Program-made: the position numbers and the translations under genes
The notes under the pieces: generated by a model
What the model saw: the letters and a program-made list of their open reading frames with translations, nothing else
The model's database searches: none
What the model was told of the DNA's origin: nothing
Shown here: positions 1 to 64,000 of the stretch, piece after piece
Layout: every line of letters starts with the position of its first letter
How positions within the stretch are numbered: the stretch's first letter is position 1
Source of the DNA: Salpingoeca rosetta
Taxonomy: Eukaryota > Protista > Choanoflagellata
Direction of reading: 5' to 3'
NCBI GenBank assembly: GCA_033442325.1
Contig: JAWQFM010000019.1
Location: forward strand, 261,324 to 325,323
DNA: 64,000 nucleotides

Positions 1-190
1 CACGTCGATGGTGACGTCTGATCTGCTGTGTGCTGTGCGGTGCGTGTGCTTCGTGCATGCATTTAACTACGTCGTGCATGGCTGTAAACAACAACAACCC
101 CCCACACACACATCATCATAACATCACCTTGCTCATTCCCACGTGCAACACCCGCGTACATCCCCTCTCCACATGTGTCATGCATGGCAG

Positions 191-663
191 TGCATGCACT
201 ATCTGCTCAAGACCAAGTTTGGGTTCCAGGACGCTGACATTCTTCTCCTCACCGAAGACAACCCAAACCCCATCATGCACCCGACCCGCCAGAACATCAT
301 CAACGTACGTGGACGTGTGCGTGTGCGTGTATGCGTGCGTGTGTGTGTCTGTGTGTGTGTGTGTGTGTGTGTGTTTGTGCGTGAGAGATGGGAGTGCAAC
401 CTCCTGAGTTACGTTTCCGGTCTGTTGTTCCTCATGCGTATCACGTGTGTGACGACAGGGCATGCGGTGGTTGGCGGGAAGCGCGCAGCCTGGTGACTCG
501 CTCTTCTTCCATTTCAGGTACGATGACGATGATGATGATGATGATGATGATATTCGTGGTGGTGTTGGTGGTGGTGTCAACACATCCCGCAAACATTCCT
601 CGACTGCACCATTGAACAACAGCACCATCTCACATTCAACATCACCATCACCACCACCACCAC

Positions 664-710
<47 letters not shown>

Positions 711-1076
711 CATCATCACCACCATCACCACCACCATCATCACCACCACCATCACCAGCGGGCATGGCAGCCAGCGGCGGGACCGCGATGGCGACGAGAT
801 TGACGGTTTGGACGAGACAATATTGCCCCTAGACCACCGGCGTGCCGGGCAGATTGTGGATGACCAGATCAACGACCTCATCGTGCGCCCCCTGCCCCAG
901 GGATGCCGCCTCCACGCCGTCGTCGACGCCTGCCACAGCGGATCAGGTGCAGTGGTGTGGTTGTGGTTGTGGTATGTCTGTGTGTGTTTGCATTGTTTGT
1001 GTTTTGCTTTGTGTGTGTGTGTGTGTCTGTGTGTGTGTGTGTGTGTGTCTGTGTGTGTTTGTTGTGTGTGTGTCTG

Positions 1077-1145
<69 letters not shown>

Positions 1146-2330
1146 GTAGATCCTTTTTAGCATTTACAACCTGTGCTGTCTTCTCTTCAGCTCATTGCTC
1201 CATCTCAACTCCCACCCCTTCTCACACCACCACCACCACAACCACCCTAATCCCAACCCCCTGCAGTGATGGATCTGCCGTACATGCTGCGCGGAACAGA
1301 CGGGTACGGCCGCGCCAACTGGCTGCACGAGGCTGCTTTTGCCCGGAAATTCAAGGGCACCAGCGGGGGAGAGGCGGTGTGTTTCTCCGCCTGCGATGAT
1401 TCACAGACATCTGCAGACACAACTGCGTTCTCAAAAGTCACGCGCACGGGCGCCATGACCTTCCTCTTCATCGAGGCCATCGAAAGTACGGCGTGGAGTG
1501 GAGTGTGTGTGATTGTGTGTCTGTGTGTGCCTGTGTGTGTGTGTGTGTGTGTGTGTCTATGTCTGTGTCTGTCTGTCTGTGTGTGTGCTTGTGTGTATCT
1601 GTGTGCGTGTGTGTGTGTGTGTGTCTCCGTCCCTGTGCGAGCGTTGTGCAAGTTGCTTCTCACCCCTGTTTTCTCCCCCGCCTGCCTCCGCCATCCGGCC
1701 ACCAGATGGGCACGGCTCCACATACGCGTCGGTCCTCGCCCAGATGAAGGCTCGCCTCCGCGCCGCCCGCGTACGTAATTTGCTGCCATTGAGAGAGGGT
1801 GGATGCAGTGACGCTGGGCAGTGCGATGGATGGATGTTGCTTGCGTGATGTTATGGACTGGAGCACATTGGGGTGTCGCTCACATGGAAGTGTCGTTCAC
1901 GCTCACACACACGCACACACACATGCACACACACACACACAATCACACACACACGCACACAATCACACGCACACCTTGCATGATCGTATGCAGGCGTCAA
2001 CGTCCAGTGCAGATCCGTTTGGATTTGGTGGGGGCAGCATGTTGACGGGCGTCCTTGGTATGCTCGTGTCTGGTGGCAGCTATCGCCCCAGTGCACGCGG
2101 CCTCTCCCAGATTCCACAGCTCTCCTCCAGCCAGCCCTTTGACATCAACAGGTCAGGCATGTGTGTGCGTGTGTGTGTGTGTGTGTATGTGCGTGTGTGC
2201 GTGTGTGCGTGCGTGATACATGTTGATGCCGTGTTGTATCAACTCCTGAATGCCCATCGCTTCCACCTCACGTCACCGCATCAACACACACAACCATGTG
2301 GTGCATTCCGACAGGCCGTTTGTCCTGTGA
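191..2330 (+). CDS. Type I metacaspase (5' exons lie upstream of the window), at least 7 exons here
   Basis: Exons ~191-304, 459-517, 759-946, 1267-1485, 1705-1770, 1994-2151, 2315-2330 splice to give PTRQNIIN-GMRWL..QPGDSLFFHFSGHG (catalytic His), DGDEIDGLDETILPLD, LHAVVDACHSGSVMDLPY (catalytic Cys), FSACDDSQTSADT, GAMTFLFIEAIE and QIPQLSSSQPFDINRPFVL*. Confidence 0.93.
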
Positions 2331-2943
2331 TGTTGATTCTTGCCCTCAAGGCAGCTATGGTGATGCGTTACGTTGCCACAAGCTTGTGCCGTAACGTAAA
2401 ACGTTGTTGTCAGTCAGAACTCTGTCCGTGTATTGTAGCTGAACCGCGTGCCCTCGTGAAGCATCACACGTGCACGTCAATGTAACGAATCAAAATCAGC
2501 GAAAACACAGTGGAACAGACGCAGTCGTGGAAGAAAAGCGGAGAGGGGCCGGCAACGTCATGAGAAAGCGAGCAAGGAGGCGATATGGGAGGTGGTCAAA
2601 ATGGGCTGTTGAGTAAAAAAGATGCAACAAGACAAACAAACAAAGAGCACAAACAAAGAGCTGTCCTAATGCAAGCTCACATCAGGAAAAGCACGACAGT
2701 TCAACGACACGTTGAAAGGGGCTTTGAGAAGCTAGCGCGGGAAAGGAAGGATCAAAAGGAAACAGAACGCAGGCGGAGACAGAAAGCATTCGACAAGTGT
2801 ACACAGGACTTGTGGAAGGCGGAAACGAGACAAACTGCGCCGTCACATTCAACGCTTTTGACAACGACACACTCCCTTAAAAAAACAAGAAGAGCAATAC
2901 ACAGAGGCAGACACACACATACACAAAAGCACATGCACGCGCA

Positions 2944-3312
2944 TTAAGACTGCTGTTGTGTGGAGGAGGACGAGGATGATGCTGTGGCTGGCTGCTGGTT
3001 CTGGTGGTAGATGTCTGGAAGGCCGCTGGGCGGCGGTGGAAGGCCACTTCGCGTGGCTTCGGCGCTCGAGTCGAGGGAGAGGTCGAACATGAGAAGGTAT
3101 GTGCCGTGCATGATGGCGGCACCGATGAGGCCGAAGAACAGGCGCTGCCGCAAGACCGGCTGCTTCTTGAAGGCGATGCGTACCAGTGGCAGGGCTGGCG
3201 CATACACCAGCGGCACAAGGAACTTGAACGGCACGCTGCGGCGGCGCCGCACCTGCCCAGACGCAGTCATTGTTGCGCTTCCGCCGCTGCCGGTGTTGTT
3301 GCTGGGATCCAT
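2944..3312 (-). CDS. Small single-exon hydrophobic protein (~122 aa), function unknown
   Basis: Microsatellite-free ORF from ATG 3312 with core VPFKFLVPLVYAPALPLVRIAFKKQPVLRQRLFFGLIGAAIMHGTYLL; head-to-head with the next gene. Confidence 0.7.
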   Translation of the reverse strand: MDPSNNTGSGGSATMTASGQVRRRRSVPFKFLVPLVYAPALPLVRIAFKKQPVLRQRLFFGLIGAAIMHGTYLLMFDLSLDSSAEATRSGLPPPPSGLPDIYHQNQQPATASSSSSSTQQQS

Positions 3313-3620
3313 GGTTGTTGCTGAACAGTGGTGTGTGGCGGTGCGGTGTGGCTGGTGTCGTGGTGCTCGTGGACTCGTGGTAAATGAGGCAAGACTGCTG
3401 ACCACGCTGCTTGCTTGCTTGAGACTTCTTGCTTCCTGTTTCGTTCGTGTTTGGCTTGTCCCGAATGGCGCAAACTGAAATCAGTTTCTATAATTACAAC
3501 ACCATAATTTGATGTTGAAAGGAGTCTTGCCTTGCTTGCTTGTTGTTGTGGCGCTTGCAAGCATCTTGGCAAAGGTCACAAAAACATTCCCACCAAACAG
3601 CAATTGTGACGACGACGACG

Positions 3621-6600
3621 ATGTGGGGTGGACTCTTGTCGCTGTTGCTTGTTATGGCTGCTGTGCTGATGGCACTGCAGCCAACACCAGCCGCGTGCGT
3701 CAACGACACCACCATCACAACAACAACGACAGCGCAGGCAACCACCACAAGTACCACGACAACAACTACGACGACAACGACGACTACGACGACCACGATT
3801 GACCCCAGGCTGTGTGAGTGTGTAAGCAATGTTTTGTGATTCAGTTTGAAGTGTTGCCAAAGTTCTTCTCGTGCTTTTTGTGCGAATTGAACCATCCCAT
3901 CTATAACAACCCCCACGCTCTGCAACTCACCTACCCCCCCCCCCCTTCCGTCTTCACGGCTCTTCTCGTCTCTCCGCCCCCCTCTCTCCTCCGTGCTTAC
4001 TTCTTTATTTGAACAGTGAGCCCTCGCGTGAAAACCCTGGATGGAGACTTGATTTTCCACGTGCCGCATGGCCAGGCCACGTTTCAGGAGGGCGAAGACG
4101 TCACAACCTTTGCAGGGTGAGCTGAGAGTCGGTGGTAACGGAATGCAGACGTTGTAGACAAGGGCCTGTCAGACTGTGGAATGAAAAGATGCAACATGCT
4201 TTGTGTGAGTAGCTCCGCTGACCTACTTCTTGCACCTGTCAACCAAATGAAAATCGCTGCCCATTTACACTCACATTCATGTTTTTTTTTTGTTTGGTTT
4301 GGTTTGGAACCGGTCATGTAGGCTGCGGTCCGACATCAGCGATGGTGTCTCGTCGCTGCAGGCGGCAATGCAGTCTGTTGAAACGCAGCTGTCGCAGGAG
4401 CTCAACAGCGTCATGGTGCGTAACACAGCCTGTGACTTCTTCTTCTTCTTCTTTTTGGCCCAAGAGGCGTGGAGGGGCGCCTGTGAAGTGGCTGAAGCGC
4501 AAGTGGCGCAGGCGGTCAAGGCAAGCGCCCCGCTGCACAATGTGCACACCCTATGCATGCAGGCAAGGATAATTATCCTCTCACACATGTTTACACAATA
4601 CACTGTGTCTCGTATCCTCCTTCTCCTCCTCCTCCTCCTGCAGTCAGTTGCCAGTGCGACATCCTCCGGTGTTGTCTCACTCGAAACGCGTGTGACAGAC
4701 GACATTTCTACGTCAACATCCACGCTGTGAGTGTCGGTTGGATTGCACTTACACGTTTTTTCGCGGCGCTGTTGGTGTTCTCTGTTGCACGGCCCCCTCA
4801 ACTGCTTGGCGTTTGGCGTTTGACACGTGGTCACACGTGCTGCTGCTGCTGCCTCCTTGCTTTGCTCTTTCAAAGAATGGCTGCCATTGGCTCTGTGGAA
4901 GCGTCCCTCACCAGCACAACAAGTGAACACACCTCGGGCATCGCCAGCCTCCAATCAAGCGTACGTACTGGCGTGCACATCCGAGATGTGACGTATGAAT
5001 TCACACATGCAAGCACTCACATGTGTGTGCTCGCTTCAGAAAGAGACACAGGCGCACGTGCACGGACATCGCACGTGTGACTATCGTAGCTGTCGCCGCA
5101 TCTGAAGCTCACCTTCCCCATGTTTACCCTTCTGCTGTGCATGCGCAGATTACTGCGGCAGAGTCATCTCTCGGCGCTGCCGTCTCAGAAAATACGGCTG
5201 CTGTCAACAACGCTGTTAGCAGCATTACGGACAATCACAACGATCTCTCGGCCCACGTGTGTGTGTGTGTGTGTGTGTTTGTGCGTGTTTTGTGTTAGTG
5301 TGCATGTGGGTGGATGGTGTCGCTGTGAAGCACCCTCAGTTCCTTGTATTGTGGTTTCCTGGCCCTTTGCCGTCAGGCTGTGCACTGTGTTTTAGTACTC
5401 AACGTGACCATACCCACATTCCCCTCAAACGTGTTTATACATTGGGTCATGCAGGTGAGCGCGTCAGGGCAGGTTGTGGATCTACTCGCTTCCAGTCTGG
5501 AGAGTCGCATTGGGTCCGAGGTCAACACCGTCGCCGGCGAGGTGATCATGGCAATGTGGCTGCAGCTTCAACAAACACACGCATCCGTCTTGCTTCATGC
5601 ATTGCGACTGTCGAGCATTCGAGTCATCCTGTGATTCATTACTCACACATGGCACCCGCACACACAACACACCACAACACACCACAACACACCACAACAC
5701 ACCACAACACATCACAACACAACACAACACACCACAACACACGCTCTCTCACGCATGCATCTGCTCCCACGTGCAGCTGGAGTCGTTGGAAGCCGCTGTG
5801 ACAGACAGCCTTGCCATGCAAGTGCAGTCACTGGAGACGCAGCTCTCCGCAACGCAGCAGCAGCTGAACATGGCCCGCGGACACGCCTGTCGCAGCCTAA
5901 CGTGGTCGGATGATGCAGGTTGCACCGTGGATGTTCCAACACGCGCGAACCACGACTTTCCCGACTCGCGCACCACTAGCACATCCTGGTCAACAGTGTC
6001 AGCGAGGTGCGCGATGCACGTGATGCAGATACTCACGCACCGTCTGTAGAGCCTTGCGTGCGCAATCACACACGCACGCGCGCGTGCAACACACACAAAC
6101 ACACATAACAAACCACACACACAACACATACACACACAACACACACAACACGACACACACACATTCAGGTCTGTTTTCGTCTCTCACAATAACCGTGCAT
6201 CTGTGCACCCATCAGGGTCTACACGGTGTACAAGCAAGGCGGGCTTGCCGACACGGGCCTGCGCGTCACGTGGACCGATCTGATGGGCTTCCTTGGAACA
6301 GGGTCCAGCGGAACAGCGGCAGATTACCGCCTCCTGGTCAGTGCTTGCAAGCATCATATGCATGTGCATGTGCATGTGCATGTACACGCGTATGTGATGT
6401 GCCTGTACTTTGTTTTTTGACCATCAGGGAGATGGCGGGAGCGACGTTGTGTAACACGCATTTTTTTTTTGTTTGATCACGTGTGTGGGAACCTTTTTAG
6501 TGTTTGTTTGAGTCCTCATCCCGTGCTTGTTCTAATACTGGCGCGTTGGCTGTCAGGTGAACGGACAATGTAGGGATGGCCGTTGCTACAAGACGGTGCA

Positions 6601-6942
6601 CAGGTGCGCGAATGGCATGCAGTTGTAGTGATGTGATTCGCATGTGCATGTGCGATTTGACGTGATCATCACGCGTGGGAAACAACACACGTCTCACGCT
6701 TTGTATTTGGTTTCACGCCACGTGCAGTGATGGCTACACAAGCTGGTCCATGTACTCCAACGCCTGGACATGGTGGCTTATGGACCTCCCAGAGGGAACA
6801 TACGAGTTTGAGATTCAGGTCAGTGGTGTGTGTGTGTGTGCGTGTGTGCGTGTGTGTGTGTTATGTGTGTGTGTGTGTGTGTGTTATGTGTGTGTGTGTG
6901 TGTTATGTGTGTTATGTGTGTGTGTGTGTGTGTTATGTGTGT

Positions 6943-6981
<39 letters not shown>

Positions 6982-9126
6982 ATCTGTGTATGCAAGAGTG
7001 TGTGACTGCGTTGTGGCCTGCATACGCGTATCCCGTGTGTCCATCAGAGCGTGCGCTGGAGGGTTTCCATGGATGCACGCAAAGCCCTTTTTGTCACTGT
7101 CGCTGTCCCTCTTTCGCTCCTCGTGCACTTCTCACCAGCTATATCCACCCACTCTCGTGTGCATGTGACCATGACCGCTGTCAGCATCGCCGCGACTCCC
7201 GCGCCTCCCGCCTCATCGCTGGTTGGAAGAGCAACCAGGAGAACACGCTTGCAGTGGAGGAACTTCCGCTCACGGAATTCACCGTCAAGCAGCACATGCC
7301 AGGTGTGGCACTGGCTGCCGTCGTTGCGTGTTGATTGCGCGGCTGCGCGTGCATTTGCGGAGCGGCTGCTGTGTCAACCACACGTTCACACATACATTCA
7401 CACATACATTCACACATGCATTCACGCACACATATTAACACATACATTCACGCACACATACTCTCACACTCACTTACACAACGCACGCACTCGCACACTC
7501 AAATTCGCACGTACATCCACAACGCACATGACCCTATGACCTGACACGTTTTCTGCCTCCTTTCCTCTCTCTGCTGCAGAGCGTCGCACGACCACGACGT
7601 CGTTTGTTGATTTGCCGGAACGCGTCGCCCAATACAGAAAGACGGAAGCAGACACCGACCTCCACATCATCTACGTGCGTTGCTTGACATGATGGCATAA
7701 CTTGTACCTGCATGGTATGCGTGCCTGCAAGCACTCAAGCGCTGCGTGTCAGCCCTCTTTGCTCACACCACCACCACCACCACCACCACCACCACTGCTC
7801 TACCACCACTACCACATTCCCGATGTATTGCATACATACCCTCACGCCACATGCCACGTCGTTCGCCTTGGTGCTGCAGTCTGACACGCTTGGCTTCAAT
7901 CAGAACAGGCAACACACGACAGCATGCGGCTTCCAAGCGCTTCTCTACCGCCCAAACCAGAAGGACTGGGTCAACCTTGGCAGCAACACATTCCATACGC
8001 ACGGCGGCTCTGGCTGGCAGATTTGGCCGTTTGATATCCACTACTTTGCCGAAGCAAGCTCACTCAACCTGGGACCAGGCATATACACCGTGAAGCTCCA
8101 GTGGTACATGGGTGGCGGCTCGAGCCAGGTTCGTGCGTGCACATGAGGATGCATGTGTTGTTGTGTGTGTGTGTCGTTGTGTGTGTGTTGTGTTGTTTGT
8201 TGTGGAGGGGAAGGATGATGGCCTGTTCGTGACACAATAGTTGCACACGTGTGAAGTTATTATACAAAGTACGTCACACAAACACAACACAACACATCCA
8301 TGTTTGGATAGATCCTTGCTGGCTGGCCTGGGTCTGAGGCGAACAGCATCTCCCTGCACGAGCGGCGTCGTGGTCTCTACGTCATTGCGCCATCGCCCGT
8401 CTTCTCTTCAAGCGGCTCCCGGCGCGACTTCAGAGACATCCGCACAACGTCGACCTCCTACACCGACCTGAGTGACAGGTCTGCTGACGAGATGAAGCAA
8501 TGGGTCCATATGTGTGAAGAATGACAGAGTGGCATTTTCAAAGAGAAGAGCAGTGATGCTGCTTTTTATTGCCACTGCAGGTTGCTGCGACATGTTGCTG
8601 CTGCTTGTATCTTGTGAGAGTTGGTAGTGGCTCGTTTGTAGTGACTGTCAATTCTTGGACAACGCGGACGACACTGGTGAAAGCGTGAAGTCTTCACGGC
8701 TCACTCATCACATTTTGTTCTCTGTGTTGTCAGGATTGCGACCCATACGAAGAAGGATGACAGCAGCCTGATTCGCGTCACGTACATGGACACATTTGGC
8801 TCCAAGATCATCGACAACGGCCAGAGTGCGTCGACGAAGTGATAAGCTGCTGGTATCGTGGTGGTGGTGGTGGTGGTGGTGGTGGTGGTGGTAGTAGAAA
8901 AGGGTTTGCGCTGGAATGTGCGCCTACGTTGCATTTACACGAGTGTACAAACAACCTCACGTCGCACGTGTCGCTTCATTGCTTGCTGCGCTGTAGGCTG
9001 TGTATGGCGGCTGCGCGTGGACAACAGCTTCAACACGGCAAGCATGTACACCTACGGCAGTGACCGCAACGGCTGGCGCATCCACCCGCACACATATGTC
9101 TGGTACCTCGACAACCTTGACGCAGG
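3621..9126 (+). CDS. Secreted protein: signal peptide, Thr-rich mucin, cubilin-N-like motif, coiled coil, three repeated beta-sandwich (CTHRC1-C-like) domains; 3' end lost in or near the gap
   Basis: Starts MWGGLLSLLLVMAAVLMALQPTPA then poly-Thr. Exon 4017-4116 encodes SPRVKTLDGDLIFHVPHG. Heptad exons span 4322-5870. Three repeats begin RTTSTSWSTV, RTTTTSFVDL and RTTSTSYTDL, each followed by K-x4-6-L(R/H/I)..(W/Y).D..G. Canonical GT-AG junctions keep the frame. Confidence 0.75.
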
Positions 9127-9165
9127 TGAGCGGAGTTGCGCTCTGTTGCTGCCATGGCTTGAACG

Positions 9166-9236
<71 letters not shown>

Positions 9237-9624
9237 TTGTGGTCTGCATTCTGAATGGTAGTCTTGCGCTCTGCACTGCTCTGTTTGGCGGTCTTACAGT
9301 TAGCCTTACATGTGCTCTCGCTCGTAGAACTACGCGCAGGCGAAACTCAATGAAATCTTCATCCCTTGTCAATACTCAACCTTCAAACTTGTGAATTTCG
9401 ACTACATGAAACTTGTTGAGGTCATCAGACACTTCATATAATCAGATGGAAATGCGTCAAGACCAGGTGCTTACTNNNNNNNNNNNNNNNNNNNNNNNNN
9501 NNNNNNNNNNNNNNNNNNNNNNNNNNNNNNNNNNNNNNNNNNNNNNNNNNNNNNNNNNNNNNNNNNNNNNNNNNNNNNNNNNNNNNNNNNNNNNNNNNNN
9601 NNNNNNNNNNNNNNNNNNNNNNNN

Positions 9625-9656
<32 letters not shown>

Positions 9657-9657
9657 G

Positions 9658-9719
<62 letters not shown>

Positions 9720-9830
9720 GTGTGATGAACGAGGGTGAGTGAGAAGAGTTATTAGATGAAAAATAGGGACGAAGATACCCTTGTGTCAGAAACTGGTCCA
9801 CGAGCAAGTTGTGTCACGCGTCGCAAACGC

Positions 9831-10399
9831 ACCTCCATCTTCATGGCCTCCATGACGAGAAGAGTGTCGCCTTCCTTGACCTCCTGTCCGGGGGTCACCA
9901 TCACCTGAAGGCATGAAGACATGCGGGCATGGGGGAGGGGGAGGATGTTTGTCGCGTAGGCGTGGACGGGCAACATGACATTGCTCACAGCGAGAGAGAG
10001 AGACAGAGACAGAGACAGAGACAGAGACAGAGGCAGAGACAGAGACAGAGACAGAGGCAGAGAGACAGAAGAGACAGAGAGAGACAGAGAGAGACAGAGA
10101 CAGACAGACATGCACAGCACAGCACAACACAGCACAACACGGCACAGCACAACACAGAAGAGTCATGAGTCACAAACCTTGACGACGGTGCCGGTCATTG
10201 GAGCGGCGACCTTGTCCGGATCATCGGCGCCGCTGTCCGCCATCTCGTAAGACTCGCGCGGCTGCGAAAACGTAAAGTGATTTCCCTGCAGTTGGGAAGT
10301 GGTGCAAGGAAAGGGGGAGAGGAAGGAGTATGGAGCAGGGATTGGGGATTGGGGAGAGGAGGTGGTGAACGAGACAACATGAGAGCTCGCACGATGTGA

Positions 10400-10432
<33 letters not shown>

Positions 10433-10787
10433 CTCACAAACACAAACACAAACACAAACAACACACACACACACACACAAACAAACACGCACACACATGA
10501 CAAAAACACATGCATATGCACATGCACATGCACATGTGTGTCTGACCTCTGTGAAGACGTGGACGTCGTGGTCAAGGAGCGCGGCGTTGCAGCGGGAGCG
10601 GTGGCCGTCAATGGTCACGTCAATAAAACTCTCATCGCTGCCATCGCCGGAAGTGCGAATGTCCTCCACAGCCATTGTGGTGCCGTTGGGCAGCGTCAGG
10701 GTGTACCGGTCGCCAGGCAGGCACTCCACGTTCACCGTGTGCTCAACTAAAGTGCGTGCGTGAGAGAGTGTGTGAGCAAGTGTGTGA

Positions 10788-10822
<35 letters not shown>

Positions 10823-10827
10823 TGTGT

Positions 10828-10868
<41 letters not shown>

Positions 10869-13174
10869 TGTGTGTGTGTGTGAGTGTGTGTGTGTGTGTG
10901 AGTGTGCGTGTGATGTGCGTGTGAGTTATGTTGTGATAAGCTGTGCACGGTAACGGAAGCAACGCCTTGCATTGGCAGCAAGGACAAGCAAGAGCGCACC
11001 TCCGTGTGCCAGGAGGGTGATGTTCTCGACGTGGTGGCTGTTGAGGCGGAAGTGCTGCAGACCGTCCCAGGGAGAGTCTAACCAGCAAGGCCGTGAAATG
11101 AGACAACAAGGTGATATAAGATGGGTGAGAACGACTTCAATAGCACCAGCGTGCGCACATGAAAGGCAACACGGTCATACACGTGCAACTCAATACCACA
11201 CGCATGTACACACGCCACGCTGCTCTGCGATGGGCGTCAGGTTACCGTTGGTGCGGGCTGCGAGGGTCTTGGCGTGCATGATGGCAGCCACGGCCTTTGC
11301 AAACACATCGTTGGGCACAGCGGTCTCGGTGTCGGCAGCACGAAGCAGCACGCTCTTGTGATCGTCAATGAAGTCGGTGGTGATGTTGGCGGCAGCAAAC
11401 TCCGGGTGCCCCGCGCAGGCCTGCAGGAAATTGATGTTTGTTGGCAGGCCAGCAATCTGATGGTGGTGGCGGCAGCGGCGGTGGTGGTGGTGGTGGTGGA
11501 GTGGGTGAGTGAATGGGTGAGTGTGTGAGTGAGTGAGTGAGTGAGTGAGTGAGTGAGTGAGTGAGTGAGTGAGTGAGTGTGTGTGAGTGTGAGTGAGTGA
11601 GTGAGTGAGTGAGTGAGTGAGTGAGTGGGCGTGTGTGTGTGTGTGTGAGTGTGTGTGTGAGTGAGTGCGTGAGTGAGTGAGTGTGTGTGTGAGTGAGTGA
11701 TGAATCATTACAGCAAGAGAGTGCGTGTGAGTCTGTGAAGGGTGAAACAGCCGCGCAGCTGCGCAACACCACCCGCACCTCAGCAACACCGTCACCACAC
11801 CAAACGAAACACCAAACGAATGGCGTTACTCACAGTGTAGTTGCCGAGTTCAGTGCGCAGCTTGTTGAGTGCCTGGCTCCTGTCGGCGCCCCACACAACG
11901 AGCTTGGCAATCATGGGATCGTAGTGGATTGACACCTCGTCCTTCTCGCGAACGCCCGTCTCAACGCGCACGTCGTGGGCCTCTGCTGGCGTGCGGAGGT
12001 AGGAGAGCGGGCCAGAGCCGGGGAGGAAGTTGCTGTCCGGGTTTTCGGCGTAGATGCGCGCCTCAAACGAGTGCCCGCGCAGCTGGATCTCATCCTGCGG
12101 CCATGGTGGTGGTGGTGGTGTGAGAACGATGGACACACGCAACGGGCAATATTCAATAACGACATAGGAGCAGCGAGACACAACTCCACGTGTGCAAACA
12201 TCACAAAGCAACAGCACCGCCCCTGGCACCACGCGGACCTGTGTTGCGGGAAGCTCATAACCGGAAGCAACAAGCAGCTGCCACTCAACGAGATCCGTGT
12301 TGGTCACCATCTCCGTTACAGGGTGCTCAACCTGCCGTCGATCACGATGGCGATGTTGGCAATGGCGGTGGTGGTGGTGGTGGTGGTGGTGGTGGTGAGA
12401 CGAGACGGGTTGAGGTGCCGTGGTCATCACGGCATGCAAGCACAAAACACAGCGTACGGAGACACCAGGGGGTGCAGCATAGGATCAAGCAATCATGCCG
12501 CCACCAGCCAACACGCATGTGCACACACCTGCAGCCTGGTGTTCATCTCCATGAAGAAGAACTCGTGGGTGGTGGTGTCCATGATAAACTCGACGGTGCC
12601 GGCGCCAACATATCCGACAGCGAGCGCCGCCCGCACAGCCGCTTCGCCAAGCTCCTTGCGCAGCTCGGGGGACAGGCCGGGCTGTAGCATGCGAGGGGGG
12701 GATGACAGTGGTGGTGGCGGCGGCGGTGGTGGTTGTTGTGGCGTATGGTGGTGGTGGTGGTGGTAGCGTGGGCAGGGCAATGAGTGGAACATTGGGCGAC
12801 GACCAACACGCAGAGAGTTCCGTCTACAACTAACACTCCCCAGCAGCATCAACATTTGTACAGTCACCATCACCACCATCTTCACCCATTCATTGATGAC
12901 ACCACTACGCACCGCGGGCGCCTCCTCGATGATCTTCTGGTGGCGGCGCTGCAACGAGCAGTCGCGCTCAAACAGATACACCGCATTGCCGTACTTGTCC
13001 GCAAACACCTGGCAATTGGCGCAGGTTGGGGGGGGGGGTTAAAGGGGGTGTTGTTGGTGAGATGGTTTGTTGCGGGGTGGTGTGTGTGTTGTACGTGTGT
13101 GTGTGTGTGTGTGTGTGTGTGCCGAACAAAGGTGCTGCACACGAGTGAAGGGCAGGGGACTAAAACCACATCAA

Positions 13175-13245
<71 letters not shown>

Positions 13246-13885
13246 GCGCACAACGGCGCGTCGGCACGACCATGGCAGCAGTACACCGTCAAAGCAGTGC
13301 CACCATGCTTGCCCCCTCCCACACCGGCTGTCGTGACAGCAAAGACAAACCTGGACTTCGACGTGACGTGGGCGCTGGACGTATTTCTCAATCAAAACGC
13401 GGTCGTCGCTGAAGTGCTTGCGGGACTCGCCCTGATAATGGTGGTGGTGGTGTTGTGTAAACACAAGGAAGTCGACAAACGAAACCAAGTGAGCACTATG
13501 ACGACGACGACGATGACGACGACGACGACACACACGCACACGCACGCACGCACACGCACGCACACACGACACACATGACCACGAAACATGGCAGCCTTCA
13601 ACACCACTCCATACCTTTGCCATCTCGAGGTTCTCCATGAAATCCTTCTCCTGCATGACGACACGCATGCCCTTTCCACCGCCGCCCTTGACTGCACACA
13701 CACGCACACACATGAGGCACACACATGCGCACATATGGTGGTGTATGGATGTTTGGGGAGGCATTTGAGCGGTCATGAAATGATGTGTGGGGCTGCACAG
13801 CACGGCACGGACACGGCCACACATTAAAACAACACAAGCAACACAAAGCAACACGGATACATATACGTTTGCAATACAACTACCG

Positions 13886-13943
<58 letters not shown>

Positions 13944-14702
13944 GCGGGACGTACCGGCCTTGATGAGGACGGGGAATCCAATGTCGCGGGCCTGGTCAAG
14001 GAGAAACGACGGGTCCTGGTTCTCGCCGTGGTATCCTGGCAGTGAGGGGGTGGAGAAGGTGGAGCAGTAGGGTGGTGATACGGCGGTTGGTGAATGATGA
14101 CGGTGAGGCGCGGGAACGGGGGGAGGACAAGACGTGCTTGCGAGTGGTAGAAGTAATTATACATGCAGCAGGATAGTGTATCACACATGCGTTCGTGTGC
14201 AAATACCTTTGACGATGGGCACGCCAGACGGCTCCATAATCTCCTTTGATTCGCTCTTGGAGCCCATGGACAGGATGGCAGACGCCGGCGGGCCAATGAA
14301 CGTGATGCCCTGGAGGAGGGGGTCGGCACGTGCGGGGGACACGCGCGGGCGTGTGTGTTGTACATGTGTAGGTGGTGGTGCTAGAGGTGAGTGACGGTGC
14401 TTGCACGTGTGCATGCTGGAACGTCACGTGTGTGTCGCACATGCAAGAGGGGGGGGGGGCAAATGTGTCAATGTCGGGCTCATACACACCTCCTGCTCGC
14501 ACAGGTTGGCAAAGTCGGAGTTCTCGGACAGGAAGCCGTAGCCAGGGTGGATACCCTACGAAAGGGAGGAAGGAAGGAAGGGTGGACAAGGAGCAAGGTG
14601 GGAGGGGATGAAAGGCGAGGGTTAGGCGGAGGGTTAGGCGATGAAGTTGAAGTGTGAGCTGAGATGGTGGCAATGAAGACGATGATGATGATGATGACGA
14701 TC

Positions 14703-14754
<52 letters not shown>

Positions 14755-14771
14755 CGATCATGATGATGATC

Positions 14772-14825
<54 letters not shown>

Positions 14826-15568
14826 TGTGTGTGCATGGCACAGCTGCACGTTGGCGAATGCAAGCAACGGACCTGGGCGCCCGACTTCTTGGCCACGTCG
14901 ATGATCTTCTGCTGTTGGAGGTAGCTCTGGGACGACGGGGCGGCGCCAATCCAGTACGCTTCGTCCGCCTGCGCATGTGCAACAGAAGGTTGGAGGAGGA
15001 GGTGGTGGTGGTGGTGAGTGTGACGTTTTGTGGTAGCGTTGATACGACGCAAGCGTGAAAGGAAGCAAGCAAGGGCGTTAAAGGAAGCGAGCAGGGGCGT
15101 GAAAGAGAGCAGGTTAAGGCACGCTGTCCACTGAACACGTACACACATGCACACACACACACGTACACATACACACACATGCACACACACACACACACAC
15201 TGCGCACCATTGCGNNNNNNNNNNNNNNNNNNNNNNNNNNNNNNNNNNNNNNNNNNNNNNNNNNNNNNNNNNNNNNNNNNNNNNNNNNNNNNNNNNNNNN
15301 NNNNNNNNNNNNNNNNNNNNNNNNNNNNNNNNNNNNNNNNNNNNNNNNNNNNNNNNNNNNNNNNNNNNNNNNNNNNNNNNNNNNNNNNNNNNNNNNNNNN
15401 NNNNNNNNNNNNNNNNNNNNNNNNNNNNNNNNNNNNNNNNNNNNNNNNNNNNNNNNNNNNNNNNNNNNNNNNNNNNNNNNNNNNNNNNNNNNNNNNNNNN
15501 NNNNNNNNNNNNNNNNNNNNNNNNNNNNNNNNNNNNNNNNNNNNNNNNNNNNNNNNNNNNNNNNNNNN

Positions 15569-15611
<43 letters not shown>

Positions 15612-15700
15612 GCGGTGCGAACGTACCTTGTCTGTGCAATGCTGAGGGCACGGGCAGGCCCACGCAGCACCCACGCTCCCAATCCACCGCTCACCACCAT
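9831..15700 (-). CDS. MCCC1: 3-methylcrotonyl-CoA carboxylase alpha (biotin-containing) subunit, mitochondrial; some exons lie in gaps
   Basis: Presequence [25 protein letters not shown]; [11 protein letters not shown]; [13 protein letters not shown]; [19 protein letters not shown]; [19 protein letters not shown]; [31 protein letters not shown]; biotinyl motif VMEAMKME at ~9831-9855. Confidence 0.92.
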
Positions 15701-15888
15701 CTTGGGTTGGTTGTTGTTGCACGCACACAAGCAAGAGAGGGGAGGTGTGTTGTGTTGCACGCACGAATGAATGCGTGCAGCGTGCGGTTTGGAGGAAAAA
15801 CACACAAACACACACAAGCGAAGGAAGGAAGAGGAAAGGAAAGGAAGGACCACAGAACAAGCACACGCGCAGACAGTGAACGGACATC
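15701..15888. promoter_or_regulatory. Putative bidirectional promoter (MCCC1 / ureidoglycolate-lyase-like)
   Basis: Divergent ATGs only 188 bp apart. Confidence 0.55.
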
Positions 15889-15998
15889 ATGCTGGCGATC
15901 CTGATGACGCGAGGAGCCGTGCGGCGGGCAGTCAGGGCATCCAGTGTGCTGAGGAGAGCGACAGCGTGCGCAAGCACCTCCGGAGGCTCGGGCTACGC

Positions 15999-16097
<99 letters not shown>

Positions 16098-18102
16098 TGT
16101 GGGTGTGTGGGGGTGTGTGTGGGTGTGTGTGGGTGGGTGTGTGGGTGGGTGTGTGGGTGTGTGTGTGGGTGATGCATGCATCGTACGTTGGCGTGCCCTC
16201 TCTGTTGGCAGCGTGCGTAGTTGCATGTGTCTCTCCTTCTGCTTCATTCTCTCCAACCGTGCCGTCCCAACTCACACGTCTGTCGTGGATGTGATGTCCT
16301 GCCACTTCAGACCATTCCAAGGCCCACTTGGCCCAGGCAGAGGAGATTGTACGTGTGCCTTTGGTGATGGGCACCCCAGAGGCCCTCAAGGGCTATGCCT
16401 ACACCTTCCCCGCAACCCGTGAGGCCTTCGATCAGGTGCGACATGTGTGCGTGTATGTGTATGTATGGTGTGTATGTATGGTTGTGTGTGTGTGTATGTA
16501 TGTATGTTGTGTGTGAATGTGGTTATGTGATGTGGGTGGGGACGGTGCGCGCGCAAGAGCATGCGTGTGTGTAGTGTGTGACCCCAAGTGTACGCTTACA
16601 GCCCACACGTGTGTGCGCCATGCTCCACAGGCTGAAGTCACGATTGAGCAGTGGCCAACCCTTCCAGGCAGGCGCCCTCTGTGCCCAGACAGCGGCAAGG
16701 CCGGCGGCGTGCGAGGTGTGCATGTGTGTGTGTGTATGCATGTGTGTATGTGTGTGTGTGCGAATGCAAGTCGTTTGTACAGTGGGCCAGCTTGTGCGAG
16801 CGAGCGCGAATGTTTGTACCGTGAGCCAGTTGATGCGCGAGTGACAGAGTATGTCCGCAACCATCGCTGTGCCTGCCGTGTTCTCGCCGTGACACCCAGT
16901 ATTTGTTTCCCCCCAAATGCAGAGGGCCTGTTCACGTTCCAGTGGATTGGCGATGAGCTGCGTGCCATCAACGAGGCTGTCGACGGCAACTACGTCACGG
17001 GACGCATCTTGGAGGTGCGTTGACGATTCCATTCCAGCCTCATGCACCCCCTTCCTAATGATCACTTGCACACACTCACTCACTCACTCACACACTCACT
17101 CGCTCACACACTCACTCACACACTCACTCCTTCTCACACACACACACACACACTCACTCCTTCACTCGCACACACACACTCACTCACTCACTCACGCACT
17201 CACTCACTCACTCACTCACTCACTCACTCACTCACTCACTCACTCACTCACTCACTCGCACACACTCACTCACTCACTCACTCACTCACTCACTCACTCA
17301 CTCGCACACACTCACTCACTCACTCACTCACTCACTCACTCACTCACTCACTCACGCACACACTCACGCACACACTCACGCACACACATGCACCCCCTCT
17401 CCTCTCCCCCCAATCGTTCGCTTCGAACCTCGCACACCAGGCCGAGTATGCTCCCCAGGCGGCGCGTGTTGGTGTGGTGACGCGCGAGGCAAACTACCAC
17501 CCCGACGGCGGCCAGATTGTGTGTCCACGTGATGGCTCGCCCTTTGTCGCGTTGCTTGCTCTCCCCAACGAAGCCATCGCCCCGCAGGACTTTGTTGCCT
17601 TTTACTGCGACGGCTCCTTTGGTGCGCTGCTGCTGCTGCCGCTGCTGTGTGTATGCCTGTATGTATGTATGTATGTACGTATGTATGTACGTAAGTATGT
17701 ATGGGATAGCATGTGAGCAGCTGAAGCTAATGTGCAAACACACACACACACCAACTTCTCAGGCATCCACATCAACACCAATGTGTGGCATCAGCCCGTG
17801 TACCCCATCAGCGACACCGCCGCGTTCTATGGCAAACAGGTAGTGTGGCGTGTGCTGAACGCCTTGCTTCCTGTGCTCCTACACACACACACCCTCACTC
17901 ACTCACTCATGCACACACACACACACGCACACACTCACTCACTCACTCATACACACATGCACACACACACATGCAGGGAGCGGTGCATGCGTGCGCTGCC
18001 TACGATTCCGTGGATGAGCACGGCAAGTGGCTGTACGTGCCACTGGACCCGGCACAGGCCGTGCCACTGCCAGGCCACCTGAAGGCCGCCGAGGCATTCT
18101 AA
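15889..18102 (+). CDS. Ureidoglycolate lyase/hydrolase-like cupin protein with predicted mitochondrial presequence
   Basis: Arg/Ala-rich N-terminus MLAILMTRGAVRRAVRASSVLRR. Spliced exons give VRVPLVMGTPEALKGY, IEQWP, EANYHPDGGQ, FVAFYCDGSFGIHINTNVWHQPVYP and GKQGAVHAC; TAA at 18100-18102. Confidence 0.72.
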
Positions 18103-18328
18103 GCAACACAACTGCAGACACACATGCGCACACACATGCGCGCAGTCTGTCGATGCATGCCAAGATTGGATGCGTTATGTGCGATGAAGAAGGTCCATCT
18201 GTTAGCTCCACCACCAAACCACGTTACCACCAAGCCGCTTGCTCGCTTGCTCAGCGGCTTGTTACATACACCTGCTGCATGATAACACGCGCTGTGCTTG
18301 GTAGTTTAATTAGGCGTGGGAGAACGAA

Positions 18329-18388
<60 letters not shown>

Positions 18389-18710
18389 GAAGCGCGTTTG
18401 TAACTTATGGGGACCACACGAGAAAAAGACAAGAGTGTGGAGGAATAACAAAAAGGCAAGGGGCAAGCAACTCGAAGTGGACAAGGGGGGGGGGGGGGGG
18501 CGAACGAAATCAACAGCAACAGCAGTGCACATTTCTGTATGTGTCTGCGTGATAAACAGATGGGGTATCACAGAGCAGCGTACAGACCAGTCAGCCATGT
18601 GTTGAGCACTTGCAGCGGCGGCGGCAGCGGTGGTCGCCACGGATGCACGTCGTGGGTGCGTCGCTGGTGCATCGCGTCGGCACCATGCATGGCGTGGTTT
18701 TCGTGTGTCC

Positions 18711-18748
<38 letters not shown>

Positions 18749-19085
18749 CTTACTTGTGTGTCTGTTTGTCACCTGTCGTTGTCGTGCGCATCCTTTGCGG
18801 CCCGTTGCCGCCGGCCTCGCGCGTCCTGTGGGGTCGTGCGCTTCTTGCCTTGGTGCCGACCAAGCATCTCCCGAAACACAGGCAGCTGCGACAGCAGCAG
18901 CGTGTATGTCAACACCCACCCCACCGCAATCACACCCAGCACCAAGCCCAGGCTAAAGATGAGCCGAACAGCGGTTGTCGCTGCCACAGACAACAGCTCC
19001 CACCACCACATCTTTGTTTTTGCCTGTCGGTCTGTCAGTCAGCAGTTGCTCGTCGAAATTTCATTCACAATTATTTTCTGGCATC

Positions 19086-20174
19086 ATGGACTCGCCAAAG
19101 CTCCACACCGTGCTAATGGCAGAGTCTGTGCCACCACGCCTGCGGGAACAGGTCCACGGAGAACCCGGTGGACCCATACGCGACATCGACATCGTTGACG
19201 CGCTTCAGCGGGACGAGTGTCGGCCCACGCAGGGGGACGCATTTGTGCACCTCCACGAGGCACCGCAAGACGAGGAGCAGTGGGCAACTGTCCTGCGCAC
19301 GCTGGGGCCGTGTACGGGCGTGCTTGAGTTTGTCGACATGTTCTTCGACACAGAGGACGGGCAGCTGCGTCGGAACAACCTGTGGTACTTCGACCGCGCG
19401 GGCGAACAGGTGCTGAAGCTGAATGCGTCGAGGAACCGTTTCGACTGCCTGTTCTTCGACGCCATCCGTGACTCCGTTGCCATCAGGCGCGAACTGGGCA
19501 AGGTGCTGGGCGACCGTGTGGACGACCTGCAGCGCATCGCGGCCATCAAGACGCGGCGGCTCATGTTTGGGCCCGACACGGTGATTGACGTGGCGACACT
19601 CCCGAGCAAGAAGAAGCATGTCCTGCTGCGCACGAAGTTTCGTCTCTCCCGCGACCGCGAAGAACCCCCTCATGCGGATGAAGGCACGACTCGCCCCCAA
19701 TCCATGCGATACGTCAACTCGCGCGTTGTGGAATACCTGCTGGACGCGGGGAAGATCGGGTGTGACCCGTCGTTTGCGCCGCCGAGCAAGCACTATGCGC
19801 GCATGCCGCGTGCGATCAAGAAGCTGTGGCGCGAACAGCTGGGGCGCATCGCGAGGGTGCCGACGGATGAACCCCGACTTGAGCCGGTGACCGAGGAGTG
19901 GCGCCAATCACGCGAGCGGTACACGGCCGACATCAAGCCTCGACTGGCGGCCCTTCGAGCGAAGCATGGAGACGTGTGGGCGGTGTTTTTCCCGGACACC
20001 AGGGATCCAGTGTGCTTTGATTCAGAGCAGGAGGCAGAGGAGCACGCCAGCCAGTGTGCACACGGAGTGCCAATTATCAAGTTCCTTGGCGATGAGCCGG
20101 TTGAGGACTCGCTGCTCCTCAACAAGGTGAAGTGCCTGTTTGACCCCAGAAGGCGGCTGTTTGTGGACGTTTAA
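19086..20174 (+). CDS. Intronless ORF with degenerate CYTH/thiamine-triphosphatase-like domain and C-terminal DUF5678-like domain
   Basis: 362 codons, no microsatellites or introns. LEFVDMFFDTEDGQLRRNNLW..R....VLK and IAAIKTRR...VIDVA resemble CYTH strands. LAALRAKHGDVWAVF..VCFDSEQEAEEHA..PIIKFLGDE resembles DUF5678. Confidence 0.6.
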   Translation: MDSPKLHTVLMAESVPPRLREQVHGEPGGPIRDIDIVDALQRDECRPTQGDAFVHLHEAPQDEEQWATVLRTLGPCTGVLEFVDMFFDTEDGQLRRNNLWYFDRAGEQVLKLNASRNRFDCLFFDAIRDSVAIRRELGKVLGDRVDDLQRIAAIKTRRLMFGPDTVIDVATLPSKKKHVLLRTKFRLSRDREEPPHADEGTTRPQSMRYVNSRVVEYLLDAGKIGCDPSFAPPSKHYARMPRAIKKLWREQLGRIARVPTDEPRLEPVTEEWRQSRERYTADIKPRLAALRAKHGDVWAVFFPDTRDPVCFDSEQEAEEHASQCAHGVPIIKFLGDEPVEDSLLLNKVKCLFDPRRRLFVDV

Positions 20175-20555
20175 AATTACTTGCGTCGGCGTGGTGATCT
20201 CGGCGACTTCACCCGAATGCGGGCACGCGTCGACACTGGCTGCACGCTCCCGCTGACCCTGCCAGAGAACGCGCTGAAGCACTTCCATTTGGTCACCAAG
20301 CTCAAGCCAACGGCCATCCAGACGTTCAACGGCATGGTTGAGGCGTCAAACCACTCAGTTGATTACGAAATCAAGCTCGGTGATCCTGCCAGGCCACAGG
20401 CCACCCGTCAACTCAAGGAAATCAGGTCGGCCAACGGTTACCCCTGCGTGTTTGGGATGCCCTTGATTTCACAGTACACCCTGTCTGTGGATCACGGTGA
20501 GGGCCGATTTACGTTGGAGAGCGAATCCGAGGATGATGATGCTGATGAGGAATGA
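20175..20555 (+). CDS. Retropepsin-like (clan AA) aspartic protease domain, in frame after the TAA of the upstream ORF
   Basis: RARVDTGCTLPLTLP (DTG at 20232-20240), flap-like IQTFNG, and C-terminal CVFGMPLISQYTLSVDHGEGRFTLE. Same frame as 19086-20174; first ATG at 20217. Confidence 0.7.
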   Translation, partial: NYLRRRGDLGDFTRMRARVDTGCTLPLTLPENALKHFHLVTKLKPTAIQTFNGMVEASNHSVDYEIKLGDPARPQATRQLKEIRSANGYPCVFGMPLISQYTLSVDHGEGRFTLESESEDDDADEE

Positions 20556-21698
20556 AATGGCATGTGATGGTGCGTGTTTTGTGAGCTGGAGGTAGGGGGG
20601 AGAACGCTCCCCCAACTCACGAGAGAGCTGACACGTTCTCCATTCCCAGCTGTGACATGGTATCTTACTGCCCCTATCCCCCCACCACACACACAAACTG
20701 TCTCTGTCTCTCTGTCTCTCTCATACACTCTCTTCATGTTGTACTTGATCTCCACGCCTTGTTCTCACTCTTTGTTGGATACGCTGCAACCCCTGGGCCT
20801 GTTTGTTGAGCTGTGCTTGGCTAACAACCATTAGTAGACAGATCTGCTATTGCAACGGCGGAGAAACAAGCAAACACACGCGCGCACACACACACACACA
20901 CTCTCTCTCTCTCCTTGTGTTCGTTTTGTGAAGAGGTGAGGAACTTCGTGGTGTGTAATATTACACACGCATACACAACACACATACACAACACACGCGC
21001 ACACCCCACAGCCACACAAAACCTTGAATCTCCTCTAGGCCTCTCGGCTGGACCCCTAGGACTTTGGTCGGTTAGTTCGCAAGAACGTGGGCTGCCATGG
21101 CCCGCTGAAGAGCGTCGCCACCATCCCGGCCATATAGATTGCCGTCAAATGAGACACTACCTTAGCTGAACACATCAGAATGGTGACGTGCTGCGGCCAA
21201 ACCATCTTGATGCAGCAGCGTGTCCCCTCTCCTCCTCTCCGTGCGGCTGGCGCTCTGGGTGGGTGTTTCTTCCTTCCAAACATCTACAGGCACGGGTATA
21301 TTTGCTGCCACGTCGAGCGGGAGGAGGTGCGTCAGCATGCCCCGCGTGTATTTGAAACGATCGTTGTCGGCCACGTCCTGTCGGAAAAAAAGCAGCTTTC
21401 GAGCGAGCGATCCAGCGATCCGCTGCATGTTGTGTGCGTGTAAGGTAATCTTTCGCAATCTCCAACACCCACAGAAAGGAGAAAGGAATCAGAGGGGAAC
21501 GAACGGTGAAAGTGCAAGCTTCAATGAACAGAGGAACGGGCAGGAAGCACCAATCGATGGAAACGTCAGAACGTCTGTCTGCGTGTCAGCTCCGCGCTTC
21601 AGCGAGAAGGACCGAAAGAGACTGTTGTTGGTTTTGCTATCAGCAGCGCCAAACCTGCGGATTATTGCCAATGTGCCAGCGAATCCTCCCAACTTGCC

Positions 21699-22460
21699 AT
21701 GAAGAAGATGACAACAACAGTGGTGAAGGAGGACGCGAGCGTCGTGCTGTGCGACATTGAAGGTGTGCGAGTGCTTTGGGTGGTTTCTTGTGCTCTTGTG
21801 GCTGTGTGGTCGTGTGGCGGGAGTAGCTGGTGCGTTGGCACGTCGAGCACTGAATGTTGAGCCTTGCCAACTTGATGCTGTGTGCCCTTGCTTTTGTTAG
21901 GCACAACGACGTCCATCAAGTTTGTGAAGGACGTCCTGTTTCCCTACGTGCGCGAGAACCTAGAATCGTACCTCGAGCGAACGTGGGAGACGGCGCAAAC
22001 AAAGGGCGATGTCCAGGCCCTTCGAGACCAGGTGGGGGTACTTGAGAGGTGAACCAACTACTGAGGCACACGTGTGTGTTGTGTGTGTTGTGTGTGTTGT
22101 GTGTGTTGTGTGTGTGCATGGTGTGTGTTGTGCGTGCATTGTGTGTGTATTGTGTGTGTTGTGTGCCTCTGTGTGTTTGGTGTGATGATTTCTCCTCTGT
22201 GATCTGTATCCTGTTTTGTTCACGCCCATGTACATGCCCGTGCGTACAGTGGACGGCGGACAAGGCAGCTGGGGTGGAGGGCGCCGTTCCTATTCCAGAT
22301 GGACACACAAGGGAGGTTCGGGACGCCTGTGTAAAGTCTGTGCGGTGGCAGATGGACAATGACAGGAAAGCCACGGCATTGAAGCAGCTGCAAGGCCACA
22401 TTTGGAAGGACGCGTATGAAAGCGGCGCCGTCAAGGGCCAGTGAGTCGAGTGGACGTGTT

Positions 22461-22500
<40 letters not shown>

Positions 22501-23267
22501 TGCCTCTGTGCGGTGTGTTTAAATGCGCGTCTGTGCACAAGTGTGTGTGTGTGTGTTGTGCACATTGCTTGTTCGCTTCAAATCACCTCGTCCCATGCAC
22601 TCACTTTTGCCTGCACCCATGCTCACCCACACACATCAGCGTGTATGATGATGTGCGCCCTGCCATGGAGCGGTGGGTGGCAGATGGCATTCAGGTTCAG
22701 GTTTACTCGAGTGGCAGCGTTGCCGCTCAGAAGCTCCTCTTCAAGCACAGTGAAAACGGCGACATGACAAAGGTGCGCGCATGTGTGTGTGTGTGTGTGT
22801 GTGCGTGCGTAACTGTACCTGGTGGTTGTTTCGAGCCCTCTTCTCGCTTACGTATATGTTGCCTGGCAGTTGTTTCGAGCCCTCTTCTCGCTTACGTATA
22901 TGTTGCCTGGCAGTTGTTTCGAGCCCTCTTCTCGCTTACGTATATGTTGCCTGGTGGTTGTTTCGAGCCCTGTTGGCCCTTTGTCTTCCCGCCTTCTTCA
23001 CGTCGCAACTGCTTGTCTCCTGTGCGTTTTCTGATGGCAGCTGCTGAGCGGCCACTATGACACACGGATTGGCGGGAAAATGGAGGCCGCGAGCTATCGT
23101 CGCATCGCGGAGGAAGCAATGACGAAACCAAACTCAATCCTCTTCCTCTCGGACCGCATTGAAGGTGTGGGCAGAGCAAGGGGCAGCCAATCGCTTGAAT
23201 GCATTGCTTTGTGTTAGCCCCCCTTTCTCTGCGTGTGTGTGTGTGTCGTGTGTGTGTGTGCGCGCGC
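21699..23267 (+). CDS. ENOPH1: Enolase-phosphatase E1 (HAD family, methionine salvage); last exon expected in gap 23268-23909
   Basis: [75 protein letters not shown]. The terminal exon is visible only in the duplicate copy (29690-29919). Confidence 0.93.
22821..22971. repeat. Intronic 44-bp minisatellite, ~3.4 copies (2.4 copies at 29069-29175)
   Basis: Unit ggcagttgtttcgagccctcttctcgcttacgtatatgttgcct starts at 22821, 22865, 22909 and 22953. Confidence 0.9.
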
Positions 23268-24030
23268 NNNNNNNNNNNNNNNNNNNNNNNNNNNNNNNNN
23301 NNNNNNNNNNNNNNNNNNNNNNNNNNNNNNNNNNNNNNNNNNNNNNNNNNNNNNNNNNNNNNNNNNNNNNNNNNNNNNNNNNNNNNNNNNNNNNNNNNNN
23401 NNNNNNNNNNNNNNNNNNNNNNNNNNNNNNNNNNNNNNNNNNNNNNNNNNNNNNNNNNNNNNNNNNNNNNNNNNNNNNNNNNNNNNNNNNNNNNNNNNNN
23501 NNNNNNNNNNNNNNNNNNNNNNNNNNNNNNNNNNNNNNNNNNNNNNNNNNNNNNNNNNNNNNNNNNNNNNNNNNNNNNNNNNNNNNNNNNNNNNNNNNNN
23601 NNNNNNNNNNNNNNNNNNNNNNNNNNNNNNNNNNNNNNNNNNNNNNNNNNNNNNNNNNNNNNNNNNNNNNNNNNNNNNNNNNNNNNNNNNNNNNNNNNNN
23701 NNNNNNNNNNNNNNNNNNNNNNNNNNNNNNNNNNNNNNNNNNNNNNNNNNNNNNNNNNNNNNNNNNNNNNNNNNNNNNNNNNNNNNNNNNNNNNNNNNNN
23801 NNNNNNNNNNNNNNNNNNNNNNNNNNNNNNNNNNNNNNNNNNNNNNNNNNNNNNNNNNNNNNNNNNNNNNNNNNNNNNNNNNNNNNNNNNNNNNNNNNNN
23901 NNNNNNNNNCATACAGACGTGCGTGTTGTATGTTGTACGTGCATGTGTTGTGCATGGATGGCGAATCAATTCATTCGTGTGTTCGTACGTGCGTGTGTTC
24001 GTACGTGCGTGAGTGTGTGAGTGCGTGTTG

Positions 24031-24792
24031 TTATTGGGGCGATTTGCTTAGCCGTATCTGTCCCTGCAGCTTGTCGACGAGGTTGGATGCAAACTCCCTC
24101 AGCTTCTCGCGCGTCTGGCGACCGCCGCCACCACCACCGGACGACGACGACGACGACTGCTGGCCGCGGCCAAAGTACATGTCCGAGGAGATGGACGCCT
24201 GCCCGCTGAACTGCGACAGCCGTGCCTGCTCCTCGGGAGTTGGCTGACGGAGGAGGCGGACGAACGGAGCGCGTATATATGTGCGTGTGTGGGCGTGAGC
24301 ATGTGCGTGCGTGAGTGCACATGTGCGTGTGTGTGTGTAAGCGTGAGGGCACATGAGAGAGTGGGAGCGCGTTAGTGTGTGAGTGTGTGAGTGTGAGTGT
24401 GTGAAACTGTATTTTCACGAATAGTATTGTTGGCACCTCCTGTGTGTCACCATGACCTCCACGCTGTCGCCACCTCCACGCTGTCGCCACCACCACCACC
24501 ACCACCACTGTACCTGGTCGCTGCGGAAGTACTGATCGGAGGAGATGGACTTGGCGTTGGCAAACCGGCCTGGGACGCGATACGTGCGGGGATGCGGGGC
24601 AGGGGCGATGAGGAGGCGGCAGCGGTGCAGATGGGAAGAAACACGAACACATGTCACACAGTCAAGGTTGCGTTATGGTGGCGCATCACGAGCGAAACGT
24701 TGAGGCAGGAGCGCAGATACAGGAGGGGAAGCGGAGGCAGAAAAACCACACACACACATGAACACACACACACACACATGAACACACACATG

Positions 24793-24884
<92 letters not shown>

Positions 24885-25040
24885 CACGTACCCATATCAG
24901 CTGGTGGTGGTGCGGACGTGGGCGGGGCCGAGCGCTTTGGCTTTGACGAAGACGATGACGACGAGTTTCCAAACGCGCTGACGGCGGACGGAATGTTGGA
25001 CCGGCTGTCCTCAAACGACGCAAAGAAGTCATCCGTCGTG
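24031..25040 (-). pseudogene. Duplicated 3' fragment of ArfGAP2/3 with a 1-nt frameshift
   Basis: Same three exons as 30561-31546. An extra C at 24062-24064 turns LQDRYG* into LQGQIRLSKSPQ*. No 5' exons are visible in sequenced DNA. Confidence 0.7.
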
Positions 25041-25065
25041 TCTGATAAACGCAGCAGGTGCGTGC

Positions 25066-25137
<72 letters not shown>

Positions 25138-25921
25138 CTGGTCTTCTGTATATATATATACGTGTGAGAGTGCATGGCGTGTAGCACGATAAATCAGAAG
25201 AACACCTCTTTCACAAATCAGGGGGCAGAAAAAATGGGGCATCTGTTTTCTGTGCCACGCTCGATAGTTTCACCCACCCCCTTCCCCTACGCACAAAATA
25301 TTAAACACCCAAACCTACACGCACTTGTGAGGCGGGGTGTGTGGTGGGCCAATCTTTTTATTCCTTTTTTATATTCTCTTGTTTGCTAGTTTGCTAGCAA
25401 AAACATATATATATTGTGGGGGCTTTTTTGAATAACTCAGAAAGAAAAAAAGTTATAGGGGGCGGAAGGGTGGGCGNNNNNNNNNNNNNNNNNNNNNNNN
25501 NNNNNNNNNNNNNNNNNNNNNNNNNNNNNNNNNNNNNNNNNNNNNNNNNNNNNNNNNNNNNNNNNNNNNNNNNNNNNNNNNNNNNNNNNNNNNNNNNNNN
25601 NNNNNNNNNNNNNNNNNNNNNNNNNNNNNNNNNNNNNNNNNNNNNNNNNNNNNNNNNNNNNNNNNNNNNNNNNNNNNNNNNNNNNNNNNNNNNNNNNNNN
25701 NNNNNNNNNNNNNNNNNNNNNNNNNNNNNNNNNNNNNNNNNNNNNNNNNNNNNNNNNNNNNNNNNNNNNNNNNNNNNNNNNNNNNNNNNNNNNNNNNNNN
25801 NNNNNNNNNNNNNNNNNNNNNNNNNNNNNNNNNNNNNNNNNNNNNNNNNNNNNNNNNNNNNNNNNNNNNNNNNNNNNNNNNNNNNNNNNNNNNNNNNNNN
25901 NNNNNNNNNNNNNNNNNNNNN

Positions 25922-26010
<89 letters not shown>

Positions 26011-26153
26011 CGGTCGCGGACACACTCTCCAGAGTCCACGCACAAACTGGCATACTGTACAAACAACTCACCTTCACACACACGCACACAGACACACAAC
26101 CAGCCAAACAGCCAGCCAGCATACACACACAACCAGCCAAACAGCCAGCCAGC

Positions 26154-26220
<67 letters not shown>

Positions 26221-26677
26221 CGGCAGAAGTGATGACATGTGCGACAGTGCTGGTGTGAGGGACCCGGGAACCATTGTGTTCGATTGCTGCCACCGAGACC
26301 GCAGGTCACTTTCAAATTCCTGAACCCGCTTCTCCTGACGTGGCTGGATCCGTTTGCATCGAGCAATGTCATGTCTCTCGGTGCGTCCATAATTGGTCCT
26401 GCCGCCGAGCATGAGCTTTTGCTCGGCTATTGTCGATGCATGTGGGCGGGTGTGATGTCGGTTTGTTGCATGTGTTCAGAGTCAATGATGTATTGTAAAC
26501 GCAACAGCACACAGGCCACCAACAACGGCGTGGCGGCAAGTACAATTCAACAGGGTGATGGTGAGAAGAACGAATCGATAAAGTCAACATAGTCTAGTGG
26601 TGGGACGACATGGTGTTGGAAACAGGCCACTCAATCAGGTGGTCAGTGAAGCAACAGGGGTGTGTGACAAGTCATGT

Positions 26678-28168
26678 TCAGCCAAAGAGCCAAGAATACC
26701 ACCCCGAGCGTGGCGGGGCAAACATGGAAGCAAGGCGGTCCATGACATTGCGGTGGGAGAGGCTCACTTCCTTGATGGCACCGTTGCCGGCGTCGTACAG
26801 CACGCCTCCTCGAATCAGAATCTCCACACCCTCTAATGCCTCACGGCTGAAAGTGTCTGCAACGCGGGGAGGTATCTCAAACTGCCCGTCTTCACCTTGC
26901 ACGGCGTGTGCACGCCACGCTTTGATTGCCTGCCACACGGCAGCCTCCTGTCCCAGTTGGCGCACTGTTGTCTGTATCTCAACAAAGTCTTTGTGGGCAG
27001 TAATGTCTGCAACGTCTTTGATGATCCTCTTCACGTCCGTGCCCTTTGGCAGGTCTTTGATCGCGTCGCACGCTTCACGAACGTGGTACACCAGGCGCCC
27101 GGCGTTATTGATCACCGCGGTTGTGATGTCGTCAATCTCCTCCTGGTCACGGTTGCCGCCGCAGAATGCCTCCACATACTTGCGCACGTCGGCTTTCGAC
27201 AACCAGCCGACGACCACCTCCCCGTCGTGCCTGTGTGGGAAGTAGCGGCTGATGTTGGGGTCGCTGCTGACGATCACAGGCTGCAGGATGTTGTTCTTGG
27301 CGTAGCCAGCGAGGGTGTTGGCGACGGTGCGGAACGCTTTGTTCAGGCTGCGTGTGTCTTCTGCTGTCTCGGCAGTCTCAAAGTCGTCGAGAAGAACGAT
27401 GCACTTTTTGCTCTCAGCCTTGCACATGCGCGCCTGCTCCTGCAGGATGTCCAGCACGCGTCTGAGGCGGTGTTCGTCGTTGAGTGGGCGCGTGGTGAGG
27501 GTGGCAGAAGTAGTCTCTGGGGGAAAGAGTTTCTCTATGAGAAGCGAGCGCGCATCGCTGTCATGCCACTTGATACCCATGGCGTTCTCCAGGTCGTCCG
27601 CCAGCTCAGAAACCGAGGTGATGTTGTTCGCCTTGACCCACACGACGTGTAGCTTGTCGGGGTCACAGGCGTCAAGGGCAAACCGGGTGGTCCAGCTCTT
27701 GCCGGCGTTCTTTGGGCCGCGGACGACAATAGCCTTCATGAACTTGGGGTCGTCCAGCTTTCTCTTGAGCTCGTCCACCACGGGCTTGTGCACGGTGACG
27801 TCGATCGTGCTTTCGCGGTTGCCTTTCGCGTCAGCTTTGACGTCGTCCAGGGAGTTGTCGAAGGCGACAATGGGCTTGCTCCCCTTGATCATCCTGTCCA
27901 GGCCCCACACGCCAAGGCATCCAGTCAGCACAACACCAGCAACCTTAAGGATGGAGGTGATCGCCCATGCTCCGAACGCATTCGTGTTCTGCTGCCAAAA
28001 TTTCCAGACAGGGACTGCCTTGCTGTCGAGAAGGACGGTGCCAACCACGTGCAGGGGTGCATCTTGGCTGCTGCCTGCGATTGGACGTGGCGGTAATGGC
28101 GCTGAGGTGGTGCTGAGGAATCGTGACGGCGCACGGCGCAGCGAAAAACGCACAACACGGCTCGCCAT
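26678..28168 (-). CDS. Intronless P-loop NTPase (AAA_16/archaeal-ATPase/STAND-like) with presequence and one TM helix, 496 aa
   Basis: MASRVVRFSLRRAPSRFLST presequence; TM AITSILKVAGVVLTGCLGVWGL; Walker A GPKNAGKS (~27695-27718); Walker B IVLLDDFE; sensor strand PVIVSSD; helical C-terminus. Confidence 0.85.
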   Translation of the reverse strand: MASRVVRFSLRRAPSRFLSTTSAPLPPRPIAGSSQDAPLHVVGTVLLDSKAVPVWKFWQQNTNAFGAWAITSILKVAGVVLTGCLGVWGLDRMIKGSKPIVAFDNSLDDVKADAKGNRESTIDVTVHKPVVDELKRKLDDPKFMKAIVVRGPKNAGKSWTTRFALDACDPDKLHVVWVKANNITSVSELADDLENAMGIKWHDSDARSLLIEKLFPPETTSATLTTRPLNDEHRLRRVLDILQEQARMCKAESKKCIVLLDDFETAETAEDTRSLNKAFRTVANTLAGYAKNNILQPVIVSSDPNISRYFPHRHDGEVVVGWLSKADVRKYVEAFCGGNRDQEEIDDITTAVINNAGRLVYHVREACDAIKDLPKGTDVKRIIKDVADITAHKDFVEIQTTVRQLGQEAAVWQAIKAWRAHAVQGEDGQFEIPPRVADTFSREALEGVEILIRGGVLYDAGNGAIKEVSLSHRNVMDRLASMFAPPRSGWYSWLFG

Positions 28169-28490
28169 CGCACGAGTTGACTGCTGTTCTTGTTGGACAC
28201 GCTCCGCAGGTCGCGCTGGTGGTGTTCGTGATTGGTTGAGAAAGTGTGTCGACTGTTGTATGCATGTCAAACAAACTGAATTCAGTCAGAGTGCAATCCC
28301 TCAGTCATCAGACAGCAGTGGCTGCTGAGACCGGCAGCGAGAAGCGCGACCAAAACCTCGCCATTTCTGACCATGCGCAAACGGCGACCTAACAGGGAAG
28401 CTAGAGTGCCACAACAGCCGATGCTGCAGACGGGAGGACGGGGAACACGGCGGTATGTGTGCGAAAAGGCCAATCTCATCGGTAGTGTTT

Positions 28491-28649
28491 GACACACAAG
28501 GGAGGTTCGGGACGCCTGAGTAAAGTCTGCGCGATGGCAGATGGACAATGACAGGAAAGCCACGGCATTGAAGCAGCTGCAAGGCCACATTTGGAAGGAC
28601 GCGTATGAAAGCGGCGCCGTCAAGGGCCAGTGAGTCGAGTGGACGTGTT

Positions 28650-28701
<52 letters not shown>

Positions 28702-29437
28702 TGCCTCTGTGTGTTGTGTTTAAATGTGCGTCTGTGCACAAGTGTGTGTGTGCTTGCCTCTGTGTGTTGTGCGTAAATGTGCGCCTGTGCACAAGTGTGT
28801 GTGTGTGTTGTGCACATTGCTTGTTCTCTTCCAACCGCCTCGTCCCATGCACTCACTTTTGCCTGCACCCATGCTCACCCACGCACACCAGCGTGTACGA
28901 CGATGTGCGCCCTGCCATGGAGCGGTGGGTGGCAGATGGCATCCAGGTTCGGATTTACTCGAGTGGCAGCGTTGCCGCTCAGAAGCTCCTCTTCAAGCAC
29001 AGTGAAAACGGCGACATGACAAAGGTGCGCGCATGTGCGTGTGTGTGTGTGCGTGCGTAACTGTGCCTGGTAGTTGTTTCGAGCCCTCTTCTCGCTTACG
29101 TATATGTTGCCTGGTGGTTGTTTCGAGCCCTCTTCTCGCTTACGTATATGTTGCCTGGCAGTTGTTTCGAGCCCTGTTGGCCCCTTTGTCTCCCCACCTT
29201 CTTCACGTCGCAACTGCTTGTCTCCTGTGCGTTTTCTGATGGCAGCTGCTGAGCGGCCACTATGACACACGGATTGGCGGGAAAATGGAGGCCGCGAGCT
29301 ATCGTCGCATCGCGGAGGAAGCAATGACGAAACCAAACTCAATCCTCTTCCTCTCGGACCGCATTGAAGGTGTGGGCAGAGCAAGGGGCAGCCAATCGCT
29401 TGAATGCATTGCTTTGTGTTAGCCCCCCTTTCTCTGC

Positions 29438-29473
<36 letters not shown>

Positions 29474-29545
29474 TGCTGCCACCCCCCCCTTTTCGACTGA
29501 CTGACTCCACCCACCCACTCACTCGCACCGCACACACACACACAC

Positions 29546-29620
<75 letters not shown>

Positions 29621-29919
29621 GCACCGCACATCCACACCGCGCATCCCCAATGCACACCGCTCACGCCGCTCCGTCCCTTCCACGATCAGAGTGCGAGGCA
29701 GCGCGTGCGGCGGGGTTGATGGTTGTCGTGTCAATACGCCCAGGCAACGCGGACATTCCATCCGATCGGCTAAACGCGTTTGAAAGCATCACTTCGTTTG
29801 ATCAGCTTGTGTTGACGCCTGTGGACGGGGAACCGACCACCAAGACGGCAAAGACTGCGGCTGACGATCACGGCAGCACGGCCGATGCAGGGGCGAAGGG
29901 AAGCAGTGACACTGCATAG
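28491..29919 (+). pseudogene. 5'-truncated duplicate of ENOPH1
   Basis: Lacks the exons encoding DIEGTT. TGT (22328-22330) is TGA at 28517-28519. Retains the last exon ECEAARAAGLMVVVSIRPGNA..ITSFDQL (29690-29919). Confidence 0.8.
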
Positions 29920-30560
29920 CGCAAGCCAATAAGACACAGGATTCATAGTCAATGTTAATGTGCACACGTGGTGTGTGTTTGTGTGCGTGTTGTGTGTCGC
30001 ATGTGTATTTGTGTGCGTGTTGTGTGTCGCTTTCGTGTTTGTGTGTCGCATGCGTGTTTGTGTGCGTGTTGTGTGTGTGTTGTATGCTGTGTATGTTCTC
30101 AATAGCAACTCGCCACATCATGGCTTACTTGACAGCGTGATTTTTATTTGTTGGCTGGTGGAAAGAACCACAGGGCGATACTGACGATGATGAATGAACT
30201 CACAAACAACACTATGCGAGCACAACATGTGTGTGTGTATGTGTGTGTGTGTGTGTGTGTAGCTAGCAACACAGGGCGTGAAGTGGTGAAGGGAATGGGG
30301 AAACAGCAGTGGAGGTGGAGGTGGAGGTGGACGTGTGTGTGCATGGAACAATCAAACCAACATACGAGGGAGCGCAGCTGCAACACACTTCACACCACAT
30401 GCAACTGTTGTCGAGACACACACACATACAGACGTGCGTGTGTATGTGTACGTGCATGTGTTGTGCATGGATGGCGAATCAATTCATTCGTGTGTTCGTA
30501 CGTGCGTGTGTTCGTACGTGCGTGAGTGTGTGAGTGCGTGTTGTTATTGGGGCGATTTGC

Positions 30561-35535
<4,975 letters not shown>

Positions 35536-35708
35536 GATGATGGTTGGCAGTGGTGGGTCGTCTGCTTCGTTGGCTGATGGCTGCTGGCCGCGACAACAAC
35601 AAAAAGAAGGAAAAGCAAAAAATAAAATTGTGATGGTTTTGCGACACCACAAAGCGCATTGTCGACCAAACGCGTTTGCGCGCGCAGCTTTTTTGCGCAG
35701 TGGGTGAT
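35536..35708. promoter_or_regulatory. Putative bidirectional promoter (ArfGAP / RMI1) with E2F-like TTTGCGCGC
   Basis: Divergent ATGs 173 bp apart; contains cgcgtttgcgcgcgc and tttttgcgc. Confidence 0.5.
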
Positions 35709-35927
35709 ATGGCTGTTGTGAGTGGCGCGGCAGTGGCGCATGCACTGGCACGCAAGCACAACGTACACGTGTCCGTGGCCTTTGCAGCCGCCAACACACA
35801 GCATGTGAGTCCACTTGGGGAGAGGGTGTGCTTGTGTGGTTGAATGTGGTGTGTTTGATGTGACGCTGTGAGTGATGCATGGAACAGCTTGTACAGCGAC
35901 GTGCGAGTTAGAATGACTCATGCTCAC

Positions 35928-35986
<59 letters not shown>

Positions 35987-38513
35987 ACACCAACCACATC
36001 AACCACTGCACTGCAGGCGTCGTCGGTGGATGCTGCCGTGGAAGCAGTGTATGAGTCGTGGCTGAGGTCGGATATCCACGGCACCGTGGATGCGGGTTCC
36101 TTGCACGCAGCTGCAACGCTTCCAACCTTGCCGGAAACGGGCAAATCGGCGCTTCCGCACGACTTTACCTTGCAGGTCAGTGGGTGCGCGCGCGCTTTTT
36201 GTTCATGTGCTCCAGTTTTGTTTCAGCCTTCCACCCAAATACACACACACACAGACACACACACACACACAGACACACACACACACACACACAGACACAC
36301 ACACACACACACACACACGAGCTGACTTTCCCTCTTGTCCTTGCGATCATCATGGCACTTGTGTCCCCCCCCCTCACACACACACACGCAGGTGGACTCC
36401 ATTCTGGACGTTGGGGAGAGCGCATATTCACAGCTGTCCGAGTGCCGCAAGCGTGCCGGGTTTGCGTCGCGTGGCGCAGACACCGCACTGCCAGGAGATC
36501 AGCAGGATGAGGACGACGGCGCCATGGGTGCGTCGCAAGCGACACAAGCAGCGACACAAGCAGCAACACAAGCAGCGACGCAGCGCCGGCGCACGGGAAA
36601 GCAGCTGCTGAAGATTAAGCTAACCAACGGCGTGCAGTCGATCGTTGGCATGGAGCTGAAGCCCTTGCCCTTTCTGCACAGGGAAGCGACACCTGGCACC
36701 AAGGTGCTCGTCAAGCGGGGCACGCGCAGCATGCGCGGGCTGCTCCTGCTCACACCAGACACGTGCCGGCTGCTGGGGGGCGGGGTGCCGGCGCTCATCC
36801 CAGAGAAGGGGCACGCAGCCATCCTGCACAAGTGCTTTGGTCTCGATCCAGCCACAGGCGCCGCCATGGAGGAGGCCGACAACAGCAATGACGACGGCGA
36901 CGGCGACGGTGGCGGTACTGCTGCTCCAGCACCACCTCCACAACATCAGCAACAACAAGAGCAACAACAGCAGCAACAGCCACGGACTTCAATGTCAAAG
37001 CGATCAAAGCGAACACCCTCACCTTCCAAGCGACGAAAGGCCGCCAGCAAGACAACAACAGCAGCGTCGTCGACCACATCATCCCGTGCAGCGGCACGCC
37101 GACGACCGTCCCTCAAGCGCAACACCACCAGTACAACCAGCGCGGACAGTACAACTAGCGCAGCGAGGGCACGAACGACGCCAAGGACGATGGTGGGGAC
37201 GCCAAACACAACGCTGAGCACGAGCATGAGCAGCACGGACGTGTCTGTGGTTGAGATTGATGACGACGATGACGACGACGACTTTGAGGCGGCGCTTGTT
37301 GGGAATCTGGAGGCGTTTGAGCAGATGAAGGGCGAGGAGCAACACGACAGCAGAGGGGCAGGGCGGAATGGCGGTAAGGGTGACGCAATGAAGAAGACAC
37401 GTGCGCCGCCACCGCAACATGCAACAGCGGCAGCATCGACAGCGCCAAGAACAGCTGCTGCTGCAGTAGCACCTGCGATGAGAACGGGGAGCGAGGGGAA
37501 GAAAAGGGCCGGCAGCGCGAAGCGTGAAGTGAAACGTGAAGCGTCGATGACGAAACAGGAGGCTGCACCAGCTGCGCAGAGAACAACCACAGGTGCTGGT
37601 GATCAACAGTGGATCAAGGTACGTCGGTATCTGTGAAGTGTGTATGTGTGTGAGTTTATGTGTGTGTGTGCGTGTGTGTGTGTGTGCGTGCGTGCGTGTG
37701 TGTGTGTGCGTGCGTGCGTGTGTGTGCGTGCGTGCGTGTGTGTGTGCTGTGTGTGTGTGTGTGTGTGCGTGTGTGTGTGTGAACGCGAGTGGGTATCCAA
37801 GCTTGCTGCGCTCTCTGACCACAGGCGTGCTCACGACCACGAATTCTCAACCATCCATCAGGGGGAGGTGACGACGTTTGGCGAAGGACTGAAGATCAAA
37901 GACGGGCAGTGGACCCTCGTTGTCTCCGTTCGTCCAGAGAGCGGCAATTCGTTTGTGGCGCCCGTCGCAACAGAGGTGTGTGTTTGTGTTTGTGTTTGTG
38001 TTTGTGTTTGTGTTTGTGTTTGTGTGTGTGTGTGTTTGTGTTTGTATTGTGTGTGTGTTGACAACCTTTGTCCTCCTCATCAACTGCTGGTCGCGCTCGC
38101 TTGTTCCATTCAGTTTCTGGAGCGCTCCATCGGACTCGATGTCCGGCAGTTTAAGGTCAGCACTCACTGGTGGCGCAATGACATTGCGTACGTGTGTCTC
38201 TCTGTGCCGATGGCCTTTCCCTACATCCACTACACTTACACGCGCATGTACGCCTACGAGCCATCACCAACAACTAACCGTCATAACCCACAACTCACCG
38301 TCATCACCACCAAATCACTGCATTGTCAGGCCAAACGAAAGGAATCCAAGAGCAACCCGGCCCTCCGATCCGCGCTGCTTGAGGTCTGCTGCAATTGCTT
38401 GCAGGCGTCCATCCACCCATGACGCTGACACTGATGCGGGATGCTGCTGCAGTTCATCTTGCTTGTCGTGCTTGTTCCTTTGGCTGTCACGAACAACGCC
38501 TTTGTATTCATCA

Positions 38514-38550
<37 letters not shown>

Positions 38551-38652
38551 CGGCTGTCGAAGGTTGAGCGGGCGATGATGTCCAAGACGTCATCGTTCCG
38601 CATTGCATCACGCGCTGATGGTTCACACATTGTCATCGACCACGCCCCTTAG
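35709..38652 (+). CDS. RMI1: RecQ-mediated genome instability protein 1
   Basis: [10 protein letters not shown]; [17 protein letters not shown]; [29 protein letters not shown]...[18 protein letters not shown] (OB fold 1); low-complexity linker; C-terminal OB exons [19 protein letters not shown] and [10 protein letters not shown]. Confidence 0.88.
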
Positions 38653-39162
38653 CAGCAGCACAACGCAACATGCCTCCTCCTGCTGCTCCTGCTGTTGTTG
38701 ATGTCCACATTGTTTAATCGACCTGATGAACGTTGCACGTCGACTGCATTCGCACTACGTTATTCTGTGTGTATTTTTTTTTTTGCGCCACCGCGGCCCT
38801 GTATTGCCTCGGATCCCACCTTCGCGTGCACACACGCTTGCTTGAGCTGCTGCTTGCTGTTACTTTCATGTATTGCGAGCACGACTGCACTCGTCGCGCG
38901 CATACAGTACGAACATCACAGAGGAAGCACAACTGCCAGGCCAACAACGCAGCAGGAACACACACGACACACACACACACACACACAAGCAAAGCTGCAA
39001 GCACGAATACGCGCATACACATGTGCACAACAACCAATCTCATCATCATCATAACATGCAGTTGCCCACACACTTGTCGCCTGAGTATCAACTCACCAGT
39101 AAAACACAATCGCACCACGATTCTCAACATCAAACCCAGCCCACTCGCGTGTGTATGGCAGG

Positions 39163-43419
<4,257 letters not shown>

Positions 43420-44013
43420 GGTTGACCAGTCAATCCCAAAGCACACCAAACAAGGTCGAGCTCACAAACAAATCAGCACGCCAACCGCGTCGCTCACACA
43501 CACACTCTCTCACGCAAACCGCCCTTTGTTTGCTTCACTTGCTTGCTTTGACTATTCTGCGTCTGCTTTCCTCGCAGCCACCTGAGCAGCTTCACCAAAC
43601 TGATGAGATGCTGGCTGGCTGCTACCGCTTCAATGCTGCTACAATGCTGCCGGCTGGTTGGCTGTTGCAGCTCGATGATGCTGCTGATGATGCCCACCAC
43701 CACACGCTCAAACAACCAACGAAACAACGGTCTTTGTGTTTGGTTGTCGTCTTCGTTGTCTTCTTGCTTTGCGCAGAATAAAAAAAATTCTGCGGTGCGA
43801 TTTCAGGGGTGTGGCGGATATGTGCGCTTGCGCAAACAATGCGCACTTTGCAGCGCCATCTTGTGCGAATCGTAGCATCCCCACATTCTCTCCTTTGCGG
43901 CGCAATTTTGTTTTGGAGGCGTGAGTGCGGAGGACACAGACTTGATGCGGACGATGGCTGGTGCTGGTGTTGATGGTGCTGCGACTGGACGTGCGAACAA
44001 CACAGCAACAAGG

Positions 44014-45719
44014 ATGAGCATGATGAGGATACTGGCCGTACTTGGGGTGATGCTGCTGGCTGCCACGGAAGCGCAGGCAACCGATGCTGGCTTGGGCGTG
44101 CTGGACGCTGGAGACGCTGCTGAAGCAGCAGCAGCAGCAGCGTCATCAGTCTCAACACCGGCGGACGACACGCCAAACGGGGACGGCCACCTCTGCTACC
44201 GCGGATATGCGCCCTTCAACGACAAGACATGCATGTCCCTGGACCTGCAGCTGCTCATCGGCACGCCGGAGGAGTGCGCAGCCCACTGCGTTCGCCAGGG
44301 GCCCAAGTGCTTCGCCTGGACGTTCAGCAACACCACCCTGCCCAACGGAGACATCATTCCCGCGTGCAAGACCGGGTACTGCCAGACGGTGCCCGGCGAG
44401 ACGGAGCACGTGAGCGTGGGCTGCATGCGCGCGGTTCCGGAGGAGATGCGCGTGAGAGAGCGGTCCATGCTGCTGCCCATCGACTCGCACCGCCACGTCG
44501 TGTCTGTCACGGTGGACTCGCAGCTGGCGCTGGCCGTCATCAACGATTCGGCCATCAGCACCTTCCTCTTCAACAGCACGGGGTTCACCTTCCAGGCGGA
44601 CATCAACACAACCGCGTTTGCACCAGAGGACTTTCCAATGGACACGGCCGCCGTGAGCCTCGGTGATGACCGTGTTGCCATCATTGGTGGCGCCTTCAGG
44701 CCATCCAGCACCACGCGCCCACCCACCACCACAACCACCACAACCACTGCAAACCGCACCACCACAGTCACCACAACCACCACCACAACCACAACCACCG
44801 CAAACATCACAACCACAACCACAACTACCACCACAACTACCACCACAACAACAACGACAACAACATCGACAACAACAACAACAACCACCACAAACACTAC
44901 AACCACCACCACCACCAAGTCAACACCAACCACCAAGGCCGACCGCAACCGCCGCAGTGCCATGTTGGGCGAGCACTCCAAGCCAGCGGCACTGCCCTCC
45001 GTATGGGACGGCGTTGACGCGGCGTATGAGGAGCGTCGCATTGGGCCCATCGCCAGCATGCTCGTGTACTTCTTCCGCAACGACACATGGCTGACGGTGA
45101 CGCCGCCATCCCTGCCGGCACTTGCTGGCCACGCCGCCGTGCGTGCAAGCAACGGCTCCCTGTTCATTGGGTTTGGGCGCAGCAACACCACCGCCACAGA
45201 GCGTTGCTTCTGGGAGAGCCGTGACGACGGGTGGACGTGGGCCCCAATCCACTGCCCGGTCGGCGCGCACGACTGGCCGCTCGACTCTGCTGCCGTCGTT
45301 GCCCTGGGGAACCACCTGCTCGTCGTGGGCGGCAGGCTCCAAGACGGATCAGCCAGCGACAGGGTGCGCTGTTTGTGTGGTTTGGTGTGTGTGGTAGTGT
45401 GTATGAATGAGTGAGTGTGACATGATGTGCATGTGTGTTGTATATGTTGTGTCGTATTATGTTGTGTCGTGTTGTGCTTTGTTCCTGCGTGTACATGCGT
45501 TGCCCTCATCCCATCCCATCTCATCCCACATCGTGTTACCCCCCCCCTTCTTGCGCATGGCCTTTGATGCTGCTGCACAGATCTGGCTACGTGACTCGAA
45601 TGACGGCACATGGGGCATCGTGGGGTGAGTTGCCTCAGCCATGCCACACACTCCTGTTGCCTCAGCCACGCCACACACTCCTGTTGCCTCAGCCACGCCA
45701 CACACTCCTGTTGCCTCAC

Positions 45720-45775
<56 letters not shown>

Positions 45776-46596
45776 ATCTCGTTTGTGTTCGTCCTGATCG
45801 CCGTCCACCCATCCTGTTGCTTTGTCAACTCTTCCCCGCCCTCACAACCACCCATTACCGCCCCCCCCCCCACCTCCCATGCACCACTCCACATCATCAT
45901 TCAATCGACACCGCCTGCGCAGGCTGCTCGTATCTGCTGCGCCGCGTCCGACTGCGCTGGCCCTCGACGCCTCGCTGGTGATGGTCTCCACGGGCCGATC
46001 GGCAGACGTCTTCCTCTACTCCATCACCAACAACGGCACCACCCTCGCACAGTACCCCGCTGGCTTCACCTCCTGGGCATCAGAGTAAGTCACACGTGTT
46101 GTGTTGTGTTGTGTGTGTGTGTGTGTGTGTGTGTGCGTGCGTGCGTGCGTGTGTGTGTGTTGTGTGTGTGTGTGTGCATGGCCCGCCCCAATTCTCTCCT
46201 TGTTACTGTTTCTTTCACCACCACCACCACCACCACCACCACCACCACCACCACCTTTTTCGTGTACTCACCACCACCATCTCCCATTCCCCCCTTCCCC
46301 CCACCCCATATCACAGGTCCACGGACGTGGCCGATGTCGCTGTCGGCACCGCCATTGTGACCGATGCAGACACGGCGTCTGCGTGGGTGTACACGATGGT
46401 GCATCCACCAAGCCCGCCGCACAAGCACCTCAAGCCCTGGGCTGCGCGCCACGCGTTTGCGGTGGTGATTGGCGTGTTCATCGTGGTGGCGAGCGTCATC
46501 GCCGTTGCCGCCTTCTTCATGCCGACACCAGACAAGTTGAAGAAGAAGAAGAAGACTAAGGAGGGGCACACGCCTCTCGTCAACAACTTTGAGTAG
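44014..46596 (+). CDS. Type I membrane protein: signal peptide, PAN/apple-like module, kelch-like repeats with Thr-rich mucin insert, TM helix, short tail
   Basis: MSMMRILAVLGVMLLAATEAQA; TPEECAAHC...KCFAWTF...ACK; RVAIIGG; LAGHAAV..LFIGFG; LGNHLLVVGG; TM AFAVVIGVFIVVASVIAVAAFFM; tail KLKKKKKTKEGHTPLVNNFE*. Exons ~44014-45363, 45581-45624, 45923-46025, 46317-46596. Confidence 0.78.
45629..45718. repeat. Intronic 27-bp minisatellite, ~3.3 copies, overlapping the splice donor
   Basis: Unit gttgcctcagccacgccacacactcct at 45629, 45656 and 45683, partial at 45710. Confidence 0.88.
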
Positions 46597-47572
46597 GCCG
46601 ACGCATGAGGATGGTGGTGACAACAGTGGCTGATGATTGATGATTGATGATTGATGATTGTTGGTGGCGGCAGTGGTTGTGGTGGTGGTGGCACTGCTGC
46701 TATTCCTGCTGCTGTTTCTCCTGCTGCTGCTGGTGGTGGTTGTAGATTTGTCTCTGTGCTGTTTGCTTCCTTCTCTTCCTACAACGTACGCATATCGTGC
46801 CACGACCTGCTTGCTTGCTTGTGCATGTTTCGTTATCTTCCCCCTTACCCTTTGACACTGCGGTCTTGATGCTTGATGTGCCTCTCTCGCTCTCTCGCTC
46901 TCTCGCTCTCTCGCTCTGTTGTGACCCTTGTGTTTTGTCTCTCGGCCTGTCGTGCTTGCATTCCATGTTTGATGTTTGGTTCACAACTCCTCCCCCGCTC
47001 GCTCTGCTTCTCCGCCTGTCCCTTGTTGCTCCGCCTCCGTTGTGGCTCCCTTGGGTCATGTGAGGTGGAGTCTTGAGTGGATGGATATGGAACGTGGTGG
47101 CCGCGGGGCTTTAGGTCAGGCTGCTTCATTTACACACTTCGTTTCACAGTGTCAGTCAACGGTCGTAACAGCTGGAAGAGGCGAAGGCGGAGGGTAGGGG
47201 GGGGGGAACACAGGAGACAGGGCAGAGGGCGCTACACAGGGAGACACTTGTCAGCCACTACGTCGTCATCCAAACACACACACAGACAGACAGACAGACA
47301 CACACACACAGAGCCGCACAGAGCCGCACAGAGCAGTGGAGGAGTGCGATGGCACAGCGCCAAGTGTAACAAGAGGGAATAGGCACGTAGAACAGGAAAG
47401 GAAGAGCAGGGCAACAGTAACTGTAAGGTTGCACGCGTGACAGTAACACGGTGGTTGGAGGAACGCACATAGCATCATACATGACACCATACACACACGA
47501 CACCACACACGGCATCATGCACGACATCATACATGGCAGCATGCGACATTGCACAGTGTCGTTGCAACGACG

Positions 47573-48058
47573 TCACTTGGAAAGGGCGGTGAGCGCGGCT
47601 GGCGCGGTCTTGCCGGCCGCAGCGAGAGCCTTGCACATGCTGCGGGCAAGGCCGCTGACGGAGTAGTCGCCGTTGAGGCGGGGCGCAAGCTGCTGCTCAT
47701 CGGCGTCGATGAAGCGCACCACAGGGTTGTTCCACGACGGCTCGCGGTACTTGCGCAGCACCTCTGCATCCGCGCCTCCCTTGTTGTTGAAGATGGCCAC
47801 AGGCACAAACAGCGTGCTCGCTGCATCCACGATGGCGTGGTTCGACAGCACCATCTGCCCGTACCCAACGCATGTGGAGCACCCAGGCACCTCCTGGAAC
47901 AGCAGCAGCACGGGCTTGTTCTCCTCGTGCGCCTTCTTCAGACCCGCCGCGTAGTCCCGCAGCCACGGCACCTTGCCCAACTCGCGCCACGTGCTGCTGC
48001 CGCTGCTACCATTGCCGTCGCCGTCACCAGACATGCCTTTGGTTGAGCGCAGTCCCAT
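47573..48058 (-). CDS. Intronless thioredoxin-like protein, Cys form of the bacterial VPGUxxT-type (seleno)protein family (start may be 48034)
   Basis: ELGKVPWLRDYAAGLKKAHEENKPVLLLFQEVPGCSTC..YG..VLS..FVPVAIFNNKGG.DAEVL..EPSWNNPVVRFID. Confidence 0.82.
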   Translation of the reverse strand: MGLRSTKGMSGDGDGNGSSGSSTWRELGKVPWLRDYAAGLKKAHEENKPVLLLFQEVPGCSTCVGYGQMVLSNHAIVDAASTLFVPVAIFNNKGGADAEVLRKYREPSWNNPVVRFIDADEQQLAPRLNGDYSVSGLARSMCKALAAAGKTAPAALTALSK

Positions 48059-48215
48059 GCGTTGTTGTTGTTGCTTCCTGTTGTGCCGTGTTATGTGTTT
48101 GTTTGGCTTTGTGCCTTCCCTGCTTTCCTTGACTCTCTTCTTGAGCAACCAAGCCTTTCTCTTCTTCTTCTTCTATCAAGTGAACAAATCAACGCATCGA
48201 GCTACCAGCTACAAG

Positions 48216-54573
<6,358 letters not shown>

Positions 54574-54808
54574 CACTCTGCGCGCGCCAGCACCAGGGCC
54601 ATGTCGCACTCCTCGCCAAGTAGAAGAAAGCACAAGAGCACTGTGTTGTTGTTCTCTGGTTGTTTGTGTGGGTTTGCATGTTTCCATTGCGCCACCCTTG
54701 CGTGGCTTCTGCTGCTTCTGCTGTTGTTTGCTGTGTTACATTAACCTGTGCAACCAAGCTCAGCAAGCACCAGCAACCGCTAACCACCACCGAGCATCAA
54801 ACAAGCAG

Positions 54809-55466
54809 CTAGACGGCGTCCAGGCGGTCGTGCACTTGGTCCTGCAAGTTGTCAAAGTACCGCAGCGCCAGCGTCGCCTCCTGAGGTGTGGTGTGGTGTC
54901 GTGTGTGTTGTGTTGTGCTATGAGTGGGAAGCACGGACGCATTCGGGTTGCGTACCAACACACACACACACACACACATGCACACACACACACACATACA
55001 CACACAGCTGCTTGCTTGTACCTTCGCTGCAGCCATATCGCCAGCTCTGAACGTGTCTGCCATCGTCTTCAGTGTTTCGTCGCGCCGAGCTGCGGGCACG
55101 AACAAACGGCAGAGGAATGGGAAAGCAAGAGAGAGGAGAGAGACAAGTGCGGGAGTAAGGTTGAGGTGAGGGAAAAGTGTGTGGAGTGTGGATGGGGGCA
55201 TAGGCAATGCCTTTCGTTTCGTTTCCTACTCTGAACTCGCAGCCACAACGTGTACACGTGTACAGACTACCGCACCTGTGAGTGATTCCTCGAAAGCAAG
55301 GAGGGCATCCTCCGTCGTTGCTTCCGCCAGCTGCTCATTCAACTGCGCAATTCAACGCAAGCACGCACGCGAGGGTGTGAAGAGACGTGAGAAGGGCCAG
55401 TGCACACACACACTCACACACACACACACAGAGCACACACACACACGCACACACACACACACACAC

Positions 55467-55534
<68 letters not shown>

Positions 55535-56668
55535 CACATCACGGTACGAACCTCCATCACCTCCATGAGGAACTCAATGTCTGTTGCCTTCTCCTGCTCT
55601 GCAACGCCGTTTCCATTCAAGTCCAGCTGCAATCATTGAACGACAGCGAAACGGCGTTGAGGCAGAAGAGTGCGCGCGTGTGTTTGCTTGAACCAGCAAG
55701 CACGTTGCAAAGTGAGGCGTGAAGTTCCTCTGCGAACTGACCAGGTGGAGGGCGCGACTAAGAGGCGTGCGGATGGCGTTGTACGCGTCGTTGACAACCG
55801 CAGATTGCTGGCCTGAATACTCTTGCTCCTTCTGCAACCACGTGGACAGGGACAGGGACAAGTGTTGGCCGTGAGAGGCAATACGAGGCACATGCCAGGC
55901 GCGACGCAAGCTTCAGCGCAGTGCAGGCTGACAGGTTTGGATGCATCTCACATCCCACCTCGGACTTCATGCCGAACCGATCTGGGTGCAACTTTGTCTG
56001 GAGCGAGCGGAAGGTCTGTTCTGCCTTGGATAGATCCACATCAAACGCCGCTGGCCTTTTGAAGGAGGAGGAGAAAGAAGAACAGGCGCAGCTTTGGCGT
56101 GAGCACAGGGAGGCAAACACGGACAGGCAGACATAATCACACACTCACACTGCCTCCACACATAAACACACACACAATCTCGCTCTCACACACACACAAT
56201 CTCGCTCTCACACACACACAATCTCGCTCTCACACACACAATCCCGCACACACACACACAATCTCGCACACACATATGCACTCACAAGTCGAGGACAGAA
56301 AAGTAGTTGGGTGTGCCCTTGTGCGGGGGTTGGATGGTACCGCAGGCAGCACAGAAGAAGGCACCGCTGGCTCCCGCAGGCTTGCCACAGCTCCAGCACA
56401 CACTGCCCTCGGCAGAACTGGACGCCGCTCTTCTTGTCGTGGATGACGATGAAATGCAGCGCGTCTGCGTCCATCTCGTACCTGCGCCAAATACCGCCCT
56501 TGGGTTGTTCGCCCTGACACTGCTGCCTCCCGTTACGCGACGCAGCTGCGTCCACGGCTGCAGCCTGCTTGCCCGCACACCGCACAGCATCCGCACGCCG
56601 CCACACAACACCCGCACAGCACCACCACCACGAAGCGCACAGCTCGCCAGCATCTCTCCCGACAGCAT
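54809..56668 (-). CDS. HSCB: Mitochondrial Fe-S cluster co-chaperone HscB/HSC20
   Basis: Presequence; tetracysteine CWSC...[12 protein letters not shown]; NYFSVL; J-domain [13 protein letters not shown]; [18 protein letters not shown]; EFLMEVME; LRYFDNL. Confidence 0.94.
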
Positions 56669-56826
56669 AAAGTGAAATGGGCTGCTGTCCTTTCTCGCTG
56701 CTGCGCCATTTCTGATGATGATGTGACACACAGCACGCCGCCACCAACCATTCACAACAGCACACGCCGCCACCAACCCAACACACACCGTTACACAAAC
56801 ACGTACACAAGATAGAAAGACGAACT
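56669..56826. promoter_or_regulatory. Putative bidirectional promoter (HscB / LPCAT)
   Basis: Divergent ATGs 158 bp apart; CGCCATTTCTGA at 56704. Confidence 0.5.
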
Positions 56827-60985
<4,159 letters not shown>

Positions 60986-61257
60986 TGGCGTTCCACAGCA
61001 AGTCATGCTCTCTCCTGGACCTCTCATGTACTCGCTTTCGCATTTCCTGTCTCACTGACTGCTTGCCTTTGCTTATCACAACTGTGTACATTTTGTTGCT
61101 TTCCAAACGCTAAACAAACCAACCCATCCATGTAAGCAGTCTCAATGTGTAACAACAGCCCACTACAGCGTCGTGCAATAATGTAAGCAAGCAAGCAAGT
61201 AACATACACACACACACCACTCGCGGCGGCCACGAGAGTGGCACACACTGCGTGTCG

Positions 61258-63376
61258 TCATCTTCGCGGTCCTTGCATGTGAATGACCAAGGACAACACG
61301 CCCAAACACGCAATGCAAATCATCACCGCAATGAACCGTGCAAGTACGGCTGCGTAGTGCGCCTGAACTTGCGGATCCGTCGTCCACCTCCGCTGCGCCG
61401 TTCTAAACGGAACGTGCCAGCACGTGCCCCTGAAACACGAGTGTGGGCGGTGGTTCCGCCGGCGCTTAAGCCCCGCGGCGCCTGGATCCACATACACAAA
61501 CGACACGCCCACAGACACCAGCTCCACCTGCCGTACAGGCTCGGCTGTTGCATTTGAAGGTGCCGCAGTTGCATTTGTGGGTGCCGCTGTTGTATTTGTT
61601 GGTGGTGCTGTCGTGAGCGTCACATTTGAAACTGGCGGCGCTGGGGTTGTGGCAGTGATGTAGAGATGGCGTGTGTATGTTGTGACCTGCGCTCCAAACA
61701 CAATCATCTGCGGGTTCTGCGGATGCCCTTGCGACGTCACCAACACCTGCCAATTGATTGATGGTGTGTGCGCGCGTGTGCGCGCGTGCATGTACATGTG
61801 AGAGTGAGAGAGAGTGTGTGTGTGTGTGAGTGTGAGTTGAACTTACACCAACACCAACACTACATGCGTGCTGGCCACTGTGTGTGCGTGTGTACGTATG
61901 TATGTGCACAGCTGTGCTCACCTGAATCTCGGCACGCCGTGGAACGTCGTTGCATAGGGGCCGCTGCGTGTAGTTCAGGAACAGCTCTTGCTGTTGTTAC
62001 GGTGGTGGGTGGGGCGAGTGGAGATGGAGCGAATAAGTGTTGTTGCGAATTGTTGACGTTGGTAAGAGACAGAACAGAACAAAACACCAGGAGTAACAGA
62101 AAGGCAAGCAGGCACAGCAGCAGCAACAACAACACACACACACATACAAAGCAACAACACACATACACACGCGCATACACACGCACATACACGCACGCAC
62201 GCGTGTAGCACACGGACTGACATCGGCGTATTCGCGGGTGGTGGTGTGGATGACGTCGATCCATTCGCCCGCTGCAGATGTGTCAGAATCGCCGTAAATG
62301 CCGACGCGGCCGGGAACCGACGACGACGAGGGGAGCCCAAGGTGCTGTTGCAGCGATGATGGCGGTGATGGTAGTTGTTAGGTGGGGGGCGGTTGGTCGT
62401 TGTTGGGGTTGGGGGGGCGGTTGTTGTTTGTGAGGTGATGACAAGGCATACACCAAGATGCAACGATGACAGTAACACAGGCCCACGTGTGCTCGTGTGA
62501 ACGACACCTGTCTGAAATTGGCGCGCAAAGCGTTGCAGTCGCTGAAATCGTCGACGGAAAACTCGAGTTGACACATTGACAGCGAATTCTCGTTGAAGGC
62601 GAGCGGGCGGCGGCCAACCTGTGAGGCGTGAATGTGTGTGTGTGTGTGTGTGTGAGTGTGTGCGCGCGCGTGTGGGTGTGTGTGTCTGTGTCTGTTTGGG
62701 AGCCATGGGGAGGCAGGTGGATGGAAACACCTCGGGTACAAGCGTACCTCACTGCAGCGTGTTGATCTTGCGTCGACGCCAATCAGCGAATACTCAAAGT
62801 CCTGATGGCGCCACGCAATAGAACACAATACAAGGCAGCATTGCGACAGCACATGAGTTTTCAAACTGCAAGCAAACACTCTGAGAAAGCACATCAAGGG
62901 CACCAACACCCGTCATCATCATCATCATCATCAGCAATGTGGTGTCACCTGCATGAGCAGCGGGCGGCCGTCCAAATATCCGGGGCGACCAGAGCGAACT
63001 GGTAGTGTGTGAATGGGATGTGTTGGCAAAGGGAAGCGTGCTTTCAGCGCACACATGCTTACACACTCTCACATACAGGTACACAGGAACACAGATGCAT
63101 GCACAACAACCACACTACAAGCAGGACCTCACTGTCCCACCTTTTGCGTCTGTGCTGCGGGCAAAGGTGACGGCGAACGTCTGCACAAATGGCTGCGATT
63201 GCGTCACGTTGGCGGCGGTGACGTCCACATGCGCAGCGGACACACCCTGAAGACGATGGTGTTGGCGAGGGAGGGAGGGGGCGGGTTGGAACAGGGTGAC
63301 CAAAGTGAATGGATGAATGGACAAGACCTACAATAAGCTTCGATTCCAAACATCGCCAGCAAACAGCAGGAACACA

Positions 63377-63440
<64 letters not shown>

Positions 63441-63860
63441 GATGTGCTCACGTCTTCTCCCCAGATGAAGGTGACGGCGATGGAGGCCGCAGCGTGCGCA
63501 CATGTGCCATTGATGAACGTCGTGTCGGGCAGACCGGACGGCGGCAGAACTACGCTCACCTGTGCCCATCGTCGTGGTGGTGGGTGTTGTTGTTTTTGTG
63601 CACGTGTGTATATGTGTGAGCATGCACGTACGCATGCGTGTGTGTATGATAAATGGGTATGTGAGGTTTCGCATGTACGATGCATGTGCGAGCACCACGT
63701 GCTGCAGACGGCATGTTGTGGTGCAGTAGATGTACGCACGAGCTGCAGCGTTGCCGGGTTGGCGATGATGGAGGACAGCGACGTGACAAACGCGTCGATG
63801 GAGAGCAAACCCGAGCAGGCGGACGCCAGGTCCGCTTCACCATCAAATTGCCTGTGTTGC
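61258..63860 (-). CDS. Tectonic-family ciliary transition-zone protein (TCTN2-like); 5' part lies beyond the window end
   Basis: RRPLAFNENSLSMCQLEFSVDDFSDCNALR; GHPQNPQMIVFGAQV; VSVGVSFVYV; C-terminal hydrophobic segment FIAVMICIACLGVLSLVI. These match tectonic C-terminal patterns as recalled. Confidence 0.62.
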
Positions 63861-63943
63861 GTTTGAGTTGAAGAGCAGCAGGCGTGTTTGGTCAGTAGAT
63901 GGTCGTGACAAGGCACCGCGATCGCCATGCTGTGACGAAGTTT

Positions 63944-64000
<57 letters not shown>

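What the first reader, a model, noticed from the sequence alone, without database searches (positions are those of the whole stretch)
19086..20555. Intronless CYTH-like / DUF5678-like / retropepsin polyprotein split by one in-frame TAA
Seen: a 1.47-kb intron- and microsatellite-free island among heavily spliced genes. One reading frame runs from 19086 to 20555 with a single TAA (20172-20174). The stop falls inside what looks like the protease N-terminal strands (VKCLFDPRRRLFVDV*NYLRRRG...RARVDTG), and the catalytic DTG, flap and GMPLI motifs are intact after it. Recalled: DUF5678 genes often sit next to retropepsin-like protease genes in prokaryotes, and clan AA proteases activate by dimerising. 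Inference: a horizontally acquired module fused to a degenerate CYTH nucleotide/triphosphate-binding domain, possibly a ligand-sensing protease switch (defence or cell-death type). The protease could be made by readthrough or reinitiation at ATG 20217, or disabled by a recent nonsense allele. No gag, RT, integrase or LTRs are visible. The TAA-A context is not a classic leaky stop, so a nonsense mutation or base error is equally plausible.
Basis: partly seen in the sequence, partly recalled or inferred. Interest (0 to 1): 0.8.

Follow-up and report, generated by a model that had tools for sequence, protein, structure and literature searches.

The report
Stop-split CYTH–retropepsin gene in a choanoflagellate
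An expressed, intronless choanoflagellate gene joins a CYTH-fold domain and a small DUF5678-like domain to a retrovirus-type aspartic protease domain, but a genuine stop codon cuts off the protease here, its closest relative has no stop, and four distant intact relatives carry the protease in the +1 reading frame, so this may be regulated recoding or a very recent gene break.

Summary
The frame runs from ATG 19086 to TGA 20555 and is broken only by TAA 20172-20174.

- **The stop is real.** Stranded RNA reads cover 19044-20852 without a splice joint. They show no other letter at the stop at about 56x depth, and end in a poly(A) tail. Assembly error and splicing are excluded.
Residues 53-225 have a CYTH/TTM fold (Foldseek E 6.8e-8), but HxH replaces ExExK. 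Residues 262-345 resemble DUF5678 (TM 0.65-0.68). The tail is retropepsin-like (sub-threshold Pfam hit, DTG, and a predicted dimer with DTG facing DTG).
- **The closest relative has no stop.** A metagenomic relative (68-70% identity) carries one continuous 502-codon ORF, with TTC where this genome has TAA.
- **The protease part is still constrained.** dN/dS is 0.23, against 0.19 upstream, and this lineage shows no excess of its own changes.
- **Distant relatives are also split.** Four intact lineages hold the protease ORF in the +1 frame, overlapping ORF1's end by 71-107 nt. Both Monosiga copies are degenerate.

My reading: recoding-limited protease expression, as in Gag-Pro (about 0.45), against a very recent nonsense mutation (about 0.4). 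Horizontal transfer is unsupported. There is no retroelement context.

The parts
19044..20852 (+). Transcribed region of the gene: one unspliced, polyadenylated mRNA. It has a 5' UTR of about 40 nt and a 3' UTR of about 300 nt after TGA 20555, or about 680 nt after TAA 20174.
   Evidence: Stranded coverage begins in bin 19044-19114 and runs on with no joints. Loose ends of A10 appear at 20852.
19086..20174 (+). ORF1: 362 codons plus the TAA stop. This is the default translation product.
   Evidence: Homologues are found and a full-length orthologue.
19242..19760 (+). CYTH / triphosphate-tunnel-like beta-barrel domain (residues 53-225). H55-x-H57 stands where CYTH has ExExK. Family-invariant residues are H57, D88, T89, D91, L94, R104 and R158.
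   Evidence: Model pLDDT is about 80 across this stretch. The top 43 Foldseek PDB hits are all CYTH/TTM or related folds, with mouse ThTPase 5a65_A best at E 6.8e-8. Atlas CYTH clusters reach TM 0.61.
19869..20120 (+). Helix plus a small alpha/beta module with the shape of DUF5678 (residues 262-345).
   Evidence: Atlas structure rows 1 and 3 are DUF5678 clusters, TM 0.65-0.68 over 77-79 residues. The PF18929 HMM does not match.
20106..20171 (+). First beta-strand region of the retropepsin-like domain (residues 341-362), encoded upstream of the stop.
   Evidence: It aligns with residues 1-22 of the relative's protease construct. Residues 16-18 of that construct lie in the predicted dimer interface.
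20172..20174 (+). In-frame TAA followed by A. It aligns with TTC (Phe) in the closest relative.
20175..20555 (+). ORF2: 126 codons plus TGA. It holds the remainder of the retropepsin-like domain and an acidic tail.
   Evidence: - Pfam PF13650 scores E 0.0015, 19.6 bits, below the 24.3 cut-off.
- Atlas features score 0.92 and all ten best hits with a family fall in one family or clan. Atlas structure gives TM 0.66-0.74 to Asp_protease_2 clusters.
- BLASTP against the +1-frame ORF2 of L006 gives E 4e-9.
- dN/dS against L020 is 0.23.
20217..20219 (+). First in-frame ATG after the stop, a candidate reinitiation codon. It is not conserved: the relative has CTG here.
20232..20240 (+). Catalytic-motif codons GAC ACT GGC (D-T-G).
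   Evidence: The motif is invariant in alignments A2 and A5. DTG faces DTG in the predicted dimer.
20454..20468 (+). G-M-P-L-I, the C-terminal Gly-containing retropepsin motif.
   Evidence: G, P and I are invariant in alignment A5. The corresponding segment of the relative, residues 115-130 of the construct, lies in the predicted dimer interface.

Best explanation
**Shown**
- This is a real, expressed, intronless gene. It belongs to a small family found so far only in choanoflagellates and uncultured marine eukaryotes.
- Its full coding potential is about 490 residues. In order: a disordered N-terminus, a CYTH-fold barrel with HxH in place of ExExK, a helical linker, a DUF5678-shaped module, a single-DTG retropepsin-like domain that must pair to form an active site, and an acidic tail.
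- In this genome a genuine TAA sits inside the first hairpin of the protease domain. Ordinary translation therefore yields a 362-residue protein without a protease.

**Inferred**
- The split is this organism's version of a family-wide arrangement. The protease part is kept off the main product and is appended only in a minority of translation events. Here that would need stop read-through. In the distant relatives it would need a +1 ribosomal frameshift.
- This resembles the Gag / Gag-Pro logic of retroelements. It would keep a dimerisation-activated protease scarce.
- What the protease cuts is unknown. So is whether the CYTH-like barrel senses a phosphate-bearing ligand.
For: - **Stop in the mRNA.** No splice joint, no editing at 5% or more, one poly(A) transcript.
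- **ORF2 still looks like coding sequence.** It is stop-free at p = 0.007 and has coding GC periodicity.
- **ORF2 is constrained.** dN/dS against the continuous orthologue is 0.23, against 0.19 for ORF1. With L006 as outgroup there is no excess of changes specific to this lineage: 5 versus 10 in ORF2 and 15 versus 16 in ORF1, Fisher p = 0.36. This ORF2 also scores higher against the distant L006 ORF2 than the uninterrupted orthologue does (37.7 versus 26.9 bits).
- **Distant relatives are split at about the same place.** In L004, L006-L009, L010 and L011 the DTG-bearing ORF lies in the +1 frame. It overlaps the end of ORF1 by 71-107 nt.
- **Those +1 ORFs are real coding sequence.** L006 and L010 have 134 and 138 open codons and no in-frame ATG before DTG, so separate AUG initiation cannot give an active-site-bearing product.
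- **The L006 junction is not an assembly error.** It is identical in four independent TARA assemblies.
- **The discontinuities coincide.** The window's TAA lies within two codons of L004's stop and at the start of L006's +1 window.
- **The break is inside the protease domain, not at a domain boundary.** This follows from the interface residues in the dimer model.
Against: - The closest relative has a plain sense codon and one continuous ORF, so the stop is not conserved even within this clade.
- UAA followed by A is, from general knowledge, among the strongest termination contexts.
- The 131 nt around and after the stop fold no better than shuffles (z = -0.36).
- No defined shift site could be identified in the +1 relatives.
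- It is unknown whether the contigs of those relatives are DNA or RNA.
- Both Monosiga brevicollis copies have a degenerate protease part: DMG in a different frame in one, an internal deletion in the other. The family can therefore simply lose the protease.
- No read-through product has been observed.
Confidence: 0.45

Rival explanations
1. Very recent nonsense mutation. The clade's ancestral gene was one continuous ORF, as in the closest relative. A single base change created TAA in this species or in its clonal laboratory lineage. The cell now makes only the 362-residue protein, and ORF2 is an untranslated relic that has not yet decayed.
For: - The closest relative has a sense codon (TTC) at this position.
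- The termination context is strong and there is no stimulatory RNA structure.
- Protease loss recurs in the family: both Monosiga copies are degenerate.
- A paralogue in this genome has no protease part at all.
- All available runs carry one species label. If they descend from a single isolate, which I infer and the runs do not show, a private allele could not be detected.
Against: - ORF2 has no second lesion, keeps coding periodicity, and shows no lineage-specific acceleration. By my rough estimate from zero stops or indels in 378 nt, the mutation would have to fall in about the last few percent of the branch.
- A random nonsense hit would need to land in the window of about 30 codons (roughly 6% of the gene) where the distant relatives also break the frame.
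Confidence: 0.4
2. Two separate products from one mRNA. ORF2 is translated on its own from ATG 20217 by reinitiation or internal entry, giving a 112-residue protease that pairs with itself or with ORF1's C-terminal strand.
For: - An ATG lies 45 nt after the stop.
- L004 and Monosiga 10649 also have an ATG 2-4 codons before the DTG or DMG motif.
Against: - The ATG is CTG in the closest relative.
- L006 and L010 have no in-frame ATG before DTG.
- The product would lack the N-terminal strand that lies in the predicted dimer interface.
- RNA coverage shows no internal transcript start.
- From general knowledge, reinitiation after a 362-codon ORF is inefficient in eukaryotes.
Confidence: 0.07
3. 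Domesticated or decaying retroelement fragment (gag-pro remnant).
For: A retropepsin-like domain sits behind a recoding-type discontinuity, as in Gag-Pro. The genome holds at least 14 retroelement-type Asp_protease_2 ORFs.
Against: - There are no LTRs or flanking repeats.
- There is no RT, IN or gag domain.
- ORF2 has no paralogue in the genome.
- ORF2 is far from the genome's retroelement proteases: it is not among the PF13650 hits, and hhalign gives probability 23% over the DTG stretch only.
- The upstream part is a CYTH fold, not a capsid.
Confidence: 0.03
4. Sequencing or assembly artefact at 20172.
For: None found.
Against: RNA reads from a separate 2026 run show TAA at about 56x depth with no variant. 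The 31-mers are present in runs from nine studies.
Confidence: 0.01

Closest known systems
CYTH / triphosphate tunnel metalloenzymes (thiamine triphosphatase, class IV adenylyl cyclase, TTM3; Pfam PF01928)
   Same: Residues 53-225 share the eight-stranded tunnel-like beta-barrel (Foldseek E 6.8e-8 to 1e-4, probability 1.0). The family keeps a CYTH-like (Y/F)-D-T-x-D loop and invariant arginines R104 and R158.
   Different: The ExExK metal and phosphate motif of strand 1 is replaced by h-H-h-H (H57 invariant). No member reaches the Pfam threshold; the best is P0004 at E 0.16. No CYTH protein fused to an aspartic protease was found in the literature library.
DUF5678 (Pfam PF18929), small prokaryotic and phage proteins of unknown function
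   Same: Similar predicted shape over residues 262-345 (TM 0.65-0.68).
   Different: There is no HMM match in this protein, in the family or anywhere in the genome. The function of DUF5678 is itself unknown: only one incidental mention in the library. The recalled gene-neighbourhood link to retropepsins was not testable here.
Retropepsin-like clan AA proteases (Pfam Asp_protease_2 PF13650; archaeal and bacterial single-domain forms; DDI1; retroviral PR)
   Same: A single D-T-G, a C-terminal G-x-P-x-I motif and a size of about 120-140 residues. The predicted homodimer places DTG against DTG and uses the N- and C-terminal strands.
   Different: It scores below Pfam's gathering threshold. It has no solved or named close relative. 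It is fused behind CYTH-like and DUF5678-like modules. In this genome it is interrupted by a stop inside its first hairpin.
Gag-Pro(-Pol) recoding of retroelements (MLV-type read-through, Ty1/Ty3-type +1 shift) and domesticated PEG10 (-1 shift)
   Same: A retropepsin is encoded behind an in-frame stop (here) or in a shifted frame (distant relatives). The protease would therefore be a minority extension of an abundant upstream protein.
   Different: There is no capsid, RT, IN or LTR. The upstream protein is a CYTH fold. No recognised read-through context or slippery site was found. Recoding is inferred from ORF conservation only and has not been shown.
Antizyme, ABP140, EST3 (cellular +1 frameshift genes)
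   Same: These are cellular, non-mobile genes whose full product needs a +1 shift. In L004 and L011 the candidate shift point is at the ORF1 stop codon, as in antizyme.
   Different: There is no sequence relationship. In L010 the shift must occur upstream of the ORF1 stop. No conserved shift motif is seen.

Membership tests
CYTH / TTM (PF01928) | Tunnel-shaped eight-stranded beta-barrel fold | tested here: met
   Model residues 53-225 have pLDDT about 80. The top 43 PDB hits are CYTH/TTM-type, best E 6.8e-8 with TM 0.54 normalised by the target. Atlas CYTH clusters reach TM 0.61.
CYTH / TTM (PF01928) | N-terminal ExExK motif on strand 1 | tested here: not met
   Strand 1 reads F-V-H-L-H-E-A-P. 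The family consensus is HxH with H57 invariant, and there is no Lys at the K position.
CYTH / TTM (PF01928) | Profile HMM match above the gathering score | tested here: not met
   No hit for the window protein at E up to 10. The best family member is P0004 at E 0.16, 12.3 bits against a cut-off of 23.2.
CYTH / TTM (PF01928) | Basic residues lining the tunnel that bind the triphosphate | tested here: inconclusive
   R104 and R158 are invariant and K111 is mostly K or R in alignment A1. No residue-level structural superposition was made.
DUF5678 (PF18929) | Profile HMM match | tested here: not met
   No match in the protein segments, in the family members, or in a six-frame search of the whole genome at E up to 10.
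DUF5678 (PF18929) | Fold likeness | tested here: met
   The Atlas structure search of residues 262-345 puts DUF5678 clusters at rows 1 and 3, TM 0.65-0.68. The domain is short and the model confidence low, so this is weak evidence.
The plasmid and phage tblastn searches were blank.
Retropepsin-like clan AA (PF13650 and relatives) | Asp-Thr/Ser-Gly catalytic motif after a hydrophobic strand | tested here: met
   R-V-D-T-G at 20226-20240. DTG is invariant in the five ORF2 sequences.
Retropepsin-like clan AA (PF13650 and relatives) | Profile HMM match above the gathering score | tested here: not met
   PF13650 scores E 0.0015 and 19.6 bits against a cut-off of 24.3. L011's ORF2 scores E 0.032. 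L020 has no hit.
Retropepsin-like clan AA (PF13650 and relatives) | Retropepsin fold | tested here: inconclusive
   My own model failed (pLDDT 36). The Atlas's model (pLDDT 0.57) matches Asp_protease_2 clusters at TM 0.66-0.74, and all ten best feature hits with a family share one family or clan.
Retropepsin-like clan AA (PF13650 and relatives) | Homodimer with the two DTG loops in contact | tested here: met
   Two copies of the relative's domain (L020 residues 341-480) scored 0.32 against a best control of 0.00. On the tool's microbial calibration set that mark was reached by 21 of 30 known homodimers and 0 of 23 monomers; on eukaryotes the figures were 17 of 29 and 0 of 30. Runs agree in at least 75% of contacts and pLDDT is at least 63. 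Residues 41-43 (DTG) touch their counterparts. This may reflect the model's memory of solved retropepsin dimers, and it is a prediction only.
Programmed stop-codon read-through | Leaky stop context or a downstream stimulatory structure | tested here: not met
   The context is UAA-A, with no CARYYA- or CUAG-type sequence. The fold z-score is -0.36.
Programmed stop-codon read-through | Stop conserved in relatives with a constrained downstream ORF | tested here: inconclusive
   The downstream ORF is constrained (dN/dS 0.23), but the closest relative has a sense codon. Distant relatives break the frame at about the same place.
Programmed +1 ribosomal frameshift (family members L004, L006, L010, L011) | Conserved, open, homologous ORF in the +1 frame overlapping ORF1 and lacking its own start | tested here: met
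   Searches give the frames and overlaps. BLASTP of L006's ORF2 against the window's ORF2 gives E 4e-9. The junction is identical in four assemblies.
Programmed +1 ribosomal frameshift (family members L004, L006, L010, L011) | Defined shift site and a demonstrated trans-frame protein | not testable with these tools
   Only candidates exist: GGG_G in L006, UUU_C in L010, and the ORF1 stop in L004 and L011. No shared motif was found.
LTR retroelement | LTRs, gag, RT or IN nearby | tested here: not met
   Only microsatellite repeats occur in 15500-23400. There are no such Pfam hits. The neighbouring gene is an ordinary DUF4750 gene.

The most novel reading that the evidence does not exclude
A cellular, non-mobile gene family in choanoflagellates uses translational recoding to append a dimerisation-activated retropepsin to a CYTH-fold, possibly ligand-sensing, protein. 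Most lineages would use a programmed +1 ribosomal frameshift and this organism a stop read-through. That would be a Gag-Pro-like expression strategy outside retroelements, and a previously unknown protease switch (for processing, defence or cell death).
Probability: 0.3. Interest if true: 0.85.

Novelty: new variant of a known kind. Interest (0 to 1): 0.68.

Why it matters
- **The domain combination is unreported.** A CYTH fold, a DUF5678-like module and a retropepsin in one gene do not appear in the searched literature. The combination is confined, as far as seen, to the closest unicellular relatives of animals.
- **Recoding would be notable.** If the ORF1|protease split is read by recoding, it would add a rare cellular +1 frameshift and read-through gene family. 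It would also give a natural series (continuous, stop-split, +1-split, degenerate) for studying how recoding sites evolve.
- **The organism is probably tractable.** I infer it is a genetically tractable choanoflagellate, so tagging the C-terminus would settle the question directly.
- **If it is only a fresh nonsense allele,** the finding still defines a new gene family and dates a protease loss in progress.

Tried and rejected
- **Pfam and NCBIfam.** Scans of ORF1, its segments and all family members found no CYTH or DUF5678 hit.
- **Word-based protein searches.** Both pieces returned only themselves. The profile search added only a second Monosiga copy.
- **Structure of ORF2.** Prediction from a 5-sequence alignment failed (pLDDT 36), so no fold search was run on it.
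- **Solved structures.** PDB sequence and profile searches with ORF2 gave nothing meaningful.
- **Comparison with this genome's retroelement proteases.** hhalign gave probability 23% over the DTG stretch only.
- **Locus searches.** Viral-contig scans with P0005 and P0007 gave one weak, probably spurious hit and nothing else. Plasmid and phage tblastn searches were blank.
- **Contig-based runs.** Contigs of three older runs laid no sequence on the stretch. The tool says this can be false, so only the raw RNA run is used as evidence.
- **Close variants of the L006 species.** They differ by one base in the gene, so they cannot show which frame is under selection in the overlap.
- **Small-intron explanation for the +1 loci.** Rejected. 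The homologous residues run on across the frame change without a gap. The only GT..AG candidate in L006 (46 nt, with a poor 5' site) would delete the hairpin.
- **Operon-relic explanation.** Weakened, because the break lies inside the protease domain rather than before its first strand.
- **Synteny with the relative.** None was detectable by tblastx beyond the gene itself.
Full report
**1. Observation**

The sequence and ORF list show ATG at 19086 and 362 sense codons ending at TAA 20172-20174. The same frame then stays open for 126 more codons to TGA 20553-20555. Within that stretch, ATG is at 20217, D-T-G at 20232-20240 and G-M-P-L-I at 20454-20468.

The downstream frame is stop-free in only 0.7% of shuffles. 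The other five frames of that stretch hold 3-9 stops. GC by codon position is 0.60/0.42/0.68, like ORF1's 0.69/0.42/0.76.

**2. Is the stop real, and is it in the mRNA?**

Twenty public runs from nine studies hold 95-100% of the sampled 31-mers. Raw stranded RNA reads from a 2026 run were laid on 18760-20870. They show:
- continuous coverage of the + strand RNA from about 19044 to 20852;
- depth of about 56 at the stop;
- no alternative letter at 5% or more at 20172-20174;
- no indels and no splice joints;
- non-templated A runs at 20852;
- no internal step that would suggest a second transcript start.

Base error, splicing-out and editing at 5% or more are therefore excluded. The gene is intronless and expressed. 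The stretch 18760-19043 is transcribed from the opposite strand and encodes a DUF4750 protein, so the two genes share a short divergent promoter region.

**3. What the parts are**

Pfam and NCBIfam give nothing for ORF1. An AlphaFold model built on the family alignment is confident (pLDDT about 80) for residues 53-225.
- Foldseek against the PDB returns only CYTH / triphosphate-tunnel proteins and the related Mediator and capping-enzyme barrels. Mouse and human thiamine triphosphatase come first (E 6.8e-8, probability 1.0).
- The Atlas shape search agrees.
- The CYTH signature ExExK is replaced by HxH, with H57 invariant in the family. The D-T-x-D loop and two arginines are invariant.

This is a CYTH fold with an altered, probably non-canonical, active site.

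Residues 262-345 match DUF5678 clusters in shape (TM 0.65-0.68). No HMM evidence supports this.

ORF2 is retropepsin-like on several weak lines of evidence that agree:
- PF13650 scores E 0.0015, below threshold.
- All ten best Atlas feature hits with a family share one family or clan, and Atlas structure gives TM 0.66-0.74.
- The DTG and G-x-P-x-I motifs are invariant.
- A predicted homodimer of the relative's domain puts DTG against DTG and uses the N- and C-terminal strands. It scores 0.32 against a best control of 0.00, runs agree in at least 75% of contacts, and pLDDT is at least 63. On the tool's microbial calibration set that mark was reached by 21 of 30 known homodimers and 0 of 23 monomers; on eukaryotes it was 17 of 29 and 0 of 30. 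The pass may reflect the model's memory of solved retropepsins.

Residues of that interface are encoded upstream of the window's TAA.

There is no retroelement context. No LTRs are present. ORF2 has no paralogue. The 14 retroelement-type Asp_protease_2 ORFs elsewhere in the genome are not close to it.

**4. Relatives**

Word-based searches found only the window's own proteins. The exhaustive HMMER search with ORF1 found six relatives, and the profile search found one more. Two are Monosiga brevicollis proteins (MONBRDRAFT_27892 and 10649). The rest come from marine and other metagenomes. The genome also has one paralogue of the CYTH-like part, without a protease.

I infer that the window's organism is a choanoflagellate, probably Salpingoeca rosetta. 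The genome is 55.4 Mb in 68 contigs and the gene's nearest named relatives are from Monosiga. This was not given to me and was not tested directly.

**5. The closest relative has no stop**

Two metagenome contigs (L020 = MDTD01013196.1 and L021 = MDTG01072457.1) carry an orthologue that is 68-70% identical over all 362 residues. The two are identical in the gene. There the frame runs on without interruption for 502 codons. The codon aligned with the window's TAA is TTC (Phe). The window's ATG 20217 is CTG.

Nei-Gojobori estimates between the two species:

| Part | dN | dS | dN/dS |
|---|---|---|---|
| ORF1 | 0.195 | 1.03 | 0.19 |
| ORF2 | 0.327 | 1.40 | 0.23 |

With L006 as outgroup, ORF2 changes specific to the window lineage number 5, against 10 for the relative. 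In ORF1 the counts are 15 and 16 (Fisher p = 0.36).

The window's ORF2 is also more similar to the distant L006 ORF2 than the relative's is (37.7 versus 26.9 bits). ORF2 has therefore been under protein-level constraint for essentially all of the divergence and shows no decay in this lineage. Either the stop is very young, or ORF2 is still translated.

**6. Distant relatives are split too, by a frame change**

Every distant relative whose contig reaches past ORF1 has a DTG-bearing ORF overlapping the end of ORF1 in a different frame.

| Locus | Frame of ORF2 | Overlap with ORF1 | State of ORF2 |
|---|---|---|---|
| L004 | +1 | 89 nt | contig ends after V-D-T-G-A |
| L006-L009 | +1 | 71 nt | 134 open codons |
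| L010 | +1 | 107 nt | 138 open codons |
| L011 | +1 | 71 nt | a second frame change later in ORF2 |
| Monosiga 27892 (L012) | +1 | 101 nt | remnants with an internal deletion |
| Monosiga 10649 (L013) | -1 | not measured | about 105 open codons starting at M-V-D-M-G (DTG changed to DMG) |

Further points:
- L006's ORF2 is homologous to the window's ORF2 along its whole length (E 4e-9).
- L006 and L010 have no in-frame ATG before DTG.
- The L006 junction is identical in four independent assemblies.
- Counting residues from a conserved Cys to the catalytic Asp, the homologous sequence runs on across the frame change without a gap. This leaves no room for an intron.
- The window's TAA lies within two codons of L004's stop and at the start of L006's +1 window.
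- In the ORF1 tree the +1 loci fall in at least three deep, unresolved lineages. The window and L020 form one clade (97/97), and L011 plus Monosiga form another.

An ORF that stays open and homologous in the +1 frame across this depth must be translated. With no start codon of its own, a +1 ribosomal frameshift is the simplest way. I could not define a shared shift site. The candidates are GGG_G in L006, UUU_C in L010, and the ORF1 stop in L004 and L011. I also cannot tell whether those contigs are DNA or RNA.

**7. Explanation**

Shown: the gene is real, expressed and unspliced, it has the three-part architecture, and it carries a genuine stop that makes a 362-residue protease-less protein the default product.

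Inferred: two readings remain close.

(a) The split is functional. It would be this organism's form of a family-wide device that keeps a dimerisation-activated protease as a rare C-terminal extension, by read-through here and by +1 shift elsewhere, as in Gag / Gag-Pro.
- For: the break falls where the family's breaks fall, and ORF2 is intact and constrained.
- Against: the strong UAA-A context, no downstream RNA structure (z = -0.36), and a sister lineage that manages with a continuous ORF.

(b) A very recent nonsense mutation in a clade whose gene had become continuous.
- For: the sister's sense codon, the terminator context, the recurrent loss of the protease in Monosiga, and my assumption (not shown by the runs) that the available cultures descend from one isolate.
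- Against: it must be very young, and it must have hit the roughly 6% of the gene where relatives are also split.

I put (a) at about 0.45 and (b) at about 0.40. Separate initiation at ATG 20217 gets about 0.07, a retroelement remnant about 0.03 and an artefact about 0.01.

The biochemical role is inference only. The CYTH-like barrel may bind a phosphate-bearing ligand, and the protease may be switched on by pairing.

**8. Horizontal transfer**

Nothing supports it.
- GC content (0.57-0.64) matches the surroundings.
- Codon-position GC is host-like.
- No prokaryotic, plasmid or phage relative was found.
- All relatives are eukaryotic or of unknown origin.
- The recalled DUF5678-retropepsin adjacency in prokaryotes could not be tested with the handles available.

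**9. Novelty**

The literature library holds no paper with both CYTH and retropepsin. It has one incidental mention of DUF5678, and nothing on recoding of such a gene in choanoflagellates. The architecture is new. The split, if read by recoding, would be a new cellular instance of a known kind of mechanism.

Noticed in passing
L004 1149-1346; L006 1972-2376; L010 1160-1576; L011 5563-6072: In four distant relatives the retropepsin-like ORF lies in the +1 frame and overlaps the end of the CYTH/DUF5678 ORF by 71-107 nt. L006 and L010 have no in-frame ATG before DTG. This is a candidate family-wide programmed +1 frameshift. The shift site is undefined.
   Followed up: partly
L020 1841-3349 and L021 1466-2974: Metagenome contigs MDTD01013196.1 and MDTG01072457.1 carry the closest orthologue as one continuous 502-codon ORF with a long Asp/Asn-rich acidic tail. 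The flanks show no detectable synteny with the window.
   Followed up: yes
L012 5001-6130 (Monosiga brevicollis CH991563.1, MONBRDRAFT_27892): The public gene model spans 1130 nt for 367 residues, which implies a 26-nt 'intron'. That 'intron' bridges a frame change inside ORF1. Together with the deleted protease remnant downstream, this copy looks like a pseudogene.
   Followed up: partly
L013 3001-4480 (Monosiga brevicollis CH991563.1, MONBRDRAFT_10649): The second Monosiga copy is on the same scaffold. Its protease-like ORF of about 105 open codons is in the -1 frame. It starts right at M-V-D-M-G, with DMG in place of DTG, so it is probably catalytically dead.
   Followed up: partly
L002 1381-2568 (G000 contig C27, 369976-370485 region): This is an intronless 395-codon paralogue of the CYTH-like part (28% identity, E 1e-12). 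It has an unrelated C-terminus and no protease ORF. Whether it is expressed was not checked.
   Followed up: partly
window 18769-19011 (- strand): The divergent upstream neighbour encodes an 80-residue membrane protein matching DUF4750 (E 1.5e-8). It is transcribed from the - strand in the RNA run. Its start lies only about 75 nt from ATG 19086, which implies a very short bidirectional promoter.
   Followed up: partly
window 20599 and 20602: Minority G>C differences appear in RNA reads in the 3' UTR (3 of 49 and 6 of 56 reads). They could be sequencing noise or a polymorphism.
   Followed up: no
window about 15000-15570 and 23200-24000: GC fraction drops sharply (0.23 and 0.08), and N runs were seen at 15561. 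These are assembly gaps flanked by long (CA)n, (GT)n and (CACT)n microsatellites.
   Followed up: no
G000 contigs C3, C6, C7, C17, C18, C32 and others (L014-L019): Fourteen Asp_protease_2 matches lie inside long open frames of up to 3744 residues, presumably retroelement polyproteins. They are unrelated to the locus studied here.
   Followed up: no
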